A DNA stretch of 64,000 nt. It comes from a virus. The DNA lies in the IMG/VR virus record IMGVR_UViG_3300035698_017305, positions 1-64,000 of that record. One strand, written 5' to 3'. The notes below the pieces were generated by a model, which was not told where the DNA came from, ran no database searches, and worked only from the letters and a program-made list of their open reading frames with translations. Shown piece by piece: positions 1 through 64,000 of the stretch. How positions within the stretch are numbered: position 1 is the stretch's first letter; every line of letters begins with the position of its first letter. A program made the position numbers and the translations under genes.

Positions 1-5
1 CCCCC

Positions 6-605
6 CTAACTCCATACCCAGTTAATGCCATCTCCAACATTTGGGCCCTTATCCGCCCTCTCCACGTCCTTTATTATGGTTCTGTGTTTGACCACAACCA
101 CCGGGTAGTGCTGCGGGCCGCTGTTCACGCAGGTATACTGGGAATAAACCGATTGGGTCCCTGTGGCTAGAAGTCCCCGCCACTCAACCTGTACTATCCG
201 GACCCGGTAGTGATCAGAACTCCGCCAACTGTAGTGATCCATATCTTCCAGATAATGTACCCCATGTAAGTAGCCGTAGTCCTGACCCCAGGCTAATGCC
301 CCATCTAGGGTTGTGAAGATGTGAAACCCATTGTCATACTGGTTGTGCCCAAGAGCTTTCCCATAGTATGAGGTCATTGTTATGGGTCTGGTGCCAAGAC
401 TTGTAGATTCGATACCTTTGGCGTGGTAGACCATTTTACCAGTGAGTGGGTCACGGAAATTCATGAGAGCCCGATAACTGCTCTTCAAGAAGAACCCGGA
501 TGGGGCGACCACTACAAACCCGGTGTTAACCTCATCCGTAAATGCCATGTCTTCAACTGATAACGGGTTCTCCCCGTACTTCTTGATTACGTATGATAAA
601 CACAT
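6..605 (-). CDS. Hypothetical protein, paralog of 1737-2291
   Basis: 199 aa; shares MCL start, GFV(V/I) and GFHIF...A.AWG with 1737-2291. Confidence 0.75.
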   Translation of the reverse strand: MCLSYVIKKYGENPLSVEDMAFTDEVNTGFVVVAPSGFFLKSSYRALMNFRDPLTGKMVYHAKGIESTSLGTRPITMTSYYGKALGHNQYDNGFHIFTTLDGALAWGQDYGYLHGVHYLEDMDHYSWRSSDHYRVRIVQVEWRGLLATGTQSVYSQYTCVNSGPQHYPVVVVKHRTIIKDVERADKGPNVGDGINWVWS

Positions 606-614
606 ACCTCCTCC

Positions 615-1178
615 TTAATATGTTGAGTACGGGTGGAAATACGCGTCACTCCAGCTCATAAATCTGTCACTATCCTGCTTTGTAGGGAACTTGAGCAGAG
701 GGTCTTCCCCCAAAACCTCTTTGACATGCTTAACGTTGGTAGTGAACTTCCCCTTGAAGTATCGGTTTGCATCCCAGTCCCGATCCGCATGGTCTAGGTT
801 CTCCTTCCACTTCCGCTCAAACTCAGCATCGGTGATTAACAGCTTGATCAGGACCAGCTCACCTCCACGTTTAGCCACTTGCCTTATATCCCAGGCTGAG
901 GGGACGTATACACTTGTAATCGTGTCAGTAAAGACGTGTATACCTGTTTGGTCCGCCATTCTCGACTCACACCACCCCATGAAACCGTGGATATGCTTAC
1001 CCTCCATCCTTTTCAGCTTATGGTAAGTCATGGGGGTGGCTGTAACCGGTCGGCCCACCACGTATTCAAACTCGGGGGCCATCACAGAAAAATACCGTGG
1101 TACCCCACTGACTTTGTGCACAAACTTGGCAACTATCTTCCAGACCACATGGTCTGTCTTGTCTCTTTTATTCTTCAT
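615..1178 (-). CDS. Hypothetical protein, paralog of 1175-1732
   Basis: 187 aa; VWKIVAKF...RYFSVMAPEFEYVVG and GIHVF shared with neighbour. Confidence 0.8.
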   Translation of the reverse strand: MKNKRDKTDHVVWKIVAKFVHKVSGVPRYFSVMAPEFEYVVGRPVTATPMTYHKLKRMEGKHIHGFMGWCESRMADQTGIHVFTDTITSVYVPSAWDIRQVAKRGGELVLIKLLITDAEFERKWKENLDHADRDWDANRYFKGKFTTNVKHVKEVLGEDPLLKFPTKQDSDRFMSWSDAYFHPYSTY

Positions 1179-1732
1179 TGGCCCCTCTCCTGCGCGTGTA
1201 AGAAGGGGGATATCCAGTCGTGGAACGGCCCCATACTTCGATTCTCCTTTAGATGCAGTCGGAAACTTGGGTCTTCACCAACAACCATCTTGATATGGCG
1301 GACACAGGTAGTGAATACTTCGTCACTAAATAAGGCTGGGTCCCACTTTTCATCTTCTGATTGATCGTAGGACCATCTTGTCCTCAACTCTTCTTCAGTT
1401 ACCAGCATCTTGATAATGACTATGGTCCCGCCCCTGAGAGCAATCTTCTCTACATCCGAGTAGGATGGAAGACACGCCCCAAAGCATTTACTGGAGAAGA
1501 CATGAATCCCCATTTCCGATAATTCTCTTGGAGCAGCCTCGGCTAGACTAACGCAGCCAACCCCCCAGCCTTCAAACCCATACCTACTCTTCCCCTCCAT
1601 CCCACATATTTCCCTGGCGGTGTAGGGGTGGGAGTCTAAGGGCTGGCCGACCACATACTCAAATTCAGGGGCCATAACACTGAAGTAACGTTCCCCAAAC
1701 TTGGCTACTATTTTCCATACTTCAAAATCCAT
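1175..1732 (-). CDS. Hypothetical protein, paralog of 615-1178
   Basis: 185 aa; ATGA overlap with 615-1178; same conserved blocks. Confidence 0.8.
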   Translation of the reverse strand: MDFEVWKIVAKFGERYFSVMAPEFEYVVGQPLDSHPYTAREICGMEGKSRYGFEGWGVGCVSLAEAAPRELSEMGIHVFSSKCFGACLPSYSDVEKIALRGGTIVIIKMLVTEEELRTRWSYDQSEDEKWDPALFSDEVFTTCVRHIKMVVGEDPSFRLHLKENRSMGPFHDWISPFLHAQERGQ

Positions 1733-1736
1733 CGTG

Positions 1737-2291
1737 TCATCCCTCCCAATCTTCGGGCATAACCCCGTCTTCAGTTATTCCTGTTAGAGTTCTGAACCGG
1801 GCTATAACTGTTGGCAGATGTGTCATCATACGGTCATGTCCCCGAGGTATGAAGTGCTGAGACCCAACGGCTAGGACTCCTCGATAATCACACTCCATGA
1901 GCATTAACCCGGAGACATAATCGTTGACCCATTTCCCCCTGATGTCAGGTCTCCGTACCCACCCCATAGTGGCCCCCCAGGCTATCGCTGACCCCCTGGC
2001 GCCAAAGATGTGAAAACCGGCGGGGTATGGGTTGTCGTTATTACTATTAGGGCCGCAGCCGTAAGCCGAGGTTTCCCAGCATATTGCTTCCTTTTCTTGG
2101 CCTAGGGCAAATCTGACCCTGTGTTCCCTAGGCCCCATATACACAATGGACCCATAATTGGGCAGCGGTGTAGGTTTGTTAACGTTGGGTAGGGGTGGGG
2201 GGGTCCGTCTCATTATGACAAAGCCGTGCCCCACAGTGTTCAGGTCTACTTTACCCGGTTCTATAGTTTCTATCACGCAGGTCAAACACAT
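1737..2291 (-). CDS. Hypothetical protein, paralog of 6-605
   Basis: 184 aa; GGAGG-like SD; GFHIF...AIAWG. Confidence 0.75.
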   Translation of the reverse strand: MCLTCVIETIEPGKVDLNTVGHGFVIMRRTPPPLPNVNKPTPLPNYGSIVYMGPREHRVRFALGQEKEAICWETSAYGCGPNSNNDNPYPAGFHIFGARGSAIAWGATMGWVRRPDIRGKWVNDYVSGLMLMECDYRGVLAVGSQHFIPRGHDRMMTHLPTVIARFRTLTGITEDGVMPEDWEG

Positions 2292-2397
2292 ATTTCCTCC
2301 CGGTCCTGGTGTTGTTGTATTACTAATCTTATGTCAGAAAAGGGAGGGGTTATAAGCTAAAAGGAGGGGCGGCCCTCCTCTTCCTTCGGTATACAGC

Positions 2398-2592
2398 TTA
2401 CCCTTTACGGGATCCGCCGCCACCTTTGCCTGCTCCTGTACCTTTACCCGTCCCACCCGTGGCGCACCCACCAGTGTTCCGGCCACCACGGAGCCCTCCG
2501 GTTCCAGATCCTCCACCTCTCCCATCCTTGGGCCGAGCCCCTCCTCGTGGGTTGGTGGATCCGCTTCCGCTTCCGCCTTTCCGTCCAAACAT
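2398..2592 (-). CDS. Small Gly/Arg-rich basic protein
   Basis: Start re-placed at MFGRKGG, adjacent to the stop of 2594-3223; low complexity. Confidence 0.5.
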   Translation of the reverse strand: MFGRKGGSGSGSTNPRGGARPKDGRGGGSGTGGLRGGRNTGGCATGGTGKGTGAGKGGGGSRKG

Positions 2593-2593
2593 G

Positions 2594-3223
2594 TCAGTCT
2601 CCTTCAATTGGAGGTAGTGGGGTAATATTGTCCCGGGTGAAGTGTTCTGATACGACTGACTTCTTACCGCCACCTACCATGTGAGCCCAAAGGAACAGGT
2701 CGTAGATGTCCTCTGGGATAAGTCCTAGTAGAGTATCCTGGTCAATAAAGCTCTTAATCCTGTATCCGTTGGTACCGGTTTCATTCCCGGTGTAGTTGGC
2801 TGGGTAGATATCTTCCTGCCATTTGGTTATGGGCACGTCCAGAGTTACCATCTGCCCCGTTACATCCTTTACCCTTCTAACTCCCACCACGGTGAAAGTC
2901 AGGGTCCCAGCGGTTTTGCACGGAAATCCACAGGTGCCATCGCCAAATATGGAGTAGACCATAGTCTTATTAGATGCATGGAAATGGGTCAGGATTAGGT
3001 TCTCAAGCCCCGCATCACATGGTTTTGTTGTCCCCATATTGAGGTCCTTGACAAATTCGTCGGTGCCTTTGGTAAACCGTTCCTTCAACTGGTCGTAGTA
3101 GGTGAGCATGAACATCAGGAAGAATATGAACAATACGAAGGGGGCTATCCATCGGAATGGGCTCCGGTCATCTTCCTTGATTGGTATTGGTAAGTTGGTA
3201 TATCTCTTGGTATCTATTCCCAT
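2594..3223 (-). CDS. Membrane-anchored hypothetical protein
   Basis: 209 aa; one N-terminal hydrophobic helix (WIAPFVLFIFFLMFMLTYY). Confidence 0.7.
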   Translation of the reverse strand: MGIDTKRYTNLPIPIKEDDRSPFRWIAPFVLFIFFLMFMLTYYDQLKERFTKGTDEFVKDLNMGTTKPCDAGLENLILTHFHASNKTMVYSIFGDGTCGFPCKTAGTLTFTVVGVRRVKDVTGQMVTLDVPITKWQEDIYPANYTGNETGTNGYRIKSFIDQDTLLGLIPEDIYDLFLWAHMVGGGKKSVVSEHFTRDNITPLPPIEGD

Positions 3224-3253
3224 GGGTTCCTCCTATATCTAGGATCTGTTTTA

Positions 3254-3967
3254 TCATCCGTCCACTTCCTTCCCTTTTTCTACTTCAGTTTCCCATGGGG
3301 GCGGCCCCAGTACTGAATACCCCTCCAGAGCTCTCAGGTTGTCCAGTATGGTCAAGAGTTCTGGATTGTCCAGGGTTGTGGGGTGGACATATTCAGGGCT
3401 TAGGCACACAGCAGCCCCGACCACGTTCATCACCTGTAGATCCTCCGGTTGAATCGTAGGGGAGGCTTGTGATCTGAGCTCACCCCACCCACAACTCTCA
3501 GCCAGGGTTGGTGATGCGAAGTTGGGGGTGCGGTAGTCGTGGCATTCAATGTCACATCGGCCTTGGTACAGAAGGGAGCAGGATCTTACCCAGACAAACA
3601 TAGAGTCCGGTTTCCATTTCCACGAAACATAGGTCCCCCAGGTGCCTTCGTTAGCCTCAGGGAAGGTACTCACTTCCTGCTCCGTGACTAGATCGGAGTG
3701 GTAGTCCACATTGATCAAGGTTGCCAGATCTGGTATATCCCTCCCGCTCTGGTTGATAATTGGGAGGTGTTGGTCATGGGTTTCGGTCACAGGGATGGAT
3801 AACCCCTTAGACTTTCCCATCCTCCATAACATGTGTAGGAAGTCTAAGGCCATGGGCATTCTGGATTCCATAACTTTCTCCAAGGGATGATCCACTGATA
3901 ACCAATAGTCTAGATCAACCGACAGCCATACAGGTCTTTGACCCAGGGCTTCTAATCTGAATCTCAT
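3254..3967 (-). CDS. UPF0489-like / arginase-deacetylase-like putative metallohydrolase
   Basis: WLSVDLDYW, LINVDYHSDL, NEGTW motifs. Confidence 0.6.
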   Translation of the reverse strand: MRFRLEALGQRPVWLSVDLDYWLSVDHPLEKVMESRMPMALDFLHMLWRMGKSKGLSIPVTETHDQHLPIINQSGRDIPDLATLINVDYHSDLVTEQEVSTFPEANEGTWGTYVSWKWKPDSMFVWVRSCSLLYQGRCDIECHDYRTPNFASPTLAESCGWGELRSQASPTIQPEDLQVMNVVGAAVCLSPEYVHPTTLDNPELLTILDNLRALEGYSVLGPPPWETEVEKGKEVDG

Positions 3968-4152
3968 GCCAAACTCCTTGCTATCGTTATTAATACTGAC
4001 ACTGCCCCTCGGATCAGTAGGTAGGCTATTGCCCCCAGTAGCCCTAAGGCCACACTAGGCGGGGGTAATGGTGTTGTCACCCAGTGCAGGATGGCAGCCA
4101 CCACTATGTAGATGAGTGCTATCCAATCCAGCACCAATAGAATTTCCGCCAT
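3964..4152 (-). CDS. Small two-TM membrane protein
   Basis: 62 aa, hydrophobic, SD AGGAG, ATGA overlap with next gene. Confidence 0.65.
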   Translation of the reverse strand: MAEILLVLDWIALIYIVVAAILHWVTTPLPPPSVALGLLGAIAYLLIRGAVSVLITIARSLA

Positions 4153-4461
4153 ATCTCCTCCTTTAACGTGGCATATTTCTTCTCCACTCTTCTTATGCCA
4201 TATACCATGGGGGTAGACGCAGAGGTAGGCTGACCTAACATGTCAGAAAGTCGGTTAGTTTTTATTTGGATCTTGGGAATTGATAGGTTGGGTAGTGTCT
4301 GTGTTTACGTTATCATTAACCTTTTTACTTTTTCTTACGTAACCATAGTATCTCCTAATCTTTCTGGGAGATCTGGCAGCTACTTCGTATAAGGTTGATA
4401 ACTTAATCATGCCCCAGTGTAACAGATACCTAAAAAGAGGGGAAGGCCCCTCTAATACTTA

Positions 4462-5028
4462 TTAACCGGGGGTGACATCCCCAATGAGTCTGGCTCTGGG
4501 CAGATACCACTGTTCACCGAACAGCTTGGATGAGTCGTGCATAAACTTGGCCCCTGGGAATGGGTGATCTTCCAGGTCCAGTTCATACTCAGTGACAGAC
4601 CCTGTGTTGTCGATGTCTACCATACCATCCTCATCAGAGGTGCAACCGGGCCCAATGTAGACTCCGAAGCAGTCGCCGTCTTCAAAGAAGTTGACCGCCT
4701 TGCCGAACTCGTTGAGGCCCTTAACGAAGTCTTCCGGGGTGGTGGCACTCTGGTACACAGCCTGACCCAGATCATTGAACACAGCCTGAGCTTTGATCAT
4801 AGTTTCCGCATGTTCCGGGGTTGTGACCAGAAGAACGGGATTCTGTGGGTGAGGCCATAGCACAACCGCCACAGACCCGTTGTAGGAGGCAACCTCTTCC
4901 AACTTGTACTTGAAGAAGGCGCTGTTCATGATCTCATCTGGTGTGTCCATCATGAACTCTTCTAAGTCACCGAAGAAGTAAGTGGTCGGTAGTACTCGTT
5001 TCAATGTAGCGAGAGGTGCGGCTTCCAT
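4462..5028 (-). CDS. Hypothetical protein
   Basis: 188 aa ORF with SD AGGAG, flanked by promoter motif and terminator. Confidence 0.7.
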   Translation of the reverse strand: MEAAPLATLKRVLPTTYFFGDLEEFMMDTPDEIMNSAFFKYKLEEVASYNGSVAVVLWPHPQNPVLLVTTPEHAETMIKAQAVFNDLGQAVYQSATTPEDFVKGLNEFGKAVNFFEDGDCFGVYIGPGCTSDEDGMVDIDNTGSVTEYELDLEDHPFPGAKFMHDSSKLFGEQWYLPRARLIGDVTPG

Positions 5029-5058
5029 AACATTCTCCTAATGGTTTGTGTTAACCAT

Positions 5059-5080
5059 CTTATAGCGGATTTTTAGCTAA
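5059..5080 (-). promoter_or_regulatory. Representative copy of a recurrent phage promoter-like motif TTAGCT-N9-11-YATAAGA
   Basis: Two-part copies at 5059, 6482, 8974, 9580, 25736, 32467; YATAAG core also at 2328, 4192, 7410, 7732, 8009, 14256, 14839, 15117, 26681. Confidence 0.7.
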
Positions 5081-5117
5081 GTGAGAAGGGGTGACCCCCT
5101 CTCTAGCACTGTTATCG

Positions 5118-5741
5118 TTAGAACCGGAACCCCTGGATCGGCTGCACCGCAACCAACACATGGTCCCGACCTGTTTGGGTCAGGATCTCCGTGTGGGTCA
5201 ATCCGTCCAGGATGTGCTGAACTACCCCATCGCGGGGTATGTTTGCCAGAATGGCTTCCTCACCTTTGGCTCTGTCAGTGCCCAGGGTCGCTGCTACCAG
5301 CTTACCCCCGAACCCGTGTCGGCGATGGTCATCGTCAACCGCCACTAACAGGCTCCATTGTGTTGTCCCTTTGTCCCTTACCAGACAAGCCACCCCGACC
5401 AGTTTCCAATCCACATAAACACCGAAGCAGCCATCGAGATCATCACCGTAGTTCAGGGTCCCCCCGAACTTCTGGAAAAAGTCTCTCACCGTATACCTGT
5501 TGTGGATGGGTTTCAGCTCGATTTTAACTTCCCGGTGCCGGACCTGGGTGGTGGTGGTGTGAACAAACACTCGGGGGGTGCGGGTTTCTGCAATCAGGAT
5601 ATCTGCATACCCGATGACCGCGCACCCGGCAACCTTGGCCGCGCCTGCCCCTACTTTGCCGAGAATAGCCAAAGCCTTCTGGCCCTTAGTCTCAGTCTTT
5701 TCCGCATTGAACATATTTTTGAAAGGGTTTTGCATAACCAT
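5118..5741 (-). CDS. Protein with C-terminal GNAT-like acetyltransferase domain
   Basis: Motif A-like VAVDDDHRRHGFGGKLV; start re-placed after SD AGGAG at 5741. Confidence 0.6.
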   Translation of the reverse strand: MVMQNPFKNMFNAEKTETKGQKALAILGKVGAGAAKVAGCAVIGYADILIAETRTPRVFVHTTTTQVRHREVKIELKPIHNRYTVRDFFQKFGGTLNYGDDLDGCFGVYVDWKLVGVACLVRDKGTTQWSLLVAVDDDHRRHGFGGKLVAATLGTDRAKGEEAILANIPRDGVVQHILDGLTHTEILTQTGRDHVLVAVQPIQGFRF

Positions 5742-5841
5742 TACTCCTGACTGATGGGATGATTTTCGATTGGCATCGTCTCTCTTCATCATTCTTATAC
5801 CAATAACCATATGCTTTTTCTCACTTTTTAAGCTAAAAAGA

Positions 5842-5904
5842 GGGGAGTTAGGGGAGTTAGGGGAGTTAGGGGAGTTAGGGGAGTTAGGGGAGGATACCCT
5901 CCCC
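5842..5904. repeat. Tandem 9-mer (GGGGAGTTA)x5 fused to one arm of a terminator hairpin
   Basis: Five exact copies 5842-5886, then GGGGAG-gatacc-CTCCCC; minus-strand T-tract at 5835-5839. Confidence 0.9.
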
Positions 5905-6229
5905 GTCACAATTAGATTACTGGCCGGTCCAGGGTTCGCTAACGACAGTTACCCTGGCGTCAACGCCTACCTTGGACATCACCTGCTCAGGAATAGTGAA
6001 CGATGGTTCGATTGCGGCCCTGAATGGGCAAGGACCCTCTTGGGTGTCCAGGGCATCCATGAAGATTGCCGGGAAGATACTGTAGTAGTGCTGGCTCACG
6101 TTGTAGCAGTCCAGACGCCACACAGGATCCTCAGGAGATCCGTCATTGATGCGATGACCTACGATGTAGAGGCGGTCAAAACACTTCCTCCCCTTTTATC
6201 ACCCTAAACCCTATCTTGGGTCAGAGCAA

Positions 6230-6448
6230 CTAGCAAAAACAGTCACTACAGAAGTTCCAGCGACCATACTTATTCACGCAGTCTTCACACATGACTGCGG
6301 GGCACCCCGGGTTATCACACCTTGTGCCTTCCCCTTTCTCTAAGGGCCGTCTGCATTTGTAACAGACCTCCTCGGAAGGTTTGCTTTTACTTCTCAGATT
6401 ATGGATAAACCTTAATAACTCAGGCCCCGCGAACTTGGTAAGTTTCAT
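6230..6448 (-). CDS. Small Cys-rich zinc-finger-like protein
   Basis: CxxC, CxxxxC, CxxC, CxxC spacing. Confidence 0.7.
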   Translation of the reverse strand: MKLTKFAGPELLRFIHNLRSKSKPSEEVCYKCRRPLEKGEGTRCDNPGCPAVMCEDCVNKYGRWNFCSDCFC

Positions 6449-6627
6449 GACCTTACTCCTATCTATTGTTTCTTCATTACTCTTATGTCAGATCTTTAGT
6501 TAAAGGAACGGGGAGTGTGGGGTACACATCCGTTCCATCTCTCCAAGACCAGTAGTGGCAGGATATAGGGGGGGCTGTTTGCTCTTTGTCACTTCAACAT
6601 CAACTGGGAACAGGGAGAGGGGTTGAG

Positions 6628-7128
6628 TTATTTACGAACTATGACTATTCTCTTGACCATGCCTTGGGCCAGGGCCATCCGCTCTTCTGGATCCATGTCC
6701 TCGGGGGTGAATTTCTTCATTACCCACTTGATTCGAAGATCTTTGGCGCGTCGGGCTTGCCGGGTATCAAGTGTCAGTGCTTCCTGAGTCGCGGGATCCC
6801 CGATCATGTGGGATGCTTTCTTAACCGCTGCGTCCAGCCATCTCCTCCTGCACCGGTCACAATCCACATGTTTTGTTTGAACCCAGCCTTGGTCCCAATC
6901 GAATGTGAGCAGGCGGGAGTCGGTTACAGGTAGCCGCCCACATGAAGTCCGGCCATCCGGTTCCAGTATGTGCAGTTTCCCGAATGGAGCCAAGGCCCCT
7001 AGAACTCGTCGTCCATCGGCGTAGAAGCGGGCATAGGACATACGTTGGAATCGTCCCACACCAACTTTCTGAGCACGGGTTACCGACTCTTTCTCCTGTT
7101 TGTCTATCTTGTGCATAAACTCTGCCAT
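6628..7128 (-). CDS. Hypothetical protein
   Basis: 166 aa; SD AAGGAG. Confidence 0.65.
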   Translation of the reverse strand: MAEFMHKIDKQEKESVTRAQKVGVGRFQRMSYARFYADGRRVLGALAPFGKLHILEPDGRTSCGRLPVTDSRLLTFDWDQGWVQTKHVDCDRCRRRWLDAAVKKASHMIGDPATQEALTLDTRQARRAKDLRIKWVMKKFTPEDMDPEERMALAQGMVKRIVIVRK

Positions 7129-7742
7129 TTGTTTCTCCTTTGTGACGTGGCATTAGAATTGTCAAGTATTTGAACAGAGGCCGACCCCCGGCAGTGTTAA
7201 CCAGGGGCACAGTTCACCGCCGTTTTCAGGGCCGGTCTCTGAGACTGTGAGGCGGAGGGCCCTTCACGTCACCTCCTGGTCTCGTCACTGGGGGCGGAGG
7301 AAACACTTGACGATGCCACGTCATCCCTCCCGCAGTGGGACAGGTTTAATGACATTACACAGGCCCTCCTTTCATAGATAGTTTGGTGTATTTTCTCTCT
7401 CTCATACTTCTTATGTCAGGACTTGGGGGCGTATTTGTACCTAAAAGGAGGGGGAGGGCGTAATGGGCCTCACCACACCACCCCCGTCCCTAACGAAGGT
7501 CCCCTTCCACCCACCACTTCCACCCACAGGTTGGAATAGCGATAGCATCAGTCTTGTTCCGCTTTACCGGAAGTACTTGTAACAACGGCCATTGTCTGTT
7601 GCGGTCACCAACATCAACGACATCACCATTACTTTCATATCCTCAGATGCGGCCTAGCTGGATGAGTTTTAGCTCGCTTCCTCTGTAAATAGAATCATCA
7701 GTGGGCGGGGGAAGGGGTGTTCGTTAAATATCTTATAGCGGA

Positions 7743-7970
7743 TTACCGCCTCTGTTCTCTCAACGTTTCCAGGAACTTAACAGGGTCGTCGGTGTGGTAA
7801 TTGAACTTACCAACTCTACATTCGTTTATTATCTCTGCCATAACCGCCTGATTCGTCCGGACTTCCTCTAGCTTCCCATGCTCTACCGAATAACTGACCC
7901 ACCCAGTAAATGCTCCGACAAGAGCTGCATAGAGAACTAGCGCCAATATTGTTTCTTTCATTCTTCCCAT
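7743..7970 (-). CDS. Small membrane/secreted protein
   Basis: 75 aa, N-terminal hydrophobic helix, SD GGAGG. Confidence 0.6.
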   Translation of the reverse strand: MGRMKETILALVLYAALVGAFTGWVSYSVEHGKLEEVRTNQAVMAEIINECRVGKFNYHTDDPVKFLETLREQRR

Positions 7971-8035
7971 AGTGTTCCTCCTAGTAAGTGTGGCATCTCT
8001 TCACTACTCTTATGTCGGAGTGTACCCTCTATTTC

Positions 8036-8377
8036 CTACTTTTTCATAGCGGTAAGGTCTTTCTTATCCTGTGTTCCGGGCCAGTCGTTTTTGTAGTCAG
8101 GGTTGCTAATGATACGTAGTAAGTGTTGGCGGGTGACTTCTGTTTCCACATTCTCGTAGTCGCAAGAGATTTCACACAGTATGGGCTGACCTGATTCCTC
8201 CAGGAGTAGGACCCCCAGGAACATGTAAGCAGCCAGTAACGCGTCTTCTTCCTCAGAGCCTAGTACATCAACCATGACTTCTTTTAGGTGCCTACTCAGC
8301 CCCTCGATGGTATTTTGATCTTGAGCAGATGTGTCTTCCGGTTGTTTGAAATCAGATAGCTTTACAATATCTCCCAT
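8036..8377 (-). CDS. Hypothetical acidic protein
   Basis: Start re-placed at MGDIVKL after SD GGAGG; TAG stop. Confidence 0.65.
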   Translation of the reverse strand: MGDIVKLSDFKQPEDTSAQDQNTIEGLSRHLKEVMVDVLGSEEEDALLAAYMFLGVLLLEESGQPILCEISCDYENVETEVTRQHLLRIISNPDYKNDWPGTQDKKDLTAMKK

Positions 8378-8454
8378 GATACCTCCAAAGTAATGTACTA
8401 CCAGCGTAGTAGATACCGTGGGCATATGCAAGTAGCTAAAAAGGGGAGGCCCCC

Positions 8455-8940
8455 TTAGTTACGCCTCCCTCTCATACCGGAGAGTACTCCAGCATACCTC
8501 GGATCCTTCTTAGACAGAGTTACCAAAGACCTGTAATCCCCGCCTTGGGCCTTTCGTTCCAAAGCCTGTTTTTCCCTAACCCCAAAGCGGTCAGGGTGCT
8601 CTGTCCTAACGCCGGTTAATTTGAACACTACCACCCTGGGGTTAGTAGGGTCAGAGAATACACATACCCAGTAGCGGTGTACTTTCTCCAACGCTCCACT
8701 CTTCCTGTGGAGTTTGCCCCCGTAATACAGAACCTTGTCCATAAGATCCTGGGTCGTCCCGCCTCTACCCGCCATTTTGGTAATGGTGTTAGATACCACC
8801 ATATAATGGTCAAACCCCCTATCCGAATATGGGGGTCTGTAAGACGCGGGCCAAGTCCCTCCATCATTAACGGATGGAGCCAACCCGATCCCCTTCATTG
8901 GATCTATGATTTCTTTTACAATAACTAACGGAATTGCCAT
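8455..8940 (-). CDS. Hypothetical protein
   Basis: 161 aa ORF. Confidence 0.65.
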   Translation of the reverse strand: MAIPLVIVKEIIDPMKGIGLAPSVNDGGTWPASYRPPYSDRGFDHYMVVSNTITKMAGRGGTTQDLMDKVLYYGGKLHRKSGALEKVHRYWVCVFSDPTNPRVVVFKLTGVRTEHPDRFGVREKQALERKAQGGDYRSLVTLSKKDPRYAGVLSGMRGRRN

Positions 8941-9050
8941 AATGCCCCTCTACTTCATGTTTCCTTCACACCTCTTATACCAGTTTATAGCTAAAACAGA
9001 TCAGGGTTCACTAAGTGATACCCCTGACCGTTCCCCGGTTTCCCAGTCTG

Positions 9051-9536
9051 TTATGCTGCTGAAGACCCCGATGATGTTATGTCTGATAACAATTCCTCAT
9101 ATGCCTCTGTCAAACGTTCCTTATGGAACTGACCCTCAACGCTAGCGTTAGCGCGATATATCTTGGCGTTGTATTTGCCATCGACTGACGAGTACTCTAC
9201 CAAGAAGTATAAGGTGGGCTTGATCCCACTACCGAATAGTTGCCCCCCAACTGTATCCATGCTGACACGTTCTTCTTTACCGGTACCTCTCTTTGTTATA
9301 TCTTGTGATAGCTCATACAGGTTGGTGTCGTCCCATACAAACACCCTCGTCCAGGATATCAACCTTCGGTCACCGTTTCTCACATCGCGCAGAACAGGAG
9401 TTGCCGCCAACAACACGTCATCGGCTTTCAATACAACAGCAGAACTGACGTGTATGGGTGAAACTCCCAGTTCCTTCAACACCGAAGAGAATGCTGGGAA
9501 ATCCCTTATCAGTAGCTCGGCTTTGTATGCTTTCAT
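9051..9536 (-). CDS. Hypothetical protein
   Basis: 161 aa ORF downstream of promoter motif at 9580. Confidence 0.65.
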   Translation of the reverse strand: MKAYKAELLIRDFPAFSSVLKELGVSPIHVSSAVVLKADDVLLAATPVLRDVRNGDRRLISWTRVFVWDDTNLYELSQDITKRGTGKEERVSMDTVGGQLFGSGIKPTLYFLVEYSSVDGKYNAKIYRANASVEGQFHKERLTEAYEELLSDITSSGSSAA

Positions 9537-9625
9537 TGGACCAGTCCTATATAGTTGATGTTTACTTCCTCTTACTTATCTTATAGCGGAATTCAGGGCT
9601 AAGGGGAGGATTCCCTCCCCCCACA

Positions 9626-10384
9626 TCACTGTGTGAAGAAACCGTGAGAGCTCACGGTCCCCGTAGCTGCTTTGCTTGCCCTTATAACAGAGCTAGACAC
9701 TACTCCCATAGCCGCCCTGATTTCACTCGGGTCGGATGTCAGGATGTTCTTCTCCGGAATACCGATGTCTGAGGCCACTTTCTTGGGGTCATACCCAAAC
9801 GCAACCAGTCCTGGGATCAGGATCTCGTCGTGAATACCATTCTCGATCAGCACCTTGGTATTCTTGGCAGAGTCCCGAAGGCTGCTGTTATCCTGGCCGT
9901 CGGTGATAAGCACCCACATAACCCGGACACGGTACCTTGCGTTCTTGAGCAGATCCTGGGCATAGGCCAAAGCCCCGGCCAGTGAACGCTCTGCTGCTGT
10001 GTACTCAGCCGTGGCATCGCCATCAGCGTCGTAGTCTGCCGTGGTGATGGGCTTCACGTCCGCCATCTTCTGGTTGGCGAAGATAATGTCGATGTGGTTC
10101 CGGGTGTCGAACTTCCAGAGTGTCATCAACATAGTATCCGACTCCTTCGAGTTCTGAAGGGAGTCTATCAGGTTGTTGGCACCGTCGATCACTGCATCCC
10201 GGTGACCAGACATGCTCACTGAGTTATCGAGAACCAGGACCACGAGGTTAGCTTCCTCAGCGTCATCCATGTCATCCAGGTCAGGACCGACAGCAGCACT
10301 TGCCGCGTCGTCGTTCATGTTGGTAATGATGGTTTGAACTGCACCATCCTCAAACAGTTGTGCCAGAGCTTTCTTGTCCGCCAT
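9626..10384 (-). CDS. vWA-domain protein (TerY-like)
   Basis: MIDAS DxSxS (VLDNSVSM), T and LITDG motifs. Confidence 0.85.
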   Translation of the reverse strand: MADKKALAQLFEDGAVQTIITNMNDDAASAAVGPDLDDMDDAEEANLVVLVLDNSVSMSGHRDAVIDGANNLIDSLQNSKESDTMLMTLWKFDTRNHIDIIFANQKMADVKPITTADYDADGDATAEYTAAERSLAGALAYAQDLLKNARYRVRVMWVLITDGQDNSSLRDSAKNTKVLIENGIHDEILIPGLVAFGYDPKKVASDIGIPEKNILTSDPSEIRAAMGVVSSSVIRASKAATGTVSSHGFFTQ

Positions 10385-10393
10385 ATTCTTTCC

Positions 10394-11479
10394 TTAGACC
10401 AACCCACACAGGCCGTCGTTAGAGGTTACGATGTTAGCGCCCATTGCCGCAAAGCGGGCGAATTCTGCTTCCGCGATTTCATTGAACTTGATCATGGACC
10501 CGTCGGGCAGAGGGGTGTCCGGAACACTGCTCATGCAGTCTTCGACTATATACACCCTCTTTTTCATATTGTCGTTCAGGGCTCGTCCATCCACTCCATC
10601 GAACAGTTGCTGCAAGGATGTGAGGACACAGTGAGACTTGGCCTGCCCAAACACGAACAAGGCATCCAACTTCTCGATTGCCTGGATGACTTCCAGGTTG
10701 AGACCCTGAGCCGTTGGGTACGAGCTGCTCGGTACAGTCTTCTCCGGAGAGAAGATCCCATAATTCTCTGTCATACCCTCTTGTCCCTTGGACAGCACCT
10801 TGGGCTCCATGATTCGGGCCATGCTCCAGAACATTGCGGCTTCAGCCAGCAGGGGCATCAGAGCCCGGTATGCTGCGAACTGGACACAGTGTGTCGGCCA
10901 GAGGACCAGGGGCGGCTTACCATTGGCTGCGAGGTACTCCACATACTCCACAGCGTCCTTCAGGACCATGGTGAAGGGGCGGATTTTGCCTGCCCGCAGA
11001 ACATCAGGGGTGATGACGGTAAACGGTGCGGGGTGGTTGTTGGTTGAGTCGTCCCACCACGACCAGGGATGAAAGATGCTGAAGATGTGATGGGTGTCCA
11101 GGGATGCCCTGATGGAGGTGACGGCATGGCCATGGTTGTACAGCCACTCTGCGGTTTTAGCCACATCTTCTTGTGCTCCAGGAACATATAATGACCCGGT
11201 GGAAGGTCCAAGGACTCGGGCTATGTCTGCTGCCAGTGGCTCTGTATCTGTCACCCCTACGCTGCCAAGGCACTTCTTCACCTGGGCTTCAAACTCACCC
11301 GGGCCTTCCAGGCAGAAATCGGGCTGCATGTCTATCCAGAGGACCCCGATGTTGGGCCGGGCAGGATCTGCGTTAACTGTGTCCCATCCGGAAGCGTTGG
11401 CCGCCGGTTCGATAATGCTCAGGTCCGGTTGGAACATGAGCCCCGCTTTTCTCCTGTCGAAGAATGAAGGCAATGCCAT
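10394..11479 (-). CDS. Isochorismatase-family cysteine hydrolase (nicotinamidase-like)
   Basis: IDMQPDFC, LDTH, WPTHCV, KG, GQAKSHCV motifs. Confidence 0.85.
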   Translation of the reverse strand: MALPSFFDRRKAGLMFQPDLSIIEPAANASGWDTVNADPARPNIGVLWIDMQPDFCLEGPGEFEAQVKKCLGSVGVTDTEPLAADIARVLGPSTGSLYVPGAQEDVAKTAEWLYNHGHAVTSIRASLDTHHIFSIFHPWSWWDDSTNNHPAPFTVITPDVLRAGKIRPFTMVLKDAVEYVEYLAANGKPPLVLWPTHCVQFAAYRALMPLLAEAAMFWSMARIMEPKVLSKGQEGMTENYGIFSPEKTVPSSSYPTAQGLNLEVIQAIEKLDALFVFGQAKSHCVLTSLQQLFDGVDGRALNDNMKKRVYIVEDCMSSVPDTPLPDGSMIKFNEIAEAEFARFAAMGANIVTSNDGLCGLV

Positions 11480-11481
11480 AA

Positions 11482-13389
11482 TTACTTTCCTTTTCTCATA
11501 GTGATGTGTACGATCCGGTTACTATCTACAGCCAGCAGACCATTACCACATACATGCAGTGATGTCTCTGCTGACACTATACCTTTGGTGTCGGGGAACT
11601 TAGTTATCTTGGTCGTACCATAGATCTCCATCCCGTCATCTGTTGGCACCGCCAATGATTCCCGGAGAAGGGCGATGCCATGCACATCCTCCACATCTGG
11701 TTGGATAGACATAGTAGTTCTGCCAGTGGCGGTATCTATGAAGTCGGCATAGATGGTCTCAACTCCCTTCACCACCAGCTTCTGGAGAATGACTGCCATG
11801 CTGTGGCTATCATCAAACTTGATACTCATGTCCACCATCTTGTAAGGCGGCATCATATCTGTCTGTACCTTGGCCAGGATATAGCCCTGACTGGGGTGTC
11901 TGATAAACCAACTGTCCTTATCAAAGGACCGGTAGAACCCGGCTATAACTCCTGCCGGTGACACGCTGAACCATGTCTGACCCGCAATGGCCCCACACAC
12001 CTGCGAGGACATGAGTCCATACTTCAGATCTTTGGTCTTCACTATGTGAGGTCCCCGTATGAAGTACACGTTATCGCTGTCATCAGTTTCAAACACAGGC
12101 TTAACCCCGTTGTACAGATCAACAGGTGTACGGTCCACGTTACAGTCCCCAATCGCCGTTATCTCAGAAGGTTCCCGGGATACGCCGGACATGATGGTGT
12201 AGTTGGGAGACAGCGCATACCTTGGAGCGCATCCAGGAGTCCGTAGGTCCGTACCACTCACCCCTCCTCTTGTGTTCCTTCTCCACACCATGTCGTTTCC
12301 ATGGCCCTTAGTTATCCAGGCGGCAGAGCCATCCCCGAACAGGCGGAAAGTGGTTATCGGATTGTGCCTATCTGTTGACCACCACGACTCCACTTCGATA
12401 GCTCCTTTCACCGTTACTGCCTGCGGTGCTAGCTGTACCATGGGGGCTACCTTGCTGCACGCTGGGCACGCCTTTCTTTCCTGGCTGAAGAATGCTCCAC
12501 AATCAGAACAGGTGACCCCTTTACCCAGCTCTGCCACCACAGCCGCTATGATGGCTTGGGGAGTCACTGTCTTCTTGTCCCGGAACACCCCAATTAACAT
12601 GTCCAACATCTCGTTAGACATCACGGTGTGCGGAATACCTGATCTGGGGTACTCAACATCTGGGCTTAGCACGTCCACACCTTTCTGAATCCGCAGGATC
12701 AGGTTGCCATTTGGGAACTTCGCATCGTCTGTGTGCCGTCCGCCAAACGGATGTATCATGGTCATACTCTGGAACAGCATCACTAACAATGCCCACCAGT
12801 CAGTTTCCTTGGTGAAGTAGGCGTGGCCGTCATCCAGGTTCTTCCCAATCAATGATGGATGTATGAACTTCTGGGATGCCACCACACACGGGAACCCTTT
12901 GATCTGGAATGAGTCTGCATCCATCCATAGAGTTTTGTGCAGGTTAGGGATGTTCTGTGTCATGTGCATAATGCCGAGGTCATTGAGATCACCGACCACA
13001 ACTCCAAACCCATGTATGACATCAAGGGTTGTAGCGGCATGCCGCATCACGGACAGTGAATCTTTGTTGGTAGCTCCTGACTTTCTTCTCCTACCTTTGG
13101 AAGACAGATCATATACTTCAATAGCCTCACCCAAGGGGGCTAGTTTCATAACAAACCCTATGACCTTTCCTTTCTGGAAAACCAAGTCTTGAGGGGCAAG
13201 TACGTTGGAGGGGAGTGGGAGACTCGCTACAAATGCCTCCAGTTTCTTCCCTCTGTTTGGGGTTGGGTCATGGTATAGCTTTACCGCTAAATCGGTGCTA
13301 AGCCTCACCACTGCTCCTTCCCCTCCCTTACCAAGTAGATCTTTCTGTGGGTCAAGCGTTACTGTCTTGCCCTTTATCTCCACCTTCAT
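11482..13389 (-). CDS. Ser/Thr-kinase-like protein with Zn ribbon and C-terminal extension
   Basis: LGKGGEGAV Gly loop, AVKLY, VVGDLN, DADS, DWWAL..HPF; CxxC...CxxC. Confidence 0.85.
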   Translation of the reverse strand: MKVEIKGKTVTLDPQKDLLGKGGEGAVVRLSTDLAVKLYHDPTPNRGKKLEAFVASLPLPSNVLAPQDLVFQKGKVIGFVMKLAPLGEAIEVYDLSSKGRRRKSGATNKDSLSVMRHAATTLDVIHGFGVVVGDLNDLGIMHMTQNIPNLHKTLWMDADSFQIKGFPCVVASQKFIHPSLIGKNLDDGHAYFTKETDWWALLVMLFQSMTMIHPFGGRHTDDAKFPNGNLILRIQKGVDVLSPDVEYPRSGIPHTVMSNEMLDMLIGVFRDKKTVTPQAIIAAVVAELGKGVTCSDCGAFFSQERKACPACSKVAPMVQLAPQAVTVKGAIEVESWWSTDRHNPITTFRLFGDGSAAWITKGHGNDMVWRRNTRGGVSGTDLRTPGCAPRYALSPNYTIMSGVSREPSEITAIGDCNVDRTPVDLYNGVKPVFETDDSDNVYFIRGPHIVKTKDLKYGLMSSQVCGAIAGQTWFSVSPAGVIAGFYRSFDKDSWFIRHPSQGYILAKVQTDMMPPYKMVDMSIKFDDSHSMAVILQKLVVKGVETIYADFIDTATGRTTMSIQPDVEDVHGIALLRESLAVPTDDGMEIYGTTKITKFPDTKGIVSAETSLHVCGNGLLAVDSNRIVHITMRKGK

Positions 13390-14224
13390 CGTCTTCTGCC
13401 CCCCTGTTCCAAATTAAACATACTACAGCCGTGTCATCGTCAAAGCCCCACTCCGGGTCCGGCTTCGGTTTGAACAATGCGTGACCCGAGTTCATCCACC
13501 TCTGTAGTTTCTTAGGTCCCAAATTAAACAGTTCCTGAGTCCTATCCTCCTTTACCAACCTTTCCATTCCATCAGTGGATATGAACAGGAGGTAAGGGTC
13601 GAGAGAGTAGAAGTTCACTAGGTTGAACTGTTTGTCCCCCATCCCTTTCAGGCTCAATGGGTCCACAGTCCTGTAGGCCAAGTAGGATGGGGTGTTATCC
13701 TTATCTCCCAGTTCGTGCACAACCACCTTATCGTTGTGGGATTGCCGCACCCCCAAGTACCCGTCTCCAGCAGAACCAACGAATACGTGGGCATCCACTG
13801 TCAGGGAGTAGATGATTGTGGTCAGGAAGAATTCGTTAACGAACCAACTCCGCTCATGCTCTGACCGAATGACTGGTAGGCATTGTGCCAGTGTCAGGTT
13901 GATAAGATTTAGACAGGCGTTCTCAACCGCTTGGCTAACCCACTCTTGTTCAGGTACCCCATTATGAACCCCCATGAAGATCAGACGGGAGTTGATTACT
14001 TCCGGTATTATGTTTAGTAGTAGGGTACCTAGGAGGGAGGAGCCAACTTCCGAATGCTTACCACTCCCGCACCCATCCAGCACAACCCCGAAGGTGCACT
14101 TCCTGTCACCGATCTCCCAGGAGCGCACCCCTGAAAAATCCTGACAGTTCTTCCCCTGTAACGCGTGATCCCGTCCCTGTATACAGGCAGAGTACGCAGT
14201 AAAGAAATCCCGCCGTTCCATCAC
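13352..14224 (-). CDS. PP2C-like phosphatase
   Basis: GRDH...NCQD, VLDGCGS, GDG, STDG, DDDT. Confidence 0.85.
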   Translation of the reverse strand: MMERRDFFTAYSACIQGRDHALQGKNCQDFSGVRSWEIGDRKCTFGVVLDGCGSGKHSEVGSSLLGTLLLNIIPEVINSRLIFMGVHNGVPEQEWVSQAVENACLNLINLTLAQCLPVIRSEHERSWFVNEFFLTTIIYSLTVDAHVFVGSAGDGYLGVRQSHNDKVVVHELGDKDNTPSYLAYRTVDPLSLKGMGDKQFNLVNFYSLDPYLLFISTDGMERLVKEDRTQELFNLGPKKLQRWMNSGHALFKPKPDPEWGFDDDTAVVCLIWNRGAEDDEGGDKGQDSNA

Positions 14225-14256
14225 ATCCTCCTTGTTTGTTTACTTCGTCACTACTC

Positions 14257-14811
14257 TTATGGCATTTCGTGGTACTGTTTTCCGTACTTCTGGTTCCAGA
14301 GTCTGATAGCCTCTGTTACTAGCCGCCCGTTGTTAGACTCTCTGGAACAGATCCTAGCTGCCTCTTCCCCGCCAACTAACCTCTTCAGTAAGTCTAGGGT
14401 TTTCCCTCTACTGTTAAACAGATCCGACCATTTCGGAACTTCCTGCCTAGGGTTAGGTGGGAGAGAGTCTCTACCCATTTCCCACAGCCCGTCATGATCC
14501 ATTGAGGGCATAGTCTCAACCAGTTCTTGGAGGACCTTCATGGCATTAACCTTATTTGGGTAGGTGGCTCCGGGTATGTCCAACTCTAGCTTATCGACCG
14601 CAGCAGTGTTTACAATACCGATACCTATCTCAGTCCTCTCCTTCTCCCTGGGGCATTCCAGTTGTCCCCACGCATCCAGCATACGCTCTTCCTCTTCTTC
14701 CCTTGATACCACGTTCACCTTTACTTTAACTTTCTTTCTATTGTCTATTGGTAACTGTTCTTTTTCGAGTTTGTGCACAGAGATGTGCGAGCTGACCTTG
14801 GGCATACTCAT
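14257..14811 (-). CDS. Hypothetical protein
   Basis: 184 aa ORF. Confidence 0.6.
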   Translation of the reverse strand: MSMPKVSSHISVHKLEKEQLPIDNRKKVKVKVNVVSREEEEERMLDAWGQLECPREKERTEIGIGIVNTAAVDKLELDIPGATYPNKVNAMKVLQELVETMPSMDHDGLWEMGRDSLPPNPRQEVPKWSDLFNSRGKTLDLLKRLVGGEEAARICSRESNNGRLVTEAIRLWNQKYGKQYHEMP

Positions 14812-15167
14812 GGTTAACCTCTTGATGTTATTGATACTCTTATGACAAAAAAACGCCCATAGTCTGGAGGGTTGACTATGGGCAAATATAGAACGTGTCT
14901 CACACAGTTACAGTGTAGACCTAAAAGGGTATTGGGTCAATCAGGAGCTAAGGTGATAGCCCAGGGCCGAAGCCCTGAGCACACACCCAAATATTGAACA
15001 TCCAAGTTCAAACATTACCGCACAGAATATCTAATGGAGTAGAAACTCCGAGTATGCCCCTGTTATGGAAGTGAGGTTTTAGTCTCGTGAAACGTCCCGT
15101 TTCTTCTTCCACTACTCTTATAGCTAAAAAGGAGAGGGTGTTCGCACCACCCTTCCTCTTATTGCTC

Positions 15168-16088
15168 TCAGTCGAGCCAGAACACTCCACCAGGACCAGT
15201 GAAGGCACCGGAAGCCTCTGCCCCTACCTCATTGTTCCGGATGACGTGGAACCATTTACGCCCCAACTTGAGGGGTGCATGGTCGGAATGGGTCACACGC
15301 CCTCTTACGAACACTTCCTGGGGACGTACACTGAATCCGTGCTTGAGCCGGTAAGCTTCCGGGATGGTCCTCACGATTTCAGCCGCCTTGTGCGGATTAC
15401 CCCCCGGTCCAATCGGTTCACCTTTGTGGATGAGGTGAGGTTCATCAGCCAGGACCCTCTCCAGGCTCTTCTGCCGTTCCTCATTCAGAGGGAGGAAGAA
15501 CCATTCACCCTGCCTCTTGGTACCCTTGCCAGTGGGTCCATCGGCCAGAGTCAAGGTGGTTGGTTTCAGGCTTACATGGGCATCCTTCACGGAAGTCCCT
15601 TTGATGAACTGAGCGATGAAAAGCTGACGTTCATCAACCCCCATCAGGAACTTGCGGGTGCCCCCTCCAACCTTGGTCTGCCTCCTCTGAACTTGGATGG
15701 AGGACTTTTCGCAGAACTGCTCTTTGCAGATCAGGTTCTTTTCCTTGACAGTGGGGTTGTGGTCCATGCGATGGGTGCGATGGGTGTTGCCGGACACATA
15801 CACATCCCACACGGTCGTGAGCTCTCCCTCTTCTTTGACCAGGAGTGTCAACTGGCGCAGAGATTTGTCAGTGGACATTATCGTAATATTAGCGATCCCA
15901 GGCCACACGCGGAAGACTTCACCACGAGTGGACTTGTGCTTCTTGGAGAACTTACGATTGATGTCGATCTGGAACTGATCCTCGTTGAAAGCCCTCAAGG
16001 GCTTCTGGAGAACCTGGATCTTAAGTCCGGCACGGTCAAAACCTTGCCGAATAACGTGTGCTGCTGTTACTGTTGCCGTCATTACCAC
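15168..16088 (-). CDS. Hypothetical phage protein
   Basis: 306 aa; SD AGGAGG; RQGEWFF, NPH, HSDH motifs. Confidence 0.75.
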   Translation of the reverse strand: MVMTATVTAAHVIRQGFDRAGLKIQVLQKPLRAFNEDQFQIDINRKFSKKHKSTRGEVFRVWPGIANITIMSTDKSLRQLTLLVKEEGELTTVWDVYVSGNTHRTHRMDHNPTVKEKNLICKEQFCEKSSIQVQRRQTKVGGGTRKFLMGVDERQLFIAQFIKGTSVKDAHVSLKPTTLTLADGPTGKGTKRQGEWFFLPLNEERQKSLERVLADEPHLIHKGEPIGPGGNPHKAAEIVRTIPEAYRLKHGFSVRPQEVFVRGRVTHSDHAPLKLGRKWFHVIRNNEVGAEASGAFTGPGGVFWLD

Positions 16089-16106
16089 CTCCTGGTTAGT
16101 ATTGTT

Positions 16107-16991
16107 CTAATCGAACCTATCTCTCCTACGCATCTTCTTCTTCAACTGGGCCATGTGGTCCTCCAGTCTCTTCTCAGCTTCTTTGACCCTATCCTCAGCA
16201 TCTTTGAGCCTAGCCGTCTTAGCGTCTATTCTCTGAAACTCAGGCATGGGCATGGGCGCTCTGGGTAAACCATATCCTCTTCGGCTGCTGACGGGGGGTT
16301 CTATGACATTTTGGAGTTCGGAGTGTATACATGGGTTTCCAATTACCGCCCACAACGCCTTACCTTCAGTCTCCCATCTCCCCTTTTGCTTGTCCGCAAA
16401 CTCTCTCAGGGACTCTGGGGACTCAACGGAGTAGTTGTCAAACCGGTAGAAGTAACGCCACTTCCAGTGGTCGCCTTCCATATAGTATTCCCCAAACCCA
16501 AAGGTCTTGATCCGGCCCCAGTACTTCTTGCTGATGATGTTCCGGGCTATGTCAGCCTCTGGTCTTCCAAACTCAGGCTTAACCAGCATGCCGGTGTGTA
16601 TAGCTCCGATATATCCACCCTTTGTTTTGTACACACATGCTATGTGAGCACCAGCACCACTGTCTAATGGAGTGTGAAAGGAGACTCGGAACAGGCACTT
16701 GTCTTTGTATAACTTGGGTGTGAGGTAATACTTGAACCATATCGCTGCATCCTCACAGTCACCACCTCTGTCCTGATCCGTTTCTTCCACTGTTTTGGGG
16801 TAGCCTCTCCCCACTTCATCAAACTGGTATTCCAGGATTAGGTGCCAGTATAGGAATAGTGTCCAGTCTGTCCCTCTCGTCTCCGCACTGAAAAAGTTAC
16901 AGTATACCCACTCGTAAACCCAGGATATGGGTGATCGCACCACATACCAGATCTTCAGTAGGTATTCCATTTGGTTTCTGTTTAGGGTCAT
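16107..16991 (-). CDS. Transglutaminase-like cysteine-peptidase-fold protein
   Basis: GGDCEDAA plus downstream HIACVY; ATGA overlap with upstream gene. Confidence 0.55.
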   Translation of the reverse strand: MTLNRNQMEYLLKIWYVVRSPISWVYEWVYCNFFSAETRGTDWTLFLYWHLILEYQFDEVGRGYPKTVEETDQDRGGDCEDAAIWFKYYLTPKLYKDKCLFRVSFHTPLDSGAGAHIACVYKTKGGYIGAIHTGMLVKPEFGRPEADIARNIISKKYWGRIKTFGFGEYYMEGDHWKWRYFYRFDNYSVESPESLREFADKQKGRWETEGKALWAVIGNPCIHSELQNVIEPPVSSRRGYGLPRAPMPMPEFQRIDAKTARLKDAEDRVKEAEKRLEDHMAQLKKKMRRRDRFD

Positions 16992-17578
16992 GGGTATTCT
17001 CCGCATACTTTGAACAAGTCATCTAGTTCCTTCCAGGCGGCCTCTCCTATGCCAGTGTCTAAGGCTTCCCGGAATTTCTTGTGTTCCTTGTGGTACATAA
17101 GCAATTTGTGGTGGGAGTCGGCGCGGGATCGCCGAACATTAGCTATCCTGTCACATAACTTCAACCATGTAGCTGTGGGGTGCCCATCTATTTTCAGATA
17201 GGTCTTCTCATGTCTCTCTTTACGGTTACGCCCCGGTTCATCTGTAACTCTCCATACCGCTTCAGCCACTGATGGACCGAACCAAAACAGTACATCCAGT
17301 TGGGTGACGTTTGTGTCTTCCACTATGTCGTGGAGGTAGGCGCATATGCGTACAAGTATGGGTAGGTTAAACTCGCGGACAATTGAGTCCACATCTTCCA
17401 GGTGGCAGTAATAAGGTTCCCCGTGTCCGTACTCTTGACCTCTATGACACGACTCTGCCATTTCTCTGGCGAGTTGTAGGAACGCTTTATCTGGGGTGGG
17501 TATTGTGCAGAAGACTGATGCAGGCAGGCTGGATCTTGTCCAGACATCCAATGGATTGCAGTTTGGTATGAGAGTCAT
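16988..17578 (-). CDS. HD-domain hydrolase, SpoT/Mesh1-type (p)ppGpp-hydrolase-like
   Basis: HRGQ..G.EPY..H, AYLHDIVEDT, VTD, KLCDRIANVR; TAATG coupling. Confidence 0.85.
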   Translation of the reverse strand: MTLIPNCNPLDVWTRSSLPASVFCTIPTPDKAFLQLAREMAESCHRGQEYGHGEPYYCHLEDVDSIVREFNLPILVRICAYLHDIVEDTNVTQLDVLFWFGPSVAEAVWRVTDEPGRNRKERHEKTYLKIDGHPTATWLKLCDRIANVRRSRADSHHKLLMYHKEHKKFREALDTGIGEAAWKELDDLFKVCGEYP

Positions 17579-17808
17579 TACCAAGTACTCGATCTAAGCT
17601 GGATCGGTGGGGTTGCATGGACCGTCCATTTAGGTAGAGTGTCCTCGTTACCGTTGGTCAACTCGGCTACCAGATCAGAGGAAGGCCGCCTCCATGGGCC
17701 CCTGGATAACTTATACTGTGCCCATACCCACATTTTAATGAATAGGTTATCCGGCAGCCTTATGTATTCTATCAAGGATTTACGGGGATGATTGCGAATG
17801 AGTATCAT
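17578..17808 (-). CDS. Small hypothetical protein
   Basis: 76 aa; SD AGGAG. Confidence 0.55.
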   Translation of the reverse strand: MILIRNHPRKSLIEYIRLPDNLFIKMWVWAQYKLSRGPWRRPSSDLVAELTNGNEDTLPKWTVHATPPIQLRSSTW

Positions 17809-17831
17809 TGTATTCTCCTATGGGTGGGTAA

Positions 17832-17906
17832 TGCCCGTGGAGGGATTTGAACCCCCGACACAGAGTACTAGAAGCTCCTGCTCTAACCAGACTGAGCTAC
17901 ACAGGC
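17832..17906 (-). tRNA. tRNA with CUA anticodon (amber suppressor-type)
   Basis: GCCTGTG/CACGGGC acceptor, canonical D and T arms, 5-nt variable loop; loop TT-CTA-GT at 32-38; C31.A39 mismatch. Confidence 0.75.
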
Positions 17907-17909
17907 TTA

Positions 17910-18033
17910 TGGCGGCGGGAGGAATTGAACCTCCAACCTTCCTAGTCCGTCCAGTGTTCCCAAATCAACAGCATTTGACTACGTGTTGTTTGAAGGACGC
18001 CAAGGATGCATCTACCAATTGAGCTACACCGCC
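17910..18033 (-). ncRNA. tRNA-like RNA with anticodon loop replaced by a long hairpin
   Basis: GGCGGTG/CGCCGCC acceptor, D arm, T arm GGAGG-TTCAATT-CCTCC; TCCT/AGGA stem extended by CGTCC/GGACG and CAAACAACA/TGTTGATTTG. Confidence 0.7.
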
Positions 18034-18082
18034 TTAGTGGGGATGAGGCTGTCACCTCCCACCCCCCTCTAGTTCAAAGTCC

Positions 18083-18388
18083 TTATAATAGCTTCAGCGA
18101 TCCCACTGCGTCAGCCATATCTCCGGATGGGGGTCCCATGAATGTGTAAGCTGTGGCTTCATTGCCTATGTCCGGCTCCACAAATATAGCCCCGTCTGGG
18201 ATTGATTCCACAAAGTCTTTCAACTCCGATTCGTCCTGGACCTTTAACAACACCATAGTGCTGTCCCAGTCAGCTAACTATCCAGGGGCTGCGTCAGCAA
18301 CGTATTCTGCTACTGAGTGGCAGGCTTGAACAGCTTGTTGGGATTTGCTTAAATCAGCTCTGACTAATGTGTACAGTCGCTTCTTCAT
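18083..18388 (-). CDS. Pth2-like peptidyl-tRNA hydrolase fold protein with in-frame TAG at codon 37 (not in ORF track)
   Basis: MKKRLYTLVRADLSKSQQAVQACHSVAEY...PG*LADWDSTMVLLKVQDESEL...FVEPDIGNEATA...LKLL; SD GGAGG; 306 nt; TAG at 18278-18280. Confidence 0.75.
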
Positions 18389-18695
18389 CGCTTTCCTCCA
18401 TAGCTGGCTTTGGGATCCTGTAGTCCCCCGATTCGTGTCCCACTTCAGTCACAAAGTCCTGAGCGTATTCGCGTACATCTACACCGAAATGCTTCTCAAT
18501 GAAGTACAGCACAGATCTCTTTGTCGGTTGGTTATGTTCACGATTCTTTTGTTCAATCATACGTAGGGACCGGCCTTTGAGTAAACAATAGGCGATATGA
18601 TTAAATCTCAGGGTTTCTGAGCTAGCAGTGTCCTTCAGATCTTTCTGAAGTTGCTTCAGGTGGGCCATCTTTTCTAGGAACTCTTGTCGTTGCAC
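18354..18695 (-). CDS. Hypothetical phage protein
   Basis: 113 aa; overlaps start of Pth2-like gene. Confidence 0.7.
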   Translation of the reverse strand: MQRQEFLEKMAHLKQLQKDLKDTASSETLRFNHIAYCLLKGRSLRMIEQKNREHNQPTKRSVLYFIEKHFGVDVREYAQDFVTEVGHESGDYRIPKPAMEESDEEATVHISQS

Positions 18696-18772
18696 CTACG
18701 TCATGATCCTGTCCTTTCAGTTACAGGTTATGGTGTATACATGAATGTAACCATCCATGTTCGTGTGTTAAG

Positions 18773-18846
18773 TCGGGGCGAGAGGATTCGAACCTCCGAC
18801 ATCATGCTCCCAAAGCATGCGCGCTACCGGACTGCGCCACGCCCCG
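18773..18846 (-). tRNA. trnP: tRNA-Pro(TGG)
   Basis: CGGGGCG acceptor; CATGC-TTTGGGA-GCATG. Confidence 0.95.
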
Positions 18847-18921
18847 TTACCCCCTATCTATATCACAGACTGTTGATGATGACCACAAAGAATGCAGTTA
18901 AAATCCCAGACATCAAAATAA

Positions 18922-19227
18922 TTATCCTACCCATCTCCCTTCTTTCGTAAAGCCAGCTCTACGTCCTTTCTTTTTCAGCTTGGCTAAGACGTCCCTCTTA
19001 ACAGTCTCGCCAGCCTTAGTCAGTTTCACCCATCTTGGACCCATATCACGCACATGATCATCGTCCCAGACCAACTCCAGTAACCCCTTGTTGACTAATG
19101 CCATCAGGGTTTGGGTCCTATACTCCATCCCGGGAATTTGGTACAGCCCCGGGTGTCCATCTCCAGTATCTTCCCCGGGGTCCGGGATAAAGGTGATCCA
19201 GGTTTTCATTAGTGATGTTAGCCGCAT
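18922..19227 (-). CDS. Hypothetical protein (possible winged-helix C-terminus)
   Basis: Start re-placed at MRLTSL after SD AGGAGG; LVNKGLLELV...VKLTKAG. Confidence 0.6.
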   Translation of the reverse strand: MRLTSLMKTWITFIPDPGEDTGDGHPGLYQIPGMEYRTQTLMALVNKGLLELVWDDDHVRDMGPRWVKLTKAGETVKRDVLAKLKKKGRRAGFTKEGRWVG

Positions 19228-19241
19228 GCCTCCTCCTAAAG

Positions 19242-19329
19242 TGCCTGAGGCGGGAGTTGAACCCGCATGGCCGTATAAGGTACCCAGGGATTTTAAGTCC
19301 CTTGTGTCTACCAGTTCCACCACCCAGGC
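19242..19329 (-). tRNA. trnL: tRNA-Leu(TAA)
   Basis: AGGGA-CTTAAAA-TCCCT, long variable arm. Confidence 0.95.
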
Positions 19330-19339
19330 TAGGATAGTA

Positions 19340-20527
19340 TTATGGCGAACCTACGAATGGAAATCCACTAGTTAATCTGCGGGTGTCTGCATTAAGTACC
19401 CATTGCCTACCTGCCTTTGCCGAGTTAGTCCAGTTGGCATCGCCAGCCTTCTTAACCTTAACGACGTCAGATGTCCCACCACACAGCTCTATATAGCTGC
19501 CAGTTAGCACAGCATCCTTCTTAGGGTCTAAGGCTTTGTGTCCGTAGAATGCGGCAGTCTTCTCAGCATTGAACCCAGATGATAGCATGATGCCTTTATG
19601 TCCACATCTATCCCGGGCTAGTGTACCTTGTACCGCGTGGTATGCCTCCATGCTCACGCCTCTACCATGCTCCCACTTGTCCATCTCCGTGACTAGAACC
19701 TTCTCCTTACCCATAGGAATAGGTACACACCCTTCACAGTACCGTTCACCCGCCGTATCCAACCGGACTCCCCACCACATAGGGTTATCCTTGAACGCGT
19801 CACATGCCTGCCGGGTGGCCTGTAGCTCTTTGCCCTCATAATCTAGCAGGACTACAAACGGAGTACGCGGGTGGGTCTTGTTGAACATGTATGCACTATC
19901 CACTGACGCTAACTCAGCTACACGGTATTCCCGTTCAGATGCTACGCTAACCAAGGTGTTGAGTGCGTGGGGGATAGTACCTACTGGGTTCTTGTCCATA
20001 CCATCGAACGCGTATACTGCACCCTCCATAGTAGAGGTACCGCTGGCTCCTCCTATAGAAGCTGCTCTAACTATATAGGGCCATAACTCTGGCGGGTAGT
20101 GCCGAGCTGATGCATCATATACTGGGGCACCATGGGCAGCAATCCATATGTCGTGCATGTTTAATGCTGTTTTGCACATAGTAAGGGTGGACAGAATCCA
20201 GGTTTCCCATGGGATCAAGTCTACAGCCTTGCCCTCAAACAGGAGCACTATCTCTTTGGCCTCGAAGATCCTACCCTCTTGCAGATACTTGACCCGGGTT
20301 GCCCCCGCTCTTTCAAGCCCGGCAAGAACCCTGTCCATACCAGATATCATTCCAGGTTTACGGAAAAAGGTACGGTATTGTACCTGAGTGTTTATATCTA
20401 TCCCGCTACTAAGGTTCCTGATGACCTCTACTGATCGGGGGAAGTAGATATCTGAATATCTCTTTATAGCAACGTGGTTTGGAATTAACACATCTACCTC
20501 CAAAGTTGAGGGGGCTGCACTACACAA
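19340..20527 (-). CDS. pncB: Nicotinate phosphoribosyltransferase-like (type II PRTase)
   Basis: DASARH, GTIPHAL, LLDY, GVRLDT, SSGFN motifs. Confidence 0.75.
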   Translation of the reverse strand: MCSAAPSTLEVDVLIPNHVAIKRYSDIYFPRSVEVIRNLSSGIDINTQVQYRTFFRKPGMISGMDRVLAGLERAGATRVKYLQEGRIFEAKEIVLLFEGKAVDLIPWETWILSTLTMCKTALNMHDIWIAAHGAPVYDASARHYPPELWPYIVRAASIGGASGTSTMEGAVYAFDGMDKNPVGTIPHALNTLVSVASEREYRVAELASVDSAYMFNKTHPRTPFVVLLDYEGKELQATRQACDAFKDNPMWWGVRLDTAGERYCEGCVPIPMGKEKVLVTEMDKWEHGRGVSMEAYHAVQGTLARDRCGHKGIMLSSGFNAEKTAAFYGHKALDPKKDAVLTGSYIELCGGTSDVVKVKKAGDANWTNSAKAGRQWVLNADTRRLTSGFPFVGSP

Positions 20528-20540
20528 CCCCCTCCGTTTA

Positions 20541-20753
20541 CTAAATACCCTGTGCCGCTTTCAGAGCTTGGCACACCGCGCTTTCCCATGATGTCTTGAT
20601 ACAGGATGCAGTCAGAGATTTGTTGATGTTCCTACCAATCTTGAGTACTTCCTTAGATATAGGATCCGGTTCAGCCGTAGTCTCGGTCTTAACCTCAGCC
20701 TTGGGCTTAACAACCGGTGCCGGTTTGGGGTCTTTGGAACGATCATATTTCAC
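20541..20753 (-). CDS. Small hypothetical protein
   Basis: 70 aa ORF. Confidence 0.5.
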   Translation of the reverse strand: MKYDRSKDPKPAPVVKPKAEVKTETTAEPDPISKEVLKIGRNINKSLTASCIKTSWESAVCQALKAAQGI

Positions 20754-20773
20754 TCGGTGGCGATTTAGGGAAC

Positions 20774-22051
20774 TTACTTTTTTCTTGTTCCGGAAGGTAC
20801 GCTCATATCAAGTGAGATGTCTTGGGCTGCCTTCATGCCCAGGATGGACATGAAATCAGTGGATGTGAACCCAGCGCCTTTGCCATCACCCCCACCCATA
20901 ACGATACTGGGCACCATCGACGGCCATGTCTTGGAAGCACTGGCCCAGAACTCTTGGCTCTTAACCCAGGCATCCAATTTCGGTTGGAGCGCGCCATCCG
21001 CTTGCATGTTCAGCCTTTTACGTTCAGCTTCACCTTGGCCAAGGAGGATATTCCTCTGTTTGGTTTCAACAGCAGCCAGTCGGTCCAGCTTGGCTTGCTC
21101 CAAACTTGCCTCAGCCCTCACAATCTTCTGTGTTTTCGCCACTTCTTCAATGGCCCTTGTCTCTTCAACTTGTGCCAAAGCCTCTGCCTTGGCCTTTTCA
21201 GCACGGGCCCCAGCTTGCAGGGCCTCAGCTTGCTGGGTTATGATATCCATTCGTGCCTTCCTTTGCTTCTCGATCTGGTCCATAACCACCGTCGGGTAGT
21301 CGATGCCGTCGATTACAAAGTTTGTCATTTGGATACCGTACCGTTCGAAGGGGGACTCTTGCCGGAGGAATCCGTTGATGCATTTGGGGTTGGTGATGTC
21401 GGTACAAGCGGTGCCATGGGCGATCTTGACCTTCTTGACTTCACCAGTAACCTCGTCGGTGACATCTTCCTCCTTCAGGTTAACCACCAGGACACCATGG
21501 CGTAACTGATCTTCCGCCAAGCCCAGGAACTCTGCTCGTCTTGCACTGTAGGACTCTGCCGCAGTCATGTGGGGGCCAGTAGCGAAGATAGCCTTACGGG
21601 ATTGGGGGCCGACCAGATTGGATAGCATTCCCTTATGCCCATGGAACTCTGTGTGCATCTGAATCAACTGGCTACACACCATGGGGGTCAACACTCGAAC
21701 CGATCCTGATACAGGTGCCTTGGTGCCATCACTGAATCGAGTAGGTAACGGACCACTCAGGATATCGGTGTTCTCATCGCCTTCACCACGAACTCGGAAA
21801 GCGTATGTGGACGCGACGGGGTACGTGTAAATGTCCCCGAGTCCCTGCCAGTACGTGCCGGGGTCCAACCGACATGTCATTGTGCCAGAATAGATAGCCT
21901 GCTTCACTTGGTAGTAGCCTACCCGGTTTGTCTCGAACAAGTTGCCGCCAAGCATAACCACCACCAGTAGGGCAATGATCCCAATGCATACACCGATAAT
22001 CAGTTTGACCGGCGGGCCAGCACTACGAGCCTGTGAGCTTTTGTCTGCCAT
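20774..22051 (-). CDS. SPFH/band-7 family membrane protein
   Basis: N-terminal TM, band-7 core (FERYGIQMTNFVIDGIDYP), AE-rich coiled coil. Confidence 0.85.
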   Translation of the reverse strand: MADKSSQARSAGPPVKLIIGVCIGIIALLVVVMLGGNLFETNRVGYYQVKQAIYSGTMTCRLDPGTYWQGLGDIYTYPVASTYAFRVRGEGDENTDILSGPLPTRFSDGTKAPVSGSVRVLTPMVCSQLIQMHTEFHGHKGMLSNLVGPQSRKAIFATGPHMTAAESYSARRAEFLGLAEDQLRHGVLVVNLKEEDVTDEVTGEVKKVKIAHGTACTDITNPKCINGFLRQESPFERYGIQMTNFVIDGIDYPTVVMDQIEKQRKARMDIITQQAEALQAGARAEKAKAEALAQVEETRAIEEVAKTQKIVRAEASLEQAKLDRLAAVETKQRNILLGQGEAERKRLNMQADGALQPKLDAWVKSQEFWASASKTWPSMVPSIVMGGGDGKGAGFTSTDFMSILGMKAAQDISLDMSVPSGTRKK

Positions 22052-22080
22052 TTTTACTTCACCTCCAGAATGTTACGGGT

Positions 22081-22497
22081 TTATACCCTGTCCTTGTTTT
22101 GGTCCGGGGAATCATCGGTGTCCGAACCGTCACCGTTATATACTTCGCCTTGCTCAGCTTCCAGTTCCCCGATAAGGGTGTCCTCTTTGTCGATCTGAAT
22201 CTGTAACTGTATCAAGCTGTCTGTGGATGTTTTCATCTCCTTCGTGATCTGGGCTTCGGTTGTAGCTAGTGATAGCTGTGCTTGCAGTACCTTACGGTGC
22301 CGCTTCTTATCCTCCAATCTTTCCCGTGCCGACTCCAGGGCGATCTCATCCCCGAATGGGTCGTCATCCTCTTCCTCTTCTGGCTCCTTCTTTGTAGTGA
22401 GGAGTGGTATGATCACCTTCCACACTATGAGTCCAAGAATGAGCAATCCCGTTAGATAGATCAGTGCTTGTCCTAACAAGGCTCTTTCTCCTTCCAT
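22081..22497 (-). CDS. Membrane-anchored coiled-coil protein
   Basis: N-terminal TM then acidic/coiled region; upstream of SPFH gene. Confidence 0.7.
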   Translation of the reverse strand: MEGERALLGQALIYLTGLLILGLIVWKVIIPLLTTKKEPEEEEDDDPFGDEIALESARERLEDKKRHRKVLQAQLSLATTEAQITKEMKTSTDSLIQLQIQIDKEDTLIGELEAEQGEVYNGDGSDTDDSPDQNKDRV

Positions 22498-22581
22498 GCT
22501 CGCACTATTACTGAAATGAAGTCTATTGCCGCTATCGTCACTACCAACCCTATGGACGCCAGAACTATCATAGTCTGGTTG

Positions 22582-23097
22582 TCATTTTTCTTCTTCCGCC
22601 ACCACATGCTCAACTCCTCCTGTACAGCGTATGTATTTATCCATCCCGTCAATCTTAATGAAGTACTTGACCCCGCGTTCATCTTCCTTCGTATACAGGC
22701 TCACCCGCTTCCGCTTAGGGATGTAGGGGACCGTCATGTCCTGGACAGTGATGAGAGTTATGTCCGTCTCTATAACGGAGTAACCCCCAACCTTAGTTGA
22801 AGGAGTCATGCCAGCAACCTTCCCAAGGTTCTTCTCTACCAGCTTATATTCACTTTGCTGGGACACTACTTCCGATAGTTGTTCCTTAGGAGTCTTATGT
22901 CCGAAAACGCCCAGCGATGACAGGTAAGCCACACCCAGCATTGCCAGCCCAACCCCCATAACTAGCAGCGTCATCCAAGGCAGAGGATTGTTCAAGCGAA
23001 GAGTCAGGCGACGGGTTGGACGATAAACAGACTGTGGCCGCCTCGGTTTTGGCTTTAACTGTCGGTTTCTAACAGGCAGCAGGTTTACTTTTATCAT
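22582..23097 (-). CDS. Bitopic membrane protein with PilN-like N-terminus
   Basis: MIKVNLLP after SD GGAG; TM at about residues 40-62. Confidence 0.6.
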   Translation of the reverse strand: MIKVNLLPVRNRQLKPKPRRPQSVYRPTRRLTLRLNNPLPWMTLLVMGVGLAMLGVAYLSSLGVFGHKTPKEQLSEVVSQQSEYKLVEKNLGKVAGMTPSTKVGGYSVIETDITLITVQDMTVPYIPKRKRVSLYTKEDERGVKYFIKIDGMDKYIRCTGGVEHVVAEEEK

Positions 23098-23234
23098 TGC
23101 TCCACATCTCCTTTTCAACTGCTCAGCAGTCTGCTAGTATCAGCTAACCTTTACGGTTATTGATAATTTAAAACCATTTCAGGTATAAGTGCCTGCAATC
23201 AGGTTACATCCTCCAACAACACAAGGAGAACAAG

Positions 23235-23552
23235 ATGGCCAAGACTCAGTGTGCGGTCCCGGGGTGCAAGAACACAGCAAGCAAACGGTATGATGACCGA
23301 CCTGCGGTGTGCTTGTCCTGCTACCGGACGTTACCACGAAATGGTAATGTTCCAGTGATACCAGGGCTGGATGACGAGCCACAAGCGGTAGAGGCAGACA
23401 GTATTCATTTAGCTCATAATGATACTCCAGAACCGAAACGACTATGGAGACAAGGGATAGATGTGCTGCATCAGGTACAGAAACTCTCTGATAGGTCCAG
23501 AGGTCGGATCGAAACACACATTGCCACCCAGATACTTACTGACACCCCGTAG
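23235..23552 (+). CDS. Zn-finger-containing N-terminal part of a split phosphoesterase gene
   Basis: CxxxxC...CxxC; ends ILTDTP-TAG. Confidence 0.65.
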   Translation: MAKTQCAVPGCKNTASKRYDDRPAVCLSCYRTLPRNGNVPVIPGLDDEPQAVEADSIHLAHNDTPEPKRLWRQGIDVLHQVQKLSDRSRGRIETHIATQILTDTP

Positions 23553-23557
23553 CTATT

Positions 23558-24295
23558 ATGTGGTCTGCCGACTGGCATTTGGGCAGCCTTAGCACAGACG
23601 CGAGGGGCGTTGAGAAACATCTAGATCTGCTCATCAACTCACCCGAACTTAGAATGGTCACGGTCGGGGATCTCATTGAGAACACTCGGGTCTTCAGGTC
23701 TTTGGAAGCGGTCACTTCCCAGTCTATTAGCCCTGAACTACAAATGGATATCGCAGAAGATCTTATTGAGGACCTGTCTTCCAGGGATCTGCTGCTTGCG
23801 GCATTTTGGGGCAATCATGATGTGGAAAGAGACGAACGCCTCTTCGGATCATCACCCCTAGCCAAGATATTCGCCCAGTACTCAGTACCCTACTTTGCCG
23901 GTATCGGGGTCATGGATCTTATTGTGGGATCTCAAACCTACAAGATAGTAGCCACCCACAAGTACAAGGGTAACAGCGCCACTAATGACCTCCACAGTCC
24001 CAATAAGCTACACATGGAAAAGTGCTCGGATGCGGATGTAGCAGTTACTGCTCACACCCATAGGCCAGCTCACAGCACCGTGTTTAGGTACTTGGGTGGG
24101 ATCGAACGGCAAGTGGAACTAATTAAAACAGGCACGTACAAAAGTGATGACGTGTTCAGTGTCAGGCATTTCTCTCCAGGGGTGGTCGGGGTCCCAACAA
24201 CAGTGTTCTACCCTCACCACAAAGAGATGATTACATTCTCTAGTCCGATGGCAGCGGTCACCTACATTCGGGCTGAAAGGAGAGTGAACAAGTAA
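23558..24295 (+). CDS. Calcineurin-like metallophosphoesterase
   Basis: ADWHLG, GDLIEN, GNHD, TH, AHTH motifs. Confidence 0.85.
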   Translation: MWSADWHLGSLSTDARGVEKHLDLLINSPELRMVTVGDLIENTRVFRSLEAVTSQSISPELQMDIAEDLIEDLSSRDLLLAAFWGNHDVERDERLFGSSPLAKIFAQYSVPYFAGIGVMDLIVGSQTYKIVATHKYKGNSATNDLHSPNKLHMEKCSDADVAVTAHTHRPAHSTVFRYLGGIERQVELIKTGTYKSDDVFSVRHFSPGVVGVPTTVFYPHHKEMITFSSPMAAVTYIRAERRVNK

Positions 24296-24303
24296 AGGGT
24301 AAG

Positions 24304-24376
24304 CGCCCCGGCCAGGATTCGAACCTGGGACCTACGGCTTAGAAGGCCGTTACTCTATCCGCTGAGTTACCGGGGC
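24304..24376 (-). tRNA. trnR: tRNA-Arg(TCT)
   Basis: ACGGC-CTTCTAA-GCCGT. Confidence 0.95.
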
Positions 24377-24385
24377 GCAAAACCT

Positions 24386-24565
24386 TTAGAACGGATGGGA
24401 GGGTAAGTACATCATACCCAATATGATCAGGAACACCAACAGATAAGGTATAAAGGCAAAGATCATCCCGTTTAACCATGGGTGATCCATCTGGTCTAAT
24501 GGTGTGTAGTCATAGTCGGGAGGCGGTATATGATTGTTTGGGTCAGTCTTCCATTTCTCTTTCAT
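24386..24565 (-). CDS. Small membrane protein (59 aa, below ORF-track cutoff)
   Basis: MKEKWKTD...hydrophobic C-terminus; fills the gap between two tRNAs. Confidence 0.45.
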   Translation of the reverse strand: MKEKWKTDPNNHIPPPDYDYTPLDQMDHPWLNGMIFAFIPYLLVFLIILGMMYLPSHPF

Positions 24566-24668
24566 TTTTAGCCCCTCATTTGCTACGGATAGTTGTACCT
24601 TACTATCATTAACTCGATCAATGTGAAACCCCTCTTACTTTTCATACCCGCACTCCTTATAATTATTG

Positions 24669-24744
24669 TGGTGCCCCCAGAAGGATTCGAACCTTCGACC
24701 TACCGCTTAGGAGGCGGTTGCTCTATCCCCTGAGCTATGGAGGC
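24669..24744 (-). tRNA. trnR: tRNA-Arg(CCT), CCA encoded
   Basis: ACCGC-CTCCTAA-GCGGT. Confidence 0.95.
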
Positions 24745-24751
24745 TATTTAC

Positions 24752-25327
24752 CTATGTCGCTGAGATCGCTACGTAGTAGTACTTTCCCTTCTCTAGTATA
24801 GCCCCGCTGAGTTCAAGGTACTGTACCATTAGTTCGTCATCTTCACTGCCTGCTTGGATTACGACCATGGATGAATCGTCGTGGGTGCTGGCACCCCTAG
24901 CTACGCACCAGTCTATCAGGTCATCACCAAAACCCGCAGCATCTATCTGGAAGCATAGTGTCAGGCCCCTATCAAATCCTGGTTTGATGGCGTACTCTAG
25001 GTCCTCCTTTACGGATTCAGGGTCGGTCAGGTAGAACTTGGATACTTTCCCATCCCCCTCTACTACCATCGCTATAGCGCCAATGCCGGTAGTAGAGGTA
25101 CCGAACAGTCCGTTTAAGAACCCCAGGGCTCCGAGAGTGTACCACTTGTTATTCTCATCCCCAGCAGAGGAAGTTACCACCTGTATGGAAGGGTGCTTCG
25201 CTACTTTCTCGTTAACCCCAACCCGAATACCGTCCATGAAAACCTGGCATCCCGGTGGGTCATTCTCTAACAGCCAGTTCAGTTGGTCTACCACATCCTG
25301 TGGTGTTATGCTCTTTTTGAATCCCAT
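24752..25327 (-). CDS. Hypothetical protein
   Basis: 191 aa; SD AGGAGG. Confidence 0.7.
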   Translation of the reverse strand: MGFKKSITPQDVVDQLNWLLENDPPGCQVFMDGIRVGVNEKVAKHPSIQVVTSSAGDENNKWYTLGALGFLNGLFGTSTTGIGAIAMVVEGDGKVSKFYLTDPESVKEDLEYAIKPGFDRGLTLCFQIDAAGFGDDLIDWCVARGASTHDDSSMVVIQAGSEDDELMVQYLELSGAILEKGKYYYVAISAT

Positions 25328-25336
25328 TGTACCTCC

Positions 25337-25708
25337 TTAACTGAATGGACTATTATGTTTCGTCACATGCTTTCTCAGGTACTCCTGTGTTTGAGAGGAC
25401 GTCTCAAGCTCCTTGGTCTTTATCTTCTCCAAGAACACATCAAAGGCACTGGAGGTAGGGGCAAGCCGAGTAGGGTACCGTAGGAAGAACGTCCTGTTTA
25501 TGGTATCAATCAACTCTCCTATACACGCGTTGCACCAGTCATACTTCTCTGAGTGGGACTCCCTGTAGTCACTATCACAGTCTACTTCCGCACCATCCGC
25601 GAAGTCAAACCGCACAATCCCATTATTTCCTTGGTCTGACCGGACCACTTTGCCACAACAGTCACAGGTTGTTTCAACTATGGCTGGTTGTATCACCTTT
25701 CTAGACAT
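25337..25708 (-). CDS. Hypothetical protein with CxxC pairs
   Basis: TCDCCG and WCNAC. Confidence 0.65.
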   Translation of the reverse strand: MSRKVIQPAIVETTCDCCGKVVRSDQGNNGIVRFDFADGAEVDCDSDYRESHSEKYDWCNACIGELIDTINRTFFLRYPTRLAPTSSAFDVFLEKIKTKELETSSQTQEYLRKHVTKHNSPFS

Positions 25709-25818
25709 ATATAATCCTCCGTATTCATTGTAGTACTTATGTCAGGATAACTAGCTAAAGAGAAAGGGTGGAGATTTCCCCCACCCCCCTCAGAACTCGC
25801 GTAGCCGGTTGGCCTACC

Positions 25819-26241
25819 TTATTTCTTGCCCGTCGTAACTGCTTTCTTCTTGTACTTCTTTACCACTTTCTTCTTGGCAGTGGCCTTGGTAAGTTTGCCT
25901 TCACATACAGACAGTGCCGTCTTGGACTTGGACAGGCTCATGTTGGCGTCACTGTAGTTAGAGTTGGCCTTGCTCAAGCTGAGCTTCAGTTTACCAATTT
26001 CACCGGCCTGCGCCTTGATGTCGGAGTTGGCCTCAGTCAGCTTGGTGGCGTAACTGCCGTACCCTCCACCGAAGCCGAGTCCGAGGCAGATCAGCCCAAC
26101 CATGATCAGGATGAAGTATTGCATACCGGTCCAACCCGGGTCATCCTTCTTGTCAATCTTGGCGGGGACTTTCACAGGGATTGCCTCCTTCGGTAATACT
26201 GCGTCATCTTTCTTCAGGTCATTGGTCTTGTCTTCGTTCAT
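25819..26241 (-). CDS. Membrane-anchored coiled-coil protein with basic tail
   Basis: Start re-placed at MNEDK after SD GGAGG; track start lies inside a tRNA. Confidence 0.7.
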   Translation of the reverse strand: MNEDKTNDLKKDDAVLPKEAIPVKVPAKIDKKDDPGWTGMQYFILIMVGLICLGLGFGGGYGSYATKLTEANSDIKAQAGEIGKLKLSLSKANSNYSDANMSLSKSKTALSVCEGKLTKATAKKKVVKKYKKKAVTTGKK

Positions 26242-26274
26242 GCGTCCTCCATTAAGGAATGTGGTGTGGGAAAC

Positions 26275-26351
26275 TGGTGGGCCCAGAAGGATTCGAACCT
26301 TCGACAATCCGGTTATGAGCCGGGAGCTCTAGCCAACTGAGCTATGGGCCC
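26275..26351 (-). tRNA. tRNA(CAT), Ile2- or elongator Met-type, CCA encoded
   Basis: GGGCCCA acceptor; CCGG-CTCATAA-CCGG. Confidence 0.9.
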
Positions 26352-26357
26352 TAAGGT

Positions 26358-26645
26358 CTAAACTGCTTTAGGGACATCATCCTCTTCAATCCACTCTTGC
26401 ACCTGCCTGAGTGGGTAACTCCTCCTCTTGCCTTCGGCCAGGAACCGTACCATGGGCCCCAGCACTTGAATTGTATGAACTGCCTTTATGGTCCTCCACT
26501 GCTGGACCGCCTTTAACTTCCGAATAGGTAATGTGCCGTCCTCATCACAGGGCTCAGGTACCAACTCAGACAGTAGATGCACTTTTACAGTGGTCGGTTT
26601 GTCCATTTTGATGGTGAGATATTCACCCACGATCTTGTCTGACAT
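26358..26645 (-). CDS. Hypothetical protein
   Basis: 95 aa; SD AGGAGG. Confidence 0.65.
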   Translation of the reverse strand: MSDKIVGEYLTIKMDKPTTVKVHLLSELVPEPCDEDGTLPIRKLKAVQQWRTIKAVHTIQVLGPMVRFLAEGKRRSYPLRQVQEWIEEDDVPKAV

Positions 26646-26694
26646 GTCTCCTCCTTTGGGCTAGTTTCTTCTCTAACCCTCTTATGGCACAAAG

Positions 26695-26715
26695 TAGGAC
26701 GAGAGGGATTTGAAC
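26695..26715 (-). repeat. 21-bp direct repeat of the 3' end of tRNA-Leu(CAA)
   Basis: taggacgagagggatttgaac at 26695-26715 and 26941-26961. Confidence 0.9.
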
Positions 26716-26717
26716 TA

Positions 26718-26927
26718 CTAATCATAATCTTCCCCACCGGCATCTAAATATCTAAGATATGATTTATTGTATTCGTCAAGTTCTCCTCCTTTAAACCATT
26801 TATCCCAACACCTAGATGAGCAGAAATGATCTTTCCACACAGGATTTTCAATAGTAGACTTTGTATACGCCTTCTTGCATGTTGTGCACATTACGATAGG
26901 AGTCTTCTCTTTGTCTGCCACTTTCAT
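26718..26927 (-). CDS. Small Zn-binding protein (FCS/TRASH-like)
   Basis: CTTC...HFCSSRC. Confidence 0.65.
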   Translation of the reverse strand: MKVADKEKTPIVMCTTCKKAYTKSTIENPVWKDHFCSSRCWDKWFKGGELDEYNKSYLRYLDAGGEDYD

Positions 26928-26940
26928 TATGATCCCCTAA

Positions 26941-27024
26941 TAGGACGAGAGGGATTTGAACCCTCACAAGGTTTCCCCCACCAGATTTTGAATCTGGCGC
27001 GTCTACCAGTTCCGCCACCGTCCC
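26941..27024 (-). tRNA. trnL: tRNA-Leu(CAA)
   Basis: CCAGA-TTCAAAA-TCTGG, long variable arm. Confidence 0.95.
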
Positions 27025-27027
27025 ATA

Positions 27028-27255
27028 TTACAGTGCTGATATAGAGCTCCACCACCATCCAGTCATGGTACATACCCCGACCATCAGGGACATAAGCATC
27101 AATGGTAAGATCCTCTTACGGATAAGCTTAGGTCTATCTGCTGCAAAGGGGAGAATTGTATCTTCCTCAAACTTTCCGCGCTGTTCCCACCCAAAGAAAC
27201 CCCCAAGGAAAAACAGTAAGGCTATCACTCCAGCGAAGAGTACAGAGTCCATCAT
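27028..27255 (-). CDS. Small two-TM membrane protein
   Basis: 75 aa hydrophobic. Confidence 0.6.
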   Translation of the reverse strand: MMDSVLFAGVIALLFFLGGFFGWEQRGKFEEDTILPFAADRPKLIRKRILPLMLMSLMVGVCTMTGWWWSSISAL

Positions 27256-27296
27256 TGTGGCACCTCATATATTTGTGTAGGTTTATCCAGAACCAG

Positions 27297-27369
27297 TTGC
27301 CGTGAGTGGAGTCGAACCACCTACCTAACGCTTATCAGGCGTTCGCTCTACCAGATGAGCTACACGGCA
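27297..27369 (-). tRNA. trnI: tRNA-Ile(GAT)
   Basis: AACGC-CTGATAA-GCGTT. Confidence 0.95.
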
Positions 27370-27372
27370 ATA

Positions 27373-27448
27373 AGCCACCCCCCGGAATCGAACCGGCAAA
27401 GTTGGATGTTTTGCAGACATCCCGCCCCAACCAGGAACACAAGGTGGC
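27373..27448 (-). tRNA. trnC: tRNA-Cys(GCA), degenerate D arm
   Basis: GGATGT-CTGCAAA-ACATCC; U73; G.G mismatch in T stem. Confidence 0.8.
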
Positions 27449-27457
27449 TTCTATCTA

Positions 27458-27544
27458 TGGACTACCTAGGAATCGAACCTAGCTGACCGCTTCCACGATA
27501 CTGAGTTTACAGCCCAGTCACCCTCCATAGATGGCTAGTAGTCC
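27458..27544 (-). tRNA. trnY: tRNA-Tyr(GTA)
   Basis: CTGGG-CTGTAAA-CTCAG; long variable arm; GGACTAC/GTAGTCC. Confidence 0.9.
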
Positions 27545-27549
27545 TTCTC

Positions 27550-28101
27550 TCACTTATTGTACCAGATCCAAGACCAGCACCATAACATATCTCCGTTGGA
27601 TAGTATCAGCCCTACTGGGATAATTCTACCATCCCCGTCATTGGGTCCAGTGCATCCTGTGTACCCATGGCCCATGAACACCTTATGAAGGTCACTGAGG
27701 ATAGGACCCTTGGCTTTAGGATCCATAGAACTTCTCCAGAAGTTGACATCGCACGCCATGTCCCACTTGTAGTTGCTCTTCATCTCACCTGGGTAGGAGT
27801 TAAACGTGGGGTCATCTGTTACCAGCATCTGAGGGATGAGCCAGTAGTATTTGTTTCCATATTCTAAAGGGCACTCGTACTTCACACACTCTTCCACCGT
27901 GCGAGAGTCTACCCCGAAGCGTTTCCGTAGGGTAACCCAAGGGTTAAAGTCAAAGCAGCTCAGAAAGACCTGAGTCTTGAAGTCAGTTACGTCCGGTGGG
28001 GGCAGTATATAGTCCTCCCCGCGTATGAAGTCGCCTCCTATATCATCTGGGACATACACATTAGGGGCTTTCAGAATCTCTACTCTCTTTTCAGTCGCCA
28101 T
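27550..28101 (-). CDS. Hypothetical protein
   Basis: 183 aa ORF. Confidence 0.7.
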   Translation of the reverse strand: MATEKRVEILKAPNVYVPDDIGGDFIRGEDYILPPPDVTDFKTQVFLSCFDFNPWVTLRKRFGVDSRTVEECVKYECPLEYGNKYYWLIPQMLVTDDPTFNSYPGEMKSNYKWDMACDVNFWRSSMDPKAKGPILSDLHKVFMGHGYTGCTGPNDGDGRIIPVGLILSNGDMLWCWSWIWYNK

Positions 28102-28309
28102 TGCCGTTCCCTTTCATCAATTCCTTGTTACATCCAGACTCCACCCGATACTGGCCACCTTCCCTATTTGGGTCATTGGTTTGCATCTGTCGTAATAGAT
28201 CCCGTATCATAGTCATTGCTTCATCATTAGTTAGGTCTATCACTAACAGGTCCCGCATGTGATCCTTCGGGTTATCCCAATCAGGCTTCCTTAGTAAACT
28301 TGCTCTCAT
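28091..28309 (-). CDS. Small hypothetical protein
   Basis: 72 aa; overlaps next gene. Confidence 0.6.
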   Translation of the reverse strand: MRASLLRKPDWDNPKDHMRDLLVIDLTNDEAMTMIRDLLRQMQTNDPNREGGQYRVESGCNKELMKGNGNGD

Positions 28310-28336
28310 TCAACCCACTCCATCCACTGTTGTTAA

Positions 28337-28409
28337 TGTGCCGAGCGGGACTTGAACCCACAGTCAACAGATTAAAAGTCTGCTGCTTTACCAATTAAGC
28401 TACCGACAC
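28337..28409 (-). tRNA. trnK: tRNA-Lys(TTT)
   Basis: GCAGA-CTTTTAA-TCTGT. Confidence 0.95.
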
Positions 28410-28419
28410 TAGACACTAT

Positions 28420-28671
28420 TTACGCCAGATCATACCGCCTCAGGCTCTCGATGCCCTCTTCTGTGTACTGACTCTTGGGGTATAGCAGTATCACATCGCT
28501 ATGCCAGGGTTCCCCAAAGTCCAGCCTGTGCTCTCTGGTAGGAGTGTAGACAGGTTCTTCAACCTCATCCTCCGGTTCCGGTTCACTGCCTACAGGTTTG
28601 GCCGTTATGGCCTCTACTGCAAACGCCATAAACCCGACTAGCACTAACATTACCAACACAATGTCAAACAA
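28420..28671 (-). CDS. Small membrane-anchored protein
   Basis: TTG start after GGAGG; N-terminal TM. Confidence 0.6.
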   Translation of the reverse strand: MFDIVLVMLVLVGFMAFAVEAITAKPVGSEPEPEDEVEEPVYTPTREHRLDFGEPWHSDVILLYPKSQYTEEGIESLRRYDLA

Positions 28672-28683
28672 CGTCCTACCTCC

Positions 28684-29124
28684 TTAGTCTAGGAAAACTG
28701 TTTCTGCCTTATTCGTCTTAGGGTCCCAGGTCAACCTCAGTGTCATGGCGGTGATGCAACCAACTCCGTCAAACTTGTAGGTCTTACCGTCACTGGACAC
28801 AAATGGGTATAGCCACACCGAGTTACCCTTATGAACCGTAACCCTGGAGCACCTACATCCATTATGCGGGAAGTAACAGTGGTCGATACCGACAGGACCT
28901 ATCTTCACTTGGGTAAACACGGGCATGGGCAACATGAACCCGGAGTCCATGATAGCGTCTACCAGCTCTTCTGAAGATTTTTGTATCACGTCTACCACAG
29001 ATAGATCTAGCTTCTCCTGAGCCATTTTGCGTATTTCTAACCGACTGTGATATTCTACCCAATCCCTGGTCAATTTGCGCCAATCAACTTCACATACATC
29101 CTCACTTAGGAATTCCATAGTCAC
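28684..29124 (-). CDS. Hypothetical protein
   Basis: 146 aa ORF. Confidence 0.65.
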   Translation of the reverse strand: MTMEFLSEDVCEVDWRKLTRDWVEYHSRLEIRKMAQEKLDLSVVDVIQKSSEELVDAIMDSGFMLPMPVFTQVKIGPVGIDHCYFPHNGCRCSRVTVHKGNSVWLYPFVSSDGKTYKFDGVGCITAMTLRLTWDPKTNKAETVFLD

Positions 29125-29149
29125 CTACTCTTTCTACTTATTGTGTTAA

Positions 29150-29221
29150 AGCGGATGATGGGAGTCGAACCCACAACCTTTAGCTTGGAAGGCTCCTGCT
29201 CTACCATTGAGCTACACCCGC
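29150..29221 (-). tRNA. trnG: tRNA-Gly(TCC), weak anticodon stem
   Basis: GCGGGTG acceptor; loop CTTCCAA; two G.A mismatches at top of stem. Confidence 0.85.
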
Positions 29222-29516
29222 AGATGACCGCTGGCAAGTTGTCTAAGGGGACGGTCAACTCCCTTTGTCCCACTTATACCCGGCATGCCTTTACCTGATG
29301 TTAGGTGGGATCAGAATAACGAAGTAGTTTACAGGACAAGGGGGAGAGAACGATGAGCCGTACACAGGATCAGAACATCGGGTAGACTCTTCAAAGAATC
29401 CCTAGTCGTCCTACGTCGAACACTCACCTGCCTCCTCTCCCCCTTGTGGTTCCTGAGGGTGACTATGATATCATTGTCGGACAGTTGAAGCTGACCTCGC
29501 CACCTTTTTCGTTGTA

Positions 29517-29588
29517 AGCGGACAGTGGGATTTGAACCCACGGCAACCTGCATGGCAAGCAGGTACTCTACCACTGAGTTATGCCCGC
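29517..29588 (-). tRNA. trnG: tRNA-Gly(GCC)
   Basis: CCTGC-TTGCCAT-GCAGG. Confidence 0.95.
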
Positions 29589-29589
29589 A

Positions 29590-30660
29590 CATAGGGAATG
29601 GAGTTACTCGGCAAGAAGCCTACACAGGTCTCGAATCTGGGATTCAGTATTCACCTTTTCGGGTACTGGGTTGTTCCCCTATCCCACTTGCCGCCAATCC
29701 GCGTGTCCCTATTCTGAGTACGATACCACAAGTGTGCTGTCACGCCAAAGAACATGTCATCTCACTCCTCGTGACCCGTCTACCCACATCCCTTTTGAGA
29801 AGCGAAGGAACGGATGTAGGACCGGTGTGTCTCCGGTAGGCGTGGCATGCCCGAGTTTAACCTAACTACGCAGCCGTAGTGTGGCCGGACATGTCAGCAG
29901 TACCCTTGCAGGAGCCCCTATCAGGCACACCCGGAACTCATTCGACAACCACGGCCAATGTGGCGGCAAATGACCGGACCTTTAGTTCTCTCCCTACGGG
30001 CCTGTGCGATCACAAAGGTTCACTCATTATAGGCAACCCTTCAACCCCACTGATACTAAGGTTGTTGGGAAGGGACGGTTAATTCCATCCTGGCTGCTTC
30101 TAAGCCCACCTCCTGATGGTATTCGTACCACAGACTGGGTTGTGAGTTTCCAGCTCACGTCCCGCCTGATTATTGATTAGTGACAGCATAGGTGTGCTGT
30201 TACGCCAAAGAGAAACCCCTTTCCTGTCGCTGAAGGTTACCTGTCCCTAGGAGACTGGTAGGGTTACTTCCACATTTACCCAAGCCTTGAAGTTCACATC
30301 CTGTTACCAGACACACTCCGTTCCTCGCTTGGTGCTTCGTCTCACTCCTTAGAAGCGACTTGACATCCAGAGATGTCAAGAAGGGACAGTTAATTCCGTC
30401 CTGGCTGCCTCTATGCCAACTTTCCTATGCTATCGAATGGGTAGGTGGTCTTTCAGATATTTTTGCATACTTTTTGACATTTAAACAGTTTGTCCATTTA
30501 CACATTACATCCTACACGCCTTACGTCTGCAACATAAACCTTATTAGGGTCGATAGTGTTTGGGATCATATCAATTCGCCTTCACCCAGGAGGCTAGCTA
30601 TACTTTCGGGTATAACGCCTACTCGTGCTTAGGCACGTCTTCTCTTACTCAACCCGCCTA
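29590..30660 (-). ncRNA. Large (~1 kb) structured ncRNA, GOLLD-like candidate, with two 23S-rRNA H43/H44-like domains
   Basis: No credible ORF; many stems; repeated GGC(T/A)TAGA(A/G)GCAGCCA...TTTGGCGT(A/G)ACAGCACAC; ends approximate. Confidence 0.7.
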
Positions 30661-30669
30661 CCCAAGGCG

Positions 30670-31206
30670 TTATAGTTCCATCTCTAGATAGTCCAGGTCA
30701 GCAGCTTCCAATGGGATTTCCAGTTCCAACGCATTGAGTTTAGACAATCTGGCCTGCAACTCTCTCTTCCTCTTCTTCAGCCCCTTGATCTGGAGCTTTA
30801 TACTGGCACGGCTGTCCAAAGGTCTCACCTCTACCTCGGTGATTACCTTCAGCCCGCCGTTTACTTCAACGCTGCTTCTCTTGGATGCTTCCGATCCTTC
30901 CAGAGCTACATCACATAAACCCAGTAATTCCTCAGTGTTCTTGATATCCCGCACAGTTTCACCCACGCCGTTGTTTGTGTTGAACGCGGCGAGGTGTGTG
31001 TTAACCAAATTGGACACTCGGAATGCGGCCTTGACCTTGGGCAGATATGTATCGAAGTCATCCATCTCCCCACGGCCTTCTACCACTACCCCATCGTTTA
31101 AGACCTCATGGTAGGCTACTCTGAATCTGGATTTCCCCAGCAAGGCGTTAACCACCTGCATAATTTCATTCTTGATAGGTAACCATTCGTTCACCGTTTT
31201 TCTCAT
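30670..31206 (-). CDS. Hypothetical coiled-coil protein
   Basis: 178 aa; SD AAGGAG. Confidence 0.7.
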   Translation of the reverse strand: MRKTVNEWLPIKNEIMQVVNALLGKSRFRVAYHEVLNDGVVVEGRGEMDDFDTYLPKVKAAFRVSNLVNTHLAAFNTNNGVGETVRDIKNTEELLGLCDVALEGSEASKRSSVEVNGGLKVITEVEVRPLDSRASIKLQIKGLKKRKRELQARLSKLNALELEIPLEAADLDYLEMEL

Positions 31207-31255
31207 ACGTTTTACTCCTTAATTGTACGTGGGCCCCTCTGCCTGTCAGAGTTAA

Positions 31256-31343
31256 GAGCATACCGGGATTCGAACCCAGACCAATGCCATAACAGGTAGG
31301 AATCGAACCTATGGGGGAAGCTAACCCGACCGACTCTTTGCTC
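31256..31343 (-). ncRNA. tRNA-like element with two T-loop hairpins and no anticodon arm
   Basis: GAGCA/TGCTC closing stem; TAGG-TTCGATT-CCTA and CTGGG-TTCGAAT-CCCGG. Confidence 0.55.
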
Positions 31344-31398
31344 AAGGCCCTTTATTTATAGTAACATTCGTCCTGTTAGTGTGCATGTTTTTGGTTAC

Positions 31399-31514
31399 TG
31401 TTGATGACCTGGGGCAGGATAGTTCTAGCCGCAGAGGGGCACCTAGATGCATCTAGATACTCCGTCCGTCCTTTCCGCCATGCTTGCAGAGGGCACTAAC
31501 ACAGGTCATCAACA
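31399..31514. other. Structured element closed by a perfect 13-bp inverted repeat
   Basis: tgttgatgacctg/caggtcatcaaca enclosing two GCAGAGGG(G)CAC copies and palindrome ctagatgcatctag. Confidence 0.6.
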
Positions 31515-31686
31515 ATATTGTTTCAGGCAGGAGGCAACCTACCGAGGGACTGTAACTCCCGAGGGTGTGCCAAGGGCGCAGGCGCTGCGGGATATCAGCT
31601 CCCTCAACTTTGTCTCCGGAGACTCTATTGAGTTTGCTCTAGACAGTATCATCTTAGGAATCGAACCTAAGCTCCATGCCCTTGTA

Positions 31687-32040
31687 TGGTGGAGGTGGCG
31701 GGAATCGAACCCGCGTCCGCGAACACTTACCGTGCTCATCTACGTGTGTGTCCAACCTTTCTATCCTGAAAGACATGGTTGGCAACGCTTTCAGGACCCC
31801 ACTGCCTTACCCGTGTGGGGAACACCGGGACGGGTTTTGTCAGCTATTACCCGATACTGACAACCGGGGAGTCTAAGGTGACGTTCTAGCCTACAGCGAC
31901 TCTCCGTAGGTAGACCGCGCTACTCTCTAAGCAGCGATGGGAAGTTGATTTTCGGCAACTATCTAGGTTTGTTCTGTAACGTAGAACATCCGACACGCAA
32001 AGCACGACTCAATTATTCCCGTCGAATCCAGGTCACCCCC
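31687..32040 (-). ncRNA. ssrA: tmRNA, tag (A)AENQLPIAA
   Basis: GGGGGTG..GGATTCGACGG 5' end; CACCTCC-A-CCA 3' end with G3.U70; ATAGTT resume context then GCC GAA AAT CAA CTT CCC ATC GCT GCT TAG. Confidence 0.95.
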
Positions 32041-32045
32041 ATAAG

Positions 32046-32118
32046 AGCTCGGGACGGGACTTGAACCCGCGATCACCAGATTGAAAGTCTGGTGGCTTAA
32101 CCACTGGCCTACCCGAGC
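32046..32118 (-). tRNA. trnE: tRNA-Glu(TTC)
   Basis: CCAGA-CTTTCAA-TCTGG. Confidence 0.95.
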
Positions 32119-32124
32119 AAAGCA

Positions 32125-32427
32125 CTATTTCTTTTTGGGTTTTATCTTAACCTTGACCAAACGCCGAAGCTCTACTGTATCTCCATCCAGTAAATCAAGC
32201 AAGCGTGTTTTGAGATTTTCGATCTTAGCCTTCAGCCCCTTCTTCTCACCTTCTGGTAGGGATGGTTCAGTTAACTTCTTGACATGCCGACGTACCTGAG
32301 CGGCTAGCTCTGCTGCCTTAGACTTACGTATGGACTCAGCTCTTACACTGACCTCGCACATCTCAAACAACTTAGAGGCGTCGGCTTTCTTTGCAGCAGC
32401 CTGTATCGCATCCCGAATATTTTCCAT
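32125..32427 (-). CDS. Small basic helical hypothetical protein
   Basis: 100 aa ORF. Confidence 0.65.
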   Translation of the reverse strand: MENIRDAIQAAAKKADASKLFEMCEVSVRAESIRKSKAAELAAQVRRHVKKLTEPSLPEGEKKGLKAKIENLKTRLLDLLDGDTVELRRLVKVKIKPKKK

Positions 32428-32520
32428 GGTGGAAGGTTCCTTTCCGTGTGATTTTGCTTCATATTCCTTATGTCAGGATTTACAGCTAAAAAGCGGGGGG
32501 GTTCCCCCACTTAATTCCAC

Positions 32521-33576
32521 TTATGCGGTAGTAAAGATCTGCTGAATCCTCTCATCTTCCCAGTATACTTTGGGTGGTTCCTTGCCAACCCACGGTGGGG
32601 GCAACTTTTCAAGATGAGAATGTCCTAGCAGAGCTTCATCATAAGGTCTGTCAAAGTCTAGACCTTCTAAGGCTCTCCATACAGGGAACAAATCCCGTAG
32701 GAATTGCTTGACCATGTAGCGTAGAGCCATGTTGTGCATGTGCCCCTTCCAACCCTTCTCATCCTTACGGGCGAGCAGGTCCTCCCTATGGGCAAGCCTG
32801 TAACGGTATTGATCATAGATTTGTCTGTAGCGTTTGTGACCACACTTAATCAGGTTAGCGGACATCACCCCGATCAACTTAGTTTTGAGCGTAGGGTTGA
32901 AGGTGATAGCCTTCTTTGTCTTCGTCTCACCCGCCGCATTAAGGTACTCCACATCAACCAAGTGCTCTGCTCTACGACTCCTGCCTAGCCCGTCCTTTGC
33001 AACGTCTAGACCTGCATACTTCCACAGACTGGATACGTGCCGTGCTTTGTGGATGTCAAACTCGGCGACTATGATACCACCCATGGCGGGGCCAATACCA
33101 CTGATACGTTCCAAGTATTCATTCCAGATAGGAAACTCTTCCAGCCCCATCCTGATAAGGCTTAGTTGTTCCCTTTCAACCCGTTCCAGCGCGACGTAGT
33201 GTTCCACTAGTTTGAGGGTGGCATAGTCTCCTATAACCCCGTCCCCTTCAAACTTGTGTGGTCTGATCCGTACAACGCCGTCTGTGATTCTCTTGTACGA
33301 CAGCTTCAGTGTCTTGAGGGTAGACTTGGCTTCCCCGCTGAGCTCATCCTTTTCAGCCTTCCCTGGGATCTTTCCGTTCTTGACCTTCCAGCTCTCTACC
33401 ACTCGGTTCCCCAGACCTATCCGTGTTTTCTGGATGTCCAGGTTCCCTCTGACCTGTGCTCTGAACCTCATTCGAGGTCCATCTGGGTCCACCACTGGGT
33501 CTGGAGGAGGAGCTTTTGCCTTCGGTTTGACCTTCGGTTTGACCTTGGATACCCTGGATTCTGCTGCTTCTCCCAT
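32521..33576 (-). CDS. IS110/IS116-like (Nop-related) protein lacking a RuvC-like DEDD domain
   Basis: FPIWNEYLERISGIGPAMGG..VAEF...SSLWKYAGL...A.R...K.FL; N-terminus is Pro/Lys low complexity. Confidence 0.7.
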   Translation of the reverse strand: MGEAAESRVSKVKPKVKPKAKAPPPDPVVDPDGPRMRFRAQVRGNLDIQKTRIGLGNRVVESWKVKNGKIPGKAEKDELSGEAKSTLKTLKLSYKRITDGVVRIRPHKFEGDGVIGDYATLKLVEHYVALERVEREQLSLIRMGLEEFPIWNEYLERISGIGPAMGGIIVAEFDIHKARHVSSLWKYAGLDVAKDGLGRSRRAEHLVDVEYLNAAGETKTKKAITFNPTLKTKLIGVMSANLIKCGHKRYRQIYDQYRYRLAHREDLLARKDEKGWKGHMHNMALRYMVKQFLRDLFPVWRALEGLDFDRPYDEALLGHSHLEKLPPPWVGKEPPKVYWEDERIQQIFTTA

Positions 33577-33585
33577 AAGTTCCTC

Positions 33586-34239
33586 CTACAAGGTGGTCAT
33601 AGTGGCGAAGTCCATACGCGTCACCTTGTTGAATGTTCCACCGTTGATGTGCTGTTTGATAACGCCTGTGATAATACACGCGATACCAAATGCTGTATAG
33701 ATGATTGCTCTTTCCGTGCACGGTGCAGGAGTAGCCTCACTACTGGGATAGAGATTCTTTTCGTACATCTCTATGTCATCTGGATCGGTGGGGTCCACAG
33801 CGTACACCTCAGCATACTCTGCTCCCATGCGGGCTTCGATGAATAGGGGGATGTTGAAGTTGGACTTGCAGGCATTCCATATCTTGATACGGGTATCCAT
33901 TGAGTCAACTGCTACCACCACGGTACCTTCCAACTTTTGACTGGTGTACCACATAGGTTTGGTAGTGAGGGACGTGTCATGGAAGCACTTGACGATTTCG
34001 TTCATCGCCACCACCTTCATCTTACCCAGGTCTTCCTTCCGGAACATTTGGTTGGGGAGGTTGTGTGCTTCCACCTTATCGTTATCCCATACCGTCACCT
34101 TGCTTACACCCATCTTAGTGAGGGCAAACGTGGTGGGTGAACCTATTCCACCGACTCCGATGATGTGGACTTCGTAGTCTTTGATGGCGTCGGCACGGAG
34201 AATTCCGCTTTGACGGCAATAGATATCGCTTGCGAGCAT
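33586..34239 (-). CDS. ThiF/E1-like activating enzyme (set 1)
   Basis: IGVGGIGS, WDNDKVEAHNLPNQ, AVDSMDTR, ARMG, CTER. Confidence 0.9.
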   Translation of the reverse strand: MLASDIYCRQSGILRADAIKDYEVHIIGVGGIGSPTTFALTKMGVSKVTVWDNDKVEAHNLPNQMFRKEDLGKMKVVAMNEIVKCFHDTSLTTKPMWYTSQKLEGTVVVAVDSMDTRIKIWNACKSNFNIPLFIEARMGAEYAEVYAVDPTDPDDIEMYEKNLYPSSEATPAPCTERAIIYTAFGIACIITGVIKQHINGGTFNKVTRMDFATMTTL

Positions 34240-35225
34240 TGTAGTATGTCCTTTAAGTGGGATTTCTTCGTGTACAAGTATTCATCTAGTTCAATGATAC
34301 CATTGTCACCTTCAGATTCGTTTATGAAGAGGTCATCAAGTAGCTCCATCATCTTTTCAGATGAAGCTTGGACGATGCTGGCTAGGCGATTTGAATCTCC
34401 GATGACAGGCTCTTCCTTAGGCATATCCACCCAAGTGTCCTCTATCTCATCTTTTACCTTTTCTGCCGCGAGATCTTCTGCCATGAGTTCTTCTTCGTCC
34501 CCTACTACGTGAAGACCCATTTCCGCCAGCTCGTCCTCCATTTTTTTTGCTAGAGACTCCTGTAGATGTGCATCCATCTCCAGGTCTCCATACTCATCCT
34601 CCATGTACATGTTGTGAGGACTGCATAAGCCACGGGGGTCACCCCTACCGTTGCCCCTAGCAGTACCGTTACCACCGGGCCATGGACCTCCTTGACCGTA
34701 GTGGTGGGTGTGTACAGGTAAGGCTCGTTTTACCTTCTCTTCAATCTCTGCTTTGGCTATAGCCATCTCATCTATATTCACCTTCAGCACTGGGGTGATG
34801 AGTACATTGCTAACTGTGAGTCGCAACGGTTTGTACACGTCCACCCTACAGGAGTATTCCCCCCTCTTGTTCATGCACAACGATATTAGGAACGTATCGT
34901 TCTTCAGATCGTCGTCGATGGTGGAGTCGTCTACTGATGAGAAGGCGGTGTCCATGTCAACGTGTGAGTGCTGCCATAGGCGTAGTAGCACAGGGTCTAC
35001 CCCCGCCTTGTCTAGGTCATACACTAACTTACCGACATCATCTTGGTCCATATCCGTAGAGGCCCCATGACATTCCTGCTTAGGCAGGTACACATCAGAT
35101 ATGTGGAGCTTATTTGGGCGGTTCTCATCTTGGTGCACAATCCCTAGAGAGGACATCTCAATAGGGCAGGCGCTTACCCAAGCTTTCAGCTTATCCCAAG
35201 CTTTCTGGTCAATAGTAATTTCCAT
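34143..35225 (-). CDS. JAB/MPN peptidase (set 1) with acidic C-terminus
   Basis: E...WQHSHVDMDTAFSSVD (HxH-x7-S-x2-D). Confidence 0.85.
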   Translation of the reverse strand: MEITIDQKAWDKLKAWVSACPIEMSSLGIVHQDENRPNKLHISDVYLPKQECHGASTDMDQDDVGKLVYDLDKAGVDPVLLRLWQHSHVDMDTAFSSVDDSTIDDDLKNDTFLISLCMNKRGEYSCRVDVYKPLRLTVSNVLITPVLKVNIDEMAIAKAEIEEKVKRALPVHTHHYGQGGPWPGGNGTARGNGRGDPRGLCSPHNMYMEDEYGDLEMDAHLQESLAKKMEDELAEMGLHVVGDEEELMAEDLAAEKVKDEIEDTWVDMPKEEPVIGDSNRLASIVQASSEKMMELLDDLFINESEGDNGIIELDEYLYTKKSHLKDILQCSQAISIAVKAEFSVPTPSKTTKSTSSESVE

Positions 35226-35230
35226 ACAAT

Positions 35231-37648
35231 CTACTCCTGGTCTTCTTCTTCTTCTGGTTCTTGCTCTCTCAACGCTTCTACCAACTCGTCTCCAATGGCG
35301 TCCAACATGGCTGCCGAGACAGTCCCTGCGTCTATGACAGCGGGTACCGGTGGTATTCTGAGTGTTGCCTCATTCAGTACTCTATGTACGGCCTGTATCG
35401 CCGCATCCCTAGCTGGGGTTTCCTCAGTCATAATTGACGGTGATATAACTATAGGCTCAAGTGCCTCACCTTCTGCGTCCAGGGCGGCTTGGAAACTATC
35501 CCTCATACCCTGTAACTCTGGGGAACCTTGTGCTAGCTCTACTATGCTTGGGTCTATCTCCAACACATCCTCAAGGGACTCCCCACTGCAACGGTCTACT
35601 TGCTCAACCGCAGAATCAACCTCAGCTATGTAATTCATAACTTCTTGGGCTCCTGGACTGTCCAGTGGGCCATACGGTACCGGTTCCTCATCTGCCATGT
35701 CCTCATCCCCAATGATCATCTCGTCTACAACCCTAGCAAACTCCCGGTCTTCCTCACTACGAATTTCAGTTGTTACACTAATCTCGTAAGGTTCAGCTCT
35801 CCCATATGACCAAGGCACAGTTGTTGAATCGTGGGCTGGAGGCATAGTCGGACTAGCGGCATCTACATGTCTCTGTGGAGCCCTGGGTGCTGCCACAAAC
35901 CCATACTGATTAAACCCATCACCACTGTCAGGTTGCCCCTCAACTACTTCAACTCCTACCTGCGGCGGTTCCACAGCGGCCTCAGATGCAGTTGAGTGTG
36001 CACATCTCGGGGATATGGTGCACCGAGCACAAGCTTGGGACCTATTTACCCTGTCGTAACAGAACTGTTGAGCAGCGACAATGGGGTAGTAGGGGCAGCC
36101 CGCTTGGTGGCATTCGGTACCCGATGAAGAAGATCCACTCACACGTCGTCTCTGTAAACAACTAATAGGTCCGGTCTCACCAATCTGTTGACCGTTTTGA
36201 CACGCGGTAATGCTCCGGTCTGTCCCTTCAGTGCAGTCATCCCTACTAGAACAAGTAGCACACTGAGACCAGTCACCTTCTTCTTCTAGATACTCAGCGC
36301 ACCTAGTGTAGCCAGAGTCGAAGTGGGGGCAATTCTCATCATCACAGACAGCGCAATCATGGTAACCGCTGTTTTCCCAACAACTATCCCGTCTGTTATC
36401 ATCGTCCTCATCTTCGTCATAGTCCTCATCATCACTGCCCCCATCACTGCCCCAGTTAGCAACCCTGACGTAGGAATCGTTGTCATTAGCATGGCGGAGG
36501 TAATCAGCTATTAGAGCCAATGCTGCCGCATACTCCTTGGTCTCTATCAGGTTCATTAACTGGTTGTCAATATTACCTAGGCAAGGGATACCAGAGTCAG
36601 AAATGTGCGGGTGACCAGAGCTCCGCCTGAACTTGGTGTCGTCCTGTTGATTTATCTTGAGGGCCCCAGTCCTGTCGTTGAGGGTTACCTCAAACCACCC
36701 CACGTCATACTTTACCCCATCATTCTCTCCAACGATGATGACCCTGGGGGTTGTGGCTACTATGTTGTCCTCTGATACCCTGATCTCTCTGTACACGTTG
36801 GGGATGAGTTTACACATAGCACCAAACTGGCCATCAAACTGAGACTTTTCCGAATCTTCAAAGTAGAGGTTGATGGACTTCATCTCTACCCTCTTCTTAT
36901 CACGCTCTCTACCCAGGACTAGGGCTTTTTGTCTCAGCTCCCTAATCTCGTGTCCAGCGGTGGTAATCTCCAGGTGAATGGCTGCAACCCTCTCCGATAC
37001 TGTCTTTCTACGCGTCCTGATGAAGTCCTCTTTGAGCTGTGTTGGGTCCCACACATGGTCTAACTCCTTGGTCAGCATCACCTCAATAGCCGCCCAAAGC
37101 CAGTTTACAGGGGCTTCTACGTCCGTACTGGACATATTTCGGAAACTTAGGGGTAAGAAGATATGACTACCCCCGTAAGAGAATCCGAAAAGTCCCGCCT
37201 CTTCTACTGGCGGGATTAGCTCAAAGGGTGTGCCTTCGTTTACATGCAAGGCTGTGTTGTATGGGCTTGAAATGACTCGTACCCCAGCCCCCAGGATTCT
37301 CCTTTTGGTCGCGTTTAGATCAGAGTAGAACTTAGCGTAATCAAATACTTTCGTTTTGACCTCAATGATCTTGTCCTTGACCTCGGTCCTGAACGTCTTC
37401 ATATCTCCTGACGTGTTGGATTGTACATATAGATGTAGTCCACGCCTCAGTACCATGTACCCTTCCGGATCTCGGTTGGTATACCCTTCAATCGGGTGAT
37501 CCCCAGCTAGTAACCGGGATAGTGGCTGTTGTAAGTCACATTCCGTATAGATGATTGGGATCCCCTTACTTGAGGAGAAGAACTCTAGTTGAGCCTTTAG
37601 TGCTGGGGGTGGTGCCGTTGTTGTGTTTTGTATCTCCGCTGTCGGCAT
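35231..37648 (-). CDS. Large protein with prokaryotic E2-like domain and Cys-rich region
   Basis: HPHISDSGIPCLG followed by helical YAAALAL..YL; many CxxC C-terminal to it; start re-placed at MPTAE. Confidence 0.75.
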   Translation of the reverse strand: MPTAEIQNTTTAPPPALKAQLEFFSSSKGIPIIYTECDLQQPLSRLLAGDHPIEGYTNRDPEGYMVLRRGLHLYVQSNTSGDMKTFRTEVKDKIIEVKTKVFDYAKFYSDLNATKRRILGAGVRVISSPYNTALHVNEGTPFELIPPVEEAGLFGFSYGGSHIFLPLSFRNMSSTDVEAPVNWLWAAIEVMLTKELDHVWDPTQLKEDFIRTRRKTVSERVAAIHLEITTAGHEIRELRQKALVLGRERDKKRVEMKSINLYFEDSEKSQFDGQFGAMCKLIPNVYREIRVSEDNIVATTPRVIIVGENDGVKYDVGWFEVTLNDRTGALKINQQDDTKFRRSSGHPHISDSGIPCLGNIDNQLMNLIETKEYAAALALIADYLRHANDNDSYVRVANWGSDGGSDDEDYDEDEDDDNRRDSCWENSGYHDCAVCDDENCPHFDSGYTRCAEYLEEEGDWSQCATCSSRDDCTEGTDRSITACQNGQQIGETGPISCLQRRRVSGSSSSGTECHQAGCPYYPIVAAQQFCYDRVNRSQACARCTISPRCAHSTASEAAVEPPQVGVEVVEGQPDSGDGFNQYGFVAAPRAPQRHVDAASPTMPPAHDSTTVPWSYGRAEPYEISVTTEIRSEEDREFARVVDEMIIGDEDMADEEPVPYGPLDSPGAQEVMNYIAEVDSAVEQVDRCSGESLEDVLEIDPSIVELAQGSPELQGMRDSFQAALDAEGEALEPIVISPSIMTEETPARDAAIQAVHRVLNEATLRIPPVPAVIDAGTVSAAMLDAIGDELVEALREQEPEEEEDQE

Positions 37649-37740
37649 GTTGGGTTCCTCCCTAAATAAAAGGTGGGGGTGGGGGAAAAGGAAGGGGGAG
37701 TGCTGTCCTCCCCACATCCTACGCATCCCCCCGGAATGCT

Positions 37741-37950
37741 TTAGTTTCCACCCTCGATCTTGGGCACGAGCTGAATGGTGTCCTCTTCCCCGATCTGGAC
37801 AGTGGGGGAGGCTTCTTCACCGTTGAGCAAGACGCGGAATCCTGAGCGATCCAGTTGGGCAGCGGCCAGGGCATCCTGAATTGTAGCGCCCGGTTCCACT
37901 TCGACTTCTCTTGTGTTAGTACCCTGTTTCAACACTCTTACAGTGGCCAT
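37741..37950 (-). CDS. Ubiquitin-like (ThiS/MoaD beta-grasp) protein ending GG-N
   Basis: MATVRV...GATIQDAL...FRVLLNGEEA...IQLVPKIEGGN. Confidence 0.9.
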   Translation of the reverse strand: MATVRVLKQGTNTREVEVEPGATIQDALAAAQLDRSGFRVLLNGEEASPTVQIGEEDTIQLVPKIEGGN

Positions 37951-38060
37951 GTTTTCTCCTTCTTTCCCAGGTATGAATTGGGGTTTACGTTGACCCACTT
38001 ATGGCAGGCTTTTTCTTATATTCTCTACATGCTATACTCGGGGCGGAGGGTTATAATTCA

Positions 38061-40916
38061 ATGATTTATGTTCTCACATCTCGCCCTAGCGGTAAGGGGT
38101 GCAAGGCTATGCTCCAACGGGGTAAGTCTTTAGGCATTCCCATCAAAGTCATTACAGGCAACACCGCAATGAGTCCAGGTGACGTGGTATTTGTATACGA
38201 AGCCAAGAAGCCAGCACTCAACACTATCAAGAACAGAACTGATATCACTGTAGTTAATGGTGTTAGGTACAACAAGCAGGGCCAGTATAAGATTCTTGCC
38301 CCGGGCGGTGTACCTGTACCTAACTGGGCTCTGTTAAAGCCGGGCCAGAAAAACCGTTTCGATACAGTGGCTTTCCCCGCTATCATGAAACCCAACGTCG
38401 GGGGATACGCCCGTGGGGTTAAGCTGGTACCCTCAGCAGATAAGGCTAAGTCTATAAGGCTCAAGGAGAATATGATTCTCCAAGAGTATGTGGACTGTAA
38501 GGGGGAGTGTACCAGAGTCCTGATGGTTGGGGACGACCCAGCTATTGTTGTGACCAGGATAGCGCATGATGGGTACATAGCGGCATACGACTTTGGTCGG
38601 AAAGGTAAGTTGGAGTTCACACCCCTGACGGACAAAGAGCTGGAGATATGTATAAAGGCGTGTAAGCTTCTAAAGATCGAGATTGGTGGGGTAGATATCA
38701 TCCGGGACTCCAAAACAGGAGAGCCCTATATACTGGAGGTGAATCACTTCGCAGTACCCTTCTACCTCAAAGAGATGTATAAAGACGCTACAGATACTAT
38801 ATTGAGGTATCTACACAAATTGGAAAAGCCGAGAACTACCAATATCAAAAGGACGAAGGCCGTGCCTACTAAAACCTCTATCAAACCAGCTAAGCCGAGA
38901 GTGCTGTGGATCGTAGATAAGCCAGGGTGGTCCCATGACAACAAGACTGAGGCTATCACCCGTCAATTATCTGATGAGTTTGACTTTGATAAACAGTATT
39001 TGTACCAGTCAGGCAATGTCTACGACTACTCTAAGTACTCACACGTACACATCTCACTGTGGTATTGGCCCGTTCAGCATAAGGACTTCCCAAGACCCCC
39101 CGCAGACATCACTACAACTACCATCAGTAGCTGGCAGTCCTGGGAGAAGTATGGGAGGGCCAAGACAGCGGCTCATGTGAAACATCTGTATGGTGGAGCT
39201 GTTTGTGTGAACCGAGAGCTGTTTAATGAATTCTCTCCTATCATACCTAGGACCTACCACTGCCCCAATGGGGTAGATACCGAAATGTTTACACCAGGAC
39301 CCGCCACCTCAAACCCAAAGTTCACGGTAGGGTTTGCCGGTAACCCCTGGATGCACAAGGGGCGCAAGAAGTACTTCAAGCTGATTAAACCTGCGTTGGA
39401 CTCTTTGAAGAACGTGACTCTACGCACCGCTCTGGGTAAGTACCCATACAAGGACATAAAGCCTCATGCTGAGATGCCCGCGTTTTACCAATCACTGGAT
39501 GCTTACGTCCATGCCGCTGGGGGCAAGTGGGATACAGCCCCTAACCCAGTGTTGGAGGCCGCTGCCTGTGGAATCCCGATAATTATCTCCCCAGTGGGTG
39601 ATTGGAAAGAGTTGTTTGTGGATGGTGAAACCGCGTTGGTGCTGCCTACTGACCCCAATCCTAAGGATATAGTTAATGCTATCAATAGGTTAGCTGGGGA
39701 TAAGAAGCTACAGCGCAAGCTAGCTATTGGGGCTAGGTTCGTAGCAGAGAAGCTTAGCTGGAGTGGGTTGGCTGAGAAGTATAGAAAAGTGTTTAAGGCG
39801 CACAACAGGCCACGGGGAGTTATAAAACCATCCAAGACTAGAACAGGGCTATCCTTAAAGGACAGGTTGGGTAGAAGGGATGCTATGAAGACAACTCTAC
39901 CCACGTTAAATAGTAAGATTAAGAAGTCCCCCAAGGCACAGGTCATAAAATCAAAACCACGCATAGGATTGCTAGTTGATTATAAAGGGTGGGCCTGGGA
40001 TATCAATGCCCATAACATAGCTAAGCACCTATCTCAGTACTACGACTTTGACATATACTATACATCCGGTGGGGGTGGTGGTCGAATACTGTTCCCCGGA
40101 CTAGACCTAGTGCTGTGTTTCAGAATAGATGAGACGCAACGACGAGGTGGTTACGTTAGAAGGATACCTGCCCATAAAAGGTTAGCATCCATATCCAGTT
40201 TTACCAACAAGGTGGCCAAACGGATACTGTCTGATAACAAGGAAGGGGCAAAGTTCCTACGTAACAGTTATGCTGGGGTGGGGGCTGTGTCCAGGGAACT
40301 CGCCGACTTCATTAAACCCTACCACAGACGCGTATACTACATCCCTAGGGGGGTTGAGACAGACCATTTCTTACAGGCTCCTAGGCCAAACGGTAAGAAG
40401 CTAGTGGTGGGTTGGGTAGGGACCCGGGACAGGGCCAACAAAGTGTACCCAGCATTTGAATTAGCTAAGAAGCATCTCGGTGACAAGTTCATTTGGTCTC
40501 CCAGGACAGAGAGTAGGGGGAACCCGGGCAGTCCCAAGTTGACCCATGAGGATATGGCCACCTACTACAGTAAGCTGGATGTGCTAGTTCACACAGCGTG
40601 CCATGACGGCACTCCTAACCCTATCTTTGAAGCTGCCTCATCTGGAGTCTGCATCGTTAGCACCCCGGTCGGGTCAGCCCAGGAGTTTATGCGGGATGGG
40701 GTTAACTGTCTAAAGCTAGAAAATGGGGGCAAGAGGGACATCGCAAGGTCTTTGGTAACTGCGTTAGAAAAGCTAGATGGCAACAGAGAACTAGTTGATA
40801 GGTTCGGTAGGACTGCCTCCAGAGAGATGAGAGATAATTGGGACTGGGAGAAGATCATACCGTTGTACAAACGGATGTTCGACCAATCCCTAACCCGAAG
40901 AAAGGGAGTAAGGTAA
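38061..40916 (+). CDS. RimK-like ATP-grasp + two GT4-type glycosyltransferase domains
   Basis: IMKP..G....GV, LQEY, GGVD, LEVN; two (W/G)..PNP..EAA..G motifs; start placed at MIYVL. Confidence 0.85.
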   Translation: MIYVLTSRPSGKGCKAMLQRGKSLGIPIKVITGNTAMSPGDVVFVYEAKKPALNTIKNRTDITVVNGVRYNKQGQYKILAPGGVPVPNWALLKPGQKNRFDTVAFPAIMKPNVGGYARGVKLVPSADKAKSIRLKENMILQEYVDCKGECTRVLMVGDDPAIVVTRIAHDGYIAAYDFGRKGKLEFTPLTDKELEICIKACKLLKIEIGGVDIIRDSKTGEPYILEVNHFAVPFYLKEMYKDATDTILRYLHKLEKPRTTNIKRTKAVPTKTSIKPAKPRVLWIVDKPGWSHDNKTEAITRQLSDEFDFDKQYLYQSGNVYDYSKYSHVHISLWYWPVQHKDFPRPPADITTTTISSWQSWEKYGRAKTAAHVKHLYGGAVCVNRELFNEFSPIIPRTYHCPNGVDTEMFTPGPATSNPKFTVGFAGNPWMHKGRKKYFKLIKPALDSLKNVTLRTALGKYPYKDIKPHAEMPAFYQSLDAYVHAAGGKWDTAPNPVLEAAACGIPIIISPVGDWKELFVDGETALVLPTDPNPKDIVNAINRLAGDKKLQRKLAIGARFVAEKLSWSGLAEKYRKVFKAHNRPRGVIKPSKTRTGLSLKDRLGRRDAMKTTLPTLNSKIKKSPKAQVIKSKPRIGLLVDYKGWAWDINAHNIAKHLSQYYDFDIYYTSGGGGGRILFPGLDLVLCFRIDETQRRGGYVRRIPAHKRLASISSFTNKVAKRILSDNKEGAKFLRNSYAGVGAVSRELADFIKPYHRRVYYIPRGVETDHFLQAPRPNGKKLVVGWVGTRDRANKVYPAFELAKKHLGDKFIWSPRTESRGNPGSPKLTHEDMATYYSKLDVLVHTACHDGTPNPIFEAASSGVCIVSTPVGSAQEFMRDGVNCLKLENGGKRDIARSLVTALEKLDGNRELVDRFGRTASREMRDNWDWEKIIPLYKRMFDQSLTRRKGVR

Positions 40917-41986
40917 TGGGAAACATACGACTATTAGTTCTGGGAATGAACCGTAAGTGGTTTACGAGAAGGTCTACAGACTTTGACGATTCAGTTAACA
41001 CTGACCTACTTGAAAAGCATGGCATAGATGCCTTTGTCATAGGCCCTGGACATGGTGAAGTGCCACGTTCCTTTAAGGAGGTACTAACCATCATGGGGGG
41101 ACCCCCAGATGTAATCATCACCTCCGCTGTCTGGAAGTCCCAGTACTGGCGTAAAGGAGACCCCAGGAAGAGGTTGGTAGAAAAACTAATAGGGGCTACC
41201 CCTCTTCAGTTTGAGAACTTCAATAGGATCTGGGAAGAGGTCATGGCCTCTGAATCCCTATTCAAGATCGCTAGAATCGAACATGACTTCTGGTTGAAAA
41301 AGGATTCAGGTAGTGTGGTGGCGCAGCCACAGGCTGACTACAGGATAATCAACCCATACGCCTCCCCGTCTATGCTGGGGGATATATCCAGGTTCTGGCC
41401 CAATGCAAGGGTGTACTTTTTGCCCTTCAGTGTGAAGCCGGAGTTTATCAGGGACGTTAACCCGCCCAATAAGATATGGGATGTGTGCGTGCCGGGTAAG
41501 GGTAATCTAGGGCACCCATTGTACCCCTACCGTGGGCCTATGAGAGCCATAATGACGTCCTCAGGATTCTCTTATCCACCGTACAGTAACTCCACGGGTA
41601 AGCGACCGACTCAATGGGATTTCTTTAACCTCATGCGTGCCAGCAGGATGGTGGTGTTTAGTGGCACTAATTGGAAGGTACCGATAAAGAAATTCTCCGA
41701 GTCATTGGCTTCCGGGTCCTTGGTACTGGCTCATCCAGGTCTCAAGATATACAAGGATCTAGGGATAGTACACGGTAGACATTTCATACAGTGTCCTATA
41801 GATGAGGCGGAAAGTACGGTTAAGAGGTTCCTAGATAAGCCTAGGCTGCGGGAGAAGGTGGCTGCGGCGGGTAAGAAGTTCTTTATAGAAAACCTATCAC
41901 AGGACGTAGTGACCGAGAGGTGGTTTGTCCCATTAGTCCATGAGATACATGGGGAGAGTGAAGTTAATATTAGAGGTAAGCTATGA
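40916..41986 (+). CDS. GT-B glycosyltransferase-like protein (CgeB/YkvP-like C-terminus)
   Basis: KKFSESLASGSLVL...GIVHGRHFI; start coupled to upstream stop. Confidence 0.65.
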   Translation: MGNIRLLVLGMNRKWFTRRSTDFDDSVNTDLLEKHGIDAFVIGPGHGEVPRSFKEVLTIMGGPPDVIITSAVWKSQYWRKGDPRKRLVEKLIGATPLQFENFNRIWEEVMASESLFKIARIEHDFWLKKDSGSVVAQPQADYRIINPYASPSMLGDISRFWPNARVYFLPFSVKPEFIRDVNPPNKIWDVCVPGKGNLGHPLYPYRGPMRAIMTSSGFSYPPYSNSTGKRPTQWDFFNLMRASRMVVFSGTNWKVPIKKFSESLASGSLVLAHPGLKIYKDLGIVHGRHFIQCPIDEAESTVKRFLDKPRLREKVAAAGKKFFIENLSQDVVTERWFVPLVHEIHGESEVNIRGKL

Positions 41987-42711
41987 ACCTGATCTTGACT
42001 AGCTACTTCACGGGCAGTGACAATCCTATGTTTGGGGCTAACAAAAAAGGACTGCATAGAATTCAGCAGCACTCCCCTGACCAGTTCGCTCTGATGGAGA
42101 GTTGGTATAGATCGGTGGAGAGGCATGGGTTGAGCGCAGTTGTCCTGCATGATGAGCTGTCGGACGCCTTCGTGGAGAAGTACTCTACTGATCAGATCTC
42201 ATTCCTTCGCACCCCTCTTCAACACCCCCACCTATCCATTAACGAGGAAAGGTTCATACTTTGGAGGAAATTCCTTCTGGAAAAGGGGGACGTTGAGTAC
42301 GCCCTTCTAACTGATTTATTTGATGTTCATTTTCTTCGGGACCCTTTCCCCTTCATGGAAGAGCATCCTGAGTCTGGTTTGTTCACAGGGGACATCCAGG
42401 GTAAGCTACTTAGTGACCGGAAGGGTAAGTACACCTACACTCAGATCGTAAAACTGTTCGATGACTTCCCTTACTGGGACAATCCCAAACTAGGAGCCGG
42501 TACGGTGGGGGGAAGCAGAGAGAACTTGCTGAAACTGTTGGGGGGCATGGAGCAGTTGTTCCTCCACTTTAGGCAACCCAGAACTGATATGGCTGTGTTC
42601 AACTACTGCGCCTATTCCCTATTTGGTGGCCGCATCTTCTGTGGTCCTCCATTTAACAGCCCCTTCGGGGGATATGTTACGGGTGGGGACTTCATCGTGG
42701 TTCACAAGTGA
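41983..42711 (+). CDS. Putative GT-A glycosyltransferase
   Basis: LLTDLFDVHFLRDPF, G..GG, DMAVFN. Confidence 0.55.
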   Translation: MNLILTSYFTGSDNPMFGANKKGLHRIQQHSPDQFALMESWYRSVERHGLSAVVLHDELSDAFVEKYSTDQISFLRTPLQHPHLSINEERFILWRKFLLEKGDVEYALLTDLFDVHFLRDPFPFMEEHPESGLFTGDIQGKLLSDRKGKYTYTQIVKLFDDFPYWDNPKLGAGTVGGSRENLLKLLGGMEQLFLHFRQPRTDMAVFNYCAYSLFGGRIFCGPPFNSPFGGYVTGGDFIVVHK

Positions 42712-42718
42712 GGAACAT

Positions 42719-43636
42719 ATGATTATATACACGCCATTGCTTAATGAGATGCCGTGGACTCCGTTCCTACTACGTAGTCTGCTAGATCATGACTGCCCTA
42801 TAGTACTGGCTGAGGGGAGGTCTGATTGGTTAAGTGGGATGGACACATCCAAGGATCCTTTTGAAGCCGCCCGTAGTGATGATGGTACTTGGGAGCTGTG
42901 TAAGCACTTCGCTAAGACTTGGCCGGATAGGGTTACACTGAGATACAACGACCCAGGGGAACAAAAGGTTACCTCAGGTAGGGAGAAGCGCAGACCTAGA
43001 CATCTCCACAGAGAGTATGCCTTCTCCCAGATTAAGAACGGGGATTGGCTTCTGACTTTGGATGGCGATAGTTTCTTCTATCCACCCGACATTCCTAAGC
43101 TAAAAAAGCTTATGGGGGCCAAGGAGAACAAGGAAGTGTTGCAGGTACTAGTGGCACAGAAGGTGTTCGTCCTGAACTTCCAGACGTATGTAACTAAGAA
43201 GAAGGTTCCAGGATTGGTTAGTACGTGGGCGTCCTTGTGGCCACTCATTTACCGTAAGGATCCTAGGGTTACTATCCCTATAGGGGATGAGCTGTACAGG
43301 TCTCTTACAGGTAGGCGGATAGTTAAAACTGGATGGCAGAGTAAGGAGTCTTTGCAAAGTGGAGTGGTGCGCCCCAACCCTCATGCTCTAATAGACAGGG
43401 GGATACAGTTCTTCCACTACAAAGGGGTTAAGAAGACGCACAACAGGCGTCTAAGGTATGGAAGAGCGGGAGGGGAAGCATTTGTGGAGCACCCATTAGA
43501 GGCTCCTTATCTCCACCCATATGACGGGCCACACCCAGCCTTGCTTGATACTCACCCGTGGAGGAATGTACCGGATGTTAGAAAAGAAGACCCCAGTTTT
43601 GATTGGCGTGACTACGCTTACCTACTGGATAGATAA
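42719..43636 (+). CDS. GT2-like glycosyltransferase
   Basis: LLNE, EG..SDDGT, DWLLTLDGDSF, FFHY; start re-placed at MIIYT. Confidence 0.7.
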   Translation: MIIYTPLLNEMPWTPFLLRSLLDHDCPIVLAEGRSDWLSGMDTSKDPFEAARSDDGTWELCKHFAKTWPDRVTLRYNDPGEQKVTSGREKRRPRHLHREYAFSQIKNGDWLLTLDGDSFFYPPDIPKLKKLMGAKENKEVLQVLVAQKVFVLNFQTYVTKKKVPGLVSTWASLWPLIYRKDPRVTIPIGDELYRSLTGRRIVKTGWQSKESLQSGVVRPNPHALIDRGIQFFHYKGVKKTHNRRLRYGRAGGEAFVEHPLEAPYLHPYDGPHPALLDTHPWRNVPDVRKEDPSFDWRDYAYLLDR

Positions 43637-43647
43637 AGAGGATTACG

Positions 43648-44187
43648 ATGGGTAAATTGGAGAGGTATGTTCAGTCACCCAACAGGTTAGACTCCTACAG
43701 GTACCAAGCCATTAAAAGGATATGCAGTGGGCTGTATACCACTGGTAGTACTGCACTGGAGGTCGGCCCAGCAGATGGCACCTTTGCCAGACTGATATCT
43801 GATTTAGGGTTTACCACCACAGCGGTAGACATGGAGAGGAACCCGCAGGTCAGGACTGAAAAGAGAAACGCATACGAGTATGTTATTGTCCCCGGTGGGA
43901 TAGAGAAGTTTGACCATACCCCGTTTGATCTCGTCCATGCTGGGCAAATGCTGGAGCATGTACCCGATCCTTATGAAGTACTATCCCATATCAAGCAATT
44001 GGTTAGGGGGCATATGATCATGACAGTACCGAACTTTCAGATAAAGAGCGGTGAGCACCTAACGGTGTTTACTAAAGAATCAGCTATGGACCTGTTCTCT
44101 AGTTGCTTTGAGGTGACCCACTCAGAAGTGGTGAGGGACCCCAGGAAACATAAAGAGGATTATGTCCTAGTTGGGAGGCCAATATGA
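43648..44187 (+). CDS. Class I SAM-dependent methyltransferase
   Basis: ALEVGPADG, FDLVHAGQMLEHVPDP, TVPN. Confidence 0.9.
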   Translation: MGKLERYVQSPNRLDSYRYQAIKRICSGLYTTGSTALEVGPADGTFARLISDLGFTTTAVDMERNPQVRTEKRNAYEYVIVPGGIEKFDHTPFDLVHAGQMLEHVPDPYEVLSHIKQLVRGHMIMTVPNFQIKSGEHLTVFTKESAMDLFSSCFEVTHSEVVRDPRKHKEDYVLVGRPI

Positions 44188-45209
44188 GCCCTGTTATATC
44201 CAAGAGTGAGCCAGACATTCTAGCACTCCATGCCGCTGGAGGCAGTGGACACTCCGGTGCTTTTCTAAACTATGTAAAGAGACACCATCCAAACTTCTGG
44301 TCCAGGATAGGGATGCGGCGGTTCAACATGTCCAAGGATGCAGCACGAACTGATACGTTTCCGTGTGTGGCTGATAAGTACAAGCTCCTGCTACTATGGT
44401 CCCGTGACAGTCTAGGTCTCACTAACCCAGTACTGCTACAGAGGCTGATGGAGCTGGAGGCTAGAGCTTCCACTAAAGGTGTACCATTCATTAACCCACC
44501 TTCAGCATCTGACTCCACCTCCCGTACAGAGCAGTGCCGGATTTGGTATGAGTATTCTCTGCCCGGCGCTGTAGTTCAGGTATGCCCACGAACACTGGAG
44601 GGGTTCAAACACTTCGGTGACACCTATGGCTGGCCATTCATCATAAAGCGTAACTGGGGGCACGGTGGGGGTGACCACGTACAGCTTATAAGCTGCATTG
44701 AAGACGTGAACCTAGAGTCTATGGTAACTGATCGTGTTTGCATTCAATATGTGGAAACTAAGGGACAAGATGGGCTGTATAGGAAGTACAGAGCTGTCGT
44801 GGTGGGTAATCAAGTCATACCTGCTCATGTACAGATATCTAAAACGTGGATGGTAAATTCCGGATCTCAGGATGTTCCCAGCCAGCTTCTGTCTCAAGAG
44901 ACCAAGGAGTATGTGGATGATGACATGCTACCTCACCTACGCTACAACCTGAAGCTGGCGGTACACACACTAGGCTTGACCATAGGGGCGGTGGACTATT
45001 CCTTTGACGCTAAACACGGTTTGGTGCTGTGGGAGGTCACGCCCTGTTTTTCTTTAGCTGACACTATTAAAAGGTATGGATCCGCTGTGTCTAACCGAGT
45101 GTGTGAGGCTATCTACCGGCATTACAAGACTACGTTGGGGGAAGAGTTTAAGGACTTTGAGCTAAAAAGGAAGTGGCCGTTAGACCACCCCTTTTTGTTA
45201 CGCAGCTAA
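44184..45209 (+). CDS. ATP-grasp-fold protein, paralog of 53084-54103
   Basis: PFIIKR..GHGG, IQYV, YRKYR..VVG, GAVDY, WEV. Confidence 0.75.
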   Translation: MSPVISKSEPDILALHAAGGSGHSGAFLNYVKRHHPNFWSRIGMRRFNMSKDAARTDTFPCVADKYKLLLLWSRDSLGLTNPVLLQRLMELEARASTKGVPFINPPSASDSTSRTEQCRIWYEYSLPGAVVQVCPRTLEGFKHFGDTYGWPFIIKRNWGHGGGDHVQLISCIEDVNLESMVTDRVCIQYVETKGQDGLYRKYRAVVVGNQVIPAHVQISKTWMVNSGSQDVPSQLLSQETKEYVDDDMLPHLRYNLKLAVHTLGLTIGAVDYSFDAKHGLVLWEVTPCFSLADTIKRYGSAVSNRVCEAIYRHYKTTLGEEFKDFELKRKWPLDHPFLLRS

Positions 45210-46235
45210 GCCAGCAGCCTCTAGCTTGATGAGGTTGTAGGCCATAGCTTTCTTGCTGGCCCCGTCATCAAACCACGCTGATTGGTAGCGTTTCCCGTCA
45301 TCGGAACCACGGTGGTGGTCCAGGTATTCAACGATAGCGTTGTAACCCCCCCACCATGTTCCATGGATTCTGTCCGACCCAAACCCAGCCCCCTCGTGCA
45401 GGCCGAGGATAGAATCCCAGATGTTTTGGGTCCGTGCTGACGCTTCCCCTTCCTCAGGTTCCGGCCAAATTCTCTTAATCACCCTGAACAAACGCTCGTT
45501 GGTCATGTTGGATCCTGCCAACTGGAGGAATTCACCCTGCATATTCCCGAATATGACATCACTACCCCTGACCATATCTTGCATGTCGCCCATTCGTTGG
45601 AGGGCACCTGACCTATGGACTATCCTGAAGAGGCGGGAACCGGTGCGTAGGGCGGTCATGAGCATGTTTGTGCAGGTGACCCTGATAGCTGTTAGTGACA
45701 TCCACAAAGCCCCAGTTCCACCATGCGCGTTAGTTACCATGACATACTTGGTAAGCTGATCTCCACGAACATCCATGGACCCGCCGGGGTATTGGAACAT
45801 CATGAATACCTTCTTACCGTTAGCGTAGTGACCAGCTACTGCCGGGATCATGCCCATCGCTATGAGCTCGTTGGCAATTCCGACCAGCATGCCATTCTGG
45901 ATTGGGATGTACCGTTCTGTCACGGTTCCCAGGGAGATGGGTGGGTGGTTAGGCCCTAGGTCCCGGATGATTTTGTAGTCTCCGTCATGGATGACTTGGG
46001 TCTTAACCTCCGTTTCAACCCACTCACCATTCTCATCAACAGTGGTGGGCGCAGTCTGTTTGAATGGGTAGTACAGGGGCATTTTCGTTACATCCCAGTT
46101 CAACCCAGCCGTCTCTAGAAGTTGCGCTCCAGTCCCCACCCCTCTCAGGTTGGTGGCGGATGAATGGTCTGACTCTTCTAAAGCCAAAGGTAGCCAGTTT
46201 TCAATAGGTTCATTCTCTGGTCTTTCAAAGGACAT
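45198..46235 (-). CDS. DUF932 family phage protein
   Basis: LNWDV, LGTV..RY.PIQN, YVMVTNAHGG, RVTCTN, GTWWG.YNA..EYLDH. Confidence 0.85.
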   Translation of the reverse strand: MSFERPENEPIENWLPLALEESDHSSATNLRGVGTGAQLLETAGLNWDVTKMPLYYPFKQTAPTTVDENGEWVETEVKTQVIHDGDYKIIRDLGPNHPPISLGTVTERYIPIQNGMLVGIANELIAMGMIPAVAGHYANGKKVFMMFQYPGGSMDVRGDQLTKYVMVTNAHGGTGALWMSLTAIRVTCTNMLMTALRTGSRLFRIVHRSGALQRMGDMQDMVRGSDVIFGNMQGEFLQLAGSNMTNERLFRVIKRIWPEPEEGEASARTQNIWDSILGLHEGAGFGSDRIHGTWWGGYNAIVEYLDHHRGSDDGKRYQSAWFDDGASKKAMAYNLIKLEAAGLAA

Positions 46236-46293
46236 GATCTACTCCTTATGTTTACTTAGTATTCTTTTGACAGAATTAGGGCCTCGATTACTC

Positions 46294-46323
46294 TTGACAT
46301 CACTATGCAATCACCTCTACAAT
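46294..46323 (+). promoter_or_regulatory. Sigma70-type promoter
   Basis: TTGACA-N18-TACAAT in a divergent intergenic region. Confidence 0.55.
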
Positions 46324-46568
46324 TCTAGGTATACAATACTTGCTTGAGGAGTTGGTGCATTGGAAACAAATTGGACAAAGGCTCGCAAGGCTGGAAATGA
46401 TAATGCGCTTATCAGGACACACTTCCCTAGGCGGGCTGTAAGGCTGCGCCCACAGAGTCGCTCAATAGTTGATATCCTTACTATTTACGTCCCAGTAATA
46501 GCTGGGCTAGTCGGTACAGCCGGATAGAGTTCTTAGTAAACCATACCAAGAAAGGGGGGCGCACAGAG

Positions 46569-46808
46569 ATGAAAACGCCCGGAGAATTGCAAACTGAGTT
46601 GCTAGATTTACCTGGGGTTGTCTTCGCTTCCGTGAAGGCATCTCAACGTGTTGGGGCTATGGCTGTGTACATCGGTACTAGCATCGAAGAAGAAGATGCA
46701 GCCGGTCTCATCCGTGAACTGTTGGGGCAATACCCTAACCACGACTTCGGTGTACAGATTGTACGTGGGGAGACCAGCCTACGATTTAACCGAGGATTGG
46801 TGAATTAA
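46569..46808 (+). CDS. Small hypothetical protein
   Basis: 79 aa; coupled to next gene. Confidence 0.6.
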   Translation: MKTPGELQTELLDLPGVVFASVKASQRVGAMAVYIGTSIEEEDAAGLIRELLGQYPNHDFGVQIVRGETSLRFNRGLVN

Positions 46809-47017
46809 TGCAAGGGTCCAAGGTACCAGCACCACTGTGTCCGAATCCTTTATGCCGCAATCAGTTCACCATACGAGTGAAGACTGTGGCAGGTGGGAAG
46901 CGCGCTGAATACATCTGTCCTAAATGCGCGGAGTCTTTTGAGATTCCTCGTGTTGTTATGGGGGAACCCAACCTAAAAAGAAGGGGGAGCACCATTGGCT
47001 CTCCCCCCTCTGACTAA
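46808..47017 (+). CDS. Small Zn-ribbon protein
   Basis: CPNPLC...CPKC. Confidence 0.6.
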   Translation: MQGSKVPAPLCPNPLCRNQFTIRVKTVAGGKRAEYICPKCAESFEIPRVVMGEPNLKRRGSTIGSPPSD

Positions 47018-47664
47018 CTGAACAGGTTGTAGGCAGTCATCTTCATGTCTTTCAACGTGAACATGTATCCTAGGTACTCGTCGTTGTCTATAAACCGGCA
47101 TATAGCCTCAGCCATCATACCCACAGTGAAGTGTACTAGGTTACGCGCAAGTGGGTACTCACACACATCCAGTCCGTCCTCTTCAACAGCGGGTCGTTTA
47201 AACCTAGGGTTCCAATACACCTCGGAGTAACCTTGAGCGGCCATCCCTCCGTGTAAGCAGGGCACCACACCATTTCCGCATGTGTCATGGATTAGTTGCC
47301 GGGAGTCCCAGTTGTCAAACGCATCCACCACAAGGCGGTTGCCCCTAAGTATCTTGAGTGCGTTCTTTTCAACCAGCCTACACGTCTCTATCACAGGTTT
47401 AACCCGGTATGCTTGGTAGATCATAGCCTGCATCACAGCAGCTTTGTTCTTCCCAATGAACCTCCTTTCAAAGTTCTGGTTACCTAGGTTATGAGATTCT
47501 ATCTTGTCATCATCCAGGAACCTGACGTTATTAAACCCCAGTTGGTACAGGATAGGAATTAGGTTTGACCCTAAAGCCCCCACGCCACACACCATTATCT
47601 GTGAGTTCTTTCTTCGTGTCAGGTCACCTCGATACAACTCCTCATGGGTTAGGGCATCCGCCAT
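47014..47664 (-). CDS. ThiF/E1-like activating enzyme (set 2)
   Basis: CGVGALGS, LDDDKIESHNLGNQ, DAFDNWDSR, CEYP. Confidence 0.9.
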   Translation of the reverse strand: MADALTHEELYRGDLTRRKNSQIMVCGVGALGSNLIPILYQLGFNNVRFLDDDKIESHNLGNQNFERRFIGKNKAAVMQAMIYQAYRVKPVIETCRLVEKNALKILRGNRLVVDAFDNWDSRQLIHDTCGNGVVPCLHGGMAAQGYSEVYWNPRFKRPAVEEDGLDVCEYPLARNLVHFTVGMMAEAICRFIDNDEYLGYMFTLKDMKMTAYNLFS

Positions 47665-48127
47665 TTTTCCCTCTTATCTGCGGTAGACATGCCTGTCCGA
47701 GTATGGAGGCCCCTTCAAAGTAAAGGTTTCGTCCACGCATGGATAGCAGATCTATGCGGTTGTGGATTTGAATTGGTTGCTTATCCGGCAGGGGTAGAAA
47801 CAGGAAACACCCTATGGTTTGGAAGTCACCAGACGCTGATGCGATGATACATAGCAACGGTCTTCCCAATGCTATTGCCCACCCTGAGTGAGTCCTATGG
47901 TCTGTAGCACTCCAGTGCACGCCCCCACCCGGTGGATGCGTATGCAAGAAGCCAATGAAGTCACTGTGGGGTACAGACAGTTCGTGCAGTCTTTCCATAG
48001 TGACTTCAAAGTCGAAGTTAGCCGGTCCGTTGTCAGTGTAATCAATAGGTATCTTCTGGAGGAGGTGCTCAGCATCTATAGCCTCAGCGAAGTGCAAGGT
48101 CCATCCTAGTTCCCGGAACCTAGTCAT
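47642..48127 (-). CDS. JAB/MPN peptidase (set 2)
   Basis: GFLHTHPPGGGVHWSATD. Confidence 0.8.
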   Translation of the reverse strand: MTRFRELGWTLHFAEAIDAEHLLQKIPIDYTDNGPANFDFEVTMERLHELSVPHSDFIGFLHTHPPGGGVHWSATDHRTHSGWAIALGRPLLCIIASASGDFQTIGCFLFLPLPDKQPIQIHNRIDLLSMRGRNLYFEGASILGQACLPQIRGKNGGCPNP

Positions 48128-48890
48128 AGTAGACACCCCGATTGACCAGACCGCGTTTAGCGGCTTCTATAACCTGGGGGCTGACTCCCAGCTCATCCAT
48201 CATCTGTGAGGTGTGTAGGTTCCGTTCCACTATCATAGAGAACACTCTCCGCTCTAGGTCAAGCTGCTGTACAGCCTCAGTGAGAACTGTAGTCACGCCC
48301 TCACTGGATGTAACAGCCCGTACCGTACCACCAGTTGGGGCTGCAAACTCGGCGAATGCTTCCTCCAACGGTATATCGTGGTGTCCATGTACACATAGGG
48401 CGTGAATGATCACACCTTTCTTCTCAAATGCGGATGACACGTCATCCTCTGTGATACCTTCCCCCTGAGGGTAATGGTCATACTCCTTGTACTTGGGGAT
48501 CCCGTGTTGAGGGGCGTCACCAACCAGTATGCAGTACTTAAGGGAGTGCTCCCTCCATGGGTACTTCAGCGAGGCCGCCAACCCAGTCAGTACTGCCTCA
48601 GGAGCGTCAGCCCCTCCACCAGCGGTGAGCTTACGGATCATAGGTCCCACTTCGGATACCGGGACTAACCTACCATCCGTCATGTCCTTAACTATCCAGG
48701 CATCTGTGAAGTCTCGGTAGGCTGTCACCCCAACTTTGATGTCGGTGTCGGTGTCCTTGGCTACCTTGTTGATCATGCTGAGCATGGTTGTTTTGCAGTA
48801 TTCTAGATCTCTACCCATGGATCCAGTGGCGTCTAAGCAGAACACCAAATCCAGGGATGAGATGTTCTCTTTTTCACCAATCGTATTCAT
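48120..48890 (-). CDS. vWA-domain protein
   Basis: LVFCLDATGSM, YRD, GGGADAPE, LVGDAPQHG; start approximate. Confidence 0.9.
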   Translation of the reverse strand: MNTIGEKENISSLDLVFCLDATGSMGRDLEYCKTTMLSMINKVAKDTDTDIKVGVTAYRDFTDAWIVKDMTDGRLVPVSEVGPMIRKLTAGGGADAPEAVLTGLAASLKYPWREHSLKYCILVGDAPQHGIPKYKEYDHYPQGEGITEDDVSSAFEKKGVIIHALCVHGHHDIPLEEAFAEFAAPTGGTVRAVTSSEGVTTVLTEAVQQLDLERRVFSMIVERNLHTSQMMDELGVSPQVIEAAKRGLVNRGVYYD

Positions 48891-49743
48891 CATCATCTCC
48901 GTCATCATCGTCATCTCCAATAGAGTCGGCCCCGTTGGTCCCGGGAACGCTCACTCTGTAGATCAGTTTTCTACGTTCCCCCTCAGCCACTACGCTTCCT
49001 AGTGCGGTTAGGTCATACACCTTGTCGGTACCATTCAGACATATCCCGGCGTTTACCACCTGGAAGTTAGTCTTTCTGACCCTGGTGAAGTAGGGGTTGC
49101 CAGCCCTAGACTTCCATTCGATCACAAGGTGGTCTCCTTGGTCCATCAGACGCATGAGCTTTCCGCCTGAGGCTAAGAGAGCGTCTCCTACCAACTCCTC
49201 TACAGATTTCTTGCGCCGTGCTTTCTCGTGCTGTACAGCCATGGCTAGGGCTAACAAGTCTGTGGGGGTCATGAACTTGGCTTTCTCTACAGTACCTGCC
49301 TTGAACATCTCTAACATGACAGGGGTTTGATCGAACCCTATCCCAGCAGGTTCCCAGTAGTACCAGTTGGTATGATCGGAGGCTACCCTGACCACATCAA
49401 ACCTTTCCGCACCCTCGACCAAGTGGATCGGAATGATCTCATCGTTCCAGGCACCAAACCAGATGCCGTCTTCTTCATAGAACAAACGTACATTAGCCTT
49501 CACAGGGAGGCACTTCAGGTAGTCGTCCTTCTCTATCTCATCTGCGGGCCGTTGAATTCTTAACCAAGGGGGAGCACATCTGAACAGATGCCACCCATGA
49601 GATGGATTACCCTGCACCTTGAGGGTTACCAGGGTCTTGTCCATTATCACTTTGATGCGCCTACTCCCTAGGAAAGGAGCTACCACGTCAGTAGGTGGTT
49701 TGGCACGCTCCTTTTGGATCATCTTTTCGACAAGACTATCCAT
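48874..49743 (-). CDS. Hypothetical protein of the Ro60/E1 operon
   Basis: 289 aa; C-terminal GICL.G.D..YDL.AL. Confidence 0.75.
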   Translation of the reverse strand: MDSLVEKMIQKERAKPPTDVVAPFLGSRRIKVIMDKTLVTLKVQGNPSHGWHLFRCAPPWLRIQRPADEIEKDDYLKCLPVKANVRLFYEEDGIWFGAWNDEIIPIHLVEGAERFDVVRVASDHTNWYYWEPAGIGFDQTPVMLEMFKAGTVEKAKFMTPTDLLALAMAVQHEKARRKKSVEELVGDALLASGGKLMRLMDQGDHLVIEWKSRAGNPYFTRVRKTNFQVVNAGICLNGTDKVYDLTALGSVVAEGERRKLIYRVSVPGTNGADSIGDDDDDGDDDEYDW

Positions 49744-49784
49744 AGGACTCTCCTTTCATTGTTTAGGAATGTGTGGGTAGGGAG

Positions 49785-49858
49785 GGAGAATGACGGGATT
49801 CGAACCCGCAGTACCTGGAGTCACAGTCCAGTGCCATAACCGTTAGGCTACACTCTCC
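49785..49858 (-). tRNA. trnH: tRNA-His(GTG) with G-1:C73
   Basis: CTGGA-CTGTGAC-TCCAG; 8-bp acceptor. Confidence 0.95.
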
Positions 49859-49887
49859 ATAAATTCTCCGCCCCCTACCCACACTAA

Positions 49888-51606
49888 TTAGGCTGCTCTA
49901 TCGTCTACGGGCAGTGGTGTGTCCATGATCTCTTGCAGAGTGTTCCTAAGAGTTCTGCGAGACAGGAACCTGATAACATCCGGGACCGCAATGAGGTCAG
50001 TGCTGTCGTCCAGGTTGAACACTTGAATGGCGGTGCCAGCGGTGGCCGCAGCATCACGTACACAGCGGTGTCTCTTGTCTTCCAGACTGCCCCACCTTCC
50101 CAGTTTAATCAAGCAAATACTTACCTCATCTGATCCAGGAGGAGCCGTCTCCAGATACTTGGGCCACACATCCGGGAACCGAGGAGCACTATTCTCTCCT
50201 TCATCCGTGATGATAATGACGTTTTCCGCAAAGTCACCACTCCTCATCATCTCGTCGATGCCTACACCAACAGAGGTGGATCCAAGTGCTCTTACCCTAC
50301 GGAACGCCGTAGTCCAGTCCTGTAGCGTACCTCTGCCCGGTACATTGATCTTGTCGGCTTTCACCTCGAAGGTGTATGTGTGCAGAGGAGTACCCGCAAC
50401 CATGGAGGCCGAAATCATAGACCCCAAGGTCTTGGCCAGCTCGATTGCAGCACCCATGGACGTACTACAGTCAACCAGAAGAACGGTCGGCTTGTTGATA
50501 ACCTTCTTGACGCGGGCGTCAGACACTTGGAGAATTTTCTCCTTGATATCTGCGCTGACAGCGGTAGATTCCGCAGCTTTCACCGCCTTTAAGGTATCAA
50601 CCCGACCAGACTTCTTGGCCTTCTTCAGTCGAGACTCCAAGAGCTTGGCAAGGTCCGGGTTGTCCCATGCACCTTTCTTCCTGAATGCTTCCACATTCAT
50701 CAGAAGCTCCTGAGGAGACATTACACTGATCAGTGCTGCCATAACAGCAGGAGTCTGAGTAGTCACCGAGCCTACCGCGATTGGGTAGGGGATTTTGTAC
50801 TTGGCGATCAATTCAGCCTGCTCAGCAGGGTCACTTGTGGTACTCAGCACCTTCTGGTAGTACAGCTTAGGAGTCCTGTGTTCGAGTGGATTCTTCTCAA
50901 ACAGGGCTGACTGTACCCATCCAACTGGTGGTGTATGCGTCCAACTGTACAGAGACTTCAGTGCGCTACCAGCTCTGACAGCGATGGCATCAAACATTTC
51001 TGTGTTGTCCTCCAGGTCACGGAGTAGGCCACCCACAACCTTGCTGACCCTCTTAGGAATGTTCTTAGCTCCCGGGATACCGGTTACCTGGAACACTGAG
51101 GTCATGTAGGTGCCGTCCCGATTCTTCTCAAACCGGAGGTCTGCATCTTTTGCTCTGGGAATCTTGGCTTTGACCAACCTCAGGAATGCTTCCCGTTCCG
51201 TAGCCGTGGAAGTGCCGTTCCGTAGCTTTGGGTTTAGGTCCGTCTTTGCCTTCATGATGTCCTTGTCGTCAGACAATTTCACCACAACCTTACCTTCCTT
51301 GAGCAGGTTGATGATCCGGTGAATCTCATACACTGGGAACCTGGGCAGTAAGGCAGCCCCAACATCCCTGAACAGGACGTCATCAGGCATACCTCGGAGT
51401 AAGTACGCTGTCATCAGTTCCTTGTGATCCCGGATCTCCGTGTTGTCCATGGCCCATACAGCGAGGTGGGCGAAGAATTCCGGGTCCGCTTCGAACATTG
51501 TCCGGAATAACTCATGAGATCCCTTGCCGATATTCCGGTGTGGAGTACTCATGAAAGCCTTTAGCATGTCCAATCGGACATCAGCTTCTCTGGTTTCGGT
51601 CGCCAT
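49888..51606 (-). CDS. Ro60-like TROVE + vWA RNA-binding protein (divergent)
   Basis: Helical N-terminus (DPEFFAHLAVW..IRD), SPQELLMNV, C-terminal vWA LVDCSTSM, GSTS, IITDEGEN; SD AAGGAG. Confidence 0.75.
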   Translation of the reverse strand: MATETREADVRLDMLKAFMSTPHRNIGKGSHELFRTMFEADPEFFAHLAVWAMDNTEIRDHKELMTAYLLRGMPDDVLFRDVGAALLPRFPVYEIHRIINLLKEGKVVVKLSDDKDIMKAKTDLNPKLRNGTSTATEREAFLRLVKAKIPRAKDADLRFEKNRDGTYMTSVFQVTGIPGAKNIPKRVSKVVGGLLRDLEDNTEMFDAIAVRAGSALKSLYSWTHTPPVGWVQSALFEKNPLEHRTPKLYYQKVLSTTSDPAEQAELIAKYKIPYPIAVGSVTTQTPAVMAALISVMSPQELLMNVEAFRKKGAWDNPDLAKLLESRLKKAKKSGRVDTLKAVKAAESTAVSADIKEKILQVSDARVKKVINKPTVLLVDCSTSMGAAIELAKTLGSMISASMVAGTPLHTYTFEVKADKINVPGRGTLQDWTTAFRRVRALGSTSVGVGIDEMMRSGDFAENVIIITDEGENSAPRFPDVWPKYLETAPPGSDEVSICLIKLGRWGSLEDKRHRCVRDAAATAGTAIQVFNLDDSTDLIAVPDVIRFLSRRTLRNTLQEIMDTPLPVDDRAA

Positions 51607-51653
51607 ATGACTTTCTCCTTTTCATTTCTGGACCGCTACCGTTTTATAGGTAT

Positions 51654-51714
51654 AAAAAAAGATCGCAGGAAGTCACCGAGGTAGGTCCAATACCACGGAA
51701 GTGCTTGCGATCTT
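51654..51714 (-). terminator. Long hairpin plus T-tract between RNA array and Ro60-like gene
   Basis: AAGATCGCA...TGCGATCTT followed by TTTTT on minus strand. Confidence 0.6.
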
Positions 51715-51746
51715 CCCCATGTGGGGACTGTCTAATGAATATGGTT

Positions 51747-51825
51747 AGAACAGCTAGCTAGTCGTGGGAACCGTTGTTTTTCGCCAAATGAAAATGTATG
51801 TTCCGACTGTAGGGCTAGCTGTTCT
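51747..51825 (-). ncRNA. Y-RNA-like unit 1: scaffold only, no tRNA module
   Basis: 12-bp outer stem AGAACAGCTAGC; CCTAC-AGTC-GGAAC-ATACA ... GTTCC-CAC-GACT-AGC. Confidence 0.75.
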
Positions 51826-51842
51826 TTTCTGACTTGGTTTCT

Positions 51843-51982
51843 GGGGTAGCGAGTCTGTAGGCCCAATTGATTTGTTAGTCTGATCCGTAGTCAGATGCCT
51901 TAACCACTTGGCCACATATGATTTCTCACATGATGGGATTCGAACCCACGTTAAAATGTATGGCCCACATGTAGGGCTACCC
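51843..51982 (-). ncRNA. Y-RNA-like unit 2: permuted tRNA T-acceptor-D-anticodon (ACG)
   Basis: GTGGG-TTCGAAT-CCCAT; CATGTGA-GAAA-TCATATG; TGGCCAAGTGGTTAAGGC; TCTGA-CTACGGA-TCAGA. Confidence 0.85.
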
Positions 51983-51999
51983 TAGAACTGTATAGTGTT

Positions 52000-52149
52000 T
52001 TTCGAGAGTGCTAGTCGAAGGACCCATTGTAAAACTGGATGCTCTACCATTGAGCTACTTGGGCTCAAGCCCAAGACAGGAATTGAACCTGCGCCTTCCC
52101 CTTGGTATGGGACGTTTGTGTATGGCCCGTCTGTAGGGCACTCTCGAAA
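52000..52149 (-). ncRNA. Y-RNA-like unit 3: permuted tRNA (anticodon ACC)-T-acceptor-D, YrlA-like
   Basis: TCCC-ATACCAA-GGGG; GCAGG-TTCAATT-CCTGT; CTTGGGC-TTGA-GCCCAAG; TAGCTCAATGGTAGAGC. Confidence 0.85.
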
Positions 52150-52163
52150 TTGTGTATAAATGC

Positions 52164-52317
52164 TATGGAACTAGCGAGTCGTAAAGCCCATTGATCTTTA
52201 ATCGCTTGTGCTAAATACAAGTGCCTTTACCAATTTGGCCACTCTGGGTGAGCCCCAGAGGAAGGATTCGAACCTCCAAAATGATATGTATGGCTTAACT
52301 GTAGGGCTAATTCCATA
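52164..52317 (-). ncRNA. Y-RNA-like unit 4: permuted tRNA T-acceptor-D-anticodon (TTA)
   Basis: GGAGG-TTCGAAT-CCTTC; CTCTGGG-GCTCA-CCCAGAG; GCCAAATTGGTAAAGGC; CTTGT-ATTTAGC-ACAAG. Confidence 0.85.
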
Positions 52318-52334
52318 TTGAAACTGTTAAGGTG

Positions 52335-52464
52335 CGGCTAGCTAGTCGAGAGACCCATATTAGGTACACCGAGGTGGAATTGAACCACCGACTTTTTGCT
52401 TAATAGGCAAATGCTCTATCCAACTGAGCTATTGGTATGTATGGCCTAACTGTAGGGCTAACCG
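52335..52464 (-). ncRNA. Y-RNA-like unit 5: unpermuted Asn-like cloverleaf (ATT) inside scaffold
   Basis: ATACCAA/TCGGTGT-ACCT; GCTC-AGTTGGATA-GAGC; TTTGC-CTATTAA-GCAAA; GGTGG-TTCAATT-CCACC. Confidence 0.85.
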
Positions 52465-52492
52465 AACCTATATTTGATTTCCAAAGAACTGA

Positions 52493-52664
52493 ACATTAGA
52501 GAAGATGGGGCAGCTAGTCGAGAGATCCCAAGTAACTTAACTAAGCTACTCCCCCGTAGTGGTGGGGGAGGCTGGAATTGAACCAGCGACACTTTACTTT
52601 CACGTAAATGCTCTACCATTGTTTGTATGATCCAACTGTAGGGCTACCTCATCATCTCTAATGT
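52493..52664 (-). ncRNA. Y-RNA-like unit 6: tRNA opened in the D loop (Phe-like GAA)
   Basis: GGTAGAGC; TTTAC-GTGAAA-GTAAA; GCTGG-TTCAATT-CCAGC; CTCCCCC-ACCACTAC-GGGGGAG; TAGCTT. Confidence 0.85.
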
Positions 52665-52674
52665 CAAAGAATTA

Positions 52675-52810
52675 AACTGTGAGCGGGTAACTAGTCGAAG
52701 GGCCTTTGTAACGTTCTGCTTCATCAGCAGCCCCCGTATGGTGGAGGCTCAGGGAGTTAAACCCCGAACTGTTATGTACGGTCCCACTGTAGGGTTACCC
52801 CGTCACAGTT
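52675..52810 (-). ncRNA. Y-RNA-like unit 7: T arm plus closed Ala/tmRNA-like acceptor
   Basis: CGGGG-TTTAACT-CCCTG; AGCCTCC-ACCATAC-GGGGGCT (G3.U70). Confidence 0.8.
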
Positions 52811-53036
52811 ATTTACCGAACTTACCGTCTGGCCTCAAGTGTACTGTGCCGGACGCTTCAAATGGGTCTGCAACAAACGAGTTGAATGTTGAGACGTCTT
52901 TGCTGAGTGCACCGGCTACTGCCAGCTTAAGGTCTGCTTCATCGAAGACATCTCCTAAGTCCAACTCCTCCACTGGGAGTGTTTGGGATTGTCCGTCAAC
53001 GAACACGTTTATGAATTGGAAGTTATTACGTTCCAT
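52809..53036 (-). CDS. Small ubiquitin-like (beta-grasp-type) protein ending FG-K
   Basis: 75 aa after SD AAGGAG; INVFVDGQSQTLPV...GTVHLRPDGKFGK; same operon as JAB/E1 set 2. Confidence 0.6.
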   Translation of the reverse strand: MERNNFQFINVFVDGQSQTLPVEELDLGDVFDEADLKLAVAGALSKDVSTFNSFVADPFEASGTVHLRPDGKFGK

Positions 53037-53083
53037 CTTGATCTCCTTATGGCGTACTTTATACCTGATTCTCAGATGGCCCG

Positions 53084-54103
53084 TCAAGAACTTTTTATTT
53101 TTGATTTCCCCCACATGACCGGTGCAGGTTTTCCGTCCTTGAGTATGGGCTTAGCCTTGTGTTTCTTCTTTGGCCTGGGGGGAGGGGCTGGTAGCTTGTC
53201 AGACTTCCTGATCTTATCCAACGTTAGCTTAGCCACGGCCTCTCCTATAGCCAGTGCCTGTGAGTCCCTGGGGAATAGATGGCGTTTACCATCAGATAAC
53301 CCGTAGTGCCGGTTACCTTCCCAGAATATATAGCTACCATCCCGTAGTTTACTGTAGTCTAGTGCTACGAAATCGTGTCCGAGCAGTTGGCCCGCCCGCA
53401 ATACTTGATCAGCATTAGGCTCACCGCCCCTCAAGAACATCCTGTCCTCGTGCAGGGCCTGTGGGTGTGTAAGTGTATCCCTCATGTGAACGTTCCACTT
53501 GTCAGCGACAACCAACTGGCGCAGAATCAGTTGATCTCCTATGACAAACGTTCTCCACTTCCGGTAGTATCCATCTTCACTCTGGTAATCTGCATACTTG
53601 ATAGCCAGGGTTAGCTTTACCCTACTGTCTTTGATTACCTTAGCCGCCTCTTTACTGTTGTGTACGAGGTGCATGTGACGGCCACCATGGTCACTGTCTC
53701 TTCTTAGAATGGCTGGGTAGCCAATAGATAGAGCAGTGAATGATGAGAACAGTTGATGCTGCGGAGTTGGGATACCATTATCTTCCCACACCCTATACAT
53801 CGTAGAGTGTTTGTTATCGAACTTACTGATTGGTTGTATCACAGGCAGGCCAATCTCGCGTGCCCGGACTTCTATCTGTTTGGCTTTGGAGAGGTACTCT
53901 TGCTTGGCTCCATACGACCAGAACAAGATCGCATCATAGTCGAACAACTTGGGCATGGCCGTGAACTGGGGACATATAGTTGTCCATTTCAGCCCAGCCT
54001 TTTGAAACCCGTCAGTCAGGGATTTACCTGCGGGGTTACGGGTAAACATCGCTTCTGTGTTAGTTACCACTAGAACTCTAGGTCCCTGACCGACTGGTGC
54101 CAT
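53084..54103 (-). CDS. ATP-grasp-fold protein, paralog of 44184-45209
   Basis: PAILRR..DHGG, YYRKWRTFVIG, FVALDY, FWEGN. Confidence 0.75.
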   Translation of the reverse strand: MAPVGQGPRVLVVTNTEAMFTRNPAGKSLTDGFQKAGLKWTTICPQFTAMPKLFDYDAILFWSYGAKQEYLSKAKQIEVRAREIGLPVIQPISKFDNKHSTMYRVWEDNGIPTPQHQLFSSFTALSIGYPAILRRDSDHGGRHMHLVHNSKEAAKVIKDSRVKLTLAIKYADYQSEDGYYRKWRTFVIGDQLILRQLVVADKWNVHMRDTLTHPQALHEDRMFLRGGEPNADQVLRAGQLLGHDFVALDYSKLRDGSYIFWEGNRHYGLSDGKRHLFPRDSQALAIGEAVAKLTLDKIRKSDKLPAPPPRPKKKHKAKPILKDGKPAPVMWGKSKIKSS

Positions 54104-54107
54104 TATG

Positions 54108-54563
54108 TTATCCCCTCCACAAAGATTTGTGCCCTATTGGTACGATGGAACGAGCCCTGTCAACGATACCCTTTGCGCCAGGGTTCACGATCTTAAGGCT
54201 GTCGGTTCTCCTTAGACCCGCTAGGATAGCACGGGTGAAGGCCAGAGTCTCGCCTACTATTCTTTCTTCCCCATCCTCATCCACTTTGAGAGCGATACCG
54301 GTGGCAGTTCCAGTCGGTGTTGTGATGAAGCAGGTACGGATGCTGGATTTATCCGCATACCTCTTTAGTTTGAACTGTACATCAGATGCCTCCAGGCTTT
54401 CGACCGCGATCCTGTTCATCCTTTTCTGGATCTGTGGCCCTACCACCCCCAGAACTTCGGAGTCCTTTTCATCCACGAAGTCTTCCAGGATGTAGTTCAG
54501 GGTTCTCTTGACTGACCTTTGCGTTCGATGGTTGTGTGCGTGGTTTATTGCTCGTTGTCCCAT
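54108..54563 (-). CDS. Hypothetical protein
   Basis: 151 aa ORF. Confidence 0.6.
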   Translation of the reverse strand: MGQRAINHAHNHRTQRSVKRTLNYILEDFVDEKDSEVLGVVGPQIQKRMNRIAVESLEASDVQFKLKRYADKSSIRTCFITTPTGTATGIALKVDEDGEERIVGETLAFTRAILAGLRRTDSLKIVNPGAKGIVDRARSIVPIGHKSLWRG

Positions 54564-54869
54564 TTACAATGCTCCTTTGTCTCGTAGCTCTTCAATGACT
54601 GCTTTTTGAATCCGCTTCTTTTTCAACGCTGGTGGCCTATCCACCACTACTCTCTTCTTGCTGCCATCAGGCACCAGGACTGTAGTGAACAGTGTCCGGG
54701 CCCTGGCCTTGGCTAATAACTCATCCTCAAATACATGGCATGCAACTTTTATCCCATCGACCAATATGGGAACAATCAGACCGTTTAACATAGAATACCT
54801 CCAAGTCTTGAACCTCTTATGGCGGGAACTGATCAGTTTTTCCTTGACAGATGAGTATGGTTTATTCAT
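54564..54869 (-). CDS. Small basic hypothetical protein
   Basis: 101 aa ORF. Confidence 0.55.
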   Translation of the reverse strand: MNKPYSSVKEKLISSRHKRFKTWRYSMLNGLIVPILVDGIKVACHVFEDELLAKARARTLFTTVLVPDGSKKRVVVDRPPALKKKRIQKAVIEELRDKGAL

Positions 54870-54905
54870 ATACTTGAGTACTGTATATGTATAACCGGAG
54901 TTGGA

Positions 54906-55151
54906 ATGGCAAACGTAAAAGAGGGTGAAGGATACCAGAGGGAGTTGGACGAACTCCTAGATATACTGGATTCGAAGAAGAAAGCCCGTAGTGCTAACAA
55001 CCGTATAGCCCATTGTCCTAAGTGTGACTCAACAAAGTACCGTGTAAAAGTAGCAGGCAGAACAGTTACTTACACCTGCAAGGACTGTGGTGGGTCTTGG
55101 CAGGGAACCATGTTTTCACCTATGGGAGTTATAGCGAATGGCAGAGAATGA
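54906..55151 (+). CDS. Small Zn-ribbon protein
   Basis: CPKC...CKDC. Confidence 0.65.
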   Translation: MANVKEGEGYQRELDELLDILDSKKKARSANNRIAHCPKCDSTKYRVKVAGRTVTYTCKDCGGSWQGTMFSPMGVIANGRE

Positions 55152-55941
55152 GGGACCGACGATCCAAGATCTACTTGAGGCGACCAAAGGAAAGAGCGCC
55201 CCGCGTGGAGGAGCAGGTGCAGAGGATGGAGTTAAGAGGATAGTTAATCGTCCGGCTAAGGGGGGCGGATCCAAAATTGACCCTGAGGCGGCCATGGCTA
55301 TGCTGGAGGGCATGATTCAAAAGCAGGAAGGCTCACCTAGCATGTCGGAAGATGCATTGGAACAGCATCTAGATGAACAGCAGCACGTCCCAGAACCGGT
55401 AGCGGCAGTAGAACCGCAGGAGACTAACCCAACTGATGATCTCCAAATGGAGATGCTGGCGGAAGAGGAAGCTTTCGCAGAAGTCTCAGAGCATATTACA
55501 GCCCTTGTTTCAGACTATAGAAGGGAGGCCATCGAGAAGCGGTGCACCCCACTAGACGTGGAACAGCTCATTGTAAACGGTGAAGTGAGGCAAAGGGTCA
55601 TCGTGGTACCGGGTAAGTTCGAACCCACCTTCAGATCAAACAGCACCAGAGAAGACATGTTCATCAAAGAAGTGATGTTCGGAGTTACTGGGTCAGCCCA
55701 ATACATCCGGGACAAGTTCGCTTTGATGCAACTGACCCTCGGGGTTGTGGCAATTAACAACCAACCATTACCGTCTCACCTGGATGGGTCAGGTAGGCCG
55801 ACTAAGGATCTGTTCTGGGCTAAGTACGAAAAGACCCTGGACCTTCCTGCTACTCTCATTGCGGACTTGGCTGTCAACCACACATGGTTTAGCCAGCGAG
55901 CCCAAGGTCTGACAATATTCGACGAAGTAAAAAATGGTTAA
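55138..55941 (+). CDS. Hypothetical phage protein (possibly assembly-related)
   Basis: 267 aa; coupled to next gene. Confidence 0.7.
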   Translation: MAENEGPTIQDLLEATKGKSAPRGGAGAEDGVKRIVNRPAKGGGSKIDPEAAMAMLEGMIQKQEGSPSMSEDALEQHLDEQQHVPEPVAAVEPQETNPTDDLQMEMLAEEEAFAEVSEHITALVSDYRREAIEKRCTPLDVEQLIVNGEVRQRVIVVPGKFEPTFRSNSTREDMFIKEVMFGVTGSAQYIRDKFALMQLTLGVVAINNQPLPSHLDGSGRPTKDLFWAKYEKTLDLPATLIADLAVNHTWFSQRAQGLTIFDEVKNG

Positions 55942-56312
55942 TGACTCCACTAGGGTGGGCAGTAGGCAATATGATGTACGACAAATCGCCTGTGCCCGAA
56001 CATGGCACCCCCGTGGAGTTGATGTTCCTATTGATCCGGTCCATGAAGTTCAATGCGGATATCGAGAAGACTCGTGCTTTGATGACTGCGGCGATCAACC
56101 CGGAGAAGGCACAGGATGCTTTCAAGGAATACAGGATAGCCGTACTTCCCTACCTAGTGAAGCAGGAAGAGAAGGAGAAAGCAGAGTTGGCTAAGGTCAT
56201 GGACAGGATGGTAGCTCAAGGACCACTGCAAATCACCCCGATGGTTGACCTAGGTGACCAGTTGCGGAAGATGAAGAAGGATGCACGTAGTGCCAAAAAA
56301 ACCGCAAATTGA
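55941..56312 (+). CDS. Hypothetical protein
   Basis: 123 aa; TAATG coupling. Confidence 0.65.
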   Translation: MTPLGWAVGNMMYDKSPVPEHGTPVELMFLLIRSMKFNADIEKTRALMTAAINPEKAQDAFKEYRIAVLPYLVKQEEKEKAELAKVMDRMVAQGPLQITPMVDLGDQLRKMKKDARSAKKTAN

Positions 56313-56432
56313 TATCACTGATGCCATGAAGACGTTTAAGAGAGGGGTCACTGCGGGTGAGAAGATAGCTGAACAATTGGAGAGGCTCAACAATACTTTA
56401 GACAAGGTGGTTAAGTCCACTTCTAAGAAGAG

Positions 56433-56804
56433 TTGGCCTCTCCCAGGCACGGAGAAGGTATGACGCCAAGAATTGAACTAATCGGACTAGTTAATGTGGT
56501 AGAAACAGATCTATTTGGTAACTGTAGTTCTAACCAGTCTTTCATCAAGGTTAGAGTTGACGGAAACGAACAATTGATCCCTGGGACTATCAACAAGGAG
56601 GCTTTGGCATCTCTCCGTAAGACCACTGAGCCTTTGTATGAGAGCATGGGGTGTAAGGTGCCTGACGCTGAACCCGTGGAGGTAGAAGCAGCCCCTTTTC
56701 CAAGCCCCCAGATGCCTATGACTCCGGAAGGGTTGCAGGAAGAGATCGAGACACTGGCAGGGGGAGACCCACACACAGACTCGGACGGGGTAGCGCCCCT
56801 TTAA
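56433..56804 (+). CDS. Hypothetical acidic protein
   Basis: Likely start at MTPRIEL. Confidence 0.55.
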   Translation: MASPRHGEGMTPRIELIGLVNVVETDLFGNCSSNQSFIKVRVDGNEQLIPGTINKEALASLRKTTEPLYESMGCKVPDAEPVEVEAAPFPSPQMPMTPEGLQEEIETLAGGDPHTDSDGVAPL

Positions 56805-56810
56805 AGGTAA

Positions 56811-57209
56811 GTGATGAGCAAAGAATCAATACTAGCGGAGTCTCTATTACGCATCGAGGGGAAACTGGACTGGCTGGCCTTAGCCATGGTGCAGAAGGCG
56901 AGGTACGACGGAGCCCCATTCGATCCACTACCGGAGGCCCCACCATACGATATATCCGTGGTTGGAGGCAGATGTCCTTTTTGCAACCACGACATCAAGC
57001 TGGTGTCCCAGGACGGGGTAGCAGTAAGGCAGTGCGAATGTAAGTCAGGGGTGAAACCTATGGATGTAGGGGCACTCAAAGATATAACTGATGCCGTTGG
57101 TGAAAGACTGCGGCAGGAACAAGAAACTGTGAGGAGAACGAACGATGCCAGAAGCGCCGACGCAAGCAGATTATCTGAGACAGATGGGGATGACTCTACC
57201 GGAGCGTAG
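56811..57209 (+). CDS. Hypothetical protein with Zn-ribbon-like CxxC...CxC
   Basis: CPFC...CEC; TAG stop. Confidence 0.6.
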   Translation: MMSKESILAESLLRIEGKLDWLALAMVQKARYDGAPFDPLPEAPPYDISVVGGRCPFCNHDIKLVSQDGVAVRQCECKSGVKPMDVGALKDITDAVGERLRQEQETVRRTNDARSADASRLSETDGDDSTGA

Positions 57210-57528
57210 TACCGGTAAGGCTCAGGTATTAGGAGTGTTTAAGATTGAACACCTTCTAGCAATCAAGTATGACGATGGACGGAAGATCAATACCCAGATG
57301 GGGTTTATGGCGGGGGATGAGGTAGTACTACTCCCCATTGATGTTGGTAAGGAGAAGTACAAACCGGACCACGCAACCACGTCCAAAGCTTCCGGGTTCA
57401 TTAACGAAGCTATCAAGAAGTGGAAGAAGAGGTTTGACGCGGCCATTGGTAAGGTGGACGTGGATCTAGCCCCAGAAGCACCTATGATGGGAGGAGAAGA
57501 CAAAGATGGCGATGAAGCCTCTAAATAA
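57145..57528 (+). CDS. Hypothetical protein
   Basis: 127 aa ORF. Confidence 0.6.
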   Translation: MPEAPTQADYLRQMGMTLPERSTGKAQVLGVFKIEHLLAIKYDDGRKINTQMGFMAGDEVVLLPIDVGKEKYKPDHATTSKASGFINEAIKKWKKRFDAAIGKVDVDLAPEAPMMGGEDKDGDEASK

Positions 57529-57814
57529 ATGGGTTCAGATAAAGCCCGATCCCCGTCCAGAAACTACCGAAGCTGGCTTAGTGTTGGTTGAGTCCACCAC
57601 TGAGAAGCTAAGTGCGAGCGCGGGGACGGTCCTCGCGGTGGGCCTAGATGTTGATCATGCAAAAGTGACTGTCGGGGATCGGGTTATGTACAGGTTCTTC
57701 TTGGAACAAGCCCACACTCTGCAAGACGACTCGTGCTTGATTAAATACGATGACCTGATGGCTGTTGTTGACAAGGACACACCAGTAGGGTTCCTGAACA
57801 AGACAGGAGACTGA
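57506..57814 (+). CDS. groES: GroES-like co-chaperonin
   Basis: MKPLNKWV.I...ETTEAGLVL, GTVLAVG, VGDRVMY, IKYDDLMAVV. Confidence 0.9.
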   Translation: MAMKPLNKWVQIKPDPRPETTEAGLVLVESTTEKLSASAGTVLAVGLDVDHAKVTVGDRVMYRFFLEQAHTLQDDSCLIKYDDLMAVVDKDTPVGFLNKTGD

Positions 57815-57815
57815 C

Positions 57816-58538
57816 ATGGGAGAGATCAGAAATGTATCCCCGCGTAAGGTTGATTACTACTGGGTTATACCCCTTAGTGAGATAGACTTCCCGGTTAAGG
57901 GCATCTATAAAACTCGGAGTGGGGAATTGCCCACGCGTATGAAGTTCCTACACCCCAAGGCTTACTGGGATTTCAAACGTCTTCAGAGGGACACTGACTT
58001 CAAGCTGGTGTACTCAGACATGTACCGGTCCTTTGCGGAGTCTCTGGCTGCTAAGAAACGTAAGCCTAGGCTGGTAGCGTCTCCCTCTTTCAGTGGTCAC
58101 AACTTCGGTGTCAGCTTTGACATCGACATGGGTAAGGCCCAGGAAGTGATTGGGAAGATACATGGCGCTGCCGATGCTACAGTGTTTGCAGTCCAGCAGT
58201 TCCTAGCGAAGTATGGGTGGACTCATATCAACAAGGAAAGCTGGCATTTCAACCATGTAACTGGGTACGGTTACTCTAGGCCATGGATAGACGCTACATA
58301 CGGTGACGAGTTTAACCTGACTGCTGAAGAGATTCAGTCGGCTCTGAACGAACTTGGGTACAACGTATGGCCTATTGACGGAGACATCGGTCCCCAAACT
58401 GAGGCAGCAGTTGAAGAGTTCCAGGAGGACTACAGCCTTGCTGCTGATGGGGTCCCGGGCAGAATGACCCAGAGGATTCTGGCTAGCTTTGCCGCTGAAA
58501 TTGAACTCATAGACCCGGTGGAATATACTAATGAGTAA
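57816..58538 (+). CDS. Endolysin: M15/VanY-type peptidase + peptidoglycan-binding domain
   Basis: YRS, SGHNFGVSFD, ESWH; IQSALNELGY..IDGDIGPQTEAAVEEFQ..ADGVPG. Confidence 0.9.
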   Translation: MGEIRNVSPRKVDYYWVIPLSEIDFPVKGIYKTRSGELPTRMKFLHPKAYWDFKRLQRDTDFKLVYSDMYRSFAESLAAKKRKPRLVASPSFSGHNFGVSFDIDMGKAQEVIGKIHGAADATVFAVQQFLAKYGWTHINKESWHFNHVTGYGYSRPWIDATYGDEFNLTAEEIQSALNELGYNVWPIDGDIGPQTEAAVEEFQEDYSLAADGVPGRMTQRILASFAAEIELIDPVEYTNE

Positions 58539-58686
58539 GAAAGTTCGGGTTAACTACCTGATACCGGAAGACGTCAAGAAGTTCTTGGGCAAGTACGCCA
58601 AGGACAATGACACTACCTGTACGTCCGTGGTGGTTAAGCTCATAAAAAGGCTCAAGCACGAGGTAGAACATGTCGAATCAGTATGA
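58531..58686 (+). CDS. Ribbon-helix-helix DNA-binding protein (51 aa, not in ORF track)
   Basis: MSKKVRVNYLIPEDVKKFLGKYAKDNDTTCTSVVVKLI. Confidence 0.65.
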   Translation: MSKKVRVNYLIPEDVKKFLGKYAKDNDTTCTSVVVKLIKRLKHEVEHVESV

Positions 58687-59290
58687 TGGCTACAAACTAG
58701 TAACGGATACCTATCCTCTACCGGTTAAGGCCACATTAGACGATGTTATCGGGGCACTGAAGGAAGTATTCCGACAGCCCTTTGTGCAGAGTTTAGTGAT
58801 CAGGATAGGTCTCGGCGATCCTGTTACGGTGGAGAGGTATGTCCCTGCGGATGCCGTTAGGGAAGTGACTGAATACGTAGAAACTAGTGTGTTGTCGGCT
58901 ATACGCAACGCTGATATGGAGGGTTTGAGGTCAGATGAACTTCCTCAGACAGTGCTTGGTAAGGTGGCAGCTATGTTCTACTACATCCAAAACAGGCGTC
59001 TACAACCAGCTTTTGTAGTTGTAGGATCGGTATCATTTCTTCTGGGTGAGTTAAGTAAAGAAGTAGAGGGTACTCCTCTAGCGAGCATGGTTGCTGACAA
59101 TATAGAAGAGGGGATCGACCGCATACTCGGAGTGTCTCTGGTGGAGGACGATGATCTCCCACCCGATGCTTTGATAGTATGCGGTGCCCCTACATCATTA
59201 GCTGAGCCTATAGACGTTAAGCTCAGTGTTATCACAACCATGGAGAACGCGAATGAACCCATCAGAGAAAGCCCCGATCCTGGAAGTTAG
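58670..59290 (+). CDS. Hypothetical protein
   Basis: 206 aa; TAG stop. Confidence 0.7.
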   Translation: MSNQYDGYKLVTDTYPLPVKATLDDVIGALKEVFRQPFVQSLVIRIGLGDPVTVERYVPADAVREVTEYVETSVLSAIRNADMEGLRSDELPQTVLGKVAAMFYYIQNRRLQPAFVVVGSVSFLLGELSKEVEGTPLASMVADNIEEGIDRILGVSLVEDDDLPPDALIVCGAPTSLAEPIDVKLSVITTMENANEPIRESPDPGS

Positions 59291-59408
59291 GAAAGACAGG
59301 CTGAAGATTGATCTAACCGATGAAGGTATTGATTTCAAACTGGACATGTCGTTGTCCAAGATACTGGATGCAATTGAACGATGGCTGAAATCTCTACGCA
59401 AGGGTTAA
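59226..59408 (+). CDS. Small hypothetical protein
   Basis: Likely start MNPSEK. Confidence 0.5.
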   Translation: MLSQPWRTRMNPSEKAPILEVRKDRLKIDLTDEGIDFKLDMSLSKILDAIERWLKSLRKG

Positions 59409-59680
59409 GTCTACGTACTGTCGAGGCAGAGATAGTGGAGTCTAGTCTCGACTACAGATCCTTATTCGATGCTAGAGACGGTGTACGTAAGCGGGTGGAG
59501 GCCCAGTCTGACATCCCTCGAATGCTAACCCCACTACAGTATTGGTCTGGTACCGACGCTGTTCTTGGGTCTTTGGATATGGCTATCAGTGCGGTAGAGC
59601 GGACGATGGCAGAACTGAAAGAACTTTCCCGAAAGATTAGGGCGGGTGAGATACCCAACTTAGACACCGGGATTAATTGA
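59381..59680 (+). CDS. Hypothetical protein
   Basis: 99 aa ORF. Confidence 0.6.
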   Translation: MAEISTQGLSLRTVEAEIVESSLDYRSLFDARDGVRKRVEAQSDIPRMLTPLQYWSGTDAVLGSLDMAISAVERTMAELKELSRKIRAGEIPNLDTGIN

Positions 59681-59687
59681 GGTAGGC

Positions 59688-60170
59688 ATGGCTGAATTCG
59701 ACAAGTCCCTAGTGGACCAAATAGTTAGAGCCCTGAACGCAACAGGGGGAGAGGTGATTGAAGTCACTTCGGTGACCCCACAGGTTAACTTCATTTGTAG
59801 GGTCAAGCCCGAAGATGAGGGGCAGTGGGTGCATGGACCGGTTGAACGGCTGGTTAAGTTTGCATTTGATTACAAGATGGAAAATGCAGGGGCTGAGCAA
59901 TGGAAGATCCATGCCTGTAAGCAGTATATGTACCGTCTACAGAAAGTAGGCGGGGCTAAGTATGCTTACGGTTGGAACCTATCATTCCGATTCAACATCC
60001 CCCTAGAAGACCTAATGGATGAGGTAGTCGGTTGTATCAGAGGGGTAGACGACAACAAGAAGGTGAATATCACTGAGATGGATCTACCGTTTGATCCTAC
60101 CTCCCCAGCTAACCCAGATGCCAGGGGCCTTCTAAGGGCCGGTAGGGGCATGACACCGGTTGAAAGTTAA
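59688..60170 (+). CDS. Hypothetical protein
   Basis: 160 aa; SD GAGG. Confidence 0.7.
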   Translation: MAEFDKSLVDQIVRALNATGGEVIEVTSVTPQVNFICRVKPEDEGQWVHGPVERLVKFAFDYKMENAGAEQWKIHACKQYMYRLQKVGGAKYAYGWNLSFRFNIPLEDLMDEVVGCIRGVDDNKKVNITEMDLPFDPTSPANPDARGLLRAGRGMTPVES

Positions 60171-60173
60171 ACT

Positions 60174-60746
60174 ATGGAGTCAGTACCGTACAGTGTTCAA
60201 CTAGGGCGTGAGGGAGCAGGTAAGGACCATGACTGGGGTAAGTGGAAGGTAGAGATCACCTTTGCCAAAGACAGAACCCCCGGAGGACCTAACTCTTTTG
60301 TGGTAGAGGTATATGAAAATGGCATAGCCTTGGGTGCAGCAGGAGATATGAGAGCTTACCTATGTAGAGACATCGAAGAGAAGGATCTTGGGTGTCAAAA
60401 GGTATTCTCCGCCCTGTACGTTGACTTCAAGACCATAGCGGTGTGCCCTCACTGTAAACGGACCTGGAACCCCAACAGGTTAACCACGACCGTGGTATAC
60501 AGGCTGTCCACAGACAAAGCCGCTATCGCCATAGCCAAGATTATGCGGAGGGTTGAGTTTGATGCGGACATCTTTATCAAGTACCACCCCTCTGATATAC
60601 GTTACCAGGAAATGGTTAGAGAGCTGGGGTTGGACAAGGCTGCTACCCTACAAGGACTACTGGTATACAAGAAGTCAGACCTGATAAATGCCATATCAAC
60701 TGGAAAAGGTTTGGAAGAAGAGTTGAAAGGACTGCTCAGTGCGTAA
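60174..60746 (+). CDS. Hypothetical protein with C...CPHC
   Basis: 190 aa ORF. Confidence 0.7.
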   Translation: MESVPYSVQLGREGAGKDHDWGKWKVEITFAKDRTPGGPNSFVVEVYENGIALGAAGDMRAYLCRDIEEKDLGCQKVFSALYVDFKTIAVCPHCKRTWNPNRLTTTVVYRLSTDKAAIAIAKIMRRVEFDADIFIKYHPSDIRYQEMVRELGLDKAATLQGLLVYKKSDLINAISTGKGLEEELKGLLSA

Positions 60747-60758
60747 TATACTATACCC

Positions 60759-61196
60759 ATGTATTCTTTTTTACACGAGACAGACCAAATCAAACTCTCC
60801 GGTCTCAATGACTGGCTAGGGAAGATACGGTCAACTAAGGAACCTTCGCAACGGAACGTTGATAGGGCGGAGAGGTTAGCTAACGATCCTAACTGGAAGG
60901 ACTTCAATAGACGCCTGTTAGACCCACAGTTTCAGATGGCTGTCATTGAGAACAAGGATAGCGATGATAGGCTAAAAAGATATGTCATTTCGATGGCCCA
61001 ACTCTACAAGGGGGATAAGGTCGGACGAGTGAAGGGCAAGTCAGGCTCTTATGAAGTGCGGCAATTAGCAGATGGTAGACTGGGATGTACATGCCTGGAT
61101 TGGAAGTACGCTAAGTCACATAGAGGCGAGGACTGTAAGCACATCACAGCTTGGAAGAAGACACATCGTTCAGAGGGGAAGAATGTGAGGCTATGA
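60759..61196 (+). CDS. SWIM zinc-finger protein
   Basis: YEV...GCTCLDW...CKHI. Confidence 0.8.
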   Translation: MYSFLHETDQIKLSGLNDWLGKIRSTKEPSQRNVDRAERLANDPNWKDFNRRLLDPQFQMAVIENKDSDDRLKRYVISMAQLYKGDKVGRVKGKSGSYEVRQLADGRLGCTCLDWKYAKSHRGEDCKHITAWKKTHRSEGKNVRL

Positions 61197-61312
61197 GAAC
61201 TTCACCTTTCTCCTCTTCTACACATTCTGTGTTCTCCGATTCAATCAGTGAGGTGGCCGGTCTCTACCGGCGGATTCCAATGCCGCCATTCTCCTTATAG
61301 CAGGAAAGTAAT

Positions 61313-61582
61313 ATGAAGTTCCATGAGCTAAAACAGAAAGAAACTACGTTAATGCACCGAGCTGCGGTGCTATCCAGGGTAGCTGGGTTTATCAAGACTA
61401 ACTACCTACCAGATGACTCAGGTGAAGCCTCTGGTAAATTGTATGTTGAAGGCTGTTCTGTAAGTGAGGTCCCGGAAGAGACTCTATCAGACATGTACGA
61501 TACATTCATCGAGGAGATCCAGGACATCAATAAAGAGATAGACACACTACATAATTTGGAAGTTCAGGAGGGTGACGAATGA
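61313..61582 (+). CDS. Hypothetical protein
   Basis: 89 aa; ATGA coupling to next gene. Confidence 0.65.
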   Translation: MKFHELKQKETTLMHRAAVLSRVAGFIKTNYLPDDSGEASGKLYVEGCSVSEVPEETLSDMYDTFIEEIQDINKEIDTLHNLEVQEGDE

Positions 61583-62022
61583 GTAAAGGCAAGAAGAGCA
61601 AGTCTGTAGACCCTGGCCGGGTGTCCTACAAGGACCTACTATTCAGGCAGGTAAAAGCAGAAAGAGCCATTGAAGCACTTGGACTTGATCTTACTGCGTT
61701 TAAGAAGAACGTCAGGGAGGCCATAAGTACTCTGTACGAGAACCAGATACTACTGGGCCGTAAGGTGGACACCCTTGATGAGTCTCTGACCGTTATAATC
61801 AGACTCCTACAGGACAAGAACATCATAGAATCTACTGAGGAGATCGCCGAGCTGTCCAAGGAGATGAGACAGGTGGTGGCAGCATCCAACTTGATTCTGT
61901 TGCTCACGGCACCGGTGGCTAAAAAAGGAGAGGGGGTAGAGTCTCCCCCACCCCCATCTACACCGCCGCAAGAAGCGGGGGCGCAACCGTATCCAAAAGG
62001 AGCCAGGATCTATAAGTCCTAG
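61579..62022 (+). CDS. Coiled-coil hypothetical protein
   Basis: 147 aa; TAG stop. Confidence 0.65.
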   Translation: MSKGKKSKSVDPGRVSYKDLLFRQVKAERAIEALGLDLTAFKKNVREAISTLYENQILLGRKVDTLDESLTVIIRLLQDKNIIESTEEIAELSKEMRQVVAASNLILLLTAPVAKKGEGVESPPPPSTPPQEAGAQPYPKGARIYKS

Positions 62023-62360
62023 ACTTCCATAGTTCCGTCCTTTGAATTGATCTTAAGGCCATCCCGCACAGGGACAACGTATCTGATCATGTCTTTGTGT
62101 ACCATTAGAACGATTTCGGGGGTAACATCAGTGTTGTCCTCTTCCTCCTCACCGTCCTTGGGGGGCTTGCTCATCCTACGGAAGAACCCAATGAAGTCGT
62201 CCCCGATCTCGGAGATAGCACACACTGATTTGATCTTTACCGGGTTAGCATCCACTTCCGCTCCCTCCTTTGTCGGCTCCATAACAAGCAGCACATCAAT
62301 TGAATCAACGTCCCCGTACCCTTCGAAGTCAATCATCTCTGTATCGCAGTAAGTTCCCAT
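62019..62360 (-). CDS. Hypothetical acidic protein
   Basis: 113 aa ORF. Confidence 0.6.
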   Translation of the reverse strand: MGTYCDTEMIDFEGYGDVDSIDVLLVMEPTKEGAEVDANPVKIKSVCAISEIGDDFIGFFRRMSKPPKDGEEEEDNTDVTPEIVLMVHKDMIRYVVPVRDGLKINSKDGTMEV

Positions 62361-62361
62361 G

Positions 62362-62625
62362 TCATCTACTCCATTTCTCTATGAATTTCACTCGCTCGGC
62401 CCTGGTGATAAACTCCGGATTCGGTTCATCTTCCCCAATGTCGTGGGGGCTGTAGAACACCAGATGCTTACCTCTTTCCTCAATCAGAATTGTGTTTGAA
62501 ACCCGCAGCACTTGGTTTGGTTCATCGGGCTTCACCGACTCCACTATCACCTTCAGTGTCTGGGGCTTGTTGTACTCTGCTACCTTTACCGGTCTGTCTT
62601 CCTGCTGCTCTTCGCTCATGCTCAC
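62362..62625 (-). CDS. Small hypothetical protein
   Basis: 87 aa ORF. Confidence 0.6.
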   Translation of the reverse strand: MSMSEEQQEDRPVKVAEYNKPQTLKVIVESVKPDEPNQVLRVSNTILIEERGKHLVFYSPHDIGEDEPNPEFITRAERVKFIEKWSR

Positions 62626-64000
62626 TCCATATCAAGTAGTTCGTTCCCACACTCACTCGGTTCTTTGTCAGTCCGAACCCTCCTCTGCCTAGGAAAGGTT
62701 ACGGCGTTGGATATCTCTCCACGGGAAAGGTACTTCCTTTTAGCGTACTCCACTTCCCAAACCTGCGGGTACATACTCGGATCGGCATTATCTTTAGCCC
62801 AGTCGTCCGTAAAGCCTGAACCACAGTTACAGATAAAGACTGGAGTTCCTTTCGAATCGTACTGGTATAACGCCACTGATCCCACATGCCCCATATGTTT
62901 CCCTGTTCCATATTCTCCCATCCCTTCATCTGGATTCCAATAAATTACGAAGTCATCTTCAAAGATTGGCTTCACCTTACACGACACCGCTGATGGCCTG
63001 TACGGTTTCCCATGAAACATTAGGCCCTGTTCACCCATGATACCGTCTGGGTCTGTCACCACAAACCCTTCCCACTTGGCTTCAACCGCGATAGCTAACG
63101 CTACTGCCACCGGGTCCTTCATGTCTACCTCGGTCCTATCTGGGCCACTTACTCCTGATAGTAGGTTCCCCGTACTTAGAACTTCTGGGGGTAGAAGCTG
63201 CTCAAATCCTCGACACCCGGTGATCTTGTCCTTAACCCAACCGATCCGTTCCCTCATGTTCATGCTGCGGATGTAGTCATTCCCATCTACAAATGCTACG
63301 TCCCACACGTAGTAGAACAGCTTACCCTGCTTAGCTTGGCGCTCTACCGCGTCATTAGCATTGGATATACCGGTTACGTAGTCGAAGTTATCATCTTCCT
63401 TAGAGGCTACCAGTTCCCCCAGTAGTACTGTGTTGTGGGGGATCTTACCCATAGCACACCAAGTCTCTAACGACCTGACTATGTGGTCAAACTTCTCACT
63501 CCAAGTGATTGACTCCGTTTTCTTCTTATCCAGAAGTCTCCGGGAGTACAGCCTAGCTTTGCCGTCATCTTGGATCACTGCCACGCACATAAGTCCATCC
63601 CTCTTACGCATGAACCACGCGGTCTTGTCCACCAGGATCTTCTTCATCATAGCTTTGCTGGGGTTGTGGGCTGGCTTATAGAATGCCCAGTTCTGTGGTA
63701 GTGGTCCGTCGAATACAAACCCCTCATACTTTGTCATGTTCAGTTTCTCTACTTCTTCCTGCTTCACCGACCCGTCACTGTTTAACCCAATGTATCCCTC
63801 CCTCTGTTTCATCTCAGCCTTACGGGTTGCCGTGTTGATAGCTACCTGTTCCGGGCTGATCTCATTTGTCTTACCAACGTTCTTGGCTAAACAAACATCT
63901 GTTGTAGACTGCATCTTCCCACCCTTGATACCCCAAGTGGCAGTGACTGATGAGCCCTCTGTCTCAATCGACCACGCCTTTGTTTTGGCCGTCCGGCCTC
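62622..64000 (-). CDS. ATP-dependent DNA ligase with WGR-like N-terminus (5' end outside window)
   Basis: KRDG motif I, GEL, YVWDV, EGFVV, KVKP, OB-fold CGSGF; frame stays open to the edge (AWSIETEGSSVTATWGIKGGK). Confidence 0.9.
   Translation of the reverse strand, partial: GRTAKTKAWSIETEGSSVTATWGIKGGKMQSTTDVCLAKNVGKTNEISPEQVAINTATRKAEMKQREGYIGLNSDGSVKQEEVEKLNMTKYEGFVFDGPLPQNWAFYKPAHNPSKAMMKKILVDKTAWFMRKRDGLMCVAVIQDDGKARLYSRRLLDKKKTESITWSEKFDHIVRSLETWCAMGKIPHNTVLLGELVASKEDDNFDYVTGISNANDAVERQAKQGKLFYYVWDVAFVDGNDYIRSMNMRERIGWVKDKITGCRGFEQLLPPEVLSTGNLLSGVSGPDRTEVDMKDPVAVALAIAVEAKWEGFVVTDPDGIMGEQGLMFHGKPYRPSAVSCKVKPIFEDDFVIYWNPDEGMGEYGTGKHMGHVGSVALYQYDSKGTPVFICNCGSGFTDDWAKDNADPSMYPQVWEVEYAKRKYLSRGEISNAVTFPRQRRVRTDKEPSECGNELLDME

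What the first reader, a model, noticed from the sequence alone, without database searches (positions are those of the whole stretch)
51747..52810. Tandem array of seven Y-RNA-like RNAs carrying differently permuted tRNA modules, directly upstream of a Ro60-like gene
Seen: seven minus-strand units share a scaffold: variable outer stem, 5' GC-CCUAC-AGUN-RGRNC-AUACA, 3' GNNYY-(3-nt bulge)-GACU-(A/C)GC. The 3' arm resembles the CUUGACUAGCC strand of Y RNAs. G.U pairs and a GAAA loop favour the minus strand, the same strand as the Ro60-like gene. Each loop holds different cargo: none (u1); T-acceptor-D-anticodon (u2 ACG, u4 UUA); anticodon-T-acceptor-D (u3 ACC); an intact cloverleaf (u5 AUU); a D-loop-opened tRNA (u6 GAA); an Ala-type acceptor mimic (u7). 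Established: Ro60/Rsr binds Y RNAs; YrlA is a tRNA mimic with a closed acceptor; Deinococcus Yrn1 tethers Rsr to PNPase. Inference: a modular adaptor or decoy library in which one Ro60 ring displays several tRNA shapes to bait tRNA-cleaving defences or recruit different tRNA-binding enzymes. I do not recall a described array with several distinct permutation points.
Basis: partly seen in the sequence, partly recalled or inferred. Interest (0 to 1): 0.95.

Follow-up and report, generated by a model that had tools for sequence, protein, structure and literature searches.

The report
Ro60-linked array of tRNA-mimic RNAs
A large salt-lake phage encodes seven small RNAs in a row that share one conserved "handle" but each display a differently wired tRNA look-alike, directly upstream of a very diverged Ro60-type ring protein. 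The same RNA-protein pairing occurs in many huge phages and bacteria and looks like an uncatalogued branch of the Ro60/Y-RNA particles.

Summary
Seven minus-strand units (51747-52810) share a handle found nowhere else in the 132.8-kb record, and each carries different tRNA-derived cargo. The gene downstream has no Pfam TROVE hit but folds as Ro60.

A covariance model of the handle alone finds 60 units in phage loci and 193 in 80 bacterial loci. Almost all lie on the gene strand, next to homologues of this protein. Both helices covary strongly.

The "3-nt bulge" is base-paired, and the conserved RACUN sits in an internal loop opposite CCNAC. The handle lacks the defining 5' motif of YrlA and scores below Rfam's threshold.

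The cargo wirings (V-arm, D/anticodon junction, acceptor end, YrlA-like, hairpin only) recur across phyla, so they are designs and not decay.

The array lies in a conserved operon: Ubl, RNAs, Ro60-like, OB-fold protein with invariant Cys, vWA, JAB, E1.

I read it as a new variant of the Ro60/Y-RNA system. Binding and function are inferred, and the decoy idea is untested. I found no published description. This scan has met the same class before on other DNA.

The parts
52675..52810 (-). u7: handle + T-like arm (loop UUUAACU) + closed 7-bp acceptor mimic with G3:U70, A73 and CCA in the closing loop + small hairpin. No anticodon arm (YrlA-like wiring; tmRNA/tRNA-Ala-like acceptor).
   Evidence: weak tmRNA_permuted match
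52496..52661 (-). u6: handle + D-loop/3' D-stem piece, anticodon arm (GAA), T arm, closed acceptor (loop ACCACUAC), 5' D-stem piece. It reads either as a tRNA opened in the D loop or as anticodon-T-acceptor-miniD.
   Evidence: (YrlA 25 bits)
52330..52469 (-). u5: handle enclosing a complete, unpermuted cloverleaf, anticodon AUU, joined to the handle at the acceptor end. One A.C mismatch in the acceptor; CCU in place of CCA.
   Evidence: 60.8 bits; R1 29.8 bits
52164..52317 (-). u4: handle + T arm, closed acceptor (loop GCUCA), class-II-type D arm, anticodon arm (UUA), short extra hairpin. The handle takes the place of the variable arm.
52000..52149 (-). u3: handle + anticodon-like hairpin (loop AUACCAA), T arm, closed acceptor (UUGA loop), D arm. 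The handle enters between the D and anticodon arms.
   Evidence: YrlA 36.4 bits; R1 26.5 bits
51839..51987 (-). u2: handle + T arm, closed acceptor (GAAA loop), class-II-type D arm, anticodon arm (ACG). The handle takes the place of the variable arm.
51747..51825 (-). u1: handle closed by a 5-bp stem with a 7-nt loop (AUUUGGC), no tRNA body.
   Evidence: R1 54.3 bits, E 6e-11; z -4.9
51653..51713 (-). Long hairpin followed by U7: terminator-like element between the last unit and the Ro60-like start codon.
   Evidence: z -3.0. The consensus terminator scan did not list it because its loop is too large.
49888..51606 (-). Ro60-like protein, 572 aa (helical-repeat ring + vWA by fold). No Pfam TROVE hit.
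   Evidence: phrog_850, 8e-10; profile vs PDB Ro60/TROVE, 1.5e-7; top 11 Foldseek hits are all Ro60/Rsr/TROVE
52809..53036 (-). Small ORF (75 aa from the ATG) ending ...RPDGKFGK: candidate ubiquitin-like or sulfur-carrier protein. Its stop overlaps the first unit.
   Evidence: homologues ending ...RPEAVFG inside or beside the arrays of 23 loci
48874..49743 (-). Conserved partner protein X (289 aa): tandem OB-like barrels plus a small C-terminal domain with an invariant Cys (GICL).
   Evidence: present in 24/24 phage and 53/62 bacterial loci
47014..48920 (-). vWA protein (48120-48920), JAB-like peptidase (47642-48136, weak) and ThiF/E1-like adenylyltransferase (47014-47664): the downstream end of the conserved operon.

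Best explanation
The seven units are genes for small non-coding RNAs of an uncatalogued Y-RNA-like family. Each RNA has two modules.

Module 1 is a conserved handle, built in this order:
- an outer stem of at least 8 bp;
- an asymmetric internal loop, 5'-CCNAC(N) opposite 5'-RACUN;
- a helix of about 8 bp;
- a NUACA junction.

The handle most likely docks on the diverged Ro60-like ring protein encoded immediately downstream, as Y-RNA stems dock on Ro60.

Module 2 is a variable display module, which here is a tRNA mimic. The handle is grafted onto the tRNA body at different points:
- the variable-arm position (u2, u4);
- the D/anticodon junction (u3, perhaps u6);
- the acceptor end (u5);
- YrlA-like wiring without an anticodon arm (u7);
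- only an anticodon-arm-sized hairpin (u1).

The L-shape-forming nucleotides are kept in u2-u6 (U8, A14, G18G19, T-loop UUCRA). In five of the six tRNA-like units the acceptor is closed by a loop.

The resulting particles would present tRNA-shaped surfaces, with distinct anticodon loops, to tRNA-recognising factors. Together with the co-operonic OB-fold protein, vWA, Ubl, JAB and E1, they probably act on tRNA or RNA quality control or repair during infection.

Shown: the RNA architecture, its covariation, its linkage to the protein family and the protein's fold. Inferred: RNA-protein binding, expression as discrete RNAs, and the downstream function.
For: - Handle unique to this locus in the record, with pairing kept by compensatory changes among the seven units.
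- Model R1, built only from cargo-less handles, finds 60 units in 27 sources (the window, 22 phage and 4 other homologue-bearing contigs), 59 of them on the gene strand, and 193 units in 80 bacterial loci, 191 on the gene strand.
- Covariation: 93.4% of cells paired against 64.8% shuffled, and 96.2% against 76.7%. All 13 pairs show double changes, and slid controls give 29-53%.
- In 1.94 Mb of five huge phage genomes, 27 of 29 hits lie within 5 kb upstream of the homologous gene, on the same strand.
- Protein: its profile hits PDB Ro60/Rsr/TROVE at 1.5e-7. The AF2 model (pLDDT 80) gives Ro60 chains as its 11 best Foldseek hits over the whole length.
- Cargo wirings recur in unrelated loci, for example anticodon-T-acceptor-D with an ACG loop in Moorena, and T-acceptor-D-anticodon in six phage units.
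- Many tRNA-like modules elsewhere have 5-bp acceptors fused to the conserved junction, or closed acceptors. They are mimics, not working tRNAs.
- Precedent: Rsr binds YrlA, a tRNA mimic with a closed acceptor (PMC4201824; bioRxiv 10.1101/312249). Thermus phage phiLo Ro60 binds two upstream Y-like RNAs (PMC12135203).
Against: - No expression or binding data: no RNA run holds the stretch.
- The handle lacks the 5' GNCGAAN0-1G / GGUCCGA-type motif that known Ro60 proteins contact, so docking on the Ro60-like protein rests on linkage only.
- Protein X and ThiF are almost as tightly linked and could be the real partner.
- Loci were fetched through the protein, so co-occurrence is partly built in. 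The whole-genome searches lessen this but cover only six records.
- Alignments made by the model lean towards its structure.
- u5, and the unpermuted units elsewhere, could still be cut out as tRNAs.
Confidence: 0.68

Rival explanations
1. tRNA-precursor cassette. The handle is a leader-trailer helix that directs processing, so the units mature into working tRNAs. Unpermuted units would be cut out by RNase P and 3' trimming. Permuted units would pass through cleavage, ligation to a circle and opening of the acceptor loop, as for the permuted tRNA genes of Cyanidioschyzon.
For: - u5 is a good cloverleaf (60.8 bits).
- In other arrays about half of the unpermuted units carry N-CCA right after the acceptor.
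- Anticodon loops are canonical (U33, purine 37), and u6 and u7 hold ACCA in the acceptor loop.
- RtcB or KptA/Tpt1 lie beside the homologous gene in some loci.
- M. smegmatis YrlA is cut by RNase P and receives CCA (PMC4201824).
- The array's anticodons (ACG, UUA, AUU, GAA, ACC) are all absent from the phage's 15 free tRNAs.
Against: - Five of the six tRNA-like units have acceptors closed by 4-8-nt loops.
- The joined ends would leave more than 20 nt of unstructured linker.
- There is no bulge-helix-bulge motif.
- No RtcB or KptA is found in this record (71% complete).
- Cargo-less units make up about a quarter of the family.
- Many 'tRNAs' have 5-bp acceptors that begin with the same conserved AAAC/UAC letters whatever the anticodon.
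- A34 anticodons (AUU, ACC) are not normal decoders.
- The carrier bacteria already have full tRNA sets.
Confidence: 0.12
2. The particle is a decoy or bait library: anticodon-bearing mimics soak up or sense tRNA-cleaving defence nucleases, or each mimic recruits a different tRNA-binding enzyme.
For: - Diverse anticodon loops on otherwise non-functional tRNA bodies.
- Phage setting with its own tRNA set and tmRNA.
- Other mimics of translation RNAs lie near homologous arrays: an LSU rRNA fragment in L062 and L117 and a tmRNA-like piece in L117.
Against: - No direct evidence.
- The same arrays are common in free-living bacteria, where a counter-defence role is less obvious.
- No PADLOC defence-family match for the Ro60-like protein, X or the Ubl.
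- A later check of a similar report in this scan gave the bold reading low odds (e1-272486).
Confidence: 0.12
3. The handle's partner is not the Ro60-like ring but another operon product: the OB-fold protein X, or the Ubl/E1 pair. The latter would act as a sulfur relay that thiolates the tRNA-like modules, in the manner of TtuB/TtuC or Urm1/Uba4, or would attach the Ubl to RNA.
For: - X is present in 24/24 phage and 53/62 bacterial loci, and ThiF in 18/24 and 48/62.
- X models as tandem OB-like barrels with an invariant Cys.
- A small ORF ending in FG sits inside or beside the arrays of 23 loci.
- Ubl/E1 sulfur relays that act on tRNA are established (my own knowledge, not checked here).
Against: - Foldseek support for the OB fold is weak (E about 1e-3).
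- No PP-loop thiouridylase was seen.
- Ro60-Y RNA docking has direct precedents, these alternatives have none.
- Flanks were short, so absences are uncertain.
Confidence: 0.08

Closest known systems
Bacterial and mycobacteriophage Rsr (Ro60) with YrlA/YrlB Y RNAs (Rfam RF02553; Chen et al. 2014, PMC4201824; YrlA structure, bioRxiv 10.1101/312249)
   Same: Modular RNA: a terminal stem for the Ro60-type protein plus a tRNA-like module with a closed acceptor. Encoded next to the protein and on its strand. More than one RNA per locus. u7 and u3 have the T-acceptor-D order, and some acceptor loops could be opened by RNase P.
   Different: - The handle has other conserved letters (CCNAC / RACUN / NUACA) and lacks the 5' GNCGAAN0-1G motif.
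- Rfam scores are 16-36 bits against a cut-off of 69.
- Most units here carry a real anticodon arm, which YrlA lacks.
- The handle is grafted at several positions of the tRNA.
- Arrays reach 7 units here and about 20 in other phages.
- The protein has no Pfam TROVE hit.
- The operon holds Ubl/E1/JAB in place of RtcBA.
Thermus phage phiLo Ro60 with Yrl1 and Yrl2 (PMC12135203; PDB 9KOP, 9L5Y)
   Same: A phage-encoded Ro60 with Y-like RNAs directly upstream of the gene. 9KOP is the best structural match of the window's protein.
   Different: phiLo has two RNAs defined by a CGAA motif in a bulge, and no tRNA-like cargo is reported. Sequence identity of the proteins is about 14% in the structural alignment.
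Deinococcus radiodurans Yrn1 with Rsr and PNPase (RYPER)
   Same: A Y RNA as a tether between the Ro60 ring and an effector. Its partial tRNA-like features are wired in a different order from YrlA (PMC4201824).
   Different: One main RNA, no array, no complete tRNA mimic, and a metazoan-like Ro-binding helix.
Circularly permuted tRNA genes (Cyanidioschyzon merolae) and two-piece (permuted) tmRNA
   Same: The tRNA parts are written in rotated order with the acceptor ends joined by a short loop. u7 and u6 have tmRNA/tRNA-Ala-like ...CCACCA acceptor ends (weak tmRNA_permuted matches).
   Different: No bulge-helix-bulge processing motif. The rotated tRNA is clamped by a conserved protein-type handle. 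There are several rotation points in one array, plus cargo-less units.

Membership tests
YrlA (Rfam RF02553) | Score at or above Rfam's gathering cut-off (69 bits) | tested here: not met
   Best hits are u3 36.4, u6 25.2 and u2 region 16.2 bits. Homologous bacterial units reach 37-46 bits.
YrlA (Rfam RF02553) | GNCGAAN0-1G motif near the 5' end (proposed Rsr contact; PMC4201824) | tested here: not met
   The 5' arms read ...GC-CCUACA-GUN-NNNNC-AUACA in all seven units. The consensus of 60 + 150 units has CCNAC and NUACAAAC and no GNCGAA.
YrlA (Rfam RF02553) | tRNA-like domain ordered T arm, closed acceptor stem, D arm, with no anticodon loop | tested here: inconclusive
   Order met in u2, u3, u4, u6 and u7. 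But u2, u3, u4 and u6 also have a 7-nt anticodon-type loop, u5 is unpermuted and u1 has no tRNA body.
YrlA (Rfam RF02553) | Encoded within about 4 kb of, and on the same strand as, a Ro60 orthologue | tested here: met
   The array ends 141 nt upstream of the Ro60-like start codon, on the same strand. The same holds for 59/60 and 191/193 homologous units.
Metazoan-type Y RNA (conserved bulged helix GGUCCGA / UUGACU) | Conserved Ro-binding helix with a bulged C and matching 5' strand; match to an Rfam Y-RNA model | tested here: not met
   The scan at E<=10 listed no Y-RNA family. The proposed AGU/ACU pairing with a 3-nt bulge is only 45% paired, with no compensatory change.
Ro60 / TROVE protein family | Ring of helical repeats followed by a vWA domain (fold) | tested here: met
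   AF2 model with pLDDT 80 and pTM 0.66. The 11 best Foldseek PDB hits are Ro60/Rsr/TROVE chains, E 6e-10 to 1e-7, 540-610 aligned columns, TM 0.4-0.6.
Ro60 / TROVE protein family | Sequence match to Pfam TROVE (PF05731) or to solved Ro60 proteins | tested here: inconclusive
   No Pfam or NCBIfam hit for the protein or its bacterial homologues. A profile of 27 homologues does hit PDB Ro60/TROVE/Rsr at 1.5e-7 to 5.5e-4, and phrog_850 'RNA-binding protein' scores 8e-10.
Ro60 / Y RNA ribonucleoprotein | Physical binding of the RNA stem to the protein | not testable with these tools
   Inferred only from linkage and precedent.
Functional tRNA gene | Cloverleaf with free 5' and 3' acceptor ends, a 7-bp acceptor and a decoding anticodon | tested here: not met
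   Only u5 has open acceptor ends. It has an A.C mismatch, A1-U72 and the rare anticodon AUU. u2, u3, u4, u6 and u7 have closed acceptors.
Permuted tRNA gene (Cyanidioschyzon type) | Leader and trailer form a bulge-helix-bulge motif for the splicing endonuclease | tested here: not met
   The handle has 5-6-nt internal loops around an 8-bp helix, not 3-4-3. No RtcB in the record.

The most novel reading that the evidence does not exclude
The Ro60-like ring, its handle RNAs and the co-operonic Ubl/E1/JAB/OB-fold set form one machine. In it, a library of anticodon-bearing mimics of translation RNAs (tRNAs in several wirings, tmRNA-like ends, and elsewhere an LSU rRNA piece) serves as sentinels or decoys for RNA-targeting toxins. 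Cleavage or capture of a mimic would be coupled to Ubl conjugation, or the E1 would even join the Ubl's C-terminal Gly to the CCA-bearing RNAs. That would be an RNA-guided guard system shared by huge phages and bacteria.
Probability: 0.1. Interest if true: 0.95.

Novelty: new variant of a known kind. Interest (0 to 1): 0.78.

Why it matters
What the tRNA-like module of bacterial Y RNAs is for remains an open question in the Ro60 field. The papers read here say only that it may bind an unknown factor.

This family enlarges the picture in four ways:
- The Ro60-type protein is invisible to Pfam's TROVE model, yet it has at least 421 homologues in the GTDB species representatives and sits in many huge phages.
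- One locus carries up to 7-20 RNAs.
- The mimics keep anticodon loops.
- The handle is attached at several defined positions of the tRNA body.

This argues that the identity and orientation of the displayed tRNA matter. It also offers natural variants for testing what reads them.

The conserved link to a ubiquitin-like/E1/JAB set and an OB-fold protein with an invariant Cys points to an unstudied coupling between RNA surveillance and protein (or sulfur) transfer.

In practice, tRNA counts in huge phages and some bacteria are probably inflated by these mimics. An Rfam family for the handle could be built from the alignments made here.

Tried and rejected
- **Close relatives:** megablast of the array against GenBank phages found nothing, and blastn matched only generic tRNA pieces. 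A single-protein scan of IMG/VR also found nothing. The profile scan worked.
- **Rfam:** only tRNA (u5) reaches a gathering score in the array. At E<=10 come sub-threshold YrlA, tmRNA_permuted and twister-sister matches, taken as partial likeness or chance.
- **Promoters and terminators:** no sigma-70-like promoter in the array. The terminator scan missed the long hairpin + U7, which I folded separately.
- **Model R1 with filters off:** cargo-laden units scored lower (12-16 bits) than with default filters, and u2-u4 were not listed. I verified those units by hand.
- **Expression:** no RNA holder listed.
- **Laying DNA contigs** of four salt-lake runs: identical low-depth pieces, no variants, nothing on structure or expression.
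- **Protein libraries:** the protein atlas gave nothing usable for X. PADLOC and NCBIfam gave nothing for the Ro60-like protein, X, vWA or Ubl.
- **RNA ligation and repair genes:** no RtcB or KptA in the record, which is only 71% complete.
Rfam at E<=0.01 did not reproduce a 23S GTPase-centre mimic at 29590-30660.
- **Handle loops within versus between arrays:** identity 0.71 against 0.66, too small a difference to argue co-evolution.
- **Papers:** two Wolin-lab reviews are not held, and the supplement of Chen 2014 is not held. I therefore could not check whether any of these bacterial loci were in their tables.
- **Rejected reading:** repeat debris or pseudo-tRNAs, because of the covariation and the conservation across phyla.
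Full report
**1. The observation**

The window is the first 64 kb of a 132.8-kb IMG/VR virus record, about 71% complete. The record carries 15 ordinary tRNA genes and a tmRNA. DNA identical to the array occurs in salt-lake metagenomes.

On the minus strand between 51747 and 52810 there are seven CCCUACA 5' arms and seven GACUNG 3' arms, in regular alternation. A 20-nt handle pattern occurs six times on that strand. It never occurs on the other strand, nor for the reversed control, in the whole record.

A segment-by-segment table shows the same build in every unit:
- an 8-bp outer stem (7-8 pairs formed);
- CCUACA;
- three variable letters;
- a 5-bp helix (5/5 pairs; 4/5 in u7);
- R-UACA;
- on the way back, the partner strand, three letters, GACU(A/C) and the outer stem.

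Stems differ between units by compensatory changes. Single-sequence folds recover the handle in five of seven units, with z-scores of -1.9 to -4.9.

**2. The cargo**

- u2 and u4: T arm, 7-bp acceptor closed by GAAA or GCUCA, class-II-type D arm (3-bp stem), anticodon arm (ACG; UUA). The handle stands where a long variable arm would.
- u3: anticodon-sized hairpin (loop AUACCAA), T arm, acceptor closed by UUGA, D arm.
- u5: a complete cloverleaf (60.8 bits) with anticodon AUU, tied to the handle at its acceptor end.
- u6: a GAA anticodon arm, a T arm and an acceptor closed by ACCACUAC. The D arm is split across the handle or, alternatively, replaced by a local mini-hairpin. I cannot decide between these.
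- u7: a T-like arm and a closed acceptor with G3:U70, A73 and CCA, and no anticodon arm.
- u1: only a 5-bp stem with a 7-nt loop (AUUUGGC). The same loop on a different stem occurs in a megaphage unit (L012:4612-4679).

u2-u6 keep U8, A14, G18G19 and the UUCRA T loop (read), so an L-shaped fold is plausible.

**3. The neighbouring gene**

The 572-aa ORF at 49888-51606 has no Pfam or NCBIfam hit and only a PHROG 'RNA-binding protein' match. A profile of 27 homologues (29-38% identical) hits the solved Ro60, Rsr and phage TROVE proteins at 1.5e-7. An AlphaFold model (pLDDT 80) has Ro60 chains as its eleven best Foldseek matches over its whole length. It is therefore Ro60-like by fold but cryptic by sequence. 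Bacterial homologues also lack a TROVE hit, so the TROVE-based survey of Chen et al. 2014 would have missed them.

**4. Relatives**

The same handle stands upstream of homologous genes in several places:
- a planctomycete-like MAG (two units with T-acceptor-D cargo);
- a cyanobacterial contig (one short unit);
- the 595-kb megaphage LR756511 (at least 13 units).

I built a covariance model (R1) from twelve cargo-less units, with only the two handle helices as structure.
- In the window plus 26 phage and bacterial loci it finds 60 units, 59 on the gene strand.
- In 80 bacterial loci, drawn from 421 homologues in GTDB representatives (Planctomycetota, Cyanobacteria, Chloroflexota, Armatimonadota, Desulfobacterota, Acidobacteriota), it finds 193 units, 191 on the gene strand, usually 2-4 and up to 8 per locus.
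- In whole-record searches of five huge phages (1.94 Mb), 27 of 29 hits lie within 5 kb upstream of the gene.
- In the window's own record the only hits are in this array.

**5. Structure of the handle**

On both alignments the two helices are supported. In the phage set 93.4% of cells are paired against 64.8% in shuffles, and in the bacterial set 96.2% against 76.7%. All 13 pairs have double changes, and slid controls give 29-53%. One caveat: these alignments were fitted to the model.

The three 'bulge' letters pair instead with the 5' letters next to the inner helix: 73% paired, and one pair is formed in 50 of 55 units with five pair types.

The handle is therefore built as follows:
- outer stem;
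- internal loop 5'-CCNAC(N) opposite 5'-RACUN;
- helix of about 8 bp;
- junction NUACA(AAC) opposite (N-CCA)-AAACA;
- then the cargo, which often begins with an acceptor-like helix AAAC/GUUU.

The conserved internal loop is the natural candidate for protein contact.

**6. Cargo across the family**

Among 214 units:
- about 50 are short hairpins;
- about 50 are unpermuted tRNA-like;
- 36-38 have hairpin or anticodon arm, T, closed acceptor, D;
- 15 have T, closed acceptor, D, anticodon;
- 34 have no T arm.

The window's wirings all have counterparts elsewhere. Examples are Moorena units with an ACG loop in the u3 wiring, and six phage units in the u2/u4 wiring.

Many unpermuted modules have 5-bp acceptors fused to the conserved junction letters, whatever their anticodon. 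About half carry CCA. These features fit mimics better than working tRNAs, though the excision of some as tRNAs cannot be excluded.

**7. Operon**

On the minus strand the order is:
- a small ORF ending ...KFGK (52809-53036);
- the array;
- a long hairpin + U7;
- the Ro60-like gene;
- tRNA-His;
- protein X (289 aa);
- a vWA protein;
- a JAB-like peptidase;
- a ThiF/E1-like enzyme.

Homologues of the small ORF end in ...RPEAVFG and lie inside or beside the arrays of 23 loci. X occurs in 24/24 phage and 53/62 bacterial loci, and ThiF in 18/24 and 48/62. X has an invariant Cys (GICL) and models as tandem OB-like barrels, with only weak Foldseek support. Neither PADLOC nor NCBIfam knows the Ro60-like protein, X or the Ubl.

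**8. Interpretation**

The best-supported reading is a new branch of the Ro60/Y-RNA particles. The handle docks the ring protein, and the tRNA-shaped module is displayed in several orientations to tRNA-recognising partners. Linkage, covariation and fold are shown. Binding, discrete transcripts and function are inferred.

- The precursor-cassette rival is weakened by closed acceptors, truncated acceptors, cargo-less units and the absence of a processing motif.
- The decoy reading is possible but untested.
- A role of X or of the Ubl/E1 pair as the RNA's direct partner cannot be excluded.

**9. Comparison and novelty**

YrlA is the closest known family. It shares the modular design, the closed acceptor and the position beside the gene. 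The units here fail two of its defining features, the 5' GNCGAAN0-1G motif and the Rfam score, and most carry an anticodon arm, which YrlA lacks (PMC4201824; bioRxiv 10.1101/312249). Thermus phage phiLo shows that a phage Ro60 binds upstream Y-like RNAs (PMC12135203).

Full-text searches found no description of this handle, of arrays with several graft points, or of the link to Ubl/E1/JAB. The jumbo-phage review mentions only that some phages have a ROT/TROVE protein with a tRNA-like partner.

This scan has reported the same class, and a sister class with an ACAGCAA handle, on other phage DNA. Those notes are not independent evidence.

I file it as a new variant of a known kind.

Noticed in passing
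window 47014-53036 (minus strand): Conserved operon around the array: small Ubl-like ORF (ends FGK), RNA array, Ro60-like, tRNA-His, OB-fold protein X with invariant Cys, vWA, JAB-like, ThiF/E1. No E2-like protein recognised. The same set recurs in phages and in Planctomycetota, Cyanobacteria and Chloroflexota.
   Followed up: partly
L062:3614-3696 and L117:6345-6400: Short RNAs matching bacterial LSU rRNA model positions ~1077-1160 (54 and 52 bits, above the cut-off of 50) lie beside the homologous Ro60-like genes of an Armatimonadota MAG and of Nostoc linckia. L117:1309-1392 gives a partial tmRNA match. Mimics of other translation RNAs may belong to the same loci.
   Followed up: no
L062:2720-3826: Nine free-standing, high-scoring tRNA genes (51-71 bits) are packed between two handle units just upstream of the Ro60-like gene of an Armatimonadota MAG. 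This is a tRNA array joined to the handle-RNA array.
   Followed up: no
L012:2036-2300 (megaphage LR756511): One handle unit appears nested inside the cargo of another. Successive units are joined by GAUAC-GAAA-GUGUC, so the outer stems could pair locally (as a hairpin between units) or at long range. The Ubl-like ORF lies in the middle of this array.
   Followed up: no
window 51776-51794 (u1 loop) and L012:4612-4679: The 7-nt loop AUUUGGC is identical in the cargo-less units of two unrelated phages, on different stems (UUUUC/GAAAA against AAAC/GUUU). Related UUUGG loops occur in L035:2043 and L037:3892.
   Followed up: partly
window 17832-18033: A tRNA with a CUA (amber) anticodon, called Pyl by ARAGORN, followed by a 124-nt tRNA match that probably holds an insertion (39.9 bits).
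   Followed up: no
Rfam at E<=0.01 lists only the flanking tRNA-Gly, so I could not confirm it with that tool.
   Followed up: partly
L007:6530-7075; L015:10029-11429; L013:10944-11534: RNA-end enzymes sit near the Ro60-like gene in some relatives: KptA/Tpt1 2'-phosphotransferase (cyanobacterial contig), RtcB ligase (phage contig) and a cytidine/dCMP-deaminase-family protein (phage contig). None was found in the window's record.
   Followed up: partly
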